Assembly (NCBI GenBank): GCA_963677485.1
Contig: OY781964.1
Span: forward strand, 1,632,001-1,696,000
Length of the DNA: 64,000 nucleotides
DNA from: Armatimonadota bacterium
GTDB lineage: Bacteria; Armatimonadota; HRBIN16
Direction: 5' to 3'
The position numbers were made by a program, and so were the translations under genes. The notes beneath the pieces were generated by a model. That model ran no database searches. It was not told the origin of the DNA and saw only the letters and a list, made by a program, of their open reading frames with translations. Below are positions 1 to 64,000 of the stretch, in pieces (position 1 is the first letter of the stretch; every line of letters begins with the position of its first letter).

Positions 1-1127
1 TCAAACGCCAACCGCAGTGCCTCACGGCAGACCGATTGCTCCACATACAAATCTTCAAGCGTATGAGGGATCGTGGTGGGCCGCACCATCTTGTTGCGCA
101 TCCGGTTGCGAAGCACTGTTTCATCCATGTTGAAGGGGTTCCAGCGCATGATGTTGGGCAAGCCCGCCTCCACCATCACGTTGCAGATGCTGTAGCTCAT
201 GCCCAGGTTGGCGGAAACCGTGCGGTTGTAGTGACCCGCAAATACGCTGAACACGTCCGTCGTGGCCCCGCCGATGTCCACCCCCAGGATGTTGATGTTC
301 TCCTGCTGCGCGATAGTCTGCATGATGGCGCCCACCGCGTTGGGCGTCGACATGATGTCGGCACTCGTCCAGCCCATCAGCTTGCCGTAACCCGGCGCCT
401 GCCGCATCACATGCTCCAGGAACAACTCATGGATCGCCTCGCGGGCTGGTCCAAGGTTCTCTTCGTCCAGAGTGGGACGCAGGTTGTCTACGAAGCGCAG
501 GTCGACCCGGTTCTCCAGCAACTGCTGGACAGGCTCGCGTGCCTCCTTGTTACCGGCATAGATGACCGGCAGGTCCATGCCGCCCAGCCTGGGTTTTGGA
601 TCGGCGGAAAGCAAGATTTCCGCCATCTCCACCAGGTGGTTCACCGTGCCGCCGTCGGTGCCGCCGGACATCAAGATCATGTCCGGTCGTAACTGCCGGA
701 TGCGCTGCACCTTTTGGTACTCCTTCCGGCCATCGTCCACGGCGATTACATCCATGATGATTGCGCCGGCACCCAGAGCCGCGCGTTGGGCCGACTCAGC
801 GGACATCTGCTTCACCACGCCACTGACCGTCATCTGCAGTCCGCCGCCCGCCGATGAGGTGCTGAGGTAAGCATCGACGCCCTCTCCCTGATCGTTCTGA
901 GGGGTGATGATGGTGTCGTCCTTGATGAACCTTCGGCCAGTTAACTCCTCCACCTCGCGCACCGCGTTGAGCACGCCGATGGTCACATCATCAAACGGGG
1001 CTTCAACAGTGGTGGGGGCTTCGCCGCGAGCCACCAGGCGGTAGCCCTGTTCACTCAACTCAATCAATATGCATTTCGTGGTCGTGCTTCCGCAGTCTGT
1101 GGCCAGGATCGATCGCAGTTGGCTCAT
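1..1127 (-). CDS. Glutamate mutase L (GlmL/MutL)-family ASKHA ATPase, 3' end runs off the window
   Basis: Manual translation (absent from ORF track): MSQLRSILATDCGSTTTK...YLSTSSAGGGL...LMSGGTDGG...GVDIGGATTDVFS...RTVSANLGMSYS, open to base 1. Confidence 0.85.
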   Translation of the reverse strand, partial: MSQLRSILATDCGSTTTKCILIELSEQGYRLVARGEAPTTVEAPFDDVTIGVLNAVREVEELTGRRFIKDDTIITPQNDQGEGVDAYLSTSSAGGGLQMTVSGVVKQMSAESAQRAALGAGAIIMDVIAVDDGRKEYQKVQRIRQLRPDMILMSGGTDGGTVNHLVEMAEILLSADPKPRLGGMDLPVIYAGNKEAREPVQQLLENRVDLRFVDNLRPTLDEENLGPAREAIHELFLEHVMRQAPGYGKLMGWTSADIMSTPNAVGAIMQTIAQQENINILGVDIGGATTDVFSVFAGHYNRTVSANLGMSYSICNVMVEAGLPNIMRWNPFNMDETVLRNRMRNKMVRPTTIPHTLEDLYVEQSVCREALRLAF

Positions 1128-1245
1128 GTTGAAGTTCCCCTAGTTGATTGTAGTGAATAGTGCATGGATCGGCATTTTCTGTTAATAACGGCTCACCCAT
1201 CGGCGACAGGTTCCATCAACCTGCTAAATCAGGCCTCTTCACCCA

Positions 1246-1269
1246 GGGCGATTCGCGAATCGCCCCTAC
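1246..1269 (-). repeat. REP-like hairpin (GTAG-GGGCG...CGCCC family)
   Basis: gggcgattcgcgaatcgcccctac; related copies at 6588-6614, 28492-28603, 33191-33215, 56740-56812. Confidence 0.8.
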
Positions 1270-1469
1270 ATGACCCGTTGAAGCGGACGCATCCCGGACG
1301 CGAGTAATCGGCCAAATCTGCATACCGACGGGGGCATCCCTTCGGGCACCCACGAAGTGGGTATGATTCTTATAGCCAGGGGTGAGCGAAGCGATACCCC
1401 TGGAAAGCGGAACATTATTCTACCCCGAAGTGGGTCGCACCTATGCGTGGCAGTCGCATTATAAATCTT

Positions 1470-1600
1470 ATGTCCGGGGCGGTCTTGTTCCTGGCACAAA
1501 TCTTTCATGGCTGACCGCCAGACCGGCGCGGTCTCGAGCCTTCTGCATCCGCTAGCTTACGCACAGACCGCCCGGACATAGGCAACGCTTGGCTGCATAG
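1470..1600. repeat. Dispersed hairpin repeat (TATGTCCGGGGCGGTC family)
   Basis: tatgtccggggcggtct...agaccgccccggacata inverted pair with internal agaccggcgcggtct palindrome; reverse-complement homolog of the 17.8-18.2 kb unit, also at ~50600-50665. Confidence 0.8.
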
Positions 1601-1606
1601 CAACTA

Positions 1607-2212
1607 TTACTTTAACGCGCTTCGGAGGCCGGTGATGATCATCTGTGCGGCCAGACTGGCCAGGATCAGGCCGGAGAGCTTGCTCAGCACGTTGATGGTG
1701 AGGTGACCCAGCTTCTTCTCCATCCAGGAACCCGCCAGCAACAGGCAGCCCACGAGGATGGTGGCCATGGTCAGCGAAAGTGCGATGCTCAGGCTATGCA
1801 GCGTGCCCGCATTCTCAATGCCCATCACCATGATGGTACCAATGGTGGCAGGACCTAACAGCACAGGGATCGCCAGCGGCACCACCGCGATGTCCTCATT
1901 GGGGTCACGCCCTTCCGCCATCTGCGAGGGCTGTTGTAACGCCACACCGTTCAGGAAGAGCAGAGCACCCGCGCCGATTCGGAAAGCGTCCAGTGTGATC
2001 CCCAGCACTCCGAAAATCCATTGGCCGGCAAACAGCAGGATCAGGCTCGCGATCCAGACCGCCACCGTCGCCCGGGTGGCAAGCCGCCGCTTTTGCCGGA
2101 TGTCATGCTGCTTGGTAAGTGCCAGATAGGTAGCCAGGCCGGCGAACGGGGTCAACAGGAAGAAAAACTTAATGCAGTCGGCCATCAACAGATGCCAGTT
2201 TAGTTCGTTCAT
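1607..2212 (-). CDS. MarC family membrane protein
   Basis: 201 aa, hydrophobic; LGITLDAFRIGAG and IAVVPLAIPVLLGP motifs. Confidence 0.9.
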   Translation of the reverse strand: MNELNWHLLMADCIKFFFLLTPFAGLATYLALTKQHDIRQKRRLATRATVAVWIASLILLFAGQWIFGVLGITLDAFRIGAGALLFLNGVALQQPSQMAEGRDPNEDIAVVPLAIPVLLGPATIGTIMVMGIENAGTLHSLSIALSLTMATILVGCLLLAGSWMEKKLGHLTINVLSKLSGLILASLAAQMIITGLRSALK

Positions 2213-2347
2213 GCCGCCTCGCTTCAGGATTTAGTGATTCCAGCACTTTTAGTATAACGCCAGGGGCTGTGATTGTTGGGTATAACTACTCAGCCGCCGA
2301 CGACGGGTTCCATCAACCTTATTAAGCAGGCCAGTAAGTAGCTGGTC

Positions 2348-2427
2348 GGGGTGTCCCTTGTGGGCGCCCTAATCGTTGTTCATTCGATAGTTTTTGTTTT
2401 TGGGACGCCCACAAGGGACGCCCCTAC
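2348..2427. repeat. REP doublet (BIME/REPIN-like)
   Basis: ggggtgtcccttgtgggcgccc...ggacgcccacaagggacgcccctac; near-identical copy at 8895-8975. Confidence 0.8.
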
Positions 2428-2502
2428 GACAGTATCAGTTACAGGCTGGGCAGCAGTGCATGCCCGGGCGATTGTTGTACAATAGCCAAGACATTAATAT
2501 CA

Positions 2503-2725
2503 GTCTATTAACCACAAATCCAGTTGGGATCGTATCGACCATGTGCCGCGACATGAATGTCTCGGCTATTGATCAGCAAGCCCGCAAAACCGGGCTGCGG
2601 AGCTCCTTGCCGACAAAGATAACGTTAATGAAGACTGCTTCAGCAGTCTTAGTGTTCAATAGCCGAGACATTTATGTCGCGGAATCGGTGACCTACTGGC
2701 CATGTAAAATTTGTGGGTAATAGCC
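2503..2725 (+). mobile_element. ~224-bp MITE-like element, copy 1
   Basis: Ends GTCTATTA(A/C)CCACAAAT / ATTTGTGGGTAATAG; nested inverted repeats; homologous to 18274-18497 and 44812-45035. Confidence 0.75.
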
Positions 2726-2813
2726 AAGACATTAATATCGCTGCACGGAGGCGATTGGGCTGTGTGAGGGCCACAAACGCCTCATTTTATCGATAAATAT
2801 CCCTGAATTACTA

Positions 2814-4166
2814 TTACAAATCCTCACCATTCGCTGCGATGCGGTCACGATACCACCAGTAGCTGTCCTTCGGGATGCGCAGCTTGGTGTCGTAATCCAC
2901 ATGCACAATGCCGAACCGCTGCTTATACCCCTCGGCCCACTCGAAGTTGTCCATCAGCGACCACAGGAAATAGCCTGCCACATCAACACCGTCGTCCGCC
3001 GCGCGCTTGAGCTCGCGCAGGTAGCGGTGCAGGAAGTCGATGCGCTGGCTGTCATGAACCTGCCCGTCCAGATGCACCACATCGAAGTTGCCCATGCCGT
3101 TCTCCGTGACCACCACCGGCTTGCCGTATCGCTCATTCAGCCACTTGGAGGTGTAGTAAAGAACCTCAGGGGTGATGGGCCACTGCATGGATGTGATCGG
3201 GTTGCCCATCGGCTGCGGCACCTCAACGGGCCGACCGTCTTCACCTGCCTTGATACACACACCGTTGTAACAGTTGTAGGCGCACAGGTCGATTGGCTGG
3301 GCGATGGTCTCCATATCGCCTTGTTTGATCTGCGGCGCGTTGGCTCCCAGAGCGTTGATGATGGCCTCGGGATAGCCTTTGCCGAACACGGGGTCTGTCC
3401 AGAACATCGTGGGGGCCATGCTTTCACCCTGAGGGTTCAGGAACCAGTGTCTGGCGGCCTCGATGTCTTGCGGGCTGCTGGTGTGTGGGTAACTGGCGGT
3501 GCCGATGGGCACTATGCCCACCTTACCAGGACGCAGGGCATGACCTCGTATGGCCTGCACCGCTTTACCGTGCGCCAACAGCGCGTTGTGTGCAGCCGTA
3601 GCCACCTGCCCGGTCTGAAGCCTGTCCCCAGGGGCGTGAACACCCGCCTGCATCCCCGCCAGAATGAAGCACTGGGGCTCATTGAGTGTCAGCCAGTTGA
3701 AAACACGGTCAGACAGGCGATAGGTGACGATGGCGGCGTAATAGGCAAACCAATCGGCGATCTCACGGTTCAGCCACCCGCCGCGGCGATAGAGCTCCAG
3801 CGGGAGATCCCAGTGGAACAGCGTCACCCAAGGCGCGATGCCGGCATCTTCCAGCTCATCTACCAGGCGGTCGTAGAAATCCAGCGCGACCTCATTCGGC
3901 TGGCCTGTGCCATCGGGCAGCACCCAGGGCCATGAGATGCTGAAGCGGTAGGCGTTGATACCCAGTTGCTTCATCAGCTCCACATCCTGCTTCATGTTGG
4001 CGATGTGCTCCGGCCCGCTGCTTCCGTCGTGCCCCAGATAGGTGGCACCAGGCTTCTGGCAGAACATATCCCAGACACACGGCTTGCGTCCCTCGGCCAG
4101 GCGTGTTCCTTCTATTTGGTATGATGCGGTGGCGGCTCCCCAGGCGAAATCGTCTCGAAAAGACAT
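2814..4166 (-). CDS. GH1 beta-glucosidase
   Basis: FAWGAATASYQIEG, TLNEP (acid/base), VTENG (nucleophile), WSLMDNFEWAEGY. Confidence 0.97.
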   Translation of the reverse strand: MSFRDDFAWGAATASYQIEGTRLAEGRKPCVWDMFCQKPGATYLGHDGSSGPEHIANMKQDVELMKQLGINAYRFSISWPWVLPDGTGQPNEVALDFYDRLVDELEDAGIAPWVTLFHWDLPLELYRRGGWLNREIADWFAYYAAIVTYRLSDRVFNWLTLNEPQCFILAGMQAGVHAPGDRLQTGQVATAAHNALLAHGKAVQAIRGHALRPGKVGIVPIGTASYPHTSSPQDIEAARHWFLNPQGESMAPTMFWTDPVFGKGYPEAIINALGANAPQIKQGDMETIAQPIDLCAYNCYNGVCIKAGEDGRPVEVPQPMGNPITSMQWPITPEVLYYTSKWLNERYGKPVVVTENGMGNFDVVHLDGQVHDSQRIDFLHRYLRELKRAADDGVDVAGYFLWSLMDNFEWAEGYKQRFGIVHVDYDTKLRIPKDSYWWYRDRIAANGEDL

Positions 4167-4276
4167 GGCAATTCTCCTTACCGAATTGGTGGCATGTATC
4201 TATATTACACAAGCACGGCCCGATTAGGTATAATCTGGTGTACAGTGCGACGATATGCACAAAAGAGGTGGGTTCG

Positions 4277-4645
4277 ATGGATAACACATGTCCGCTATGC
4301 CAAACCGGGTTAATGGTGGCGGAAACCGACTGCTGGATGTTGATGTGGGACGAATACCCCGTGAGCGAAGGCCATATGTTGATAGTGATGAAACGGCACG
4401 ACGCCGAACATTGGGATATGAGCCAGGATGAATGGCAAGACCTGTATGTGGCTATCGGCGAGGCGAAGAAGTTGATTGACGACCAGTTCTCACCCGAGGG
4501 CTACAATATCGGCTCAAACATCGGCGAGGCTGCCGGCCAATCCGTGCCGCACGTACATATTCACGTGATCCCGCGATACAAAGGCGACAACGCCAAACCT
4601 CGCGGTGGGATTCGCAACGTGCGCAATCCGCTGGTGGAGTATTAG
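4277..4645 (+). CDS. HIT family hydrolase
   Basis: CPLC N-terminus, AAGQSVPHVHIHVIPR motif; start taken at ATG 4277 after GAGG. Confidence 0.92.
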   Translation: MDNTCPLCQTGLMVAETDCWMLMWDEYPVSEGHMLIVMKRHDAEHWDMSQDEWQDLYVAIGEAKKLIDDQFSPEGYNIGSNIGEAAGQSVPHVHIHVIPRYKGDNAKPRGGIRNVRNPLVEY

Positions 4646-4889
4646 CGGCGTTTTAGGTTAGTGGGACGGATCGGGCAGATCTTTCTATTGGTCTGATCCG
4701 TCCAATCCGTCCTATGACAGCACCGCCGCTGCATGAATGCCATTCATTTGACCAAAAACACCTGGGTCGTGCGGTGAAAATCAATGCATTCCGCCATACC
4801 ACGCGCTAAAGCACATGGCTATTGACATTCCAAGCCTGCTGAAGCAGGCTGCAGGGCTTCGCCCTTTGAGGGTGCTGCTGTTGTATGGT

Positions 4890-4990
4890 AGCTGCACCCA
4901 GACTGCTTCAGCAGGCTTTTTGATCAATAGCCGAGACATTTATGTCGCGGCACGGTGGCCATATACCTGTTTTTCATTTGTGGGTAATAA
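4890..4990 (+). repeat. Half copy of the MITE-like element
   Basis: ctgcacccagactgcttcagcaggc...aatagccgagacatttatgtcgcgg...ttgtgggtaata; similar piece at 37632-37698. Confidence 0.7.
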
Positions 4991-5239
4991 ACTGGGGCTT
5001 TCAGCCCGCGGCCGAAATCGCAATCGATTAGCATCCACTGGATTGACCCACAGCCCATCCCCTACCAGCACCGCCGCGGCATGAATGCCACGTCTAATTC
5101 AATGAAAGCCCGTTGAAACGGGCTCGGATGTGCCTTTCGCCAAATCTGGTGGGACGACCACAGCCCAAACGTCGCATGCGAATCCCCGCAGTCGGCTTTT
5201 CGGTTAAGAAGCCGCGTCCTTCAGGGCGCGGGGACCCCC

Positions 5240-6499
5240 CTACCAGCGGGCGGCTTCCTCTTTGGCGATGGCGACCCAGCGGATCACCCGCTCAGGCTGG
5301 TTGCGTATGGTGTGGTTATCCTTCATGATCGCCTCTGCGCGGCAGTTGTGCTGCTTGGCCAGATCAAAAGCGTGGCGGAGCGTCTTGCGCACCAAATCCT
5401 CATCCCACCGGTCCATGGCCAGATGCGAGGGATTGGGTTTGAAGGACATGACGTAGTTCGGCCCCAGCGCCTCGGTGATGATGGGCAGGTCGCACCAGGG
5501 TGACACGGACACACGCCTCAGGTTGGGATGTTGCCTCACCACAGCCCACCGGTCGTGGATGGGCTCGCAGCAGCCGTAGCAGGTCAGCGCGAACAGCTCC
5601 ATGATGCGGCGTTCATACGGAAACACGTATTCCGCATACATCTTCGGAGAAACATTCACCGTCTCCTGGCTTTCGGTAAAACCCCACATATCTTTGGCGG
5701 TGATCTTCTGCCCCTCAGGTACAGTGGGAATCTGATCACTCCACCCCCAACCCCCAGAGCCTATGTAAGAGCCATCGTTGTTTTGGTAGAGCAATCCGGC
5801 GGCCTCCAACTGCTTGACCTTGCCGATGTGCCCCTCGCTAATGAAGCTCATCAGCGCATGCAGCCCCTCTGGCTCGTCGTACATATCCACCAGCATCTGT
5901 TCGATGCCGCGCAGCTTCACCGCGTCGAAAGTCACACCCAGCGACCACCACCAGCTCTGCTTTTGCCTCACTGTGAGGATGCCGTCAAACAGCCCCTTCA
6001 CGAACTCCAGGTTTTGGGCTGAAGCGTCCGCGTCAAACACCAGTTTGGGATATTCGAGTTTTGGCAGGTCGCGCTCGTAGTTTTCGATAGGCGCCTTCCA
6101 GGTGTAGGCGTGCCCGCCACTCGCATCGCCAATCTGCTGCGGGTCCAGCCCCCAGCCGGTAAAATAAGCCGTATGCCCCACGTTGACGATGTCCTCCACC
6201 ACCACATCGTCCTTCATCTTCTCCCCGCGGAAGATGCGCATACGCAGATCCATCTCGTAACCGCGCAGCCTGGGGTCCTGGCACACCAGATCGGCCTGGG
6301 TGATGATCTCGTTCCAGCCGTTCTCTGGGTCACACATAATGAGGGGCTGGGTTTCGTCAAGCCGGTTATGCGCGGTCCAGAGCGCCCTGTTATGCTGCTG
6401 CACAGGCTCCGCCGCGATCTCCGCCACGCGTTTGGCTAACTCACGGATGACCGTCAGCTCTTTGGGGTCCACTTTCGGGTTATCGACTAGACTGGACAT
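5240..6499 (-). CDS. URO-D/MtaA-like TIM-barrel protein, uncharacterised
   Basis: LRGIEQMLVDMYDEPE, VSPKMYAEYVFPY, YGCCEP; start chosen at MSSLVD behind GAGG. Confidence 0.7.
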   Translation of the reverse strand: MSSLVDNPKVDPKELTVIRELAKRVAEIAAEPVQQHNRALWTAHNRLDETQPLIMCDPENGWNEIITQADLVCQDPRLRGYEMDLRMRIFRGEKMKDDVVVEDIVNVGHTAYFTGWGLDPQQIGDASGGHAYTWKAPIENYERDLPKLEYPKLVFDADASAQNLEFVKGLFDGILTVRQKQSWWWSLGVTFDAVKLRGIEQMLVDMYDEPEGLHALMSFISEGHIGKVKQLEAAGLLYQNNDGSYIGSGGWGWSDQIPTVPEGQKITAKDMWGFTESQETVNVSPKMYAEYVFPYERRIMELFALTCYGCCEPIHDRWAVVRQHPNLRRVSVSPWCDLPIITEALGPNYVMSFKPNPSHLAMDRWDEDLVRKTLRHAFDLAKQHNCRAEAIMKDNHTIRNQPERVIRWVAIAKEEAARW

Positions 6500-6688
6500 T
6501 AACGCCATACCTCGCAAGGATGTAGATTGAGAGACTTTACCAATAAGAGCATCCGGCAACGGCCATAGATTCGCACCCACCTGAAACAGGGCCACCACAA
6601 GGGATGGCCCCTACGATTGCAATCGTTGCCGTGATATGGCTGCACCGCGCGAGCAGATGCCTTCGCGGTGCGGCCGGTCAACCAGGCG

Positions 6689-8374
6689 CTAGCTGCGGGC
6701 GGCGGTGCGGATTTCGATGAGCTTCTTCATGACCGCATACAGGTTGCCCTGCAAGTCCTTGGTGCCGAAGGCGTCATGCATCTCTTTGTAGAGCTTATAT
6801 AGCTCTGCGTAGACGGCGGCGTTCTCAGGAATGGGCTCGTAGCGCACTTCCTTCAAGCCGCACATCGCATCCATCGCGGTTTCGAAGTTGTCGAATCCGC
6901 CAGCCTTGCTTCCGGCGACCACAGCCCCCACGATGGCACTGCCCAGAGCACAGGTCTGGCTGCTTCGCGAGACCAGCATGGTGCGGTTTATGATGTCAGC
7001 ATATATCTGCATCACCACAGGGTTCTTCTCGGCGATGCCACCGCAGTTCACCACCTCGTTGATCTTCACGCCATACTCCTCGAAGCGGTTGATGATCGCC
7101 AGCGCACCGAAGGCGGTGGCTTCAATCAACGCGCGGTAGATCTCCGCAGGGGTGCTGTGCAGCGTCTGACCCACCATCAGGCCGGTCAACCGCTGGTCGC
7201 CCAGGATGGTGCGGTTGCCGTTGTTCCAGTCGAGTGAAAGCAACCCGCTTTCGCCGGGTTTCAGCTTGCCGGCACCCTTTGTGAGGGCGGCGTGACCGCC
7301 TTTATCGCCCATCGGCTGCACGACATTCACGAACCAGTTGAAGATATCGCCCACCGCGCTCTGTCCGGCTTCAAATCCCCAGTAACCGGGCAGGATCGAG
7401 CCATCCACGATGCCGCACAGTCCGGGGATATCGGCGATCTGCTCGGAGTTGGGCAGCACCATCAGGTCGCAGGTTGAGGTGCCCAGCGTCTTCACCAGCC
7501 GTCCAGCCTTGATCCCGGCACCAATACCGCCGAAGTGCGCATCAAACGCCCCCACGGCCACGGGAATGCCCACAGGCAGACCGAGCTTGGCCGCCCATTC
7601 TGGGCAGAGGGTTCCTGCCGCCTCATCTGCGGTGTAGGCCACATCGAACAGCTTCGCACGCACCGCACCCAGCTCCGGCGAGAGCGCACTCAAGAATTCG
7701 GCATCGGGCAGACCGCCCCACTTGGCGTTATACATCGCTTTATGGCCAGCCGCGCAAACCCCGCGTTTGATCTTGGCCGGGTGGGTGGTGTCGCACAAAA
7801 CCGCCGGGATGTAGTCGGCGATCTCAACCCAGCTTGCGGCCGCGTTCCACACCTTCGGGTCCACTTTAGCGCAGTGCCAGAGCTTACTGAAGAACCACTC
7901 GCTGGAGTAGCTGTTGCCGCACTTGGCCATATACTGGGGCCGCATCTTCAGACCCAATTCGGTGATCGCCACCGCCTCTTCAGTGCCGGTATGGTCCTTC
8001 CAAAGCCAGGCCATGGCGTTTAGATTATCGGCATACTCGGTTTGGAAGGCCAGCGGAGTGCCCTCTGCGTCCACAGGAAGCGGGGTTGATCCGGTGGTGT
8101 CGACGCCGATGCCAATCACGTTGGCGGGATCAAATCCGGGCACCGATTTGGCGATCTCCATCGCCGCCATCGTCGCCTCTTCAGCCCCTTCAAGATAGTC
8201 CATCGGGTGCTGTCGGGCGAGATTAGGATCGCGAGGGTCCAGCAGGATACCCTCCTCACCCTGGGTATATCCAAACACCGCGCTGCCTGCTTCAAAACCG
8301 TCGGTCACGCGCACCAAAATGGCGCGCACCGAGTTCGTGCCGTAATCCAAACCAAGCGTATACTTATCAGCCAT
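6689..8374 (-). CDS. araB: Ribulokinase (FGGY family)
   Basis: LGLDYGTNSVRA, GIGVDTTGSTP, WLWKDHT, YSSEWF, CAAGHKA, GTSTCD, LDWNNGNR. Confidence 0.93.
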   Translation of the reverse strand: MADKYTLGLDYGTNSVRAILVRVTDGFEAGSAVFGYTQGEEGILLDPRDPNLARQHPMDYLEGAEEATMAAMEIAKSVPGFDPANVIGIGVDTTGSTPLPVDAEGTPLAFQTEYADNLNAMAWLWKDHTGTEEAVAITELGLKMRPQYMAKCGNSYSSEWFFSKLWHCAKVDPKVWNAAASWVEIADYIPAVLCDTTHPAKIKRGVCAAGHKAMYNAKWGGLPDAEFLSALSPELGAVRAKLFDVAYTADEAAGTLCPEWAAKLGLPVGIPVAVGAFDAHFGGIGAGIKAGRLVKTLGTSTCDLMVLPNSEQIADIPGLCGIVDGSILPGYWGFEAGQSAVGDIFNWFVNVVQPMGDKGGHAALTKGAGKLKPGESGLLSLDWNNGNRTILGDQRLTGLMVGQTLHSTPAEIYRALIEATAFGALAIINRFEEYGVKINEVVNCGGIAEKNPVVMQIYADIINRTMLVSRSSQTCALGSAIVGAVVAGSKAGGFDNFETAMDAMCGLKEVRYEPIPENAAVYAELYKLYKEMHDAFGTKDLQGNLYAVMKKLIEIRTAARS

Positions 8375-8518
8375 TCATCGATTCCTCCAGTAAGATTTCT
8401 GATCACTGTTACTATTATGCAACCTAATGTCGGCTTTTGTACCGTGCCGAACGGCTCGCAAACAAGTAGAATGAAAATAGTAATGAAATTGCACGTCAAG
8501 TTTCAGGAGTAGCACACA

Positions 8519-8848
8519 ATGAGCCAGTTTCAAGCACGAGCCGCAGTGGCCAAAGCACTTGCCCATCCCAGCCGATTGATCATGTTAGACGCGTTGGAAC
8601 CGGGGGAAAAATGCGTGTGTGACCTTCAAAAACTGGTCGGAGCAGATATCTCCACCGTGTCCAAGCACCTCTCGGTGTTGAAAGCCGCAGGGCTGGTGAT
8701 TGACCGTAAAGAAGGACTGTGGGTATATTACCGCCTGACCTGCCCTTGCCTGGGTGAATTCATGCGGTGCATTGACGGCGTGATCGACCGCCAGAAGCGC
8801 GCCGAAGATTTGAAGGACCGCCCCACCACCGGCTGTTTCTGCGGATAG
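8519..8848 (+). CDS. ArsR/SmtB transcriptional regulator
   Basis: KALAHPSRL, EKCVCDL, STVSKHLSVLK, GLWVYYRL. Confidence 0.93.
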   Translation: MSQFQARAAVAKALAHPSRLIMLDALEPGEKCVCDLQKLVGADISTVSKHLSVLKAAGLVIDRKEGLWVYYRLTCPCLGEFMRCIDGVIDRQKRAEDLKDRPTTGCFCG

Positions 8849-8894
8849 TCACCTGCCGCGGGCGGGAAGCCCATCGAAGAGGACCCGCTAGTCA

Positions 8895-8975
8895 TAGGGG
8901 CGTCCCTTGTGGGCGCCCTAACCGTTGTTCAGTCGATAGTTCGTGTTTTAGGGCGCCCACAAGGGACGCCCCTAC
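8895..8975. repeat. REP doublet
   Basis: taggggcgtcccttgtgggcgccctaa...ttagggcgcccacaagggacgcccctac long inverted repeat. Confidence 0.8.
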
Positions 8976-9101
8976 GACCAGTTAAATACAAATATGTATT
9001 GGCACTACCCACAAATTACAAATCGATTGTCGGCCTACCGCAGGTGCCATCGAATAATCCCGCCAGGTTATCTTCCCCATCAAACAGGTGACCACGCGGT
9101 A

Positions 9102-9482
9102 CTATCGCTGTTTTAGGTATGCCGCGTATGCTGCGGCATCCATCAATTCGCTGAGTTGAGACTTATCTGACAACTTCACCTTGACCAGCCAGCTATCGTA
9201 AGGTGCCGCATTGATGGCCTCCGCGGCCTTCTCAAGCGGCTTGTTGGATTCCAGCACTTCACCCGTAACCGGGGTAATGAGATCACTGGATGCTTTAATG
9301 GATTCAACTGTACCAAACATCTCATCGTGTATAATCTGTGTGCCTGCGTCACGCAGCTCTAGAAATGAGATATCGCCCAGTTCCCCTTGCGCAAAATCGG
9401 TGATGCCGATAGTGGCTATATCGCCCTCTACCAGTATCCATTCATCAGTTTTTGTGTATAACAGGTTGCTTGGGATATTCAT
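9102..9482 (-). CDS. gcvH: Glycine cleavage system H protein
   Basis: IGITDFAQGELGDI, VESIKA lipoyl-lysine motif, INAAPY. Confidence 0.95.
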   Translation of the reverse strand: MNIPSNLLYTKTDEWILVEGDIATIGITDFAQGELGDISFLELRDAGTQIIHDEMFGTVESIKASSDLITPVTGEVLESNKPLEKAAEAINAAPYDSWLVKVKLSDKSQLSELMDAAAYAAYLKQR

Positions 9483-9544
9483 TCATTCTCTCCTGACGTT
9501 TCGTTGTGATGGCACTCTTATCTATATTACCCGGTCGCCCCGTT

Positions 9545-9578
9545 AAAAGAGAACCCCCCGGTTCGTGGCCGAGGGGTA
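9545..9578 (-). terminator. Probable intrinsic terminator of SLH gene A
   Basis: GC hairpin then T-rich tract on minus strand; near-identical hairpin at 11955-11989 after gene B. Confidence 0.65.
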
Positions 9579-9599
9579 TGAGGCGGTCAAAGAACTGTG

Positions 9600-11525
9600 C
9601 TAGAACTTTACGCTCAACTGAGCTAAAGCAACACCGGCCTTTTGATCACGGCCCAGAATCGTGCCGTCCGTCAGACCTGGCTCAAAGTAAGTGTTGCCCT
9701 TCGTATTCACGTCAATCAGCTGGTACATCAGTTTGAGGCTGGTGTTCTCAGCCACTGCCATATTGCCATACACAGTGATGTAGTTCTCATACGGGCGGGT
9801 ACGGGTTCCAACTACGGTGGTGTAGTTCTTCAGATCCCATAGCACCGCTTCGTATTCTACACCAAGGGTGGTGGTGTCAGTCATCTTCCACGCCAGGTTA
9901 GCATCAATATGACCAAGCTTGTCCTGTGGTGTGAATGGACTGGTGACACCCTTCTCGGTGCTACGGATCCCTTCAAAATACCCACCGTTGATGAGAAGGT
10001 CAAGCTTGCTTGTCTTCCAGTTGAGTTCACCGATCACCCCCTTGATACCAGTGGGGTTGATCCACGATCCTAAGCTAACCCAATAACCCGGGCTAATGAA
10101 GTAAGGTGCGAACTCCCGGTAGCCGATGCCGAGGTATCCGCTTTCGCCAATGCCGTAACGGAAACCAGCCATGATGGCATAGTTCTTTGAGGACAGCTTC
10201 GTTGAGTCGCCCTTCATCAGGTCACTCTGAGCGTAGTTAGCATAGACGTTGGTGCGCGGAAGCAGATCATTCCAAAGTAAGTCTGCACCATAAAGCCCCA
10301 GTCGGTTAGTAGGGCCAGTCTGCAGACCAAGGATTTCACCATTCGCCATCGTATCGTAGCCCATCTGTGCGTAGTTCAGTTTTAGGCTGATGTTTTCATT
10401 CGCTTGTATGCCGACCTTGACACCTGCGGATTGTGTGATATCGATGTTGTTCCAGGCGATTCGGACGCTTTGGCCATTGACCGGTAGGGTACTGATGGCC
10501 GTCATCATCATATTATCGGTATACAAGTTGGATCCGACTGTGTTATTCTTGCCAGCCCACAATCCTAACGAGATTGCACCCCAGTTTGTGTCGAGCTTTG
10601 CGCCATCCATGCTGTACAGACCGTTGGAATAACGGTCGATGCTGTTATACCAGTCGACGACTGGCTTTCGCATCAGCAGCGGATTGATGGAGTTTTCGTA
10701 GCGCCCGACAGTCAAGTCAGACTGCTTGCCAAATATGCTGACAGGGGTATTCACCGTCGCTTTCCAAATCACGACGTCTGTAGCTGGCTTGTCGTTGAAT
10801 GAAGCCGAGAACATGGAGGGGCTGCCCAGATAGTTCAGGTAGTTGCCGACAACGATCGTCGCTTCAGTCCTGGTGGTCTCGGAGAGCTGTCCCGTGATAT
10901 TCAGACCGAGTTCGTGAAGCACATTCATGTCGCTCATCAGACTCTTCTTCTGAGTAGGGATGCCGTTCTTGTCGATGGCACTCTTGTTGTCGATCATCTG
11001 GGTTCCGCGTGCGATGAAGTCTATGGTTCCACCGATTTGGATGCGGGCCATTGCATTTTCAATCGCATCAACACGCTTCTGCAGATCGGAGGTCTCCTTC
11101 TTCAGAGCTTCGACATCCACACCTAACGCTGCCAGCTCATCTTGAAATTCTATGGTCAGCTTCTGCGTTTTGGCATAGTCGTCTTTCAGCTTCGCCAAGT
11201 CTTCGGCAACCTTGGGGTCGAGTTTAGTCTCCACTTTGGTGATGGTTTCACCGGGTTTAACCACGCCGCTTTTGGCCTCAAGAGCACCCATGCGGATTTT
11301 CAGGAGGGCCAACGCATCGCGCAGGGCTATGGCGAACTCGTAACGGGTCAGATTGCGGTTTCCCTTGAATGTGCCATCAGGATATCCGTTGATGATGCCA
11401 TCATTGGCCAATTCCTGTACGGCGTCGTAGGCCCAGTGACCGGTGGGCACGTCAGGAAAGGTCTGGGCAAAAGCCGATGAGCTGATGAGCAGTACAACAC
11501 TCAAACTAACGATAATGCGGTTCAT
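9600..11525 (-). CDS. SLH-domain outer-membrane beta-barrel protein (OmpM-like), paralog A
   Basis: Signal peptide, FPDVPTGHWAYDAV...GYPDGTFKGNRNLTRYE SLH, coiled coil EFQDELAALG, C-terminal AQLSVKF; start at MNRII behind GGAGG. Confidence 0.9.
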   Translation of the reverse strand: MNRIIVSLSVVLLISSSAFAQTFPDVPTGHWAYDAVQELANDGIINGYPDGTFKGNRNLTRYEFAIALRDALALLKIRMGALEAKSGVVKPGETITKVETKLDPKVAEDLAKLKDDYAKTQKLTIEFQDELAALGVDVEALKKETSDLQKRVDAIENAMARIQIGGTIDFIARGTQMIDNKSAIDKNGIPTQKKSLMSDMNVLHELGLNITGQLSETTRTEATIVVGNYLNYLGSPSMFSASFNDKPATDVVIWKATVNTPVSIFGKQSDLTVGRYENSINPLLMRKPVVDWYNSIDRYSNGLYSMDGAKLDTNWGAISLGLWAGKNNTVGSNLYTDNMMMTAISTLPVNGQSVRIAWNNIDITQSAGVKVGIQANENISLKLNYAQMGYDTMANGEILGLQTGPTNRLGLYGADLLWNDLLPRTNVYANYAQSDLMKGDSTKLSSKNYAIMAGFRYGIGESGYLGIGYREFAPYFISPGYWVSLGSWINPTGIKGVIGELNWKTSKLDLLINGGYFEGIRSTEKGVTSPFTPQDKLGHIDANLAWKMTDTTTLGVEYEAVLWDLKNYTTVVGTRTRPYENYITVYGNMAVAENTSLKLMYQLIDVNTKGNTYFEPGLTDGTILGRDQKAGVALAQLSVKF

Positions 11526-11625
11526 GTAGTTCCTCCTGCAGATTAATGGCTGGAAGGTCGACGATGGATTTGCTGTATGCCAGCCGCAAGACGCCACCTA
11601 ACTGAAACCCCAATCATCACATGAA

Positions 11626-11659
11626 CATGATAGAGCCGTCCCAGGTTTCCTCTATCATG
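11626..11659 (-). promoter_or_regulatory. Conserved 5'UTR hairpin of SLH gene A
   Basis: minus strand CATGATAGAG-GAAA-CCTGGGACGG-CTCTATCATG. Confidence 0.65.
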
Positions 11660-12010
11660 GTGCATGCCTGTTGTTCTTCAGCATTGGCTGACGGCCGGCG
11701 ATGATTCGTGTGTCCGATCACAAAGATGCTTTGCCTTAGCAAGCATCAAGTGCTGTTTTTCAACAGTGAGATAGTCGGGTATTTCTTTTACGGAACACAC
11801 TGCCATGATGGTACCATGCTGACCACAACGAAATCTATAGATATCGAAGCTATTATGCAAATTATTGATATTCGTCTCTCATGGTATTAAGGCACATCAC
11901 GGCTGCGTCCATAGTCACAAAACATGTCGCGTGACTACGAAAGGTCAGGCAACCAAAAAAAGAACCCCCCGGTTTATGGCCGGGGGGTATGAGGCGGTTA
12001 CGGAGTCGAG

Positions 12011-13939
12011 CTAGAACTTAACGCTCAACTGTGCAATCGCGACGCCAGCCTTCTGATAGCGGCCCAAGATTGAGCCATCAGACAGACCTGGTTCGAAGTA
12101 GTTATTGCCCTTGGAGTTCACGTCAATCATCTGATACATCAGTTTCAAGCTCGTGTTCTCTGCAAGTGCCATATTACCATACACAGTTACGTAGTTCTCA
12201 TATGGGCGAGTGCGTACACCAGCAACGTTGGTGTAGTTCTTCAGGTCCCATAATACGGCTTCGTACTCTACACCAAGGGTGGTGGTGTCATTCGTCTTCC
12301 ACGCCAGGTTAGCGTCGACATGGCCGACCTTGTCCTGAGGTGTGAATGGGCTGGTAACACCCTTCTCTGTGGTGCGGATTCCTTCGTAGTAGCCACCATT
12401 GACGGTGAGGTCAATTTTGTTCATGTTCCAGGTCAGCTTGCCATCAACACCCTTGATACCGCTGGGGTTGATCCAAGAGCCGATACGGCCCCAGTAACCA
12501 GGAGTCACGAAGTAAGGAGCTACTTCACGGTAACCTGCGCCGATGGAGATGTTCTCACCGATGCTGTAGTTAAGGCCAGCCAATACGGCATAGTTCTTAG
12601 CGGACAGCTTCGATTTGTCATTCAGCATCAGGTCGCTCTGTGCGTAGTTGGCATACATGTTCAATGCAGGGATCAGGTTGTCCCATGCCATATCTGCGCC
12701 GTATACGCCTAGTCGGTTGGTGGCGCCAGTCTGTAGGCCAAGGATAGAACCATTAGCCATGGTGTCGTAGCCCATCTGAGCATAGTTCAACTTAACCTTG
12801 ATATTCTCGTTCACTTGCATGCCGAGGTTTACACCTGCGGACTGGGTGACGAAGATATAAGGGGTGTTGGCAGTGCGGATGCTCTGGCCAGCCACTGGTA
12901 ATGAGCTGCTAGCAGCCATCAGCAGGTTGTTGCTGGAAAGGTTAGAACCGACGGTGCCGTTCTTACCTGCCCATGCGCCAAGGGTGACGGGGCCCCAGTT
13001 GGTACTGAGTTTTGCGCCGTCCATGCTGTACATGCCGTTGGAATAACGGTCGATGCTGGTGTACCAGTCAACGACGGGCTTGCTCATCAGCAGCGGGTTG
13101 ATTGAGTTCTCGTAGCGACCGACGGTCATGTCAACTTGCTTGCCAAATACGCTAACAGGGGTGTTAACGGTGGCTTTCCAGATGACGATGTCGGTTGCAG
13201 GAGCGTTGTTGTAAGATGCCGGGAAGACGGATGGGCTACCCAAGTAATCCAGCCAGTTGCCAATCACGATGGTTGCATCAGCAGTGGTGGTCTCGGAGAG
13301 CTGGCCTTTGATGTTCAGGCCGAGTTCATGAAGAACATTCATGTCACCCAACAGGCTCTTCTTCTGGGTAGGAATACCGTTCTTGTCGATGGCGCTCTTG
13401 TTGTCGATCAACTGGGTGCCGCGCACTACGAAGTCCACGGTTCCACTGATCTGGAGGCGAGCCATTGCTTTTTCAATAGCATCAACGCGCTTCTGCAGAT
13501 CGGAGGTGTCCTTCTTCAATGCTTCGACATCCACACCTAATGCGGCCAGCTCGTCCTGGAATTCCATAGCAAGCTTCTGCATTTTGGCATAGTCGGCGTT
13601 CAGTTTGGCCACTTCTTCAGCAACCTTGGGGTCGGTTACTGTTTGGACTTTGGTGATGGTTTCGCCAGGTGTGACCACACCGCTTTTGGCTTCGAGAGCA
13701 GCCATGCGGGATTTCAGGGTGGCCAGCGCGTCGCGCAGTGCAAGAGCGAACTCGTAACGGGTTAGGTTACGGTTACCCTTGAATGTGCCATCAGGATATC
13801 CCTTGATAATACCATCATTGGACAATTCCTGGATGGCGTCGTAGGCCCAGTGCCCGGTGGGCACGTCAGGATAGGTCTGGGCAAAGGCTGCGGAGCTGAT
13901 AAGCAGTGCAGCACCCAAGCTAACGATAATGCGGTTCAT
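12011..13939 (-). CDS. SLH-domain outer-membrane beta-barrel protein, paralog B
   Basis: Colinear close paralog of A; same SLH, stalk and AQLSVKF end. Confidence 0.92.
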   Translation of the reverse strand: MNRIIVSLGAALLISSAAFAQTYPDVPTGHWAYDAIQELSNDGIIKGYPDGTFKGNRNLTRYEFALALRDALATLKSRMAALEAKSGVVTPGETITKVQTVTDPKVAEEVAKLNADYAKMQKLAMEFQDELAALGVDVEALKKDTSDLQKRVDAIEKAMARLQISGTVDFVVRGTQLIDNKSAIDKNGIPTQKKSLLGDMNVLHELGLNIKGQLSETTTADATIVIGNWLDYLGSPSVFPASYNNAPATDIVIWKATVNTPVSVFGKQVDMTVGRYENSINPLLMSKPVVDWYTSIDRYSNGMYSMDGAKLSTNWGPVTLGAWAGKNGTVGSNLSSNNLLMAASSSLPVAGQSIRTANTPYIFVTQSAGVNLGMQVNENIKVKLNYAQMGYDTMANGSILGLQTGATNRLGVYGADMAWDNLIPALNMYANYAQSDLMLNDKSKLSAKNYAVLAGLNYSIGENISIGAGYREVAPYFVTPGYWGRIGSWINPSGIKGVDGKLTWNMNKIDLTVNGGYYEGIRTTEKGVTSPFTPQDKVGHVDANLAWKTNDTTTLGVEYEAVLWDLKNYTNVAGVRTRPYENYVTVYGNMALAENTSLKLMYQMIDVNSKGNNYFEPGLSDGSILGRYQKAGVAIAQLSVKF

Positions 13940-14042
13940 GTGGTTCCTCCTTCAGATAATTAACTGAAAGGTAGACGGTGTTTTTTAGGTATACCAGCCG
14001 CAAGCCTCCGTCTAACTGAAACCACAAACATCACATCAACAT

Positions 14043-14070
14043 CATAGAGCCTTCCCAGGTTACCTCTATG
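14043..14070 (-). promoter_or_regulatory. Conserved 5'UTR hairpin of SLH gene B
   Basis: minus strand CATAGAG-GTAA-CCTGGGAAGG-CTCTATG. Confidence 0.65.
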
Positions 14071-14226
14071 TATGATGGACGCCTGCCGTAGGTCATCATT
14101 AGCTGACGGCTGGTTACCAATCGTGTGCCCAATAAGCGGAGATGCGCCGCTTCGGTTAGCATCTACCTCTGTTCCACAACAGAGCAAATATCGGGAAGTG
14201 CCCATTACGCACTACACACTGCCATG

Positions 14227-14256
14227 ATGGTACCATGCTGTTGACACGGAATGCAA
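14227..14256 (-). promoter_or_regulatory. Putative sigma70 promoter of gene B
   Basis: TTGCAT-18 bp-TACCAT with TG extension; the -10 context is conserved upstream of gene A (11808-11813). Confidence 0.5.
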
Positions 14257-14281
14257 TAGATTTCTAGAGTTTTCGGTAAAT

Positions 14282-15358
14282 TTACTGTGAATATCGAAAA
14301 TTTCTCCAAAACTGGTCAAAATCGTCTCTAGAAGGCGGTAGTCGCCAACCCGAAACGGGCGGCATATTGGGGTTGGGCACTACCCATTCGGGGATGACCA
14401 TGGTTGACTGTGCTGTTTTTGGGTTTTGGGCGGTATACCGGGCACTGTTCATAGCCCTCTCCGCTTTATTTAAATGGATCTGAATGTCCATCGCAGTTTT
14501 CTTGATAGAGCCGGGATCAAAACCGAGTGCTTGGAGTTCTCCTGAGAATTCGTAGCACAGGGCGACCTGCGTGACATTGTGTTGACTCAGAATAACACCC
14601 TCAGACAACAGCTTGGTTTCAGTTTCAACATCTTGATGATTATGTGACATTTCGTCGCACCAGCGGTTGACCGCAGCTTCATGCTTTGCTACCATAATCT
14701 CCAAGATGGCGGGTACAGTCATGACCATGCGGGCAAACTCATGTGGTGTGGTTTGCTGATAACTCTCTTTGGTCGGAACCCGAAATCCGGTCAGCACGCC
14801 ATCCGCAATCATCTTCCGGACAGCATCGTACGCCCAATGGTCGGAGTTAACCCCTGGCCCGTCTTGCCTAAACGAAAATAGCGACAATGCTCTTCTGATG
14901 GTGGATATAGCATTTTCTAAATCAGTGCTGAGTTTAGGAGGCTCGGTTACGTCTACAGATCGTGCGGCCAATTCGTCCTGAAATTCAATTGATAGTTTCA
15001 ATACTACCCTTACTTGTTTAGATAGATCAGTGGCAGTTTCAAGTAGCTTCTGGTAACGCTCACGTTCTGTGCGAGACGCCATGGCTATATCCGAGAAGCG
15101 CAGTTTTGGTAGAGCGGGCAGTGCATCCATGTTCTTACGAACCGAATTTACAGCCTCAATGAGGATCGTGGTAGCCTGGTCACGGGTGTATGCGGTATTG
15201 GCATCCACACCGCTCGGTCTTTTGACTACCCCGACTTCCTCCAACTCCTTAAACGCATCATAGGTCCAATGGCCAAGGGGAACAGTGGGACTTATTTGAG
15301 CCATCAGCACGGAACTCATCAGTGCAATCGCGACGATCAGTGAACACACACGGTTCAT
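14282..15358 (-). CDS. Secreted protein with two divergent SLH+stalk modules and no barrel (paralog C)
   Basis: VPLGHWTYDAF...EFQDELAA and VNSDHWAYDAV...EFSGELQALG; start at MNRVCS behind GGAGG. Confidence 0.75.
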   Translation of the reverse strand: MNRVCSLIVAIALMSSVLMAQISPTVPLGHWTYDAFKELEEVGVVKRPSGVDANTAYTRDQATTILIEAVNSVRKNMDALPALPKLRFSDIAMASRTERERYQKLLETATDLSKQVRVVLKLSIEFQDELAARSVDVTEPPKLSTDLENAISTIRRALSLFSFRQDGPGVNSDHWAYDAVRKMIADGVLTGFRVPTKESYQQTTPHEFARMVMTVPAILEIMVAKHEAAVNRWCDEMSHNHQDVETETKLLSEGVILSQHNVTQVALCYEFSGELQALGFDPGSIKKTAMDIQIHLNKAERAMNSARYTAQNPKTAQSTMVIPEWVVPNPNMPPVSGWRLPPSRDDFDQFWRNFRYSQ

Positions 15359-15548
15359 AGTTACCCTCCGTTGTGGCCTGCTCTCAGCAGACCAGTTATG
15401 ATCGAAACGGCACGTGTGAAGATGATATGCATGGTCATGATCACAACGCAACCGATTCATGGACGAACGGTGGAACCCATTTGTTACCACCGATCCGACA
15501 TAAATACGGGGTAAACAGCCTGTTGATCGGTCCGGTTGATACATATAA

Positions 15549-15580
15549 CAAAATGGCTCCCGGACCGAAGTCCGGGAGCC
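15549..15580 (-). terminator. Intrinsic terminator of SLH gene D
   Basis: ggctcccggaccgaagtccgggagcc perfect hairpin (UUCG loop on minus), identical to 18653-18678. Confidence 0.75.
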
Positions 15581-15601
15581 CGAGTTGGTGGCAGGATGCT
15601 G

Positions 15602-17440
15602 CTAGAACTTCACGCTCAACTGAGCCACGCCCACGCCGCTGGTACCGGCATCACCGAAGATGCTCGCGGTGTTCGAAGAGGCAGAGCGTACGTCTGCTAC
15701 TTGATAAAGCAGCCGAAGTGCTGTGTTCTCCGCCAACGTCAGGGTGCTGTTCAAGGTGATGAAGCTTTGCGTCGGGTGGTAACCGGTGTTCCGCTGGTTC
15801 CACACCACAGTTTCATAATCGACGCCAAGGTTCAGATTTGAGTTGACAGAGTAGCTGAGCTTCAGCAAACCATGGGCCAGGTTATCTATCTTGGACACCG
15901 GGGCACCATTTAGTCGGATGGTTTCATACCAGCCGCCATTCAGTCCTACCCCTAATTTTCCTGTCGTCCAGTTGATGCCGCCATATGGCCCCTTCACTCC
16001 AGTAGGGTTGGTGATACTGCCCACGCGTCCCCAGTTTCCTGGAGCCGAGAACTTCGGTTGGACCTCCAGGTAGCCAGCACTGAACTTCAGGCTTTCGTTC
16101 GCGGCATATCCCACGCCTGTATTGATCGCGTAGTTCTGGGAGTTCTCCTTCTGCACATCGTTCTTGTTCAGGTTGCTCTGTGCATAGTCTGCGAATAGGC
16201 TCACTCCGCCGATCAGGTTCTTCACCTTCAGCCCGCCGCCAAACGCCTCAAGCCGGTTGGTCTCAACTACGCGGGGACCAACTACCGCTGGCTGGTATCC
16301 AAAAGCGGCATACGCTGCATTCAACGAGATATTGTCGTTGATGGCATATCCCAGAGTGACACCAGCACTCTGCTCTATGTCCAGGTTGTTGCTGTTGTTG
16401 ACAGCCTGGAACTGACCGTTAACGAAATTCGCGACATCATTGGATTTGACGGTGTTGTTCTTGCCAGCAAACAGGCCAACCGAAAGTCCGCCAAAGGAGG
16501 TGCTCAGTTTTGCCCCATCAAGACTGTAGTTGCCGTTGTCATAGGCTGCGATGTTCACATAACGGTCGTTGTCTGGCCTGCTGAAAATGAAGTAGTTGAC
16601 TTGGTGCTCATAGCGGCCTACCGTAAGGTCCACTGCCTTTCCGAACAGTGTTACCGGTAGGTTGGCTTCAGCCTTCCAGATGGCGATATCTGTATTCGGG
16701 CTTTCATTCACACCCTTGAATTGCGATGCGCTACCGTTCAGATAGGACAGGTAGTTGCTGACCAGTATAGTGGCTGAACCTGTTGCGGTGTCACTGAGTT
16801 TTGCGTCCAGGTTCAGTGCCAGGTCGTGAAGCACAGACACATTCGAAAGCAAACTGCCAGGTTTGGTGGTGTTAGTGTTCAAGTCAGGAATCCCGTTGCC
16901 GCTGAAACTCTGGCTTGACCTGGCGATCAAGTTTAGATCGGCTCCGATTTTCAGTCTGGCTTGAGCGGATTCAATGGCAGCCACCCGCTTCTGTAGATCC
17001 GCATCATCCTTCTTCAGAGCTTCCACATCTACGCCGAGAGCCGCGAGTTCATCCTGGAATTCGGTGGCAAGTTTCTGAAGCTTCACACTGTCAGTCGCCA
17101 ACCTGGTGATCTCTTCACTCACCTTCGGATCTGTTCCAGTATCGGTCTTGTTGATCACGGTGGGGCCAGCAGCCGGCTTGTTAGCGGATGCTTCCAGTGC
17201 AGACAGGCGGGTTCGGACCGTGGTCAGTGCATCGCGAATGGCAAGTGCGAACTCGTAACGGGTGAGGTTGCGGTTGCCCTTGAATGTACCGTCTGGATAT
17301 CCCTTGATGATGCCGTCCTGGGTGAGTTCCGTGATGGCATCGTAGGCCCAGTGACCGGTCGGAACGTCGGGGTAGGTCTGTGCGTGAACCGCCGTGGCAA
17401 CCAGCAGCAAGGCACTGAAACCAGATAGAGTGCGTTTCAT
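15602..17440 (-). CDS. SLH-domain outer-membrane beta-barrel protein, paralog D
   Basis: YPDVPTGHWAYDAI SLH, stalk, AQLSVKF; start at MKRTLS behind GGAGG. Confidence 0.9.
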   Translation of the reverse strand: MKRTLSGFSALLLVATAVHAQTYPDVPTGHWAYDAITELTQDGIIKGYPDGTFKGNRNLTRYEFALAIRDALTTVRTRLSALEASANKPAAGPTVINKTDTGTDPKVSEEITRLATDSVKLQKLATEFQDELAALGVDVEALKKDDADLQKRVAAIESAQARLKIGADLNLIARSSQSFSGNGIPDLNTNTTKPGSLLSNVSVLHDLALNLDAKLSDTATGSATILVSNYLSYLNGSASQFKGVNESPNTDIAIWKAEANLPVTLFGKAVDLTVGRYEHQVNYFIFSRPDNDRYVNIAAYDNGNYSLDGAKLSTSFGGLSVGLFAGKNNTVKSNDVANFVNGQFQAVNNSNNLDIEQSAGVTLGYAINDNISLNAAYAAFGYQPAVVGPRVVETNRLEAFGGGLKVKNLIGGVSLFADYAQSNLNKNDVQKENSQNYAINTGVGYAANESLKFSAGYLEVQPKFSAPGNWGRVGSITNPTGVKGPYGGINWTTGKLGVGLNGGWYETIRLNGAPVSKIDNLAHGLLKLSYSVNSNLNLGVDYETVVWNQRNTGYHPTQSFITLNSTLTLAENTALRLLYQVADVRSASSNTASIFGDAGTSGVGVAQLSVKF

Positions 17441-17522
17441 GTTCGTATTCCTCCATGTAGTGTGTGTGTCTGGTGATAGGAGCTGCACCAAACCCTCAAC
17501 ACCCACAATGCGCTATCTGAGT

Positions 17523-17548
17523 CAAGAGCCTTCCCAGGTTTCCTCTTG
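17523..17548 (-). promoter_or_regulatory. Conserved 5'UTR hairpin of SLH gene D
   Basis: minus strand CAAGAG-GAAA-CCTGGGAAGG-CTCTTG. Confidence 0.65.
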
Positions 17549-17668
17549 CCACACGGACTCGCTCGTGTCATGACTGAAGGGTCATAGCATCTCTTTAATT
17601 CACCGCAGGCAGATCGGAATGATCATTTTATTCCGTTGTTGACTATTCCGCTCTGCTTTATATGTTTT

Positions 17669-17697
17669 ATCATACCATGCCAAATCCTGGATGTCAA
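17669..17697 (-). promoter_or_regulatory. Near-consensus sigma70 promoter of gene D
   Basis: TTGACA-17 bp-TATGAT with TG extension. Confidence 0.7.
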
Positions 17698-17763
17698 ATC
17701 TTGGATGCAAACCGTCTTTTCATCATGAGGTGGATATGAAACGAGGTTGTTTGTATATGGAGG

Positions 17764-18225
17764 AGCACCCGCCCATGCTGACACGGCGGCCTATGAAGTA
17801 GCTGATGATGTCACACTGAGGCGACACAGTGATAATCGGGTGGCTGTACGCCTCTGTTGCAGCCCAGCGTTGCCTATGTCCGGGGCGGTCTGTGCGCAGG
17901 CTAGCGGATGCAGAAGGCTCAAGACCGCGCCGGTCTGGCGGACAGCCACCAAAGATTCGTGTCAGGAACAAGCACCCGCCCGTGCATGCACGGCAGTCCT
18001 GGGTATAGCTGATGATGTCACACTGAGGCGACAGAGTGATATTCGAATGGCTGTATGCCTCTGTGGCAGCCGAGCGTGGCCTATGTCCGGGGCGGTCTGT
18101 ACGCAGGCTAACGGATGCAGAAGGCTCAAGACCGCGCCGGTCTGGCGGACAGCCACGAAAGATTTGTGTCAGGAATAAGACCGGCCCGTGCATGCACGGC
18201 AGCCCAAGGAGTAGCTGATGATGTC
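17764..18225. repeat. Tandem repeat, ~207-bp unit, about 2.2 copies
   Basis: tagctgatgatgtc recurs at 17799, 18006 and 18212; units highly similar. Confidence 0.9.
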
Positions 18226-18273
18226 CGCTTCAAGAGTTACGAGATACAAGGGGGTTCCGAGAATAATAAGTCA

Positions 18274-18497
18274 GTCTATTGCCCATAAATATTGCGTGGC
18301 CAGCAGGTCACCGGTTCCGCGACATAAATGTCTCGGCTATTGAACACCAAGACTGCTGAAGCAGTCTTCATTAACGTTATCTTTGTCGGCAAGGAGCTCC
18401 GCAGCACGGTTTAGCGGGCTTGCTGATCAATAGCCGAGACATTTATGTCGCGGCACATGGTCGATACGATCCCAATCTGGATATGCGGGTAATAGAC
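18274..18497 (-). mobile_element. MITE-like element, copy 2 (inverted)
   Basis: Reverse complement of 2503-2725 and 44812-45035; ends gtctattgccca...gggtaatagac. Confidence 0.75.
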
Positions 18498-18643
18498 CGT
18501 CCTTTAAGGCGAGGGGGGGGTATATGAATTTTGGGTATTGGACTGCGCTTTAGCGCGTGGTGCGGTAGTTATGTTTAACTACGACAAAACCCCACTCCGA
18601 CCTTTGGGTAACCTACTGGGTGCAAAGAAGAATCCGTGACTAA

Positions 18644-18678
18644 AACAAAAAAGGCTCCCGGACCGAAGTCCGGGAGCC
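18644..18678 (-). terminator. Intrinsic terminator of SLH gene E
   Basis: Perfect hairpin followed by a T7 run on minus strand. Confidence 0.85.
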
Positions 18679-18699
18679 AGAGTTGGATACGGGAAGCTA

Positions 18700-20529
18700 C
18701 TAGAACTTCACGCTCAACTGGGCAACGGCAACGCCGCTCGTGCTGTTCGCAGCGCCAACATAGCTGGCGGTGGAGGTGCGCACGTCAATCACTTGATACA
18801 TCAAGCGAAGGGCGGTGTTCTCGGCCAGGTTCAGGTTGCTGCTCAGGGTGATAAGAGCCTCAGATGGCTTCTTGTCGGAGTCAGCAAGCTTCCAAACTAC
18901 GGTGTCGTAGTCCAGGCCAAGGTTCAGGTTCTCGTTAACAGCATAGCTAAGCTTTGCGTCGACGTGGGTAAGGTTGGTGCTGGGGGTAAGCATAGGTCGA
19001 ATACCCTCATACCAGCCGCCGTTCACATTGAGGCCGAGCTTGCCGGCATTCCAATTGATCGCAGCGTCTACACCCTTAAGACCGGTGGGGTTAATCCAGC
19101 GGCCCATGCGGCCCCAGTCACCAGCGGCCACGAAGTCCGGCTGAACTTCACGGTAGCCGGCCTTCAGGCCCAGGCTGTCGTTGATTGCATAGCTAGCACC
19201 AGCCAAAATGGCATAGTTCTTGCTGTTCATTTTCTGAACGTCGTTCTTGTTCAGGTTGCTCTGTGCGAAGTCAGCATAAACATCAACTGCTCCGAAGAGG
19301 TTGTTAGCCTTGAGGCTTCCACCGAATGTTTCCAGTCGGTTGTCCACACCACCACCGAGAACGGGGGTGCTGTAGCCAGAAGCGACATAAGCGGCACTCA
19401 GGCTGATGTTTTCGCCGAAGTTCAGGCCCATGGTCACGCCAGCGGTCTGATCGAGTTCCACAACAGGTGCAGGAGTGGAGCCGATGATGCTTGTGTTCAA
19501 CATCATGGACATGAAGTTGTCGCCATTGTTGCTCGTGACGGTGTTGTTCTTACCAGCGAACATGCCGAGGGACACTGGGCCAAAGCTGGTGGCGAGTTTA
19601 GCGCCGTCCATGCTGTAGTTGCCATTGTCAAATGCGGCGATGTTTACATAAGCGTCGTTGTCAACACGCTTCAGGATGAGCGGGCTCACCTGATTCTCAT
19701 AACGGCCAACGGTTACGTCAATTGCCTTGCCGAATACGGAGATGGGCAGGTTGGCTGCAGCCTTCCAAATCACGATGTCGGTGTTGGGGCTGCTGTTGTA
19801 ACCACCAAACTGAGAAGCACTGCCTTCTAGGTAAGGAAGGTAGTTGCTGATCAGCAGAGTAGCGCTACCTGTGGCGGTGTCGCTCAACTTAGCGTCGAGG
19901 TTCAGGGCCAGGTTATGCAGCACGTCTACGTTGGAAAGCAGGCCACCGGCGTAGGTTTCTACACCATTCAGGTCAGCAGTTGTGCGGTTGCTGAAGCTCT
20001 GGGTGCCGCGGACGATGAAATCCAGGTCAGCACTGATCTTCAGCTTAGCCATAGCGGCCTCGATGGCAGCTACGCGCTTCTGTAGGTCAGAGTTGTCCTT
20101 CTTCAGGGCTTCCACGTCTACACCAAGAGCGGCCAACTCGTCCTGGAACTCCGTGGCAAGCTTCTGCAGCTTGGCACTGTCAGCGGCGAGCTTTGTGAGC
20201 TCAGCGGTGACTTTGGGGTCCGTAACCGTCTCAACTTTGTTGATGACGGTGGGGGCGACTGCCGGCTTGTTAGCTGCAGCTTCGAGTGCAGCAATCCGGG
20301 TCTTCACGGTGCTCAGAGCATCGCGAATGGCCAGTGCAAACTCGTAGCGTGTCAGGTTGCGATTGCCCTTGTAGGTCCCATCCGGATAGCCCTTCACAAT
20401 TCCATCATTCGTTAGTTCGGTGATGGCGTCGTAGGCCCAATGTCCGGTCGGAACGTCAGGGTAGGTCTGGGAAAATGCTGCTGTGCTTAAAAGAACAACT
20501 GCTCCCAGGCTAATCAGGATTCGGTTCAT
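18700..20529 (-). CDS. SLH-domain outer-membrane beta-barrel protein, paralog E
   Basis: SLH, stalk, AQLSVKF; most similar to D. Confidence 0.92.
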   Translation of the reverse strand: MNRILISLGAVVLLSTAAFSQTYPDVPTGHWAYDAITELTNDGIVKGYPDGTYKGNRNLTRYEFALAIRDALSTVKTRIAALEAAANKPAVAPTVINKVETVTDPKVTAELTKLAADSAKLQKLATEFQDELAALGVDVEALKKDNSDLQKRVAAIEAAMAKLKISADLDFIVRGTQSFSNRTTADLNGVETYAGGLLSNVDVLHNLALNLDAKLSDTATGSATLLISNYLPYLEGSASQFGGYNSSPNTDIVIWKAAANLPISVFGKAIDVTVGRYENQVSPLILKRVDNDAYVNIAAFDNGNYSMDGAKLATSFGPVSLGMFAGKNNTVTSNNGDNFMSMMLNTSIIGSTPAPVVELDQTAGVTMGLNFGENISLSAAYVASGYSTPVLGGGVDNRLETFGGSLKANNLFGAVDVYADFAQSNLNKNDVQKMNSKNYAILAGASYAINDSLGLKAGYREVQPDFVAAGDWGRMGRWINPTGLKGVDAAINWNAGKLGLNVNGGWYEGIRPMLTPSTNLTHVDAKLSYAVNENLNLGLDYDTVVWKLADSDKKPSEALITLSSNLNLAENTALRLMYQVIDVRTSTASYVGAANSTSGVAVAQLSVKF

Positions 20530-20645
20530 GATTGTTGGTTCCTCCGTTTCAGGTGTACTGAAAGCTGAGTAGATTTGGGTGTTGTGCCCAAATATGAGTT
20601 AGAACCAGCCGATGTCTCTTCACCGGAACCGGAACCACAATTTTA

Positions 20646-20671
20646 CAAGAGCCTGCCAGGGTTACCTCTTG
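20646..20671 (-). promoter_or_regulatory. Conserved 5'UTR hairpin of SLH gene E
   Basis: minus strand CAAGAG-GTAA-CCCTGGCAGG-CTCTTG. Confidence 0.6.
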
Positions 20672-21069
20672 CCATTGTGTTTCTTAATCCGGATCAGATG
20701 CTTAGGCTGGCTCTAATCTCCTGAGTGTGCTCCCCGTCCGCTGATCTCGAAGATCGACCCTACTCCACAGAAGGGGCGGATGGCGACTGCCCATTACACA
20801 AGACACACCAAAGGAATCTTACCACCTATTATTGGGGTAAGCAAGCTAAAATAACAGCAGAATCAAACATATTGGCATATATTTGTGAATATTTCATAAA
20901 TTCACCCTAAAATAGCTCTAAACACGACTGCAATATGGCACAGATGCGCCTGAATACTAGGTACAATCACTATTTCTATAGGAAGCGGGGGTGGTGATAT
21001 CCGCGAGCCGTATACAAATTGTCGCATGTCTTCCGCGGATCATCGGTGTGCTAAAATGAGCTCAGAGGT

Positions 21070-22011
21070 GTGATGCAGATGGGCCAACAACTAGTAGAAT
21101 GTGTGCCGAATGTCAGTGAAGGCCGGAATCAATCGGTCATCGCACAAATGGCGGATGTCGTTCAAAACACATCAGGTGTCACATTGGCCAACATACACTC
21201 TGACCCAGATCACAACCGCACAGTATTTACCTTCTACGGTACCCCAGACAGCGTGAAGCAAGCTGTCATCGCCCTGGCGCACCAATGTGTAAGGCTGATC
21301 GATATGACCAAACACGATGGCATGCACCCATGCCTCGGTGCCCTGGATGTGTGCCCGTTTGTGCCCATGCAGAATTGCCCAATGGCGAGTTGCATTGAGT
21401 TGGCGCGGTCAACCGCCGAAGCCATTTCGGAAGCCGTGGGCGTTCCATGTTACCTTTATGAGCATGCCGCCCTCAAGACAGACCGAAAGGCGCTGCCTGT
21501 GATTCGCAAAGGCGGATTCTCAGGGCGTGTAGGCCAACCACAGCAGGATGCATTAGCACCAGACTATGGGCCATCTCTCTTGCACCCCACCGCAGGGGCA
21601 TCAATAGTTGGGGCGCGATGGCCACTCGTGGCATATAACATTAATCTGGCAGGCCCCTACCTCAACGAAGCACGGCAGATCGCCCGGCAGGTGAGGCAAG
21701 AGCGAAACACCAATCCGGCGTTAACAGGGGTACGAGCCCTGGGTCTTCTGCTGCCATCCAAAAACCAGGCACAGGTCAGCATGAACCTCACGCAGCCCAA
21801 CAAGACGCCCATAGAGGGCGTCTATAAATATATATGCGGGCTGGCCCACTCATTGGGTGTAGCGACCGCCGATGCCGAACTGGTCGGATGCCTGCCAATT
21901 TCGATGCTGCAAGATGCCCTGAAGCAGGCCTTCGGCTGGCCATGCATTGACATCGGTCAGATACTGCCCATCGAACTGGGTGGCGCAGGAACGGAAACAG
22001 ATCTCTCATGA
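21070..22011 (+). CDS. ftcD: Glutamate formimidoyltransferase
   Basis: LVECVPNVSEGR, DPDHNRTV, IDMTKHDGMHPCLGALDVCPFVP, VGARWPLVAYNINL, AQVSMNL. Confidence 0.93.
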   Translation: MMQMGQQLVECVPNVSEGRNQSVIAQMADVVQNTSGVTLANIHSDPDHNRTVFTFYGTPDSVKQAVIALAHQCVRLIDMTKHDGMHPCLGALDVCPFVPMQNCPMASCIELARSTAEAISEAVGVPCYLYEHAALKTDRKALPVIRKGGFSGRVGQPQQDALAPDYGPSLLHPTAGASIVGARWPLVAYNINLAGPYLNEARQIARQVRQERNTNPALTGVRALGLLLPSKNQAQVSMNLTQPNKTPIEGVYKYICGLAHSLGVATADAELVGCLPISMLQDALKQAFGWPCIDIGQILPIELGGAGTETDLS

Positions 22012-23252
22012 GCCATATCGCCGATCTCTGGAAAAACTACACAGCGAGTATCCCAGCAGATCAAATGCATCTTCTCGTGTTGCTGGCGATCATCGGAACT
22101 GCGCTGCTGGTGGCCAAACTACTGGGCGAACTCTGCGAACGCATCGGCCAGCCAGCCGTACTGGGGGAGCTTCTCGCCGGGCTGATTTTGGGTCCATCGG
22201 TCATCGGCATGATTCGAACCGGCGGAAGCATGGGGCATGAGCTGATGCTTTTTGCCGAAATCGGCGCCATTTTTCTGCTGTTCGAGATCGGCATGGAGAC
22301 CGACCTGCGTGACATGGCTAAAGTGGGTAAACAGGCCATGCTTGTGGCCATGGTAGGTGTGGCGGTGCCCATGGTATTGGGGTATGGTGTGGCTTTATGG
22401 CTGCTGCCTGAGGGAGCCAACGCCAATATCCGGGCACTGTTCATCGGGGCGACATTAGCGGCCACAAGTGTGGGAATCACGGCACGTGTTTTAGCGGACA
22501 TGGGCATATTGAAGCGAGCCGAAAGCCAGGTGATTCTGGGTGCTGCGGTGATAGATGATGTGATTGGGCTGGTGATACTGGCCGTGGTCAGCGGGTTGGC
22601 CACCGATGGAGGGGTGAGTGCATTCGCCATCACCCGGACTATTGTCATCGCCGCGTTGTTCCTGGGAGGGTCGATCTGGCTGGGATTATGGCTGGGGCCC
22701 AAAATAGGCAAGCGTGTCCGCGGCATGAAAGTCCGGGCGGCTTACACCACTTTTGTTGTTGTCTGCCTGTTGTTCATGGCTTCTGCGGCGCAGTTTGCAG
22801 GGCTGGCGGTCATCATTGGGGCTTTTGCTGCGGGTCTGATTGTCAATAGATCATCACACAACCATGTGGTTCACGAAAGGCTGTCCGCGGTAGGCGATAT
22901 TTTCACTCCGCTCTTTTTTGTGATGATGGGTGCGCAAATGGATTTAAGAAGCCTGACATCGGCTGGTAATGTGCTAGGTTTGACCATTGCTTTAATATTC
23001 GTGGCTGTGTTGGGCAAATTGGCAAGCTGTTTACCACTGATTCGCAGTAAAATGCAGATACTACTGGTTGGTGTGGGCATGATACCCCGCGGAGAAGTGG
23101 GAATTATCTTTGCAACTATCGGTATGAAGGCTGGGGCTTTCGATCACACGCTATATACTGTCATACTAATACTGGTGATGTTTACCACGCTGATTACACC
23201 AGTATGGTTAAAAAAGCTGGTAGCGGCGCCTTCAAACGCGCTTGACGCTTGA
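22008..23252 (+). CDS. CPA2 cation:proton antiporter (NapA-like)
   Basis: GQPAVLGELLAG, ATSVGIT, AAVIDDV, GMIPRGEV; ATGA overlap with ftcD. Confidence 0.93.
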   Translation: MSHIADLWKNYTASIPADQMHLLVLLAIIGTALLVAKLLGELCERIGQPAVLGELLAGLILGPSVIGMIRTGGSMGHELMLFAEIGAIFLLFEIGMETDLRDMAKVGKQAMLVAMVGVAVPMVLGYGVALWLLPEGANANIRALFIGATLAATSVGITARVLADMGILKRAESQVILGAAVIDDVIGLVILAVVSGLATDGGVSAFAITRTIVIAALFLGGSIWLGLWLGPKIGKRVRGMKVRAAYTTFVVVCLLFMASAAQFAGLAVIIGAFAAGLIVNRSSHNHVVHERLSAVGDIFTPLFFVMMGAQMDLRSLTSAGNVLGLTIALIFVAVLGKLASCLPLIRSKMQILLVGVGMIPRGEVGIIFATIGMKAGAFDHTLYTVILILVMFTTLITPVWLKKLVAAPSNALDA

Positions 23253-23343
23253 CGTAAAGAAAAAGGCTATGATACCATTCGACTGGTAATATGGTATTAT
23301 CGCCGAATCGGCATCAGCTCCTCGGGAGGACTGTGTACGTAAC

Positions 23344-24903
23344 ATGAGAGCATATTGGACCGCACCGATCTCCGCTGCCACTGTGGTGGCCCTTTCGCTG
23401 GGGCTTGCCTCTGCGAGTTTCGCACAGCGGGTTCCGTTCAGTATTCTGCGACCGCGTGACGGCGCGATGGTGAGAGGTGACGTCACAGTCACTATACCCA
23501 AAGCTAGCGTTCCGGACGGATCCTACCTTACCCTATCAATCAATGGTAAGTTTCTCCAGGCGTTTTACCCGGAAGGCGGAAGCAAATCCGACACCGTGCA
23601 ATACACCTGGGACACCAAACAGCCACTCTCTGGCAAGCCGGTAGCAGATGGAGACTATACAATTAGTTTCAAACTGTTCAGCAAAGATCAGCCTAAACCT
23701 GTTGACAGCACGGAAGTTCGTGTGCGCGTAGCCAACAAAAGCGGCATCTTTGTTGATAGCGGACTTAATAGCGGGTATCGCCGTAATGCAGATGGCACGA
23801 TATCTGTGGCCTCACAAGGAGTAATGTTAAAATACTACTTCACGCCTGGCAACACCATGAAATTCAACATGGATAACGGGCTGTTAGGCATACCCCAAGG
23901 TACCCAGACAGATAACCCTTCGCTGGATACCACAGGCAAGCGCAAACTTTACAGCTCCAAGCTGCAGCATATGTTTCTGCCAATTGGCAAAGGCATGCTG
24001 CCAAACAGGGGCGACAACCTGGCCGTAGTCAGGCAGCAGAGGATTACCACTAAAGAGACGGTAGGCGATTCCGCTCCTGTCACATCAAGCACGAATGCTT
24101 ACCTGCCGTTGACCCAGTTCATGGCTTACAGTGGCGATGCTGTGTATACATTAACGCAGAAATCCGCTGACCCCAGCCGATACCCTGTCGTCAATCTACC
24201 CTTGATGCCTGAGCGGATTGTTGCTCCTGGGGCTAAATGGAACATGAGCTTGATGCTCAGTCGACCAGACAAGACCGACGCCACCATCACTCGCATTCCA
24301 GCGACTGCCTCGGCGGTTGGTTACGAATGGGAAAACAACCTGCCCTGTATGCGCATTGAAGTGACCGCTGATCGACCACAGCCTACCGCAAAACCGGGCT
24401 TTGGTGAAGAGTTGGTCAAGCGTATGCAGTTTGAAGGCACAATCTGGTACGGCATTACTGTAGGCAAAGTGGTCCGCTTTGACGGCGCACTCACTGTCAC
24501 TAAGGACAAGAAAGACGATACCGCGGAAGATGACCCTAACATACGCGGTTTCAACACCGGCGGTACTGGCGGAGGCATGACCATGCCTAGCGGCGGCGGC
24601 GGTATGTCAATGCCCAGTATGCCCAGCGGTATGTCGATGCCCGGAATGACCGGCGGGAGCGTGATGTCTCCAAGGTCACCATCCGGCGGTGGGACAACCG
24701 GCCCAAGTATGCCAGGCAGCATGTCAATGCCCGGTAGGGGTGGCGGCGCGATGTCTATGCCTGGAATGGGCGGCGGTGCGATGTCGATGCCCGGTATGGG
24801 CGGCGGCATGTCAATGCCCGGTAGGGGTGGCGCATCTGCTATGGGCACCAGCTACTCCGAAATCGGCATACTCATCTATCAGTTCAGTATGAAACTTCAG
24901 TAA
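23344..24903 (+). CDS. Secreted hypothetical protein with Ig-like N-terminus and Met/Gly/Pro-rich tract
   Basis: Signal peptide, YTWDTK...VADGDYTI Ig-like motif, repeated GGMSMPG. Confidence 0.75.
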   Translation: MRAYWTAPISAATVVALSLGLASASFAQRVPFSILRPRDGAMVRGDVTVTIPKASVPDGSYLTLSINGKFLQAFYPEGGSKSDTVQYTWDTKQPLSGKPVADGDYTISFKLFSKDQPKPVDSTEVRVRVANKSGIFVDSGLNSGYRRNADGTISVASQGVMLKYYFTPGNTMKFNMDNGLLGIPQGTQTDNPSLDTTGKRKLYSSKLQHMFLPIGKGMLPNRGDNLAVVRQQRITTKETVGDSAPVTSSTNAYLPLTQFMAYSGDAVYTLTQKSADPSRYPVVNLPLMPERIVAPGAKWNMSLMLSRPDKTDATITRIPATASAVGYEWENNLPCMRIEVTADRPQPTAKPGFGEELVKRMQFEGTIWYGITVGKVVRFDGALTVTKDKKDDTAEDDPNIRGFNTGGTGGGMTMPSGGGGMSMPSMPSGMSMPGMTGGSVMSPRSPSGGGTTGPSMPGSMSMPGRGGGAMSMPGMGGGAMSMPGMGGGMSMPGRGGASAMGTSYSEIGILIYQFSMKLQ

Positions 24904-24957
24904 AATCACATCAGGGGAGCGTGAACCCACGCTCCCCACAGAAAGCTACACACACTT

Positions 24958-25740
24958 TTGGCAAGTCACACACCCCGGGAACATGAGCTGATCGACCATC
25001 TCACCGAACTACGCAACCGGATACTGCGTATCCTCATCGCAGTGATTATCGGATGGATCATCGGATGGCTGCAGTTCACGCCCGCATACGAAATTCTGTA
25101 CCGCCCCCTGGAAGAACCGCTTAAACAAGTAGCCGGAAAGCTAGTGTTTATGCATCTTTCCGATGGGTTTTTCTTAAAGGTACAGCTCTCGTTTGTACTG
25201 GGGCTGCTATTGGTCATGCCCTATATTTTGTACGAAATATGGGCTTTTGTGGCTCCTGCTCTCACTGCCCAAGAGCGTAAAGAGGCGAGTTGGTTCCTGC
25301 CCTTTTCCGCATCCTTGTTCTTCCTGGGCGTTGGTTTGGGTTACTGGATGCTGCCAGCCGCATTCAACTGGTTCATCAGCTACATTAAAGATTTCGGCGC
25401 AGGCAGCGCTCAGTTGTTCCAGAACCCGCTGCAGTTTGTGCTGCTTACCGTTAAAATACTTCTGGCATTCGGCGTGTCTTTTGAACTTCCGGTCGTCATC
25501 ATACTGGCGGCAAAACTGGGCCTGGTCACATCGGCCAAGCTGAATACCTACTGGCGCCACGCCATTGTTGTCATCGCCACATTCGCGGCGATCATCACGC
25601 CCACCTCTGATCCGCTATCTATGACAATCCTAACCGTGCCGATGGTGGTGCTCTACTTCCTTACGATCACCATCGTCAAGGGCATTGAGACGCAAAAAGC
25701 CAAGGCACAAGCCAAGGCTGCCAAACTGCAGCAATTCTGA
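24958..25740 (+). CDS. tatC: Twin-arginine translocase subunit C
   Basis: LIDHLTELRNR, YEIWAFVAPAL, FGVSFELP, AAIITPTSDP; TTG start. Confidence 0.95.
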   Translation: MASHTPREHELIDHLTELRNRILRILIAVIIGWIIGWLQFTPAYEILYRPLEEPLKQVAGKLVFMHLSDGFFLKVQLSFVLGLLLVMPYILYEIWAFVAPALTAQERKEASWFLPFSASLFFLGVGLGYWMLPAAFNWFISYIKDFGAGSAQLFQNPLQFVLLTVKILLAFGVSFELPVVIILAAKLGLVTSAKLNTYWRHAIVVIATFAAIITPTSDPLSMTILTVPMVVLYFLTITIVKGIETQKAKAQAKAAKLQQF

Positions 25741-25806
25741 TATCTGTTATCATGATGGTGTATACGAAACGACACCCAATCAATGTACAAATGAAGGATA
25801 TCACTT

Positions 25807-26088
25807 ATGGAAGCGCCGACCTACCACATTCTCATTGACCAGGAGCCTACTGGCGGATTTTGCACCATCGCACCCGCTTTTCCTGGTCTTGAAGGGCATG
25901 GCGATACAGAAGATGATGCCGTGCAATCATTAGGTGAGCTCATATACACCGAACTCGAATTATGCATCTCCAATGGCAAACCGCTGCCTGAGGACGTTGA
26001 CGACTCTTGCCTGGACGATGAAGAAGAAGAAGATGGTGCCGAATGGGCTACCATCACCATTGACGGCCTCCCTGAAGGGGACCTTTAG
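25807..26088 (+). CDS. HicB-like protein with acidic tail
   Basis: GGF..APAFPGLEGHGDTEDDA...GKPLPED pattern. Confidence 0.7.
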   Translation: MEAPTYHILIDQEPTGGFCTIAPAFPGLEGHGDTEDDAVQSLGELIYTELELCISNGKPLPEDVDDSCLDDEEEEDGAEWATITIDGLPEGDL

Positions 26089-26129
26089 CACGCCCTGACG
26101 CCACATGACCGCGAAACACCCTGCCAAAG

Positions 26130-28388
26130 ATGAACCAAGGTTTACGCACATCACAAGGGGACCAAATGAGAGATAATTCATCACAAAACCTCACATGGAA
26201 GCATTGGCTGCTGGCGGCGGTTTGCTTTAAGTTATTAGGGCTGGTTATCCTCTTCAGTTGCTTGTTTCAAGGCCGAATATGGCTGCCCACAGGTTTGCTC
26301 CATCACGTGATACCCGGCGTGCATGGGCCCACCCTCCCATGGAATGTACTGGGATGGGATGGGATGGCGCAGTTCGGCTCCTGGCGGATATGGTCTGGTC
26401 AGTGGATTTCCCATGGTGTGCTGCCGCTATGGAACCCCCACCAATTCGGCGGATATCCCTTGTATGCCAACTCTCAGTCCGCTCTTTTCTATCCGTTTAA
26501 CTCGGTTTTTGCCTTAGTTGGAGCGGGTGGCTTCGCGGTCACCGCTTTGATTCACATGATCATCGCCGGGTTGGGCGTATGGGCACTAGTTTGTTCCGCG
26601 GCCCGGTGCCGGTGGAGTGCAGGTATCGTGGCGGGAGCCATATTCATCCTGTCTCAGTGGTATATATCCTGGCAGTTTTTGCCTACCCTGCCCCAGAGCG
26701 CCAGTTGGATACCATGGATGCTGTATGCCGTGTGGATGCTCTGTCAGAAGCCAACCCCCGGTGCCGTCGCACTGCTAGGTGTCTCTGGAGCGATGTGCAT
26801 GTTGGCGGGTCACCTTCAGATTGCGTTTTGCGGTGTGATCGGCTCCCTCGTGATGGCACTGTGGCACCTCAATTGGAATGATCTGCGACGAGCTGGCGCA
26901 TCGATAGGCGCCTGTATCGGGGCCGGAGTATTGGCCTTCAGTCTGGCTGCCCCGCAATTGATACCGGCGGCAACCCTGGGCGGTCAGTCTAGCCGGAACA
27001 GTGCCGCCACCGAGGCAGGCTATCAAGCCTATGTTCAGGGTGGCGTCGCTCATGATATGTGGGGTATGCTGGCCTCACCCATGCTTTACGGCGATCCCAA
27101 CACAGGGTCGACAACCCAGCCTCACGCCAGCAGTTATGTTGGCACCATGCCTGCACCCGAGGCTGCGAGCTTCGTGGGAATCTGCGGACTGTTTATGGGA
27201 CTTGCGGGTCTATTTTTAAGAAAGCAACCCGGCCGAGGAGCCATGTTAAGCATCGCCGCACTTGCGATGTTACTGGCCAGTGGTTCTATCGTAAACAAGC
27301 TATTCTACTTTGGTATACCGGGTTTTGCCAGCAGCGGCTCACCTGGCAGGTCGTTGGTGTTGTGGGCACTAGGGCTGGCCGTGCTGGCCGGTTACGGCTT
27401 TGACGAATTGTGGCGTGTGGAGCGGAAAAGCGCCCTGTTGACCATCGGATTGGCACTGGCAGCCACAGCAGGAGCCATGGTATGCGGATCGTCCAGTATC
27501 CTTTCTATCACAACCCTTAGCGCGGCTCAAATGTGGCCCTACATCATGACCACTATGAGCACCAGCATACTGCTTGTGCTTATGCTCGCACTATGCAGTT
27601 CGCTGCCGATCATTGGCCGATCACTGGCGATACCGCTCTGTTGCCTCATTGTGATCGGTGAGCTGCTGTACTCCAGTGCGTCACTTAACCAGTCTGGCAG
27701 CCGCGAGCAGCTATATCCTGCGAACTCGGTAGTGAAGCAGCTTCAGCAACTGACACGTCAAGGTGAGCGAATCTATGTGGAGCAAGGCAGTTGGAGTTTA
27801 TCGACCTCACCAAAAGCGGTACTGCCCCCCAACCTCGCCACCATCTATGGGCTGTATGACCTGCAAGGCTACGACAGCCTGGCACCATCAAGTGCAAAGA
27901 GAATGCTTGACCGCATCGCTCGTCGTGACAGTGCCCCGCCAGAGAACGGCAACATGCAGCTTGGGTGGCCTGGAGCCGATAGAGAGCGTTTGCGCGAGAT
28001 GGGGGTCGGAGCCATCGTGCGATGGACGTCTAGCGGGCCAGTAGTCGAACGGCTTGCACATCCACGCTCCATCATTCAACAAGGTGACGTTGATCTACCG
28101 TATGAATGGAAAAGCCCCAACCAGATCAATTTCAAACGGCCGGCAGACAAAGGGCAGTTGCTGTTCGCGGCCCCCTTCTATCCCGGCTGGCAGGCTCAGT
28201 TGGCGTCCGGCAAGCTAGTGGCACTCAGGGGGTTTTCAAATGACCTGGTGGGACTGCCAGACGGTGAAGGCGTGGTGAGGCTACTGTTTCGCCCTGCAGA
28301 CCTTCGGGTTGGGTATGTTCTAGCGGGATTCGGTTTGGTCGTTTTGGTCACATTGCTGCTGCTGCAGCAAGTGAAGCTGCGAGCGTAG
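26130..28388 (+). CDS. YfhO-like polytopic membrane glycosyltransferase
   Basis: LPLWNPHQFGGYPLYAN, LAGHLQ, LQGYDSL, FYPGWQA; many TM segments. Confidence 0.8.
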   Translation: MNQGLRTSQGDQMRDNSSQNLTWKHWLLAAVCFKLLGLVILFSCLFQGRIWLPTGLLHHVIPGVHGPTLPWNVLGWDGMAQFGSWRIWSGQWISHGVLPLWNPHQFGGYPLYANSQSALFYPFNSVFALVGAGGFAVTALIHMIIAGLGVWALVCSAARCRWSAGIVAGAIFILSQWYISWQFLPTLPQSASWIPWMLYAVWMLCQKPTPGAVALLGVSGAMCMLAGHLQIAFCGVIGSLVMALWHLNWNDLRRAGASIGACIGAGVLAFSLAAPQLIPAATLGGQSSRNSAATEAGYQAYVQGGVAHDMWGMLASPMLYGDPNTGSTTQPHASSYVGTMPAPEAASFVGICGLFMGLAGLFLRKQPGRGAMLSIAALAMLLASGSIVNKLFYFGIPGFASSGSPGRSLVLWALGLAVLAGYGFDELWRVERKSALLTIGLALAATAGAMVCGSSSILSITTLSAAQMWPYIMTTMSTSILLVLMLALCSSLPIIGRSLAIPLCCLIVIGELLYSSASLNQSGSREQLYPANSVVKQLQQLTRQGERIYVEQGSWSLSTSPKAVLPPNLATIYGLYDLQGYDSLAPSSAKRMLDRIARRDSAPPENGNMQLGWPGADRERLREMGVGAIVRWTSSGPVVERLAHPRSIIQQGDVDLPYEWKSPNQINFKRPADKGQLLFAAPFYPGWQAQLASGKLVALRGFSNDLVGLPDGEGVVRLLFRPADLRVGYVLAGFGLVVLVTLLLLQQVKLRA

Positions 28389-28491
28389 GGATTATCGGGC
28401 CTGGCGCGTAGCACGCATACGGAGCAGAATCCGGCGGATGGGACGGGTGCGACAGATAGTAATGGCGGGCAAACACGGCAGATCGTGGCGT

Positions 28492-28603
28492 GGGCGGGGA
28501 GACCCCGCCCCTACGGTGGCCACATCAGATCGTAGGGGCGGGGTCTCCCCGCCCTCACGTTCGTCCCGGCGATTACGAGAAGGGCGGTTCGCGAACCGCC
28601 CCT
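28492..28603. repeat. REP cluster; the last REP is interrupted by IS110
   Basis: gggcggggagaccccgcccctac / gtaggggcggggtctccccgccc doublet, then gggcggttcgcgaaccgcccct. Confidence 0.85.
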
Positions 28604-28617
28604 AGTACGCTATATAT

Positions 28618-28814
28618 GGTGAGCTCCCCGGACACCAAAAGCAGTCGGGGAGCTAATCTCACCCCTTAGCTGGGGGTGAAGGAGAAGGATTGGATGCCGG
28701 AACCGCCCCTGGTGGAAAACACCGTGACGTAGATAGGCATCCTTCTCCCAATCAACCCATATCGAACAGTATCTTGGGAGAAAACCCCGTGTTCGCTAGG
28801 CTGATTTGGTTGAT
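28618..28814 (+). ncRNA. Bridge RNA of the IS110 element
   Basis: Target loop 28681-28748 (AACCGCCCCT, GTAG) and donor loop 28751-28814 (ACAGTATCT, CTAG), each with closing stem and inner hairpin; ends approximate. Confidence 0.85.
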
Positions 28815-28849
28815 TGCACCATCAATCACTACCAACTGGAGATTACCAC

Positions 28850-30142
28850 ATGCACGAAGTTGAAGACAAAATCTACATCCATTATGTCGGGATCGACATC
28901 TCGAAATTGACGTTTGACGCGTCTGTATTAGGTTCATCGCACAAGCCGATAGACCATAAGGAGTTCAAGAACAACAAGGCCGGATACAAGGAGTTGTTGT
29001 CATGGGTGAAGAAGCTTACCCGAACTCCCGCCTTGTATGCGGCTGAAGCCACCGGGCCTTACAGCCGACCGCTGCTTGATTACCTCTACGAGCACCAGCA
29101 CGATGCTGTCCAACTGGAGCCAAAACGGGTTCTCTATCACCGCAAAGCCAAAGGCTGGGAACAAAAGACGGACTGCTCTGACAGCGTGCTAATCGCTGAC
29201 TATGTGAAAAGTCACAATGTCTCACTCTATGTCCCTCGTCTAGCATGCTATGATGCGCTTATTGGTTACACCAATGACCGCCGTATGCTGGTGCAACACA
29301 GACAGGCGATCGCCCAGCGCCAAAGCTGTCGGCTTACGCGGAGCACAGTGCTGGACGAGATGATCGCTTTTCATGACATGGGCATCAAAAAGCTTGATGT
29401 TCAGATCAAAGAGCTTGTGATGAGTTCACCGCAGATGACCGAAGATATGGCTCTGCTGAAGAGCATTCCGGGTATCGGCGACGTCACAGCAAGCTATTTC
29501 CTTGCGAAAATCGGTGATGCTAAACGATTTGAAACATCGAAAGCGGTCGCGCGCTATTTCGGAATGAACCCCTGCCCGCAACGGTCAGGAAGCTGCAAGA
29601 CATACGACGGCTCCATATCCAAGATGGGTGACCGATATATGCGGACATTACTCTACTGTGGATCGAGCACTGTGGTGAAGATGGTCAACGGTAAGTCGAA
29701 AAAGCTTGGCCAGAGCATGCACGACTTCGTGAAGGAACTGCAGCATCCGAATTTGGTAAAGAATCCCAATAAGAAACCGAAGTCCAAGCGAGTTGTCCGG
29801 TGCGCAATCATGCGCAAGCAGCTGGTGCTCATGTGGTCGGTATTAATCAGCCGTCAGCCATATGATCCAAACTTCGGCATCGAACAAGCTTCAAATGCGG
29901 CCAACCAGCAACCGCTGACCGACGCGAACGGACATGTCCAGGATCGTGCCGGAGCGGCCCATGATATAGCCGGTGTAGGCAATGATCCTGGGCTGGACGT
30001 GAGCGTTCCAAGACGGGGATGCGTGGATGGAAATCCCACCAATGAGCCCACTCCTGCCGGCGGTGGTCGGCCCGCATCCCGAAACCGGCCATCGCGCAGT
30101 CGGGTGGGCAACAAACCGAGGGTTCTGACACCAGTATCCTAG
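28850..30142 (+). CDS. IS110 recombinase (DEDD RuvC + Tnp serine domain) with long C-terminal tail
   Basis: VGIDISK, AEATG, KTDCSD, SIPGIG, PQRSGS, ISKMG; start at ATG 28850 behind GGAG. Confidence 0.93.
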   Translation: MHEVEDKIYIHYVGIDISKLTFDASVLGSSHKPIDHKEFKNNKAGYKELLSWVKKLTRTPALYAAEATGPYSRPLLDYLYEHQHDAVQLEPKRVLYHRKAKGWEQKTDCSDSVLIADYVKSHNVSLYVPRLACYDALIGYTNDRRMLVQHRQAIAQRQSCRLTRSTVLDEMIAFHDMGIKKLDVQIKELVMSSPQMTEDMALLKSIPGIGDVTASYFLAKIGDAKRFETSKAVARYFGMNPCPQRSGSCKTYDGSISKMGDRYMRTLLYCGSSTVVKMVNGKSKKLGQSMHDFVKELQHPNLVKNPNKKPKSKRVVRCAIMRKQLVLMWSVLISRQPYDPNFGIEQASNAANQQPLTDANGHVQDRAGAAHDIAGVGNDPGLDVSVPRRGCVDGNPTNEPTPAGGGRPASRNRPSRSRVGNKPRVLTPVS

Positions 30143-30413
30143 CTGCGGCAGTCTGCCGATAGCACGCATCGAAGCATAACGATATCTTTCGAAGCCACGA
30201 AGATGTCGCACGTTCGTTCGCGACTCCGAGCGTCATGTGAGGTGCTACGGACCAACTGATGCCATCTGAGCCTGTTTCTGTCGCGGATCCAGGTTTGGTC
30301 TATATGCCACAAACATCACATTAACGTTATTCTACGTGGTCTAGAGCCAGTGTCTGATATTCAGGTCCAAGTCCCCAGATTTGCCCCTGGGGACTTGACA
30401 AAAGCCACAGTAT

Positions 30414-33089
30414 CTACATTATCGTTATAGTATGCCTGCCCCTGCCCACCGGAATCAACAAAATGCCTGTATCGCCCTCGTAGCTGTTGGGCTGTTGGTA
30501 GGTATCGCCCACGGGTTTGCCGTCTACCGTGACGGACAGTGCCGACTTCACACCGGTGACCAGCACGGTGCCCTCATGCCAGAGCTCTACCGAAATCATG
30601 ACGCGGTTTGGGACCACGACTGGTCTGCCGATACGGCCTGGTGCGAACACGCTCCAGCCCCGCTCACGGATGTAGCTGTTATCGCCAATCGGGATGCCGG
30701 TATACAGCGGCGCGGCCTGACTCTGCACGGTGGCAGGGTTGATCGCCGGGGCGTTCGGTTTCTGTGGGATCAGCTCGATGGAGTCGGGCAGAAGTCCTTG
30801 CCAGTTGGGATTCACCTCGCGCTTTACTCCCTGTTGGATCGCGCTGATGGTGATTCCTCGCCAAATCTGATCCCAGGGCCCTTTGGTGTCTACCTGGGCC
30901 AGCTTGCGTACGGCATCGGCATACATCATGCCGCACCACTGCACCGGACGGCCCATCCAGTCCACCGACGTCCACTGCGTGGCTCCCCACACCGCGTTGC
31001 TGGCATACAGCCCAATCGGCCCATCCGTGGGTGGCACCAGGTAGAGGAACGGCACCCCGCTCCAGGCCCAGCGGATCGCCCGCTGCAGATACTTCTTATT
31101 GCCCGTCACCTGGTAGGCTTTCAGGTAGCACTCCACCAGTTGCCCGCTCGCCATGATATCTGGGCAATGGAGGGGCATCTCCCAGCCTGAGGCTCCGCGG
31201 GGGGCCGAGTTGTCGTAGCGGTCTAGAGCATCCGTGAGGCGAATGGCCTCGGCAAACAGCTTCGGATCACCCGTATACATCGCCTCCGTGTAGAGGTACT
31301 GCAGGGGTCGGCTTGCCAGACCGTTTGCGTGCCGCTCCCAGTGCGTGCTCGCAAGATCACGGCCTTCTGCAGGCTTGCCAAACAGACGGGTGCCGTCGGG
31401 CTCGAATGAGCGGATGTCAGCCAGCGCGGTTTCATGGGCGAGGCTGCGATTTTGGGCGATACCGCCAAAAACCAGCGTTTCGGCATAGGTGCGGATATGC
31501 CCCACAGAAGCCGCGTAGTATTCGCCCGGGTTTACTAGTTTCAGTGAACCCTCAGCGTTGTTGCGAAGCCGGCTGGCCAGACCAGCGTCCTGCACCTTGT
31601 CTGCCAGCCAGAGCTGCATCATGGTAGCATCCGCGGCGGGCTTGGTCGGCCACGGAGTTCCCGGTCCGGTGGCGTGCCGGTATTCACCCGCCTCCTGGAT
31701 GTCGGTGTCCAGCCAGCCGTGGGCCGTCAGGCGGGCATAGGACTTCAAGTCATATCCGCTGTCAGGCAACTTCGGCAGTCCGAAAAGCTGCACCCATCGC
31801 TGCATCGCGGTCAACACGTCGGGTGATTCGCCAGCCATGATCCACGCGGTGATGGTGATGGGCGTGTTCGCCTTGATCTCATCGGGCATGCGGCTGAGCA
31901 GCTCACCCGGAGGTAGTGCCTGCGGGTTGCGCTCGGTTTTGTAGAAATCGCTGACCAGCAAGCCCATCACGTGGCTTTTCGAGTTGAACTGCCGATCGGG
32001 GCTGTCGAACACCGGTTGTGTGAGGGGGCCGGGTTTCCAGGCGAGAGCGACATACTTGTTCTGGGCCTGCATCACCATCATGGGCACCGTCACGCGGATC
32101 GGGTCTGGTGTCAGCCGCTTGTAACCCGAGCTCTCGATGTCCCGCTTGCTGCTGCTGGTGTCCTTCGGGTCGAGATACTCCAAGCCGGGGAAGAGCGCCC
32201 GCTCACGCTTGGGGCTGAACAACACAAGTGCCGGCAGCAGACGCACCTTGCGGTCGCGGTCCACGCAGATGGTGGTGGTGAGCTTCAACAGCTCCTTACG
32301 GCCAGGGACTACGACGATGTTTTGCACATACTTCCAGGTGGCGCCTTCCGAGTCGGTGGTTATGCTTGTTGTACGCAGGCTTGTGGTTGAGCTGTTGAGC
32401 TGCACTTTGTCATTGAGAGACAGCAACCGATTCTGGCCCTTCTTGTCTACCCAACTGATCGCCTGCCTGTTCCAACCCTGCGCAACGGTGCTGCCGTTGA
32501 GGCTGACTCGGTAGTTTCCTATCCCAAGTTGACCCATCTCCAGCTTCATGGTCCCGCTGGACAGGCTGCGGGTCCTCTTCCAGTTACGCCAGTCGGATGG
32601 CTTCAGAGCGGGCTTGGGCAGTGGGGCCATGGGCGTCAGCCTCAGCCACTCGATCACGCACGGTTTGGTGCCTGGCGGATCGATGCGAAAGCCGGTCGTT
32701 GACGGCAGCGAGCGCACCCAGTTGCTGGCCTCCACCGTTTTCGCGGCGGGCACCACCACATGGGTGAACGTGCTCATGCTGGCCGCTTTGGTTGGGGTGA
32801 ACCAGAAGAGCCACACGGTCCCGCCCACGCTGCTTTTCAAGCGAATAGTGATTCGCACCGGCCAGCCCGCTGGGTACTTGCGCATCGGGCCCATGATGTA
32901 GGGATCTCCACCATTTGGCACCAGCAGCAGACCTTGAGGTGTGCAGGTCATTTTGCCGATGTCGTGGCTTAGCTTCCATTGCGCCGCGACCTCCGGCTTG
33001 CGGAAATCGAAAAACAGGCTGTTATCTGGTGCCGCGCAGGCCGCAAGCTGTGCGGTGAGCAGAACGGCGATGGCTAGGATGGCGCGCAT
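30414..33089 (-). CDS. Large secreted hypothetical protein, possibly carbohydrate-active
   Basis: 891-aa ORF, signal peptide, FRIDP CBM-like motif, helical C-terminal region (YQVTGNKKYLQRAIRWA). Confidence 0.65.
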   Translation of the reverse strand: MRAILAIAVLLTAQLAACAAPDNSLFFDFRKPEVAAQWKLSHDIGKMTCTPQGLLLVPNGGDPYIMGPMRKYPAGWPVRITIRLKSSVGGTVWLFWFTPTKAASMSTFTHVVVPAAKTVEASNWVRSLPSTTGFRIDPPGTKPCVIEWLRLTPMAPLPKPALKPSDWRNWKRTRSLSSGTMKLEMGQLGIGNYRVSLNGSTVAQGWNRQAISWVDKKGQNRLLSLNDKVQLNSSTTSLRTTSITTDSEGATWKYVQNIVVVPGRKELLKLTTTICVDRDRKVRLLPALVLFSPKRERALFPGLEYLDPKDTSSSKRDIESSGYKRLTPDPIRVTVPMMVMQAQNKYVALAWKPGPLTQPVFDSPDRQFNSKSHVMGLLVSDFYKTERNPQALPPGELLSRMPDEIKANTPITITAWIMAGESPDVLTAMQRWVQLFGLPKLPDSGYDLKSYARLTAHGWLDTDIQEAGEYRHATGPGTPWPTKPAADATMMQLWLADKVQDAGLASRLRNNAEGSLKLVNPGEYYAASVGHIRTYAETLVFGGIAQNRSLAHETALADIRSFEPDGTRLFGKPAEGRDLASTHWERHANGLASRPLQYLYTEAMYTGDPKLFAEAIRLTDALDRYDNSAPRGASGWEMPLHCPDIMASGQLVECYLKAYQVTGNKKYLQRAIRWAWSGVPFLYLVPPTDGPIGLYASNAVWGATQWTSVDWMGRPVQWCGMMYADAVRKLAQVDTKGPWDQIWRGITISAIQQGVKREVNPNWQGLLPDSIELIPQKPNAPAINPATVQSQAAPLYTGIPIGDNSYIRERGWSVFAPGRIGRPVVVPNRVMISVELWHEGTVLVTGVKSALSVTVDGKPVGDTYQQPNSYEGDTGILLIPVGRGRHTITIM

Positions 33090-33291
33090 GTGTGGTCTCC
33101 CTGGTTTGGTGGTGTGAGCGGGTTAGCATTCACCGCTGGTGGTTGGGATTCCTTGATGGCGAAATCAGACGGATCGGTCGGAACATTTGAAGGGCTGTTC
33201 GCGAACAGCCCCTACTAGACGCCGACTCACAAATATGCTTAGATGATAAATAGCAGCATCACCAGACTGGCTGGTCAAAAGGGCATAACAC

Positions 33292-35442
33292 ATGGATATC
33301 AAAAGTCGTCTGAGCATACTTCTTCCGCGGGCGTTAAGGGCCAGCCGCGTCAACCAGTTGCACCGCATCGTCGCGCCGATGACAAACACTATCTGGCAGG
33401 ATATCCCTGAGGACCAGCCGCTGCAGATACGCTGCGCGCTGGCGGAGAGGGAGCAGATGCGCCGCGTGCCCCTGGGCCTTTCCGCCGGGGAGTTGTTGGC
33501 AGGTCGCGTCGATATCGACATGCCCGACCCCAAGCCGGCCGAAGGTCTGCCCTGGAAGGTGCCCTTCCCAGGCGGCCAAAACTCGCACACCGCACTGGAT
33601 ACCCCCAAGCTGCTGAGGCTGGGCATTGTGGGCATCGAACGCGAAATCCAGCAGAAGATGCAAGCCACGGATGACCCCGCCAAACTCGACTTCTACCGAT
33701 CCGCGCTGATCAGCCTGGAGGGCTTCCGCGATCTCGCTGCCCGGTTTGCGGCGATGGCGGAGCAGCTCTCGCAAAACTCCGAGGATCCCGATGTCCGCAC
33801 AGAGATGGCCCAACTGGCCGAGGTGCTGCACCAAGTGCCCAATCAACCCGCGCGCAGCTTCCACGAGGCGATACAGGTCAGCCACCTGCTGCAATTCGCC
33901 GCCGGATTTGTGGTGATGGGGCTATACGGCCCCGGCCGGATCGATCGCCACCTGAGACCCTATTACGAAGCCGATTTGGCCGCAGGACGAATCACCCGCG
34001 AGCGGGCTCTGGAGCTGATCTGCTGCCAGTTCATCCACATCAACCAGATGTTCACGCTGCCGCAGCCGGTGATCATCGGCGGGCTGGGGCCGGACGGTCA
34101 CGACACCTGCAGCGACCTGACGATGCTCTGTCTGGAAGCGGAGGAGCTTGTGCAGTTGGTCAACCCGAGCCTGGCCATCGGCGTGAACGAAGAGACTCCC
34201 CGTGAGATTTTAGACAAGGCGGCCGCGCTGCTGCTCAGCGGGCGGACGAAACCCTCCCTGTTTGGCGACCGCACGATCATTGCCGGCCTCCAGGCGCGCG
34301 GCGTTCCGTATGAAGATGCCATCGGCTACGTGCAGTCGACCTGCGTGGAGATCACGCTGTCGGGCATGAGCAACATCCTGGTCGCCAGCCCATATATTAA
34401 CTTGATGAAGCCGCTGGAGTTCCTCCTGAACGACGGCAAGCAGATGGTGGGCGAGGAAGACAGGAACGACATCAACGGCTACAGCAGCATCGCGCCCCCT
34501 CCACTGGCGGTTTATGACCGGATTGAGGAGTTTCTGGACGGTTATTTTGAGCAGCTAGGCGGGAAGATATCCGATGCCGCGGAGCTCATGTGGAACACCC
34601 GCCGCAGCCGCGTGAAGGGCTGGGCCTATCCGCTGGTCAGTTGCTTCACCGATGACTGCATCGCCCGTGGGATCGACATGGACCACGGTGGGGCACGGTA
34701 TAACTGGACGGAAACCTCCAACGTGGGTCTGGCCAACATCGTGGATTCGCTGATGGTGATCAAGAAGAAGGTGTTCGAGAACCCGTTGTACAACCTGGCG
34801 GAAATCAAGCAGATGCTGCTCAGCGACTTCACCGATGAGACCAAACGGCTGGAGCTACTCTCCGGTGTGGTGCGATATGGGAATGATGAATCGGAGCCGG
34901 ATGAACTCGCTTCGCAGATCATCGAGCGCATCTATTCCGAGCACGCCCGACACAAAGACTATCTGGGCGGGGAGTTCGTGCCTGGTTTCTTTTGCTGGAT
35001 CATGCACCGCATACTGGGGGGGCAGACCGCGGCCTCACCCGACGGCCGCCGCGCTGGCGATGTGCTGGCGGATGGCTCCGGTGCGGGGCAAGGTCGCGAC
35101 CGCAACGGCCCCACAGCCGCCATCCGCTCGGTCACGAGCTGGGACCATCAGCCCGGACTTGGCGGGGTGGTGTTGAACCTGCGTTTCGCACCGCACAGCT
35201 TCCGCGATGCCGTCAGCCGCACGAAGCTGGTGGATATGATCCGCACCTATTTCGATCTGGGTGGGTTTGAGATGCAGGTCAATGCGGTGGATTCGCAGCT
35301 TCTGCGCGAGGCCCAGCAGACCCCCGAGCGCTTCGCCGATCTGCTGGTGCGGGTCGCCGGATACAGCGACTACTTCACGCTGCTGGACCACAAGATGCAG
35401 GAAGAGGTCATCAGCCGAACGCAGCACCAACTAGGAAGTTAG
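33292..35442 (+). CDS. Glycyl-radical enzyme (PFL-like family)
   Basis: PARSFHEAIQ, GRIDRHLRPYY, STCVE Cys loop, ASPDGRRAG, LLVRVAGYS. Confidence 0.92.
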   Translation: MDIKSRLSILLPRALRASRVNQLHRIVAPMTNTIWQDIPEDQPLQIRCALAEREQMRRVPLGLSAGELLAGRVDIDMPDPKPAEGLPWKVPFPGGQNSHTALDTPKLLRLGIVGIEREIQQKMQATDDPAKLDFYRSALISLEGFRDLAARFAAMAEQLSQNSEDPDVRTEMAQLAEVLHQVPNQPARSFHEAIQVSHLLQFAAGFVVMGLYGPGRIDRHLRPYYEADLAAGRITRERALELICCQFIHINQMFTLPQPVIIGGLGPDGHDTCSDLTMLCLEAEELVQLVNPSLAIGVNEETPREILDKAAALLLSGRTKPSLFGDRTIIAGLQARGVPYEDAIGYVQSTCVEITLSGMSNILVASPYINLMKPLEFLLNDGKQMVGEEDRNDINGYSSIAPPPLAVYDRIEEFLDGYFEQLGGKISDAAELMWNTRRSRVKGWAYPLVSCFTDDCIARGIDMDHGGARYNWTETSNVGLANIVDSLMVIKKKVFENPLYNLAEIKQMLLSDFTDETKRLELLSGVVRYGNDESEPDELASQIIERIYSEHARHKDYLGGEFVPGFFCWIMHRILGGQTAASPDGRRAGDVLADGSGAGQGRDRNGPTAAIRSVTSWDHQPGLGGVVLNLRFAPHSFRDAVSRTKLVDMIRTYFDLGGFEMQVNAVDSQLLREAQQTPERFADLLVRVAGYSDYFTLLDHKMQEEVISRTQHQLGS

Positions 35443-35594
35443 AAGCGAGGAGTTAGGAGATAGAATGGGAACGATATACAACCGTCTGTCCTACTCGTCA
35501 TACTCATCCTACCCGTCCTATGGGGTTATAGCTAACCACGAATAAACACGAATATACACTAATCTGGTAAACACCCGAATATAGGAGCCACAAA

Positions 35595-36743
35595 ATGAAC
35601 ACCTCCCGGCAGATATCGCAAATACTCGCGGCAGTCACCATGGCAGCCCTGGCCTGTATCGCATGCCGGCCATCGCTGGCCTGTTCTGCGTTCGTGCTGA
35701 GCAAGGGCAATGAGTGCGTGTCGGCCTTCAATGAAAACTGGCCGGGCGAAGCTCCTGGGTATGTTCTGCTGAACCAGCCGGGACGACAGAAGCGCGGCGT
35801 CACCGAATCTGAGCTCTGGGTGACGAAAAAGCTGCTGCCCGATTCGGATATCAAATGGACCTCGCGGTATGGTTCGATCACTTTCAACTGCTTCGGCAAG
35901 GACCTGCCGGTGTTTGGTGTGAATGAAAAGGGGCTGATGGTCGCCGAGTTGGCCTGGGGACAGCAGAAGCCAGGGAAACTGCAGCCGGGCGAGAAACCGA
36001 TCGTATGGCTCGCCTGGGAGCAGTATATCCTCGATCAGTTCGCCACCGTGGATGAAGCGTTCGACGACATCGTGAAACACAAACTTGGTGTGGAAACCAA
36101 CGGACATGAGTTTTTCGTCTCCGATGCCAAGGGCCGTTCGGGAGTCGTGATGTGCGATACCCAGGGCAACTTCCGCGTCTTCCGCGGCAAATCCATGAAA
36201 TATCCGCTCGTATGCAACAGCTTTCCCGAAACCGACCCCAATGAGCTCAAAGCGTACAAGGCCTTTGGCGGAAAACAAGAGATGAACAGCTTCAGAGCAT
36301 TTGGAGTGTCGGACTTTGGCCGGCGTTACGCCAACGGCGTGCACCTGCTGCAGGCCTACAACCCCAAGGCGCAGTGCGCGCCGGCCTACGCCTGGATGAT
36401 GCTTGAGGTGCTCAACCCGGGCGACTGGCAGCTTGTCTACGATGCGAAAGCACGGCGTGCCGCCTTCCGAACGGCGCGGAATCAACAGGTGAAATGGGTG
36501 GATTTCGATGAGGTCACCTTCGGCGCGGACAAACCGACGATGGTGCTGGATGTCCAAACCGGGCCTGAAGGCAACGCGCTCAGCCGTTTTGTGCCACTCA
36601 CACCGGATGCCCACCTGGCGATGCTGAAGCCTGCCTACGCGTGGGGCATGCAGGGGTCATCGCCCGATCCCGCAGGATTCGCCGCGGCCGGGGGTGCGGA
36701 GATGATCGACGTGGCGCACCAGTATGGCATGTTGACACCGTAG
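35595..36743 (+). CDS. Secreted Ntn hydrolase (choloylglycine hydrolase/penicillin V acylase family)
   Basis: Signal peptide then CSAF nucleophile, WTSRYGSITFN, GVNEKGL, QYILDQFATVDE. Confidence 0.85.
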   Translation: MNTSRQISQILAAVTMAALACIACRPSLACSAFVLSKGNECVSAFNENWPGEAPGYVLLNQPGRQKRGVTESELWVTKKLLPDSDIKWTSRYGSITFNCFGKDLPVFGVNEKGLMVAELAWGQQKPGKLQPGEKPIVWLAWEQYILDQFATVDEAFDDIVKHKLGVETNGHEFFVSDAKGRSGVVMCDTQGNFRVFRGKSMKYPLVCNSFPETDPNELKAYKAFGGKQEMNSFRAFGVSDFGRRYANGVHLLQAYNPKAQCAPAYAWMMLEVLNPGDWQLVYDAKARRAAFRTARNQQVKWVDFDEVTFGADKPTMVLDVQTGPEGNALSRFVPLTPDAHLAMLKPAYAWGMQGSSPDPAGFAAAGGAEMIDVAHQYGMLTP

Positions 36744-37610
36744 ATGAAGCAATACTCAGTGTTGAATGATCAGACAACGGCAATGGTGCAGCAACTCATC
36801 CCGCTGTTGCGGCAGTTCGCGACGTCCGAATACGGGATCGCCATCGGCGGGGCCCATGCGAAAGGCTTGGCAGATGCCGAAAGCGACCTGGACATCTACC
36901 TGTTTGCCAGCAGCATTCTGAGCAATGACGAACGCACGCGACTCACCGGCGGTTTCTCTCCAGACATCACGGACATCGTGACCTGGGGGGTGGAGACACC
37001 GTTCGAGCAAGGCGGGTCAGATTTCTACTATAAAGGCACTAAAGTGGAGTGCTGGCTCCGGTGCAGTGAGATGATCGACACCACCATCGCTGAGTGCCGC
37101 GAGGGCATCATCAAGCAAGAATTGGTGCGGTGGACCACCACCGGTTTCTATAACCACTGCTGCCTGTCCGACCTGCAGCACATGATCCCGGTTGATGATC
37201 CATTCGGCCTTCTAGCACGCTGGCAGCATGGGATTGCCGAATACCCGCCTAAAATGCAGGCTGCGATCATTGAGAAGCATCTCGCAGGCGCTCGCTTCTG
37301 GCCCCACAACTTCCACTACACCAGCGCGGTCGAACGCCAGGACATCATCTACACCACCGGCATCGTGCAGCAGGTCGTACACAACCTCATCCAGGTGCTG
37401 TTCGCCCTCAACAAAAGCTACTTCCCGGGTGACAAGAAACTCGCCAAAGCGTTGGACCGCCTTGACATACTGCCCGATGGCTTTGTGGAGCGCATCCAAG
37501 CGCTGCTCTTACCTGGCACACCAGCCTCTGTGGAGCTGCTCCGGCAGCAGCAGACCGCATTGCAGCAGCTGCAGAAGGATGTCGATGAGCTGGTCAAATG
37601 CAAAATATGA
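36744..37610 (+). CDS. Nucleotidyltransferase-fold protein (DUF4037-like)
   Basis: IGGAHAKGLADAESDLDIY; LFALNKSYFPGDK. Confidence 0.8.
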   Translation: MKQYSVLNDQTTAMVQQLIPLLRQFATSEYGIAIGGAHAKGLADAESDLDIYLFASSILSNDERTRLTGGFSPDITDIVTWGVETPFEQGGSDFYYKGTKVECWLRCSEMIDTTIAECREGIIKQELVRWTTTGFYNHCCLSDLQHMIPVDDPFGLLARWQHGIAEYPPKMQAAIIEKHLAGARFWPHNFHYTSAVERQDIIYTTGIVQQVVHNLIQVLFALNKSYFPGDKKLAKALDRLDILPDGFVERIQALLLPGTPASVELLRQQQTALQQLQKDVDELVKCKI

Positions 37611-37851
37611 CCATTCCTGCTGACGTATGGTGGCTGCACCCAGACTGCTTCAGCAGGCTTGGTGATCAGCAGCCGAGACATTTATGTCGCGGAATCGGAT
37701 GTACACAAAACATGATTACATTCGCGGGTGGTGAGCTGGCCCGCTAACGAGGAAACGGTCGTCTAATGTACAGATGGTCATCGCTTGACGGGTTATCATC
37801 ATACCCGCTAATATGTACCCATGAAGCCGTGTCACCAACCGGAGGTGTCCC

Positions 37852-38712
37852 ATGCCCAATTGCCCGAAATGCTCACATCCGCTGCAACCCTCTGACAAAC
37901 AGTGCCCCATCTGTGGTACCCCCTGCTTGAACCCTTTGGATATGGCCATTCAGATTGAGCAACGGCGCAAACGCACCCGTGTGATCGTAGGAGTGCTGTT
38001 ACTGTTGGTTTTGGTGGTGGTTTCGGCTTTGCTGGGCCGCAATATGTTCCCGGTCACCGTGGCCGAGGCTCCAACCGCCAGCACCGGCAAACTGCTGCAG
38101 GCCCCGCCCGCGCCTCCCATGCCAGGCGGTGTTTTGCAGGCACCCGGCAAAGATGTGCCCAAACCGGATGACACCGTGCCGGCCGATGTGATGGCCTATC
38201 TGAAACAGCTTCAGGTGATTGAGACCTACCGCCAGCAGATGCAGGGCGATTTGAGCGGGGCCTTGGGCATGATGGTGAAGGCGATGAGCCTTAAAACTGA
38301 GATTGATGATGAGGAGATGGAAAAGAAGAGCACATCACTGAGTCAGGATGCTCAGGCCTACGCCAACCAGTGGGCGGTACTGGCTCAGAATTTCGAGCAG
38401 ATACAGGCTCCACCGAGTTGCTCCGAACTGCACGGTGCCTACCGCGCCATGCTCAGCCAGAGCAGCGCATACTTAATTCAAATCCACTTCTCGCTGGAAA
38501 AAGCGATGACGGATCCCACCAACGCACTGCAGGTGCTTACTCAGATTCAAGCGGGTGCCTCACGCGATGTGGACCACCTAATCCTGCAGGCCAACCTGCA
38601 GCTTCAGACCGTGCTGGACAACAACAAAGTGCGGAAGTATTTCCCCGACTTCGAGGTTCGCACCGACAACGGCACCAACATCCGCAGCGTACTCGGCTCC
38701 TACGGGTTATGA
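37852..38712 (+). CDS. Zinc-ribbon, single-TM hypothetical protein
   Basis: CPKC...CPICG, TM helix, Pro-rich linker, helical domain. Confidence 0.8.
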   Translation: MPNCPKCSHPLQPSDKQCPICGTPCLNPLDMAIQIEQRRKRTRVIVGVLLLLVLVVVSALLGRNMFPVTVAEAPTASTGKLLQAPPAPPMPGGVLQAPGKDVPKPDDTVPADVMAYLKQLQVIETYRQQMQGDLSGALGMMVKAMSLKTEIDDEEMEKKSTSLSQDAQAYANQWAVLAQNFEQIQAPPSCSELHGAYRAMLSQSSAYLIQIHFSLEKAMTDPTNALQVLTQIQAGASRDVDHLILQANLQLQTVLDNNKVRKYFPDFEVRTDNGTNIRSVLGSYGL

Positions 38713-39770
38713 CGCCTACGCTCTCTATCGAGATCATACCGGCACTGATGGATTGGTATAACCGGTTCGGACGTCCGATGCCTTGGGGTGATGAGCCTGA
38801 CGCCTGGCATGTGATGGTGGGCGTGGTGATGCTGCAGCAGACCACCGTGACCGCCGTGCTGCCCTACCTTGAACGTTTCATGGAGAAATATCCCAACCCG
38901 ACCGCCCTCGCGGAAGCCAGTGAGGCGGATGTGCTGAAAGCCTGGTCTGGATTGGGTTACTACACGCGGGCACGGAACCTTCGTGATGCCGCGCAGACCA
39001 TTGTGGGGATGTTTGATGGCGAGGTACCGCGCGACTATGAGTATCTCTCCTGGCTGCCCGGTATCGGCGATTACAGCGCCGGGGCGATCTGCAGTATCGC
39101 GTATGGTGACCCTGTGCCCGCTCTCGATGCCAATGGCCTCAGGATCATCGCCCGGCTGCTCTGCGAGCGCAAGGATATCAGCAAGGCACCTATCCGTGAG
39201 TATCTGAGCCGATGTTGTGAGCGCATTATCATGTTGTGCAAGCCAGGGCCCTTCAACCAGGCCTTGATGGACTTCGGCGCACTGGTCTGCACTGCGAATG
39301 ATCCGCACTGCCTGGTCTGCGCACTACGCCCCTATTGCTGTGCTTATCAAAAAGACAGGGTGGACAAAATCCCTGCAAAGAAGCCGCGCCGCAAGACCAT
39401 ACCGGTGGACGATGTGTATGCGGTTCTGATGTCCGAGGGCAAATACTACATCCATCAGTATCCATCAGGCAGGCTGCTGATGGGCATGTGGCATTTCCCC
39501 AACGCCCGGCTGGAGAAGGGTGAAAGTGTGCTGGCGGCCGCGACACGGGCCATCCAGACCGAGGTGAAGGGGGCCACTGCGGTGGAAGAAATCGGGCAAT
39601 ACAAACACAACGTGATGCACTACCGCATCAGCGGCCACGTGGTGCGGTGTGAATGCCCTGCCGAGGCTTTGGCGAAGTTCACGCTGGTGCCCTGGGATGC
39701 TTTGGCCGACCACCCCATGGCCGGTGCCATGAAGAAGGCTCTGAAAGTGCTGGCGGAGCTTAGGCCGTAG
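38709..39770 (+). CDS. mutY: MutY-like adenine glycosylase with atypical active site
   Basis: MLQQT, WSGLGYYTRARNL, HhH LPGIG, CX6CX2CX5C Fe-S motif, NUDIX-like tail; start ATG 38709 overlaps the upstream stop. Confidence 0.85.
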   Translation: MTPTLSIEIIPALMDWYNRFGRPMPWGDEPDAWHVMVGVVMLQQTTVTAVLPYLERFMEKYPNPTALAEASEADVLKAWSGLGYYTRARNLRDAAQTIVGMFDGEVPRDYEYLSWLPGIGDYSAGAICSIAYGDPVPALDANGLRIIARLLCERKDISKAPIREYLSRCCERIIMLCKPGPFNQALMDFGALVCTANDPHCLVCALRPYCCAYQKDRVDKIPAKKPRRKTIPVDDVYAVLMSEGKYYIHQYPSGRLLMGMWHFPNARLEKGESVLAAATRAIQTEVKGATAVEEIGQYKHNVMHYRISGHVVRCECPAEALAKFTLVPWDALADHPMAGAMKKALKVLAELRP

Positions 39771-39854
39771 CTTTTTGTGGTGATCGGACGGATCGGACGG
39801 ACTAGACCGATACGCTAATCCGTCCAAACCGCCCGATCCGTCCAACGCCAACCT

Positions 39855-41309
39855 CTATGCCGGGATGTGCTCCTTCGCCTGGTTGAGGCTGTAGGCCATG
39901 AACGCCGCACAAGCCGCCATCACCACCGCAGGCACGAACATAAGCAGCCCATCATCCATTGAGTGGACCCCCGAGGAGGCACTCATGATCTGAGCGATGG
40001 GGCTGATGTAGTAAAACATCTTCCATTTATCTTCCTGTCCCCGTGAGACCGCAAAGAACATCGGAAGAGCCCAGATGATAAACAACCACAGCACGAACAG
40101 CGCATCGCCGCCCTTGGCTTGCCGCAGCCGAAACGCCTGGCGCAGGAAACTGATGCTCAAGATGTTGCAGCACACCCCGAAAGCCATCATCAACGGAACA
40201 ACGATCTCGCTGCCTTTCAGTACTAACCGTTTGCCATACAGATACATCACCGGCGACATCACAGTAGCCACCGCGAACACGATGATGACCACACAGAAGG
40301 CCGCCAGCACACTGCCATTCAGTGCTGTGTCAGACCAGTGCGGGTTCGCCTTCTCTGGGATGTGCTTGAGCCTTTGTAGCCCCTTCAGCCAGGCCCCTTT
40401 GGTCACGGCCAGAGAGGTGCCAAGGAATGTGCCCAGCAGTAGTTGTACCACAGCCTGAGGTGTATACCAGTCGAGCAGTTGTGAATGTTGTTCGTAGTAC
40501 CAATTACCTCCACGCAGTACAGAGTAATCCAGGGCGACGATCGCACTGATGATCACAAACGTGCCTAGGGCCATCGGCTTACCGATAGCACCAGACAACG
40601 GGTTATGCATCCTTCTGCGCGCCATTAACCACAGGATCACCCCGAATACCGCATGGTGCAACAATAGGGTCGGCATGATCAGCGAATTACTGTTCTTCCA
40701 CAGCCCCATACCGGCTGACTGGTTCAAAGATATCTTCGTGGCCAGCAGTTCAAACATGGGGAAGGGTGTCAGGCATTGCACCAGCGGGCTGCCCCACATG
40801 GCTGCTCCAAGCACGAATGCGATCAGAAACACCAGACTGCCAGCTTGCCCGGTCTTGATGTTTGGATATAATCCGAGCACCAGCCCGAGTGCCTGCCACA
40901 GCAAACCGCAGGTGATCATCACAATGATGTAACCCCAAAACTCTATACGGAAGCCCGTCAGAGCGATGATAAACGGGGTGACCGTGGCGGCCAGCAGCCA
41001 TGTCAGCACAGACGGTCCAAGCCAGAAGCCCATGGTGAGCTGCGAGGCGGTCATAGGAGTGATGCGGTGAAGGTCCATCATGCCGGTCTCACGCGCACCT
41101 GCCGCCGCAGATGCGGTTTGGGAGGCACCCGCTACCACGATCAAGGCTTGAAGGCTCATCAGGCCGACCAATGCACTGTCAGGCTCATTCACCAGGATGA
41201 TCGCGAACGCAAAAAGGGCCACACCCACCACGGCGGGCACCATGATACCCGTCCGCAGTTGAGAGCGCAGGAACTTCACGAAAATGGGGTTGTCTGTCCA
41301 GGAGTTCAT
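39855..41309 (-). CDS. ABC-2-type permease-like membrane protein
   Basis: DNPIFVK..RSQLR, RETGMMDLHRITPM, many TMs; adjacent to ATPase. Confidence 0.8.
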   Translation of the reverse strand: MNSWTDNPIFVKFLRSQLRTGIMVPAVVGVALFAFAIILVNEPDSALVGLMSLQALIVVAGASQTASAAAGARETGMMDLHRITPMTASQLTMGFWLGPSVLTWLLAATVTPFIIALTGFRIEFWGYIIVMITCGLLWQALGLVLGLYPNIKTGQAGSLVFLIAFVLGAAMWGSPLVQCLTPFPMFELLATKISLNQSAGMGLWKNSNSLIMPTLLLHHAVFGVILWLMARRRMHNPLSGAIGKPMALGTFVIISAIVALDYSVLRGGNWYYEQHSQLLDWYTPQAVVQLLLGTFLGTSLAVTKGAWLKGLQRLKHIPEKANPHWSDTALNGSVLAAFCVVIIVFAVATVMSPVMYLYGKRLVLKGSEIVVPLMMAFGVCCNILSISFLRQAFRLRQAKGGDALFVLWLFIIWALPMFFAVSRGQEDKWKMFYYISPIAQIMSASSGVHSMDDGLLMFVPAVVMAACAAFMAYSLNQAKEHIPA

Positions 41310-41310
41310 C

Positions 41311-42237
41311 TTAACTCACCTCCTTGGCGCCGACTTGCAGGAAGATGCTTTCAAGGTCGGTCTCTTGTTTACCAAAGCTGATGACTTGCACGCCTTTGCC
41401 GATCAGCAACGCCAGCAGTTGGGCGAGCTGGGCATCATCGCCATTGAACACATACGACACGCTCTTCTCCATAGCGGTGACGGCACTGACATCGGTGATG
41501 GTCTGCAATATCTCTTGGCAAACGGCGATGTCAGACAGCAGCTCCATGCTCACACGCTGCTTGCCGAACACCTGCCGGCCGATCTCCTGCACCTCGCCAG
41601 CCATCACAATTCGGCCCTTCTCCATAATCCCCACCGTGTCGCAGAACTCTGAGAGCTCCGAGAGGATATGCGAGGAGACGATCACCGCGCAGCCCTGCTC
41701 GCGCAGCTCACGGATTACTTGCTTCAACATCGCGCGACCGAAGGGGTCCATGCCGCTGGCCGGTTCGTCCAGCAGCACAATTTTAGGCTGCGGAATCAGC
41801 GTGCGGGCCAGCATCAGCCGTTGTTTCATGCCGCGGGAGAGCCCCTTAGTCATGGTGTCGCGCTTCACGCTGATGTCCACCATGCCCAGATATTCGGTGA
41901 TGCGCCGCTCACGCACACCGATGGGGATGTTGTAACTCGCAGCGAACATGTCGAGGAATTCCCACACGGTGATGTCATCATAGATCGGGGTGTAGTCGGG
42001 CATAAAGCCCACTTGACACAACGCCTTCGCAGGCTCCGTCTCCAGGTTGAACTCGCCCAGTTGTATCGATCCGTAGGTGGGCTCCAAAAGCCCCACCAGT
42101 GCGCGCAGGGTGGTGGTCTTGCCAGCTCCGTTTGGGCCTATCAGTCCAAACACCTCGCCGGGCTGCACATGCAGGCTGACATCCTGCACCGCACAGACCT
42201 CGTCGTAATCCACCCTCAGTTCTTTCACATCAATCAT
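41311..42237 (-). CDS. ABC transporter ATP-binding protein
   Basis: GPNGAGKTT, LSRGMKQR, LLDEP, SSH. Confidence 0.95.
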   Translation of the reverse strand: MIDVKELRVDYDEVCAVQDVSLHVQPGEVFGLIGPNGAGKTTTLRALVGLLEPTYGSIQLGEFNLETEPAKALCQVGFMPDYTPIYDDITVWEFLDMFAASYNIPIGVRERRITEYLGMVDISVKRDTMTKGLSRGMKQRLMLARTLIPQPKIVLLDEPASGMDPFGRAMLKQVIRELREQGCAVIVSSHILSELSEFCDTVGIMEKGRIVMAGEVQEIGRQVFGKQRVSMELLSDIAVCQEILQTITDVSAVTAMEKSVSYVFNGDDAQLAQLLALLIGKGVQVISFGKQETDLESIFLQVGAKEVS

Positions 42238-42329
42238 ACGTGCCCTCCTTAGCAGTAGGCTGTAAAGATGCTGTGCGAATGACTCGCACGGGTTGGTTTA
42301 GGGTTCTTTGTTATGCCAACAGCGAAACT

Positions 42330-42575
42330 TCAGCGTTTCACTATGTGCAGGTTGTTGGTGCCGTTGCGTATGTTCGTTGCGACCTCATAGCCGTCGCAAT
42401 ACACCGCCTCGGCCGATCCGTTGCCGTTCCAGGTTAATGTGAAGTGGCCGTGTGAGTCCGTTCTGACACGCGCCGTCACGCCGCCATCAAATAACCCTCC
42501 CACCTTCGCACTGACATATGACATCGTGCTGGGCTGGCCATTCGCGTAGGTTACGATCCCGCTGATCACCCCCAT
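42330..42575 (-). CDS. Small beta-sandwich (carboxypeptidase-regulatory-like) protein
   Basis: Strong AGGAGG RBS; ISGIVT.ANGQP and TDSHGHFTL pattern. Confidence 0.65.
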   Translation of the reverse strand: MGVISGIVTYANGQPSTMSYVSAKVGGLFDGGVTARVRTDSHGHFTLTWNGNGSAEAVYCDGYEVATNIRNGTNNLHIVKR

Positions 42576-42912
42576 GTGGTCCCTCCTGACGGCTGCGTGA
42601 TAGTCTGCGGACTTCAGCTCACCAGGTGCGATAAAAACGCACCTATGTTGATACTATACTCCGCCTTATCATGAAATACTGCTGTTTTCGCCGTTTTGTT
42701 CCGCGTTTTTATGAATGTGGTGTTTTGTGAAGGCAGCCCGTATGGTGGTGATACGGTGCCTTGAATCGGCTGTGTATGGGGCGGGCGGGCAGAGGATCCG
42801 TCCCATCCGTCGGACTCCGCCCCTCAATCGAAGAAACACCATATATAGAAACAGTCCTCGGGAAGACTTCCTTCCCGAGGACTATTCACGAAACAGTGAC
42901 GCCGCAGAGCAG

Positions 42913-44343
42913 TTAGGGCAGCTTCACGCACCTGAAGCCGGTGTCGCTGCTGCGGCGGGTCGGAATCGCATAGTTTCGGCATGACACCCTAAAGTCGCCG
43001 CTGTACCCGTTGAACCATGAACCACCGCGTATCACCCGATAGGTTCCACTATCAACACCTGGAGGGTTGTTAGCTGGCGAAGTCTGGTAGTAGTTGGCAC
43101 CATACCAGTCTGCACACCACTCCCATACATTACCGGCCATGTCCATGCATCCGTACAGGCTGATACCGGAAGGGTAACTGCCCACGGGCTTTGTTGTATC
43201 AGAGTTGTTATAGTCGACGCACTTCGTGGAGTCCCAGCTGTTGCCCCATGGGTATAGCCGTGCGTCGCCTCCTCTGGCTGCTTTTTCCCATTGAGCCTCA
43301 GTCGGCAGTGCGACACCGGCCCAAGCCGCGTAGTCGGTTGCGTCCTGCCATGTCACGTTCACCACCGGATGCGTGTCCTGCCAGCCCCATACAGGCTCGG
43401 TCGGCATTGAGCGCGATGTGGCCTGACAGAATTGCCGGTATTGGGCGACTGTGACCTCGCTCTTGTAAATCCAATAACCGGACAGGTAGATCGAGCGTTG
43501 CGGCCTTTCCTCTGCGGGGTAGTCACTGGTTGACCCCCTCAGGAAGTTGCCGTTGGAGACCCACACCATCTCGGCTTGGTCTACAGGATTTTGCCTGGGC
43601 TGACTGTCCATATCGCCCAGAGCACCGAAGAACACATCGATGATGACATAATCAAACAGGTTCACGATGCCATTACCATCAAGGTCAGCCATTGTGTTAC
43701 TGGTCGCGAAGTTCTGGTCAAGTACCACGATGTCAAACAGGTTCACCATGTTGTCACCATCGGCATCGCCGTTAGCTAATGCCGATGCATAGCTGGTGGA
43801 ACTGGACAGGTCTAGACCAGAAACTGACCTTCGCAGCCAGTGGCTGCCATAAAGGTTCAATGCGTAACCACCCGGTCTTATTCCCGTAATCGTGAGGTTC
43901 CCGCTATTGACCGGAAGGGAACCGGTGTAGTTGTTCACTCCTGACAACCGGTAACTGATGGATGCGTTGGGAGCAGTGCCGAGATAACCATATCCCAGAT
44001 CAAGGCTGAGATCAAGGCTATTCGGTGTCCACACGGTCAGGTCGGAGGTGGAAGTGGCCGTACCTCCAGGTGTGGTGACCGCAATCTTGCCAGTCGTGGC
44101 ACCAGCGGGGATGGTCATCTCAATGGAGGTGGCGCCGGTGACCGTATATTGAGGGGCTGAGGTGCCATTTACCTTGACCGCACTCGCCCCCGTCAGGATG
44201 GTTCCAGTGATGGTGATGACATCGCCAACCTTGCCGTTATCCGGTTGGAAACTGCTGATCGATGGGACAGCCGCGTTGGCCGGCAAGGCTAACACGAGTA
44301 AAACAAGTAATGATATCCACGGGATAAGAATCGATCGATGCAT
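42913..44343 (-). CDS. Secreted IPT/TIG + dockerin-like + FGE-sulfatase (SUMF1) domain protein
   Basis: PSISSFQP/TTGKIAVTTPGG, GDADGDNMVNLFD repeat, LPTEAQWEKAARG, DMAGNVWEW, GFRC. Confidence 0.88.
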   Translation of the reverse strand: MHRSILIPWISLLVLLVLALPANAAVPSISSFQPDNGKVGDVITITGTILTGASAVKVNGTSAPQYTVTGATSIEMTIPAGATTGKIAVTTPGGTATSTSDLTVWTPNSLDLSLDLGYGYLGTAPNASISYRLSGVNNYTGSLPVNSGNLTITGIRPGGYALNLYGSHWLRRSVSGLDLSSSTSYASALANGDADGDNMVNLFDIVVLDQNFATSNTMADLDGNGIVNLFDYVIIDVFFGALGDMDSQPRQNPVDQAEMVWVSNGNFLRGSTSDYPAEERPQRSIYLSGYWIYKSEVTVAQYRQFCQATSRSMPTEPVWGWQDTHPVVNVTWQDATDYAAWAGVALPTEAQWEKAARGGDARLYPWGNSWDSTKCVDYNNSDTTKPVGSYPSGISLYGCMDMAGNVWEWCADWYGANYYQTSPANNPPGVDSGTYRVIRGGSWFNGYSGDFRVSCRNYAIPTRRSSDTGFRCVKLP

Positions 44344-44811
44344 TTGCGTTACTCCTTTTCTGGTGTTGAATGTGACCGCTGTCAAATACCCGATATAAAC
44401 AGTAGGGTATTTTCTATGTATCCATTATATGCGTGGTGGTTCCAACAGTCAAGATGCTGATGGCCACAACACACCAAAAAGCTCGAATTCGCCATGATTT
44501 AGTACACATTTCTGTGAATATGGTGGTTGTGTGGGTATCTTGCCGCCATCAAGAGCTGGTCCGACCGCGTTATTCAGCTTTTGATGCTCAGCCCATGGCC
44601 GATAGTTTGGTAATCAATTGTATAAACCCGACCGCTACAATCACCATTTGGATTTTTATAACCATCATGATGGTCACCGTGTTGCTTTGGCTGGCGGCTG
44701 GGCAGTATCCACGAGGTTGCGATGAAGGGCAGTCAATCACCCATAGGTCGGATCGCGGAGTTTTGTCGTTGCATAACGATGTATACCTGCCCTGCCACGC
44801 GCTAAAGCACA

Positions 44812-45035
44812 GTCTATTACCCACAAATCCAGTTGGGATCGTATCGACCATGTGCCGCGACATGAATGTCTCGGCTATTGATCAATAAGCCCGCTAAACC
44901 GGACTGCGGAGCTCCTTGCTGATAAAGATAACGTTAATGAAGACTGCTTCAGCAGTCTTGGTGTTCAATAGCCGAGACATTTATGTCGCGGAATCGGTGA
45001 CCATCTACCTGTTTCTCGATTTGTGGGTAATAGAC
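44812..45035 (+). mobile_element. MITE-like element, copy 3
   Basis: Perfect 18-bp terminal IR GTCTATTACCCACAAATC / GATTTGTGGGTAATAGAC. Confidence 0.8.
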
Positions 45036-45061
45036 CGTGAGGGCTGATGCAGTTATAAGGT

Positions 45062-45101
45062 AAAAAAACAGACCGCACCGGGAGTTAACCCGGTGCGGTC
45101 T
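45062..45101 (-). terminator. Intrinsic terminator
   Basis: cagaccgcaccggg/cccggtgcggtctg hairpin plus T7 on minus strand. Confidence 0.85.
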
Positions 45102-45161
45102 GCTTGTTAAGTCTTTACATGGAAATCTGTGCTGCGGCTCATCACCATGAAGGTGACGGCG

Positions 45162-45557
45162 TTACAGCCTTAGGGTGAGGTTTATGCTAAGGGTATTGGC
45201 CTTCTGTGCTGGCCGATATTCCCTGTAAGGTTTGACTTCCTGCACATGACGATGGCTGGGTTGCACGATGATCACTTCGGTGTGGTGATCTCTCGCTTCG
45301 CGGTAGTCATTGCTCACGTAGCGGCGGTGCCCCATCTTCATCCCGCGCTCGTCGCCCCTTTTCATCCCGCGTTCGTCACCATTCTTCCAGCCGCGCTGGT
45401 CATCATTCTTCCTGCCACGATCGTTGTCCATCTTCGAGCTGTTCTGATTGCCTTTTTGAGCACCATTATGGTTACCCGATCGGGGTGCTGCTATACAAGC
45501 TCCGGTGATGCTCATGACGGATATCATGGCGATTAACGATACGATTCGGGTTTTCAT
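45162..45557 (-). CDS. Small secreted low-complexity protein
   Basis: AGGAGG RBS, signal peptide, repeats such as GDERGMK. Confidence 0.75.
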   Translation of the reverse strand: MKTRIVSLIAMISVMSITGACIAAPRSGNHNGAQKGNQNSSKMDNDRGRKNDDQRGWKNGDERGMKRGDERGMKMGHRRYVSNDYREARDHHTEVIIVQPSHRHVQEVKPYREYRPAQKANTLSINLTLRL

Positions 45558-45617
45558 TTGGTTGCCTCCTGTGTTGTAGATGAGTTTTGGTCATCTTCTA
45601 TATTCATCATGGAATAG

Positions 45618-45639
45618 CAACCTCACAACAACCTCACAA
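45618..45639 (-). promoter_or_regulatory. Putative OmpR-family binding site
   Basis: Perfect tandem 11-mer CAACCTCACAA x2 upstream of the 45557 start. Confidence 0.6.
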
Positions 45640-45640
45640 A

Positions 45641-47035
45641 CTAGGTATTTTGGAGGTAGTTCTCATAAACTGGTATATTTACTGTAATTGTAGTGCCAAA
45701 TCCCAGCCGAGTTTGGATAGAAACCGATCCTCCCATCGCTTCAGCCAGTCCGCGAACAATAGATAGACCGAGGCCCACCCCCTCATCTGGTCGATTCCGA
45801 TTGGCTTCTCCGTGAGCGAACCTTTCCCAGATGTGAGACAGCAATTCGTCAGGTATTCCGCTGCCCGTATCGGCCACACTGATCGCCACCATCTGATCCG
45901 TCTGTTCGGCCGACACACGGATGCTTCCCTCAGCAGGCGTATATCGACGGGCATTATCTAGCAGGTTGACAAGAATTCGTTGGAGACCATCGACAGACCC
46001 ACTAACCAACGGGAGCGGTTCTGTGAATTCGGTCACGACCGGTGCGCCATCATCCGGCAGCATCGCAAGGGTGGCCGCTGCCACCTGATGAATGTCTACG
46101 GGCACGATATCCAGTTGGGTATGCCCGGCGTCGATACGGCCTAGTTCCAGCAAAGAGCTGACGATACGCGCCAGCCGCTGCACTTCGCGATGCATCTTGG
46201 CGACCGTTTGCTGCTGCTCATCAGGGCGTATCATGCCCTCTTCCCACGCGCTCAGGGTGATACTCAGAGAGCTTAATGGGGCCCGCAACTCGTGCGAGGC
46301 ATCGGCCACGAATTGACGCTGTGAAATCTCGAGACACTTCAAGCGCAAGTGCTCATCCTGCAGCTCTCGAATGGTCTGGTCCAGCCCGGTTGCCAGATCA
46401 TTCAAGTTATCTGCAAGCTGCTGTAACTCCACTGTCGGCTGAGCTGCCACATGCACTTCGAAATGTCCATCCGCCATCTGGCAGCTTTGCTGAGCCACGG
46501 CATTCACGGATTTTGCGATTTTACGCGCTCCAGATGTGGCAAATGCCAGACTGATCAGGCCAGAGCACAGCACCGGCACGATGACGATCAGGTATACACC
46601 GCGTGAATCGCTGCGAGCCATATCGACACGCTTCCATCTGACATTCACATGACTACCATCGCTTATTGCCGACCATACCACCTCGCGGTTTACCCATGGC
46701 AGCTCACCCACACCATGCATTTGCGTCAATTTGATGACATCGGCGGCCGATGCCCAGGGTTTCGGGTTTTTCATTTGGTCGGCATCAGGGATTTTAGAGA
46801 TCACTACCACACCATTGGCATCAAGTGTGACGCAGTTATTACGCAGTTTACCCGACCGGTAGTAGTTGCTTGGTTGGTCCTGTTGCGAAGTTGACAGATT
46901 CAGAGCGGCAAGACCCAGCATAAAGCGGTCCACCGAGAGTACTAACACCACCAGCACCACAATCAGTGTGAGCGCGGTGGCGATGATCTGCCGGTGCATA
47001 GAATATGCGATCAGGTTCGGTTTACGATGGTTCAT
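45641..47035 (-). CDS. HAMP-domain sensor histidine kinase
   Basis: ADASHELRAPL, NLLDNARRY, DTGSGI, GVGLGLSI. Confidence 0.95.
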   Translation of the reverse strand: MNHRKPNLIAYSMHRQIIATALTLIVVLVVLVLSVDRFMLGLAALNLSTSQQDQPSNYYRSGKLRNNCVTLDANGVVVISKIPDADQMKNPKPWASAADVIKLTQMHGVGELPWVNREVVWSAISDGSHVNVRWKRVDMARSDSRGVYLIVIVPVLCSGLISLAFATSGARKIAKSVNAVAQQSCQMADGHFEVHVAAQPTVELQQLADNLNDLATGLDQTIRELQDEHLRLKCLEISQRQFVADASHELRAPLSSLSITLSAWEEGMIRPDEQQQTVAKMHREVQRLARIVSSLLELGRIDAGHTQLDIVPVDIHQVAAATLAMLPDDGAPVVTEFTEPLPLVSGSVDGLQRILVNLLDNARRYTPAEGSIRVSAEQTDQMVAISVADTGSGIPDELLSHIWERFAHGEANRNRPDEGVGLGLSIVRGLAEAMGGSVSIQTRLGFGTTITVNIPVYENYLQNT

Positions 47036-47720
47036 GGCTCACCTCAAAACGGTAGCCTACCCCCCTCAGGGTGGTAATGTATTGTATTCCGTCATCCGAC
47101 TCCAGCTTTTTTCGCAACCGGGCGATGGTGACATCGATCACATGGTCGTCAGGGTATTCCTCTTCGCCCCATACCTCATCGGCCAGCATCTGGCGGGTGA
47201 GCACACGCCCAGCCCTCTTTGCCAAACCGTGTAGAAGCCGGAACTCATGGCTGCTCAGCTCTATTGAAAGTCCGGCCCGCTGCACCTGCATGGTCGCGGC
47301 ATCCAGCACTAGCCCGGGGAAAATGATCGGAGGTGTGGCAATGGCATTGGGAGCGGCCCTGCGTAACACAGCTCTGACCCGGGCGATGACCTCTGCCGGC
47401 TCAAACGGCTTCACGATGTAGTCGTCCGCTCCCAGTTGAAGCCCTTTCACCCTGTCCGGGGTATCGCTTCGTCCTGTCAGCATGATCACCGGTAGTTGCG
47501 GTGCCAGCTCCTCTCGGATTTGGCGCAGAATGGACCATCCGTCCATATCGGGAAGGTTGACATCCAGTAAAAGCAGGTCCGGCTGTTGGTGAGCGATCAT
47601 CTGCAAGCCTGTCTGACCATCTTCAGCTGTCCGCGAACCGATCCCTTCGCGTTCAAAGAAGCGTGGAAGCAGTTGGCGTATTTGCGGGTCGTCTTCGATC
47701 AATAGAATCTGTATGCTCAA
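47022..47720 (-). CDS. OmpR-family response regulator
   Basis: ILLIEDD, LLLDVNLP, GADDYIVKPF, ITTLRGVGYRF; start uncertain (TTG 47720). Confidence 0.93.
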   Translation of the reverse strand: MSIQILLIEDDPQIRQLLPRFFEREGIGSRTAEDGQTGLQMIAHQQPDLLLLDVNLPDMDGWSILRQIREELAPQLPVIMLTGRSDTPDRVKGLQLGADDYIVKPFEPAEVIARVRAVLRRAAPNAIATPPIIFPGLVLDAATMQVQRAGLSIELSSHEFRLLHGLAKRAGRVLTRQMLADEVWGEEEYPDDHVIDVTIARLRKKLESDDGIQYITTLRGVGYRFEVSHEPS

Positions 47721-47906
47721 GCCGGCACTCCCGAGGGATGTAACACCCCCAATTCTATTATGGTCTATATCATCGAACCATGTCTGTGAAAAGGACATCT
47801 AGTGAAACGAAACCGAGGTATAATGAACCCGAACAACACCGTTTCCTGTGTAGGCTACGGTTGGGACAGACACGGGTATTACAATGCTGCATGGAGGCAT
47901 GCTATC

Positions 47907-49112
47907 ATGTTTACCAGACTCTCACGATGTTTACCAGGTATTCTATTGTGCGTCTGTACCCTGACAGGGCAGGCATATGCCGATGTCACCGCAGAACAGG
48001 TGATCGCGCATCTCAGGTCGGTCTCACCATGGGCTCAGCAGGCCGATGATCCCAAGTTTCAGATTGTGAAATTCGATGCGACAAAAACCAGCCCATCGCA
48101 GTACTATGTGACCAACAGTTCACGACTCTATGTCGTCGACCCCACGAATGGTCAAGTAAAGTCGGTTGCGGCAGTAGAAGGGAAAGACGGCAGCTACAGC
48201 TCCTTCATTACCGAAGATGAGGCATGGGCGCTGCGGCCTGATCTACCGAAAAACAAACTTGAGCTGTTCATCGACACACCACAGTTCGTTGAACATGCAA
48301 TGAAGCTGAAAGATGGCAGTTACGATCAGTTTTTTGCGGTGGGAATTACCCGAAATGAGAGTCGGCAGATTACGCGTGTTTTCTATCGTAATAGCCCGCT
48401 GGGTCGGTCAGAACAGGCTCCCAGGATTTCGAAAGAGCGTGCTTCAAACATCGCCATGAAGTATGCCAAGCAGTACAGGCGTTTCAATCACGGTGGTTCT
48501 GTGTACAGCTATGACCACCAGATGGTGCAGGATATCATCGGTCCTATGCTCGCAAAAGATGTGACAAACGACCTTAAGCCGGTATTCTATGTCAGCTTAT
48601 GGCTGTCGTCAGCGGTCGACTTCAAAACACCCCTGGCCTCTGACGAGACGCGATATGTCAGCCTCAACGTGACGGTAGATGCTGTCAATGGGCAGGTGGT
48701 TGGGGCAAATTACGGCTCTATGCCTGCGTTCAACAGGACTGGAATTCCGACCGCTACCTCAAGTGTGGCACCGGCGATTACCCTTTTACCCATCACAGTC
48801 AACGAGGAACATGAAAGCCTCTTTCAACCCTGTTACCGTATGAAGCAGACCGCCATTGTGCCGCTCAAACTGATGCAGCACCTCGCCAAACCACATGATC
48901 TTACCGCGAAAGCCGGGGAGAAGGCGTTCACACTTGACGGTAAGCGGTACGCGTTGCTTGAACCGGTACTGAAACGTGACGGCACCCTCTACCTGCCTTG
49001 GCAAGCGTTGAACAGCCTGCCGGGCGTGACCGCGCTTTTCGATACGCAGGCAAATAAACTGGATATCACCGCACTCGACCTATTTCCATTGCGACAGGGG
49101 AGTCTACAATGA
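47907..49112 (+). CDS. Secreted protein with PepSY-like region and C-terminal stalk-like domain
   Basis: Signal peptide, VDAVNGQV, LYLPWQALNSLPGV; start behind GGAGG. Confidence 0.7.
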   Translation: MFTRLSRCLPGILLCVCTLTGQAYADVTAEQVIAHLRSVSPWAQQADDPKFQIVKFDATKTSPSQYYVTNSSRLYVVDPTNGQVKSVAAVEGKDGSYSSFITEDEAWALRPDLPKNKLELFIDTPQFVEHAMKLKDGSYDQFFAVGITRNESRQITRVFYRNSPLGRSEQAPRISKERASNIAMKYAKQYRRFNHGGSVYSYDHQMVQDIIGPMLAKDVTNDLKPVFYVSLWLSSAVDFKTPLASDETRYVSLNVTVDAVNGQVVGANYGSMPAFNRTGIPTATSSVAPAITLLPITVNEEHESLFQPCYRMKQTAIVPLKLMQHLAKPHDLTAKAGEKAFTLDGKRYALLEPVLKRDGTLYLPWQALNSLPGVTALFDTQANKLDITALDLFPLRQGSLQ

Positions 49113-50245
49113 AACGAATTTTAGTATTAGTATTGATACTGCTCATGAGCATGAGCTGTTTCAGTGAGCCGAACCCGAAAGGTCTAATCGCGATCATCCA
49201 AAACAAGTACGCATGGCTCCCGAAAGATGATGCGCCGTATGTGGAACTGGATTCACGAGAAACAACCCAGTACAAGGTTTGTTACCCGCAATCCAAACTC
49301 TATTTCATTTTCGACAAGGACGCCACTTTGGCATATGCTGACTTCTATTCAAGCACCACCCGAGAGAAACCAGTGGATTTCCTTGCGCAGATCAATGAAG
49401 ACTTCATATGGAAGTTAAGGCCAGACCTGCCGAGGGACAACATGATACCAATAAGCGATGACGGGGTCTATTACCTATTACGGGCTGATGGTGTGGTCGA
49501 TCCTGGTGTCTGGATGTGGATGTTCAAGGAGCACGGTGTTATCACAACTTGTATGGCCGGCAACAAGCCAAATAATCAGCCTGCTCCCGCGGTGAAGATC
49601 ACTGAAGCGGAGGCACGGACCATCAGCCAGGCGGTCGCCAAAGACTATGTGAGTAAGGGTAACTATGGGGTGATTTCATTGTGGCCGTACGCCTTTGAAC
49701 AGCACAAACGTCGTAGCCTTGCGGAGATTCACACTGACAGTCTAGGAAGCACCTACGTTCGCTACCAGTTTACATACCGGTTGAGCGATAAACCTGAAGA
49801 GGACAAAACCCGCTCGCTGCCGCAGCTCGATGTCTCGGTGAACGCCACGACGGGGGAGGTAGCCTATGCCCACATTATGGCCTCGACCGAAAAGGGTGTC
49901 CAAACTGACAAGCCCGTCAGCCAGTTCCCTGCGGTCACAGTGACCCGTAATACCAGCGAGGTAACACTAGGCTTCCCGTGTGTTCTCGATGATGCTCAGG
50001 TCTACGTGCTATTGGCTGCGGTTCAGTCATTGGCGAAAGGGCATACGGTCACCGCTATAGCGAAAGCCATGGCATTCACGCTTGACGGCTCGAAGAAAGT
50101 GCTGCCTGCTGCCATTATCAGCCGCAAGGGCCTGCTCTACCTGCCCTGGCAGGCGTTGAATAGCCTTCCAGGCGTGTCAGCGCAGTTTGATGCCAAGCTG
50201 GCGAAGCTGGAGATCACCACACCGGCGGGCAAGAAGGCGAAGTAG
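49109..50245 (+). CDS. Secreted paralog of the preceding protein
   Basis: Shared W.LRPDLP, VNATTGEV, LYLPWQALNSLPGV; ATGA overlap. Confidence 0.72.
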   Translation: MKRILVLVLILLMSMSCFSEPNPKGLIAIIQNKYAWLPKDDAPYVELDSRETTQYKVCYPQSKLYFIFDKDATLAYADFYSSTTREKPVDFLAQINEDFIWKLRPDLPRDNMIPISDDGVYYLLRADGVVDPGVWMWMFKEHGVITTCMAGNKPNNQPAPAVKITEAEARTISQAVAKDYVSKGNYGVISLWPYAFEQHKRRSLAEIHTDSLGSTYVRYQFTYRLSDKPEEDKTRSLPQLDVSVNATTGEVAYAHIMASTEKGVQTDKPVSQFPAVTVTRNTSEVTLGFPCVLDDAQVYVLLAAVQSLAKGHTVTAIAKAMAFTLDGSKKVLPAAIISRKGLLYLPWQALNSLPGVSAQFDAKLAKLEITTPAGKKAK

Positions 50246-50293
50246 GCGGATGACCCCTGGGAATGCCATTCTCCCGATTGGCATTCCCTCCCC

Positions 50294-50706
50294 ATCCGTG
50301 TTTATTCGTGTCTATCCGTGGTTAAAGAGTCCTTACTAAACACGCGTGGCCTTAGGTTAACCGCCAGACCGCGGGGGGATTCGTCTGAACCACGGATTAC
50401 ACGGATTAATAGGATGACACGGATGGGAAAGGTGAGGGAAGAAAACTGCACCTCTCCCTCTCCATCCGAACCCATCCGTGCCATCCATGTAATCCTTGGT
50501 TCAGACAAAAAACCGCGCGGCCAAATTCCCATTGCGTCCTTGCCCCCCTGCGCCATTGCGTTGGAATCCTACCGGGCCAAGAGATAACCACCTTGGATCA
50601 AGACCGGCGCGGTCTGTTCCTGCACAGCCAAAGTTAGCGTACCGAAAGACCGCCCCGGACATAGCCAATAAATCGCCTGTCTGCGTCATCTGCGAAATCT
50701 GTGGAT
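50294..50706. repeat. Mosaic of 9/10-mer periodic inverted repeats
   Basis: cacggatta-type run at 50391-50426 pairs with atccgtgcc/atccatgta/atccttggtt at 50474-50506. Confidence 0.75.
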
Positions 50707-50766
50707 TGTGATTCATTCGTCCCGTCAAGTTATACTATGTTAGATTAACCTGCCGGAGGCATCTTC

Positions 50767-53235
50767 ATGGCCAACATTCATCTCGTTTGCAACGCACATC
50801 TCGACCCCGTTTGGATGTGGGAGTGGGAAGAAGGGGCGGCTGCAGCCATCTCTACTTTCCGCACCGCTGCCGATATCTGCGAAAAGTTCGAGCACTTTAT
50901 CTTCAACCACAACGAAGCGGTGCTCTATGAATGGATAGAGGAGTTCGAACCCTCGCTCTTTGCCCGCATCCAAAAGCTGGTCGCGGAGGGCAAATGGCAC
51001 ATCATGGGCGGATGGTATATCCAGCCCGACTGTAACATGCCCAGCGGCGAATCCATCCTGAGACAGATTCAAGCTGGACGAAACTATTTCGCCGAGAAAT
51101 TCGGCAAGAAGCCCACCACCGCCATCAACTTCGACCCGTTTGGCCACTCGCAGGGCATGGTGCAGCTTCTAGCCAAAACCGGCTATGACAGCTACATCTT
51201 CTGCCGCGGCATCGATGGCGGCTCCTACAACTACCCGTTCGTGTGGAAAGGCTACTGCGACAGCCAGGTGATCGGCCTGCATGTGCCCGGCTACAACAGC
51301 CCGCTAGGCAAGGCCGCGGATTGGGCTAAAGCGCGCGGGGCCGATCTGCATGGCGATGGTCCCTTCATGGTGCTCTGGGGCGTGGGCGACCACGGCGGCG
51401 GGCCATCTCATCAGGACGTGGCCGATCTGGGATCGGTGCTGGGCGAACATGGTGAGCATGTGTTCCTGCACAGCGTGCCGGAGAGCTATTTCGCGGAGAT
51501 CAAGAAGAACATCGACAACCTGCCTGTGGTGGCTAAGAGCCTGAACCCCAGCATGGTGGGATGCTATACCAGCCAGTGCCGTATCAAGCAGACCCATCGG
51601 CTGCTGGAAAACGAGCTGCTGCTGACCGAGAAAATCTGCACGAACGCCGCGCTTCAGGGGTATATGAACTATCCCGCCGAAAATGTGCTGCAGGCTCAGC
51701 GCGATCTGCTGTTCTCTGAGTTCCACGACATCCTTCCTGGCAGCTCTGTGCAGTTGGTAGAGGACGCCTCCCTGCGCAAGATGCAGCACGCTCTGGAGCA
51801 CCTCTCCACCGAGCGGGCGAAGGCGTTCTTCGCGCTCTGCGCTGGCCAGCCTGCTGCTCAGCCGGGTGAAATCCCGGTGGTGGTCTACAACCCGCACCCA
51901 TATCCTGTGAAGGCGCTGGTGGAGTGTGAGTTCCAACTGGCTGACCAAAACTGGGCAGACAACTTCACCGTCACCCCCGTCACCAAAGACGGCGTGGAGC
52001 TGAAAAGCCAGAACCTGAAGGAACACGCGAACCTGAACCTGGACTGGCGCAAGCGGGTGGCCTTCTGGGCCGAACTGGCTCCCAGCCAGATCAACCGGTT
52101 CGACTGCCGCACAGTCTCGCTGCCAGCAAAACCGGCCATGCCAGAGCAGGACGAAACAAAAGACATCGTGCTGAGCAACGACCGGCTGCAGATGATCGTC
52201 AGCCGCGAGACGGGCATGATATCCAGCTATGTGGTGGATGGTGTGGAGATGATCGCCGACAAGGCGATGCGTCTGCTGGTCATTCAGGACAACGAGGACC
52301 CGTGGGGCATGACCGTGAACAGCTTCCGCGATGTCATCGGCAGCTTCACGCCGATGAGTCCGGAGCGTTCGGCTCAGTTCAGCGGGGTGCGAGCGTCCTC
52401 CCTGCCAGCCACCCGCATCGTGGAACATGGCGATGTGATCACGATGGTCGAAAGCTGCCTGGAGTTCGAGTACAGCAGCGCCTGTGTGCAGTTCCTGTTC
52501 CCCACAGAGGGCATCGAAGTTGAGATCCGGCTGAACCTGTTCTGGAACGAAAAGAACCGTATGTGCAAGCTGGCGGTTGGCCGTGATGTGGAACTGGCGC
52601 AAGCGGTGGGTCAGGTGATGTTCGGCACCGAGCTGCTGGCCGCGTCCGGTGATGAGCTGGTGGCCCAGAAGTGGGTGGCCTCGCAGTATGCCGATGGCCG
52701 CAGCCTGAGCATCGTAAATGACGGCACCTACGGTCTGAGCATCGAACCGTGCGGTGAAGTGCGCCTCAGTCTGCTGCGGAGCACCGCCTACTCCGGCCAC
52801 CCGATTGGCGACCGGCCAATCATGCCTCAGAACCGCTACATGCCGCGCATCGACCAGGGCGAACGGCACTTCAAGTTCTGGCTGAACGCCGGATGCACCG
52901 ACTCGCGCATGATGGAGATCGACCGTGAGGCACTGGCCCACAACGAGAAGCCGATCATCCTCAGCTTCTTCCCGCATGGCGGTGGTGAGATGCCTCTGCC
53001 AGGGATGCTGTGTGAAGGTGAGGGTGTGCAAGTCACCGCGCTGCAGTTCATCGAGGGCGGCTCCGCGCTGCTGATGCGGCTGTTCAACCCCACGCAGAAC
53101 ACCCTGCCGGCGAAGCTGAGCATCCCCGCACTAAAGGCGGAGATCAGCACCAGTCTGCGACCACTGGAGCTGCAGGCGTTCCGCGTGGAGAACCCCTCCG
53201 GCGCGGTGCGCGCCTGCGACCTTCTGGGTAACTAG
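50767..53235 (+). CDS. GH38 alpha-mannosidase
   Basis: NAHLDPVWMW, GGWYIQPDCNMPSGES, DPFGHS, GVGDHGGGP, FHDILPGS. Confidence 0.95.
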   Translation: MANIHLVCNAHLDPVWMWEWEEGAAAAISTFRTAADICEKFEHFIFNHNEAVLYEWIEEFEPSLFARIQKLVAEGKWHIMGGWYIQPDCNMPSGESILRQIQAGRNYFAEKFGKKPTTAINFDPFGHSQGMVQLLAKTGYDSYIFCRGIDGGSYNYPFVWKGYCDSQVIGLHVPGYNSPLGKAADWAKARGADLHGDGPFMVLWGVGDHGGGPSHQDVADLGSVLGEHGEHVFLHSVPESYFAEIKKNIDNLPVVAKSLNPSMVGCYTSQCRIKQTHRLLENELLLTEKICTNAALQGYMNYPAENVLQAQRDLLFSEFHDILPGSSVQLVEDASLRKMQHALEHLSTERAKAFFALCAGQPAAQPGEIPVVVYNPHPYPVKALVECEFQLADQNWADNFTVTPVTKDGVELKSQNLKEHANLNLDWRKRVAFWAELAPSQINRFDCRTVSLPAKPAMPEQDETKDIVLSNDRLQMIVSRETGMISSYVVDGVEMIADKAMRLLVIQDNEDPWGMTVNSFRDVIGSFTPMSPERSAQFSGVRASSLPATRIVEHGDVITMVESCLEFEYSSACVQFLFPTEGIEVEIRLNLFWNEKNRMCKLAVGRDVELAQAVGQVMFGTELLAASGDELVAQKWVASQYADGRSLSIVNDGTYGLSIEPCGEVRLSLLRSTAYSGHPIGDRPIMPQNRYMPRIDQGERHFKFWLNAGCTDSRMMEIDREALAHNEKPIILSFFPHGGGEMPLPGMLCEGEGVQVTALQFIEGGSALLMRLFNPTQNTLPAKLSIPALKAEISTSLRPLELQAFRVENPSGAVRACDLLGN

Positions 53236-53247
53236 CCAGAATGCAAT

Positions 53248-53275
53248 TTAGGGGCACCGCGTGCGGTGCCCCTAA
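53248..53275. terminator. Hairpin between convergent genes
   Basis: ttaggggcaccgc-gt-gcggtgcccctaa. Confidence 0.6.
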
Positions 53276-53314
53276 CGGTTTGAGCCGATTTCATAACTAT
53301 CCCCGGCAGCAGCG

Positions 53315-55168
53315 CTACCTTTCGTAATGGTAGTTGAATACCCTCGCTGGCGCGCTGTTGCCATTGATGCCGAACTCTTTAATATCTCCCAGCTTCTGTA
53401 TGTTGTCCACCCAGTGAAAGTTGAACGCCATTTTACCCGTGTTTTTATAGCCCAGTAGTGACTTGGGAATGCGTATCTCCATCTTGTTTCCGAGCACTCT
53501 GTAGGTGACCTTACCGACGGTCTGCCATTGCCAACCTCCGCCCAGGTTCTTCTTGACGGTGGTCGTGCTAGCGTTCAGAGCCGGGCAGTTGATGAGGTAG
53601 TCATACCCCTTCCAGCCGGTGGAGTGCTTGCAGTCGCTGTCGATATACAGCATCATCCAGTTGGGGTCATTGTAGCTGGTGATGGGCTGTCTGGTCTGGG
53701 CGTAGAAGTATATGTATTGCGAATCCGTGGCGACTTTGAGCACGTTGAACTCGTTGCGGCCGGTGGTGTTGGTGTAGTGCAGCCGCGGTTTTTTGGGGTC
53801 GGCATCCACAAATCCCCAGCCATCATGGTCGCGGTGCAGCGCTGCTCCCACCATAGAGTTATATTCGGGTCGTACGCTGCTCCAGTCGCTGAAGTCGCCC
53901 TTCATCTTGATGGTCTTCGGAGAGCTGGCGGCTTCCGGCTTGCGCACGCCCTTGAACCTGCGGATGTAGCTGGCAAGCTGGTAGTAATACAGGTCACCGT
54001 GCCCGCCTTTTTGCGGTTCGATGTCACGGCTGAACTCTTCGGAATATGAATCGACGAACAACGAGTTGCCCTTATCGCCAGGAAAGCGCAGCTTACGCGT
54101 CCACATCCACTCGTTGGGGATGGGCTCTTTATTGTCCTCAAGGCGCTGACCTATCCACTCATTCCAGGCTGACACATACACGAACTTGGGGTTTACTTGC
54201 AGAACCCTTTGCCATTGGTCCGCGAAGTTATGGCCCTTGAAGTCGCGCTGCTCAGGCGGCGGCTCGACACCGTCATGGAAACTGCGTCCGCGAGCGGTGA
54301 TTGTGCTGACATAGTTCAACTGAGCAGCCGGCGAAACCGGCATCTCTTCCGGCACTCCGGGGACATGCCAGCCGTAGGGTTGAGGGAACCACTCGATGAA
54401 CGACCACTGGTCGGCTGCCGGCAACCGTTCCTTCTCGGCAGTGGGTAGGTTCATCCGTTCGGCGGCGTTGTTGAAGCTCCATGTCCGCCGAAACGTGAAG
54501 TAGGCCTTGACCTTCGCATCCACTCCGTCCGAGGGGCACAGAATGAGCGGCTTTCCTTGATAGATGAACCAGTTTTTGCTGTATTTGCCGGATTTGAAGA
54601 ATTCTTCGTACACCTCACCAACCCGGCGCACATGGTTGGTGTTCAGGAAGAATACCACTTTGGGAGGGTTGCCACCCTCCTTGCGGATCTGGTCTAGCGT
54701 TTCCAGAAGCACCCTCACGGTGGAGGCGTAGGTTTCGTTGTTGGTGATGTCAATCGCAATGATGTCCACCCCCGCCAGCATCAGCAGCTCCATGTGCTTA
54801 CGGATCACCCAGGTGTCTTTAGAGAGATAGTATCCCAGCTCCGGTTGATCCCAGTAATGGAACTCATACAGGCCGCCCCATTTTGGGTTAGCGGGGTTTG
54901 CAGCCAGAATCTGCGTGGTATTAAATGGGCCACCGCGGTTCGCTCCCATGCCAGCCGAGACACTGTCATCAAACCAGGGCTCGTAGGTGATGATCACGTG
55001 CTTCTCCGGGTCCAGCGGGCCGCACTCCTTGTATCCCGGGAGGGCTCTACCCAGTGCATCGGTGGCAACCAGGGTATCGCCTTTCAGGTCGTAAGCATGG
55101 GCACCAGTTTGGCCAAGGCCACACAGCAAAGTGGCGCATATCAGAGCGGGAACTGCGAGCTGTTTCAT
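53315..55168 (-). CDS. Secreted putative glycoside hydrolase (GH99/GH71-like barrel)
   Basis: VATDALGRALP, HYWDQPELGYY, AGVDIIAID, AWNEW, EFSRDIEP. Confidence 0.65.
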   Translation of the reverse strand: MKQLAVPALICATLLCGLGQTGAHAYDLKGDTLVATDALGRALPGYKECGPLDPEKHVIITYEPWFDDSVSAGMGANRGGPFNTTQILAANPANPKWGGLYEFHYWDQPELGYYLSKDTWVIRKHMELLMLAGVDIIAIDITNNETYASTVRVLLETLDQIRKEGGNPPKVVFFLNTNHVRRVGEVYEEFFKSGKYSKNWFIYQGKPLILCPSDGVDAKVKAYFTFRRTWSFNNAAERMNLPTAEKERLPAADQWSFIEWFPQPYGWHVPGVPEEMPVSPAAQLNYVSTITARGRSFHDGVEPPPEQRDFKGHNFADQWQRVLQVNPKFVYVSAWNEWIGQRLEDNKEPIPNEWMWTRKLRFPGDKGNSLFVDSYSEEFSRDIEPQKGGHGDLYYYQLASYIRRFKGVRKPEAASSPKTIKMKGDFSDWSSVRPEYNSMVGAALHRDHDGWGFVDADPKKPRLHYTNTTGRNEFNVLKVATDSQYIYFYAQTRQPITSYNDPNWMMLYIDSDCKHSTGWKGYDYLINCPALNASTTTVKKNLGGGWQWQTVGKVTYRVLGNKMEIRIPKSLLGYKNTGKMAFNFHWVDNIQKLGDIKEFGINGNSAPARVFNYHYER

Positions 55169-55304
55169 AAATCAAACCCCTTCACGTCAGCAGAGAGTCA
55201 AGACACTGCATCACATTATAACGCCATAGTGGAATTACTTACCAGGAAGGCATCTACATTGCGGAAATAGTTACCAAGTTTCTACTGGCTTTGTGTGGGT
55301 ATGG

Positions 55305-55508
55305 TCTCACGCGAAGACGCGAAGACGCGAAGGGGAGGATTCATCCACAGATTACGCAGATTACACAGATCATTCAACGCGGAGGGGCAGGTATAGCTGA
55401 GCGACGTGGAGTTTGCCTTATGGAAGACTGCGCCAGGTTATCTCCTCTTTACACGATGCATCTGTGTAATCTGTGTAATCTGTGGATAAATCCTTCTCTT
55501 CGCGTGAG
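55305..55508. repeat. Nested 9-mer periodic inverted repeat
   Basis: ctcacgcgaag...atccacagattacgcagattacacagat...atctgtgtaatctgtgtaatctgtggat...cttcgcgtgag. Confidence 0.8.
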
Positions 55509-55588
55509 TAAAACTGCGGTATTGCCCTGCACGCCACATCGTGTTAGAGTGTGAGTTAAGTGCCAGCCACAACTGCGGAGTATTACTG

Positions 55589-56743
55589 ATGACTACACGG
55601 ACCACCCGAATTGCCTCGCTAGTCGAAGAAGTGAAGAACGCCTACCCACCCGAGCGTCTCGCGGCCTCCAAGCACCGCATGTCAGCGGCCTGGGCCGGGG
55701 AGCCGTCGTCAGACGCCATCCCCTTTGTGTTCCGATGCCTCCCGCCACCGGCCGACCCAGAGCTGGCGGCCTGTGCGGCTCAGACCACCCATGAGGAGGC
55801 GCTGCTTTGCCAGTTGGGCATGATCCTGGAGCGCAGCGTGCTCAATGACGACTACGTGCCGGGGCTTTCGCCAGGTCTGCGCCAACTGACCCTGCCTTCT
55901 CTTTTCGGGGCCAGGGATGAGAACCACGGCGGGCACGATTGGGTCATGCCGTTGATCACTGAACCCGATGATGTCTACCGGCTGTCCGAGCCCAACTACG
56001 GTGGGGGCACCATGGCCGCGTTCATGCTGGAGAGGGCGAACTATTTTCTGGAGATGACCGATGGGCAGATCGGTGTGAACATCCCCGACCTGCAGGGGCC
56101 GTTTTCGGTCGCCAGCCAGCTCTGGGGCGTTCAGGAGTTCCTGATGGCCGTGTACGAGTACCCTGAGCACGTAGCCGAGTTGATGCGCCGCACCACGGAG
56201 GCCACGATCGGTTATATCAGCCAGCTTCGTGAGGCGATAGGCGAGCATCTGGTGCCAATCCACTGCCATCCTGACGCCTGGATGCCTTCTACTGCAGGGA
56301 TGTGCATCAGCGAGGACCTGATTGCGGTGGTCTCGCCGAGGATCTGCCGTGAGTATATCAACCCAAGCCTGGATGCGGTGGGACGCGCCTTCGGCCAATG
56401 TTATGCGCACACCTGCGGAGACGCCCAGCCCTGCGTGGATGCGCTGCTGGAAGTGGAGCACCTGAAGGGCATGAACTTCAGCACATGCGAAACCAACTTC
56501 GAGCAGGTCGCCGCCCGTACCAAAGAGCAATGGGTGCTGTTCCCGCACAGGTCGCCTGTGGCTACCGCCCACATGCGTATTCTGAGCCCAGAGGAGCACG
56601 TTCAGACTGCGTTCCGTGCGATGCGAACCCACCATGTGCCGGGGTTTGTGCATGTGGACCGCTGGCCTGATTACCTGCCGCCGTCACACCCGGATATGCA
56701 GGCGTTTTGTGCTCGCGTGCGGGATTGGGCCAACGGCATGTAG
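55589..56743 (+). CDS. URO-D/MtaA-like protein
   Basis: PDLQGPFSVASQLWG, FLMAVYEYPE, SEDLIAVVSP, AHTCG. Confidence 0.75.
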   Translation: MTTRTTRIASLVEEVKNAYPPERLAASKHRMSAAWAGEPSSDAIPFVFRCLPPPADPELAACAAQTTHEEALLCQLGMILERSVLNDDYVPGLSPGLRQLTLPSLFGARDENHGGHDWVMPLITEPDDVYRLSEPNYGGGTMAAFMLERANYFLEMTDGQIGVNIPDLQGPFSVASQLWGVQEFLMAVYEYPEHVAELMRRTTEATIGYISQLREAIGEHLVPIHCHPDAWMPSTAGMCISEDLIAVVSPRICREYINPSLDAVGRAFGQCYAHTCGDAQPCVDALLEVEHLKGMNFSTCETNFEQVAARTKEQWVLFPHRSPVATAHMRILSPEEHVQTAFRAMRTHHVPGFVHVDRWPDYLPPSHPDMQAFCARVRDWANGM

Positions 56744-56831
56744 GGGCAGGCCCCTGTGCCTGCCCAGTCGGGGCGACTTGAATCAGGGCGACCACAGGGG
56801 GATCGCCCCTACCATTATCGAAAGGACACCA

Positions 56832-57956
56832 ATGTCAAACAGCATATACCGCGAACGCTTTCGCCTGACCTTGGATCACAAGCCGGTCGACCGGTGCCCC
56901 ATCGACCTGGGCGGCACGCCGCAGTCCACGGTTGACGATGGCTCCGTGATCACCAACCTGGCGAAGCATTTTGGATTCACCGGTCACCCGCCAGCCGATT
57001 ACGACAAATTCGACCGGCGCATCCTGGCGCACTGGGACATCGACTTCAGGCGAGTGGGCTGCCTGGTACCGTTCCAGAACGAGCGCTGCCAGCCGATGCA
57101 GAACAACCAGTTCGTGGACGCCTACGGTATCCGCTATCGCTTCAGCGGGATTTACTGGGAGATGGTCGACAGCCCCCTACATGGCGCCAGCATGGATCAG
57201 CTTGCGGCCTACGAGTTCCCAACTCTAGACATGGTGCCAGCGGGCACACTGGAGGACTGCGCCAAGAGGGCGAAGCAGCTCTATGAGCAGACAGGCTACG
57301 TGATCGCGGGGGAACACCCGGTTTTTGGCGTGCTGGAGCTGGCCTGCTGGCTGTGCGGCTACGACCACATCATGTTGATGTTGGCCAGTGAGCCGGAGTT
57401 TATCCATCTGCTGTTTGGGAAGATACTGGAGTTTCAAAAGCTGGTCATCCGAGCCTATTACGAGAAGCTGGGCCCGTATATACACCTCACCACCAGCGGG
57501 GATGACTTCGGCACGCAAAAGGGGCTGTTCATGTCACCCAGGATGTGGCGCGAGTTCGTGAAGCCGTATATGCGTGAACGCATCAGTTACACCGCGAAGT
57601 TCACCGATGCCGTTTATATACACCACACCTGCGGGGCGGTCTACGACATCATCCCCGACTTGATTGAGATAGGGGTAAAGATACTGAACCCCATCCAGCC
57701 GATGGCCGCGGGCATGGATCCGTTACGGCTCAAGCAGACCTTCGGCGACCAAATCGTGTTCCATGGCGGTCTGGACACGCAGCAGGTTCTACCTGGTGGC
57801 GACAAGCAGCAGATCACCGACGCCGTGCGCAGTCTGCTGGAGGTGATGCACCCCCGCATCGACGGTGGCTATATCTTCGCCGCCGCGCATAATATCCAGG
57901 GGGATGTCTCCGCCGCCTCCGTCGCCGCGATGTATGACGCCGCACTGGGCGGGTAG
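56832..57956 (+). CDS. URO-D family / methylcobamide methyltransferase-like protein
   Basis: RERF..TLDHKPVDRCPIDLGG, GDDFGTQ, HHTCG, ILNPIQ, FHGGLDTQ, GGYIFAAAHNIQ. Confidence 0.88.
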   Translation: MSNSIYRERFRLTLDHKPVDRCPIDLGGTPQSTVDDGSVITNLAKHFGFTGHPPADYDKFDRRILAHWDIDFRRVGCLVPFQNERCQPMQNNQFVDAYGIRYRFSGIYWEMVDSPLHGASMDQLAAYEFPTLDMVPAGTLEDCAKRAKQLYEQTGYVIAGEHPVFGVLELACWLCGYDHIMLMLASEPEFIHLLFGKILEFQKLVIRAYYEKLGPYIHLTTSGDDFGTQKGLFMSPRMWREFVKPYMRERISYTAKFTDAVYIHHTCGAVYDIIPDLIEIGVKILNPIQPMAAGMDPLRLKQTFGDQIVFHGGLDTQQVLPGGDKQQITDAVRSLLEVMHPRIDGGYIFAAAHNIQGDVSAASVAAMYDAALGG

Positions 57957-58185
57957 GGTGGGCATTTCTCACGCGGAGACGCAACCGTTATGATATCGTG
58001 CGATTAGTGTTTTATGAGGCGAACTCGTAGATTTGCCACGGTGTAGATCTTAACTATTTTAGCACGATCTAGTGCTTTCGTCTGCCGGAGTACCTTTGAC
58101 TCGAACTCCTTTCGGGGATCACCACGAGTTATGATTGAGCGGCACCCGAATTTTTACAGACAGAATATTAAGGTAAACTGAGTTC

Positions 58186-58618
58186 ATGAAGACACATCAT
58201 TTGAATGATCCGGATCCGATGTCTGTTCCGACGTCCGAGGTGGAAAGAGCCCCGGAAGGAGCGCGGAGCGCGACTGAAGGGGCGAGTTCCACCCCGGACG
58301 TAAATTTTTTACCGGAGAGCCGACGGTGGTCCTGCCGACGCAAACTTGAGGTGGTTCAACGCTTGATTGGCGGCGAATCCTTGGAGATCGTATCAAGGCA
58401 AATAGGTGTACCGATATATCAGATTGAGGAGTGGCGTGATAGAGTGAGCCCTGGCTGGCATGGAATCCGCTCTGAAGATACGTGTTCAAGATCCCTTAGA
58501 GCATCAGCTCAAAGAGGCCCAGCGACGTATCGGTGAGCAATCTATGGAGATTGAACTCCTATACGAGCGATGTCACCGGAGAGAAGCCCCTTTTACGCGG
58601 GGGAAATTACGGAAATGA
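58186..58618 (+). pseudogene. IS orfA (HTH), frameshifted
   Basis: RRWSCRRKLEVV...WRDR continues as ALAGMESALK...MEIELL only in another frame; 4 extra bases near 58444-58447. Confidence 0.7.
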
Positions 58619-59529
58619 GCACTGCCATTTCCCCCGCCACATGCGCTCACTATGGTGTAGAAAGGGTATGCCGAGTTTGGGAACAACCTCGCTCTACCTA
58701 CTATATGCAAATCACAGAGGTTGTTCATCCTGCTTTAAGCACACCCAGGCTAAAGCGTGGACCCAAGACCTCCGTTTCCGATGATGAACTATTGGAAGCG
58801 ATCAAGCTTGTAATCAATGGCTCTCCATTTCAAGGTGAAGGCTATAAGAAAATCCACGCGTCACTGCACTTTGGAGCACAGAAGTTGCGAGTGGGCAGGA
58901 ACCGTGTGCTTCGGCTAATGCGTAACAATGAGCTTCTATCGCCTTATCGCAGACCTAAGGCAGATACTAATCAACACAATGGAACGATCATTACTGATGC
59001 TCCCAATATCATGTGGGGTACTGACGGCACACAGGTGCGGACGGTTGATGATGGAAATATCTGGATATTCAGTGCGGTAGAACACTGGAACGGTGAGTGC
59101 GTAGGCATATATGTCTGCAAACTCGGTACCCGGTTCAACGCCGTTCAACCTGTGCTTGAAGGGGTTCAGGCTATATATGGCAGCGTAGAGCGTGCTGTCG
59201 CCAACGGGCTTACTCTGAGACTCGACAACGGATCCGCAAATTGCTCCGATCACTTCCAGTATGAAATCAAGCGGCTGGGGATCACACCCAGCTTCAGCTA
59301 TGTGCAACAGCCCCAGACAAATGGTGTGGTTGAGCGATTCAACCGGACACTAAAGGAACAGGTCATTTACGCACATGTATTTCAGAATGTCGACGAAGTG
59401 AGGGAAGCAGTGCTACAATTCAAACAGGAGTACAATCGTTCGTGGCGATTGGAGAAGATGGGATTCAAAACGCCGCTTGAAACCCGCCAGTGCTTTGTAG
59501 AAGAGCACTCCATTACAACTGCGGCTTAA
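58615..59529 (+). CDS. IS orfB, DDE integrase-core transposase
   Basis: WGTDGT, LRLDNGS, NGVVERFNRTLKE; ATGA overlap with the orfA stop. Confidence 0.92.
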   Translation: MSTAISPATCAHYGVERVCRVWEQPRSTYYMQITEVVHPALSTPRLKRGPKTSVSDDELLEAIKLVINGSPFQGEGYKKIHASLHFGAQKLRVGRNRVLRLMRNNELLSPYRRPKADTNQHNGTIITDAPNIMWGTDGTQVRTVDDGNIWIFSAVEHWNGECVGIYVCKLGTRFNAVQPVLEGVQAIYGSVERAVANGLTLRLDNGSANCSDHFQYEIKRLGITPSFSYVQQPQTNGVVERFNRTLKEQVIYAHVFQNVDEVREAVLQFKQEYNRSWRLEKMGFKTPLETRQCFVEEHSITTAA

Positions 59530-60899
59530 CACTAACCCGTGTCTGTGTAACCGGGTGCGATACACCACGAGTTATGATCTCTAGCTTCTTCAGGACATAG
59601 GTTGTAAGCATGTCCATCTTACATGATTGGTTTGGACATTCCTTCAAAACAGAAATAATGGCATCTTTGATATCTTTGAGAGGGACATTCTGAACTGGTC
59701 TGCGAAGAGCAGGAACCTGGGGAGCCTCGATATTACTAGATTGTCTGTTGTCCTGCTTCTGATGTGGTAGTTGATCACTAGCACTAATCGTTGACCCCGG
59801 TTTCTGAACCGTATCTAATGTTGAATCATCATGAAAATCTTGTCGATCACCAACATCATCTGTTTGATTGTGACTTTGAGGATATATTTGCTTTTGATCT
59901 AGATAGTCTACGAGTCCTTGCACTACAGATTCTTGATTGGCATAAAATGATGATTCCGTGATTCTGTAGAACTGCCAACCACATCTTTCTAACATTCGTT
60001 GACGTTGATTGTCATCGTCAAATCGATCTGGACCATGCCATGCATCCCCATCGCATTCCACTGCTAGTCTGCACGTACCCCCCTCAACTACAAGGTCAAT
60101 ACGCTTGCCTGCAACCTCATATTGCGGTAACACAGCGTATCCGCGTGCAGCTAAAGCAACGGCGACATCAACCTCAAACCAGCTTTCAAAGGGCAGCATC
60201 GGCTTAATTTGACTCCGATTGACATTTGTAGATGATCGAAGTATTTCCTCATATTGAATACCCGCAATATTCCTGTTAACTGGTTCCATGAAGAACTTTA
60301 CCAACCGTTGGCGGTAGTCGCTATTACTTAAGTCTTCTGGCCTTACGGAGCAAAACAACCACATTTGGTCTTTGGCCCGACTAGCTGCAACGTTAAATCT
60401 TCGTTTATCTTCATCCTTAGTGAGTGCGCCTATCCGCATGTTAGATGCAGCTACCATTGATAGGAATATAACATCACGCTCATCCCCTTGAAAACTATAC
60501 GGCTTACCGCATACTATCCGTCGTTTCCTAAACTCTTGAATGCCGATCTTATCTAGAAGAAGTTTCTGTATATAGTCGGCTTGAGCATCCCCTTGTAGTG
60601 TAATCACACCCATGGTCTTATCATTATAACGGGGATCATGACATATATTAGCAATAGTATCTACAAGAGCACTGGCTTCGTTCTTATTTATAACACGGCT
60701 TTGATCACCTTCACGAAATCCGTTCTTGATATACCGCCACTCTAGTGGGCGCAACCGATTGTCGCTAATCGGGTTACACTATACCAGCCCATTCGGCATG
60801 TGTGAGCCACCCATGTTCGGCATGACTATACCACTCTAGCCGTGTTTCTTTGCCCCTGACCGCCTAAATGATAGACACAGTTTTATCAGGAGGGCATAC

Positions 60900-62459
60900 A
60901 TGGAAAGGCTAAGAATGCAGATCATAGAAGAGATCATATTCCGACTGCGGCGTGGGCAGTCCCAACGAGCGATTTCTCGTGACACGGGCTGCGCTCGTAA
61001 CACCGTCAGCCAATACGCACAGTGGGCATCTCGACTTGGATACCTGGCTCCAGATTCAGATATGCCGAGTATGGAGGCATTTCGTGACACCTTACCGCAG
61101 CGCAAACGACGCAGTAATGTGTCTAGTGCTGAACCATACCGCGAAGTCATCGAGACTTATCTCCAGGCTCACATAGAGGCAGTGACCATCCACAACAACC
61201 TAAAGCGACTATACGGGTTTACCGGTAGCTACTCTTCGGTTATTCGCTTCATTAGCGGATTGACCCCCAAAGAGCAGTTGGCCATTATACGTCTAGAGAC
61301 AGATCCAGGAAAACAGGCCCAGGTTGACTTCGGATTTGTGGGGCAAATGAAGGACCCCGCAACAGGCAAGATGCGTTCAACGTATGCCTTCTTGATGACG
61401 CTATCACACTCTCGACATCAATACGTGGAGTTTGTATTCAATCAAAGGATACCCACATGGGTGAACTGCCATATCAACGCCTTTGAATTCTTCGGAGGCG
61501 TTCCAGAGGAACTTGTGATAGACAATCTAAAGTCAGCGGTTCTCAAAGCAGATATATACGACCCTGTCATCTCGGAGCCGTATCGGCAACTGGCCTTGCA
61601 CTACGACTTCCTCATTCATCCATGTAGAGTGAGAACCCCGGAGCATAAAGGAAAAGTGGAAAACGGGGTTCATTACGTGCAGCGAAACTTCATTGCAGGC
61701 CGGGAGTTCATGGATATCGACGAAGCGAACCTGCTTGTGAAGACCTGGATCACACAAGAGGCAGGTCTGCGTAACCATGGAACCACACATAAACAGCCAT
61801 TGGCGCAGTTCAATCAGGTAGAGAAGAGCACGCTTAAGTCATTACCAGACACGGAATTTGATCTCATTGAAGTTCGTAGTGCGAAAGTCCATCGGGACTG
61901 TCATGTTACAGTGTATGGTTCTTACTATTCCGTGCCCTACAGCTACATAGGCAGCCAAATGGACGTGCATCTGCACGAACGAGTGGTGCAGATATATGAT
62001 AACGACCATAAACTAGTTGGAACACATCAAAGAGCGACACAACAAGGGCAGCGCATTACCCGCATGACTGATTACCCAACACATAAAGTGGCCTATATGG
62101 TTCTTTTAATCGAGAATTGCCTGGAATTAGGGCATGACATCGGCCCCAGTTGTGTTACGGTGCTTAATGCTTTGCTGGCTGACAGGCCTGTAGACCGAAG
62201 ACAATCCGTGAAGAGGATCGTCCGGCTAGTTCAAACGTACAGCAGTAGTCGCCTGGAAGCGGCCTGCGCACGCTCTCTCTATTACCAAGATGGTAGTTAC
62301 CAACGCATTGCTAAGATACTGAGGGCCGGTACAGATCACGAGCCAATGGGAATAACATCTTCTCTTCCCCCTAAAAAAGACTACCTCTTCGCTCGTAGTG
62401 CCGACGAATTCATTTTGGTCAGTAATGCTGACACCAATATGGAGGTAGAAGCGTGTTAA
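60900..62459 (+). CDS. istA: IS21 transposase
   Basis: N-terminal HTH, QAQVDFG, FGGVP..LVIDNLK, KGKVENGV, YYSVPY. Confidence 0.95.
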   Translation: MERLRMQIIEEIIFRLRRGQSQRAISRDTGCARNTVSQYAQWASRLGYLAPDSDMPSMEAFRDTLPQRKRRSNVSSAEPYREVIETYLQAHIEAVTIHNNLKRLYGFTGSYSSVIRFISGLTPKEQLAIIRLETDPGKQAQVDFGFVGQMKDPATGKMRSTYAFLMTLSHSRHQYVEFVFNQRIPTWVNCHINAFEFFGGVPEELVIDNLKSAVLKADIYDPVISEPYRQLALHYDFLIHPCRVRTPEHKGKVENGVHYVQRNFIAGREFMDIDEANLLVKTWITQEAGLRNHGTTHKQPLAQFNQVEKSTLKSLPDTEFDLIEVRSAKVHRDCHVTVYGSYYSVPYSYIGSQMDVHLHERVVQIYDNDHKLVGTHQRATQQGQRITRMTDYPTHKVAYMVLLIENCLELGHDIGPSCVTVLNALLADRPVDRRQSVKRIVRLVQTYSSSRLEAACARSLYYQDGSYQRIAKILRAGTDHEPMGITSSLPPKKDYLFARSADEFILVSNADTNMEVEAC

Positions 62460-63220
62460 CTCACACACTGCTACCCAAGCTCAGGCAACTCAGATGGTCT
62501 GGCATGGTTGATAGCCTCGAAGAGAGAGCGGAGCTAGCCCGTGAGCAAAAGCTCTCACCAACGGAGTTCCTTGCGTTATTAGTAGATGATGAGCTTGAGC
62601 GACGCAGCCAAACTAAACAGGTAAAGATGGAGAAGGCGGCCTGTTTCGAGAACACGAAACTGCTGTCCCACTTCGACTTCAACGCTGTACCTACCCTTGA
62701 TCGTTCGCTGGTAAGGGAGATGGCGACCTGCCAGTTAATCGCTCAACATGCCAACTGGCTGGTGTGTGGTCCCACTGGTGTGGGCAAGACACATCTAGCC
62801 ACCGCCATAGGTTATGAGGCCATTAAGCGAAGCTACAGTGTTTATAACAGTTCTGTCCACAAGTTGCAACAGGAGATGTTTGCGGCCAGGGCAGACGATG
62901 CTTATACGCGGTTGATTAAGAAATTGGTCAACGTTGACCTCCTGATACTCGACGACTTTGGTCTTCGCCCCATCACAATTCAGGGAGCGGAAGACCTCTA
63001 CGAGATCATCCACCAGAGATACGAGAAGGGCAGTATTGTATTGACATCTAATCGGGCTCCCTCCGAATGGCCGGAGATGTTTGGCGACTCTCTTCTCGCT
63101 TCAGCTGCTATGGACAGATTGACTCACCATGCCCGGGTGACTGTTGTCACCGGTGAGAGCTATCGCCAAAGGCAGCGCAGAGGGGAGGTAAGCAAGCCGG
63201 ATAATGCATCCGTAGAGTGA
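62453..63220 (+). CDS. istB: IS21 ATPase helper
   Basis: GPTGVGKTHLA, LLILDDFG, TSNR, AAMDRLTHH. Confidence 0.96.
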   Translation: MLTHTLLPKLRQLRWSGMVDSLEERAELAREQKLSPTEFLALLVDDELERRSQTKQVKMEKAACFENTKLLSHFDFNAVPTLDRSLVREMATCQLIAQHANWLVCGPTGVGKTHLATAIGYEAIKRSYSVYNSSVHKLQQEMFAARADDAYTRLIKKLVNVDLLILDDFGLRPITIQGAEDLYEIIHQRYEKGSIVLTSNRAPSEWPEMFGDSLLASAAMDRLTHHARVTVVTGESYRQRQRRGEVSKPDNASVE

Positions 63221-64000
63221 GATACCGACGCATCCAACACTTACATTGGGCAATGAACACGAACTAGTCAAGTGGTATACATATGCCGAACATGGGTGGT
63301 AGTAATAAGGTGACTATTGACACCGATCAGGGGGATATTGTCGTAATGGGACCAAAGGAGAACTCGAATAACACATTTCATTGCTGAACCGGATGATTTC
63401 AGGCATGCACCTGAAGTGTTCGCGTAAGGAGACCTTGCTACTACCGTATCGAAGTCTACCGTGGTCAAAAAGACTGCTGTGTAGATCAAATGCAATAGTA
63501 TGTTGAAATCCTGACAATCGTTCACGTTGCATTAGGAAAACTTTGTCTTCGTTAATCCCGACGACCTCAGGGCTGATTTGCTGGTCATCTCCAACAATGA
63601 TGATCTTCTTAGCCAGATAAAACAAAGGAAGTGCCTCAATACTACACTGCGAGGCTTCGTCTATAATGATGACATCGAACATCCCTTGTCGTGGAGTGAT
63701 CGTGTCCCAAATCCTGTGGAGTGGCATGATCCACCCTGGAACGGCCTCGTTGCATTCGCTAAGATGCGTCTGGGCTTCACGACGGTATCGCCATGCTTGT
63801 TTCCCAGTAGCTTTCCCTAGCCTCTTCATCGCAAGCTGCCATGAGGTCATGTGTTCTTTGTGTTCGACGGCAAGACGAGAGAAACAGAACGACCAAGCAT
63901 GAAGAGACGCGAGTTCTGCAATGATCTTTTTAATCTCATCTTCGACTTGAATTGTTCTGACGGTAAGGGTTTCGTAGCCCGATTGATTGGAAAAAGAACG

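Follow-up and report, generated by a model that had tools for sequence, protein, structure and literature searches.

Within the 64-kb window, that is, the whole stretch of DNA that was analysed, an insertion sequence of the IS110 family, named IS-A, lay just 3' of a REP-like palindrome and consisted of a left non-coding end, a recombinase gene and a right non-coding end (Table 1). The ends of IS-A were identical in all 12 genomic copies, and the variation among these copies amounted to six single positions and one frameshifting 16-bp deletion carried by two of them, while the full 430-aa frame was retained in 10 of the 12. The core CT flanked every copy on both sides with no other duplication, and excising 28604-30415 in silico rebuilt ...CCC-CT-AC. 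An earlier note on this DNA, drawn up from the letters alone, had claimed that removal of this interval restores the REP followed by CT and AC; this was borne out, and every coordinate and string given there was present in the sequence. Five public sequencing runs contained 0.91-0.96 of the sampled words of the stretch, and in four of them, all kept as contigs, no joint of a circle junction or an empty site was listed, a result that is uninformative either way because contigs drop rare forms. In the sister genome G001, the two genes that flank IS-A were widely separated (2.49 Mb vs 0.46 Mb), which precluded an empty-site comparison.

Table 1. Features of IS-A and its insertion site, in positions of the window
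Feature	Position	Strand	Remark
REP-like palindrome GGGCGGTTCGCGAACCGCCC	28582..28601	+	3' arm is the left target; 10/12 IS copies abut the palindrome
CT core dinucleotide, left copy (target side)	28602..28603	+	CT precedes 12/12 copies
Whole IS110-family element (IS-A)	28604..30415	+	1,812 bp; 12 full-length genomic copies, 99-100% identity
Left non-coding end, encoding the predicted bridge RNA	28604..28849	+	246 nt; identical across 12/12 copies
TACGCT, -10 half of predicted promoter	28606..28611	+	Promoter formed only on the circle junction
5' stem-loops of predicted bridge RNA	28616..28679	+	Single fold; compensatory pairs
Target-binding loop (loop 1) with closing stem	28681..28748	+	Stems 28681-28689 and 28692-28698, pairing with 28736-28748
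Putative left target guide GAACCGCCCCT	28700..28710	+	Left flank plus CT core; all 11 nt match the flank in 6/12 copies
Putative right target guide GTAG, then handshake bases AT	28729..28734	+	GTAG is the reverse complement of CTAC
Donor-binding loop (loop 2) with closing stem	28751..28814	+	Stems 28751-28757 and 28808-28814
Putative left donor guide ACAGTATCT	28766..28774	+	Right end plus core
Putative right donor guide CTAG (28796-28799), then handshake base G	28796..28800	+	Covaries with the start of the left end
Recombinase gene	28850..30142	+	430 aa; GGAG 8 nt upstream of ATG
Candidate conserved long RNA hairpin in 3' extension of the ORF	29901..30030	+	130 nt
Right non-coding end	30143..30415	+	273 nt
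TTGACA, -35 half of predicted circle-junction promoter	30395..30400	+	
Left donor ACAGTAT and right copy of CT core	30407..30415	+	Element end ...ACAGTATCT
Right target AC	30416..30417	+	AC in 11/12 copies, AT in 1

The recombinase comprised an N-terminal DEDD (RuvC-like) domain and a C-terminal Tnp domain, with matches above the curated cut-offs to PF01548 (residues 13-158, E 1.8e-21) and PF02371 (residues 201-285, E 4.4e-22). Among solved structures, the IS621 transposase (8wt6, E 2.5e-28) was its best relative, ahead of that of ISCro4 (PDB 9t56, E 5e-26), for which the comparison concerns the protein only. The catalytic residues D16, E66, D108, D111 and S246 aligned with D11, E60, D102, D105 and S241 of IS621, and these five positions were invariant in all eight aligned proteins of the clade.

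Folding of the left end revealed both large internal loops proposed in the earlier note (-88 kcal/mol, z = -3.2; none of 200 shuffles reached this stability). A consensus fold of five left ends, four of which were mutually close, contained 81 pairs, including 14 with a compensatory change. Loop 1 carried AACCGCCCCT at 28701-28710 and GTAG at 28729-28732, and the identities that had been described between loop 1 and the target, and between loop 2 and the element ends, proved exact and correctly placed. AACCGCCCCT occurred exactly twice in the 64-kb window, in the flank and in the loop (shuffle mean 0.10; 0 of 100 shuffles reached two), and ACAGTATCT likewise occurred exactly twice, in the right end and in the loop (shuffle mean 0.32; 4 of 100). 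The strand sense agreed with the rule published for IS621, in which the left target guide equals the top strand, and therefore pairs with the bottom strand, and the right target guide is the reverse complement of the top strand. This rule and the definition of handshake guides follow the available text of the published IS621 work, according to which the same loop positions were shown experimentally to act as guides. A scan of 28604-28849 against Rfam 15 returned no family at E <= 1; weak matches to mir-185, isrG and tfoR (E 0.016-0.59) lay on the neighbouring palindrome at 28474-28566, far under the gathering scores, and were dismissed as chance.

The short palindrome at the insertion site was repeated many times in the genome, as expected of a REP target: the pattern GGGCGNTTNNNNAANCGCCC was found at 44 sites genome-wide, and a 25-27-nt part of the repeat was present in the sister genome in at least 25 exact copies. 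Each of the 12 copies of IS-A was bordered by ...CCCCT at its left end and by A at its right end, with AC in 11, so that the shared target site anticipated in the earlier note was found throughout. When sites carrying CTAC were sorted by their mismatches to the nine non-core guide bases, six were filled and one was empty at zero mismatches, 3 were filled and 27 empty at one, none was filled and 61 were empty at two, and 1 was filled and 506 were empty at three. Two of the 12 insertions occupied different palindromes, where 3 and 5 of the nine bases departed from the guide, and these poorly matching sites indicate either some tolerance of mismatches or a further determinant, such as a DNA hairpin, that acts alongside the guide. 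Ten of the 12 sites are instances of the same palindromic repeat and hence do not count as independent support for guide positions further out than about -8. With 12 copies and an occupancy that tracks the guide match almost site by site, IS-A offers a clean natural illustration of bridge-RNA targeting, and such sets of elements are useful for learning how far mismatches are tolerated in nature and for selecting orthologues to be used in genome editing. Three Y1_Tnp loci were also present in the genome.

Covariation between guides and flanks was followed across five elements with 25 insertion sites, consisting of IS-A and four relatives: a second element in the same genome (IS-B), one in the sister genome and two on metagenome contigs. 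The loop-1 guides of the five were GGAACCGCCCCT, GTCGCGCCCCT, GGGTCATCCCT, GTGTGGCCCCT and GTCGTGCCCCT, and each fitted the flanks of its own element best, with 8.0, 6.5, 8.44, 7 and 7 matches of 9, against 3.0-6.5 of 9 on the flanks of the other elements; the single tie was the L038 guide, which reached 6.5 on the sites of IS-B. The second, diverged element in the same genome carried a different guide, and the third element, in the sister genome, aimed at a different repeat; both add to the natural illustration of bridge-RNA targeting. In the donor loop, a right donor guide CTAG accompanied a left end starting with AG, and CAAG accompanied one starting with TG, in all five elements. The left donor guides ACAGTATCA and ACAGTAACA of related elements paired incompletely with ...ACAGTATCT, and the same mismatch is present in IS621. 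Handshake guides had been proposed in the earlier note from extensions of both right guides; their first bases were able to pair in all five elements, the A that follows GTAG with the final T of the left donor and the G that follows the right donor guide with the final C of the left target, but the second base fitted only in loop 1 of IS-A. At the level of sequence, this natural covariation in four related elements supports a guide function for the loops. Five proteins (P0001-P0005) showed 61-95% identity, but no DNA encoding them was found; a scan of metagenomes returned only a group at 41-43% identity and more distant loci, and a search of genome contigs with a single protein found no close relatives.

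The two ends of IS-A also contained the halves of a predicted promoter, TTGACA-17-TACGCT, that would be assembled only when they are joined. Its geometry, with the -35 element at offset -21, a 17-nt spacer and the -10 element at position 3 of the left end, was identical in six of six elements including IS621. By analogy with the IS621 work, IS-A would be excised as a circle in which the right end is joined to the left end across one CT, and the junction would form a sigma-70 promoter to which the right end contributes TTGACA and the left end TACGCT. From this promoter, the left end would be transcribed to yield a bridge RNA that carries 5' stem-loops as well as two internal loops and that the recombinase would bind. 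Loop 1 would pair with the target, GTAG contacting CTAC of the top strand. Loop 2 would pair with the circle junction, where ACAGTATCT would contact the right-end half and CTAG the left-end half. The DEDD/Ser recombinase, with Ser246 as the predicted nucleophile, would then cut after CT and exchange strands, aided by the handshake bases, the A that follows GTAG and the G that follows CTAG, leaving the element immediately 3' of the palindrome and flanked by CT at either end. The guides would presumably be programmable, as in IS621. Taken together, the Pfam domains, the catalytic residues, the guides, the shared site of 12 of 12 copies, the covariation and the IS621-like layout support the earlier reading of a complete IS110 bridge-recombinase system, and we consider it very probable that 28604-30415 is an intact IS621-type insertion sequence that follows the proposed cycle.

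The target might instead be chosen by the protein alone or through recognition of the repeat as a DNA hairpin, with the loop-flank identities arising as by-products, for example as carried pieces of the target. Every site examined was on the 3' arm of a palindrome, two of the 12 match the guide poorly, and for ISPpu10, according to a 2026 preprint, RNA pairing does not suffice and a DNA stem-loop at the target is needed as well. This explanation nevertheless appears highly improbable, given that the guides of five elements differ and each fits the flanks of its own element, that the right donor guide covaries with the first bases of the element, and that a single guide mismatch within the same repeat family reduces occupancy from 6 of 7 to 3 of 30 sites. 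Both identities, moreover, lie in unpaired loops of a conserved fold, at the positions with an experimentally assigned guide role in the accessible IS621 text. The frameshifting deletion in two copies could also mean that IS-A is a fossil whose copies spread in the past and which is now immobile. We regard this as improbable: the full reading frame persists in 10 copies, the 12 copies differ only by the few changes described above, and their bridge-RNA region is identical. In addition, the deleted form occupies two different perfect targets and must therefore have moved or been copied after the deletion arose. The preferred reading is an intact, recently active RNA-guided element.

The reading frame of this clade extended about 85 codons past the usual end, over the 130-nt hairpin at 29901-30030. 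Between IS-A and IS-B, identity in this region was 0.77, 0.70 and 0.77 at the three codon positions, compared with 0.11-0.53 at the third position elsewhere; within the B group codon position 2 was the least conserved, and the conservation ran beyond the B-group stop codons. The fold contained 47 pairs, of which 6 were compensatory and 3 were invariant G-U pairs; 94.9% of its cells were paired, and the z-score was -3.62 on the plus strand and -1.08 on the minus strand. A functional C-terminal protein tail could account for the conservation without any RNA structure, since the frame is open across the hairpin in five of five DNA sequences and eight of eight clade proteins, several residues there are invariant, and the IS-A group adds an Arg-rich tail. 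Such a tail seems unlikely in view of the equal identity at the three codon positions, the conservation past the stop codons, the compensatory and G-U pairs, and the plus-strand z-score; AlphaFold2 also placed residues 342-430 below a pLDDT of 35 with no secondary structure, in a prediction from an alignment of only eight sequences. An antisense ORF (29847-30236, 129 aa) was considered as the source of the codon-position pattern, all three reverse frames being open there, and was dropped because the G-U pairs and z-scores point to an RNA from the plus strand. Nor is gene conversion between IS-A and IS-B a likely cause of the high identity, because IS-A is equally similar in this region to IS-C from another genome.

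We therefore put forward, tentatively, that the clade (IS-A, IS-B, IS-C and a few metagenome relatives) possesses a third conserved RNA part, a cis-acting hairpin within a disordered 85-codon ORF extension, which might, for instance, guide the processing of the element's own transcript, affect its stability or bind the recombinase, and so tune the amount of recombinase or bridge RNA. If so, it would represent a regulatory layer undescribed for IS621-type systems, and hairpin and extension together may be a sign of a regulatory element that has escaped notice in a subclade. A model search (R1) did not find the hairpin in 98 more distant IS110-family loci other than the IS621 locus L161, and a narrow literature search on IS110 and bridge RNA returned no relevant match for such a hairpin or C-terminal extension. 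Pairing of the hairpin with the bridge RNA was equalled by 19 of 200 shuffles, and pairing with the ribosome-binding region by 3 of 200; the method permits huge loops, and no conclusion was drawn from either comparison.

For comparison with IS621, we used an E. coli copy (L161:298-1576) reached by a protein search of plasmids; at the DNA level, the whole of IS-B had no match in E. coli genomes. The two systems were alike in their domains and catalytic residues, in an RNA encoded in the left end with the target loop preceding the donor loop, in the CT core, the right target AC and an identical right end ...ACAGTATCT, and in GTAGAT after the loop-1 hairpin, and the E. coli copy displayed the landmarks ATGCCG-guide-hairpin-GTAGAT and ACAGTATCA...CAAGG. 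They also shared the junction promoter geometry and, as far as the available IS621 text describes it, insertion at the 3' side of REP palindromes. In contrast, the target is GAACCGCCC-CT-AC for IS-A and ATCAGGC-CT-AC for IS621, in line with the earlier description of an ortholog with a different target; the claim of a distant lineage held only in the sense that the proteins are 28-30% identical. The left end of IS-A starts with AG and has the guide CTAG, whereas that of IS621 starts with TG and has CAAG. IS-A is also longer in every part: 1,812 vs 1,279 bp for the element, 246 nt, with an extra small 5' stem-loop, vs 191 for the left end, 273 vs 107 nt for the right end and 430 vs 326 aa for the ORF. 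In the accessible text of Durrant et al. 2024, 5,511 ncRNA-target pairs of the IS110 family were analysed and IS621 was described as targeting REP elements. IS-A is an ordinary member of the family described in 2024 and leaves knowledge of that family unchanged, and it or its clade may be among the orthologues in the supplements of that study. According to the descriptions available, ISPpu10 and ISPpu9 of Pseudomonas putida resemble IS-A in being multi-copy, confined to one conserved palindromic intergenic repeat and inserted beside a DNA stem-loop, but the ISPpu10 RNA reportedly lacks a 5' stem-loop, which the IS-A RNA keeps.

Elements of the IS1111 group, with their seekRNA, belong to the same protein family and follow the same RNA-guided logic, and their guide RNA lies downstream of the ORF. 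In IS-A, by contrast, both guide loops lie upstream of the ORF, and the downstream hairpin has no large internal loops.

The observation in the earlier note, which read an IS110-family bridge-recombinase system aimed at a REP repeat from 28581-30420, is confirmed, and the strings and positions reported there agree exactly with the sequence. The element, IS-A, is a 1,812-bp block that starts with AGTACGC and ends in ACAGTATCT, lying between the CT core that follows the palindrome GGGCGGTTCGCGAACCGCCC and an AC dinucleotide. Its left end of 246 nt folds at a predicted -88 kcal/mol (z = -3.2; equal stability in 0 of 200 shuffles), with two internal loops, target-binding loop 1 and donor-binding loop 2, both open in the predicted fold. 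Both left guides occur exactly twice in the 64-kb window, AACCGCCCCT against a shuffle mean of 0.10 (two or more matches in 0 of 100 shuffles) and ACAGTATCT against a mean of 0.32 (two matches in 4 of 100).

Features of the IS-A locus and its surroundings, in window coordinates
Feature	Position	Remark
Second palindromic-repeat type	28492-28555	arranged as inverted pair
GACCCCGCCCCTAC	28503-28516	unfilled; occupied site 90 bp away
Target palindrome GGGCGGTTCGCGAACCGCCC	28582-28601
CT core	28602-28603
IS-A	28604-30415	1,812 bp
Loop-1 left guide AACCGCCCCT	28701-28710	internal loop of left end
Loop-1 right guide GTAG	28729-28732	same internal loop
Loop-2 left guide ACAGTATCT	28766-28774	second internal loop of left end
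Loop-2 right guide CTAG	28796-28799	same loop as ACAGTATCT guide
Recombinase ORF	28850-30142	430 aa
16-bp deletion of two copies	29288-29303	frameshifting
Candidate RNA hairpin	29901-30030	130 nt, plus strand
Highest conservation with relatives	29906-30035	identity 0.66-0.78
Small conserved right-end hairpin and motifs	30180-30210; 30320-30345	ATCTTT...AAAGAT; recurrent AACGTTAT
Outward-facing promoter-like site	30395-30422	integrated state
Downstream AC	30416-30417
IS21-family element	60760-63322	2,563 bp

The recombinase carries DEDD_Tnp_IS110 and Transposase_20 domains, and among proteins of solved structure it is closest to the IS621 transposase (8wt6, E 2.5e-28), followed by ISCro4 (9t56). 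The catalytic residues of IS621 named in the structural paper (D11, E60, D102, D105, and S241) align with D16, E66, D108, D111, and S246 of IS-A, which are invariant in all eight clade proteins. As the IS621 reference we used an E. coli plasmid copy annotated 'IS110-like element IS621 family transposase' (1,279 bp; left end 191 nt, right end 107 nt), which agrees in left-end length and in the 298-bp total of right plus left end with Durrant et al. 2024. This copy is bordered by TTATCAGGC-CT followed by TGTATT on the left, and its right end closes with ACAGTATCT before ACG; its loops, TATCGGGCCT ... GTAGAT and ACAGTATCA ... CAAGG, repeat the landmarks of IS-A in unchanged order. The strand rules are likewise those of the published IS621 account, with left guides pairing with the bottom strand, right guides with the top strand, and the core contained within each. 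The proposal that extended right guides would act as handshake guides also held, the single base after GTAG and the single base after the right donor guide behaving like the handshake guides of Hiraizumi et al. In six of six elements, the best predicted junction promoter places its -35 box at offset -21 and, after a 17-nt spacer, its -10 box from left-end position 3, reading TTGACA/TACGCT in IS-A versus TTGCAG/TATTAT in IS621.

The genome, a single 5.22-Mb contig, holds 12 full IS-A copies at 99-100% identity, which differ at six single positions and by a 16-bp frameshifting deletion common to two copies, with no differences in the bridge-RNA region of any copy. On whether the other copies occupy the same kind of site, CCCCT lies upstream and A downstream of all 12, the dinucleotide being AC in 11 and AT in one. 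The left flank carries the full 11-nt GAACCGCCCCT in six copies and a one-position change in four (AATCG in three, AAACG in one), and the remaining two are inserted in other palindromes. We removed the copies in silico, sought N9-CTAC sites, and counted mismatches over the nine non-core guide bases, a scan that leaves out the copy with AT for AC and another with five mismatches. Perfect sites were occupied in six cases and empty in one, those with one mismatch in three and 27, those with two in none and 61, and those with three in one and 506. The palindrome family targeted by IS-A comprises 44 genomic sites.

The two deletion-bearing copies (G000:C1:1369196-1370991 and 1871159-1872954) sit at two different perfect targets; this pattern means either that intact copies mobilized the defective form in trans or that gene conversion carried the deletion from copy to copy. 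A site identical to the GACCCCGCCCCTAC within the second repeat type is filled elsewhere by another IS-A copy, the genome contains 228 occurrences of CGCCCCTAC, and the weak Rfam matches of the region fall on the same palindromic repeat.

Related elements allowed guides and targets to be compared. IS-B, in the same genome, is approximately 70% identical to IS-A in patches of nucleotide sequence and 45% identical in protein, and is present in two copies, one of them interrupted by an IS21-family element; IS-C has nine copies in the sister genome G001, and two metagenome contigs carry further variants, L037 and L038. The loop-1 guides of the five elements differ, and each scores best on its own left flank, with one tie, that of the L038 guide on IS-B sites (6.5).

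Loop-1 guides and left flanks, scored as identical positions out of nine
Element	Loop-1 guide	Own flanks	Other elements' flanks
IS-A	GGAACCGCCCCT	8.0	4.22-5.5
IS-B	GTCGCGCCCCT	6.5	4.11-6.0
IS-C	GGGTCATCCCT	8.44	3.0-6.0
L037	GTGTGGCCCCT	7	4.5-5.08
L038	GTCGTGCCCCT	7	3.11-6.5

IS-C inserts behind another palindrome, GGATGACCACAAGGGTCATCC-CT, which is exact at five of its nine sites and altered at one or two positions at three, the ninth lacking the palindrome and being followed by AT. Across the 25 insertion sites of the five elements, CT lies upstream of all and AC downstream of 23. Left-end start and loop-2 right guide are AG and CTAG in IS-A and TG and CAAG in the other four, and the left-end stems show compensatory change at 14 of 81 consensus pairs. 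G001 carries at least 25 exact matches to a 25-27-nt part of the IS-A target repeat, CCCCTA included, but no IS-A was found there.

The analysis of IS-A shows its anatomy and site specificity, occupancy that depends on the guides, and covariation. The IS621-type bridge-RNA reading of the earlier note is supported; the literature already describes this family, its RNA architecture, the targeting of REPs, and the junction promoter. The cycle proposed for IS-A is modelled on the IS621 work, and we infer by analogy how its transcription, circle, binding, and chemistry would proceed. All targets seen fall within the 3' arms of DNA palindromes, and a 2026 preprint on ISPpu10 reports a target DNA hairpin as required there; a requirement of this type could explain the two poorly matching IS-A sites, which are also palindromes.

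Nucleotide conservation between IS-A and its relatives of the B group peaks neither in the catalytic core nor in the bridge RNA, instead falling late in the ORF, where identity is equal across codon positions (0.77, 0.70, and 0.77; third positions elsewhere 0.11-0.53) and extends beyond the B-group stop codons. The plus strand is predicted to form one long hairpin (z = -3.62; 0 of 200 shuffles equally stable), versus z = -1.08 for the minus strand. In an alignment of five sequences, its 47 pairs were 94.9% paired (slid controls 23-37%), six pairs had both partners altered, where shuffles averaged 1.5 (six reached in 0 of 500 shuffles), and three G-U pairs were invariant. Matches to the hairpin model were confined to elements of the clade, with 14 in the IS-A genome and nine in G001; 59 other relatives gave none, and 98 more distant IS110 loci gave one chance-level match (E 0.7). 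Distant family proteins span 272-375 aa and cover approximately 77% of the query, one example stopping a few residues past the PYD motif, and the IS-A frame is approximately 85 codons longer; AlphaFold2 modelled residues 342-430 at pLDDT below 35 without secondary structure (8-sequence alignment; mean pLDDT 59.9). The stretch tentatively reads as a clade-specific structured RNA element of the sense transcript through which the ORF continues, a suggestion drawn from two divergent groups in which four of the five sequences are mutually close. The hairpin and the ORF extension are the sole features for which a narrow literature search of main texts found no description.

In the integrated state, the TTGACA of IS-A and the flanking CATTAT form a promoter-like site, in which 10 of 12 bases match and the spacer is 16 nt long, directed antisense into the neighbouring gene, in a promoter scan whose overall yield was no higher than that of shuffles. 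On the metagenome contig L040:1-1046, a B-group recombinase gene has unrelated sequence in place of the initial 231 nt of its left end, bridge RNA included. The IS21-family element encodes a rve/Mu-transposase-C protein and IstB and is present in nine copies, of which G000:C1:2668304-2670866 splits the second IS-B copy with a 6-bp duplication at its borders. The genome also holds four more IS110-family loci of other lineages (G000:C1:138550-138987, 1100948-1101385, 3874741-3875178, and 2574553-2575029) and three Y1_Tnp loci, whose transposases could be of the REP-associated or the IS200 type. In the right end of IS-A, the small conserved hairpin and the recurrent motifs are held in common with related elements, and one more hairpin lies immediately upstream of the -35 box.
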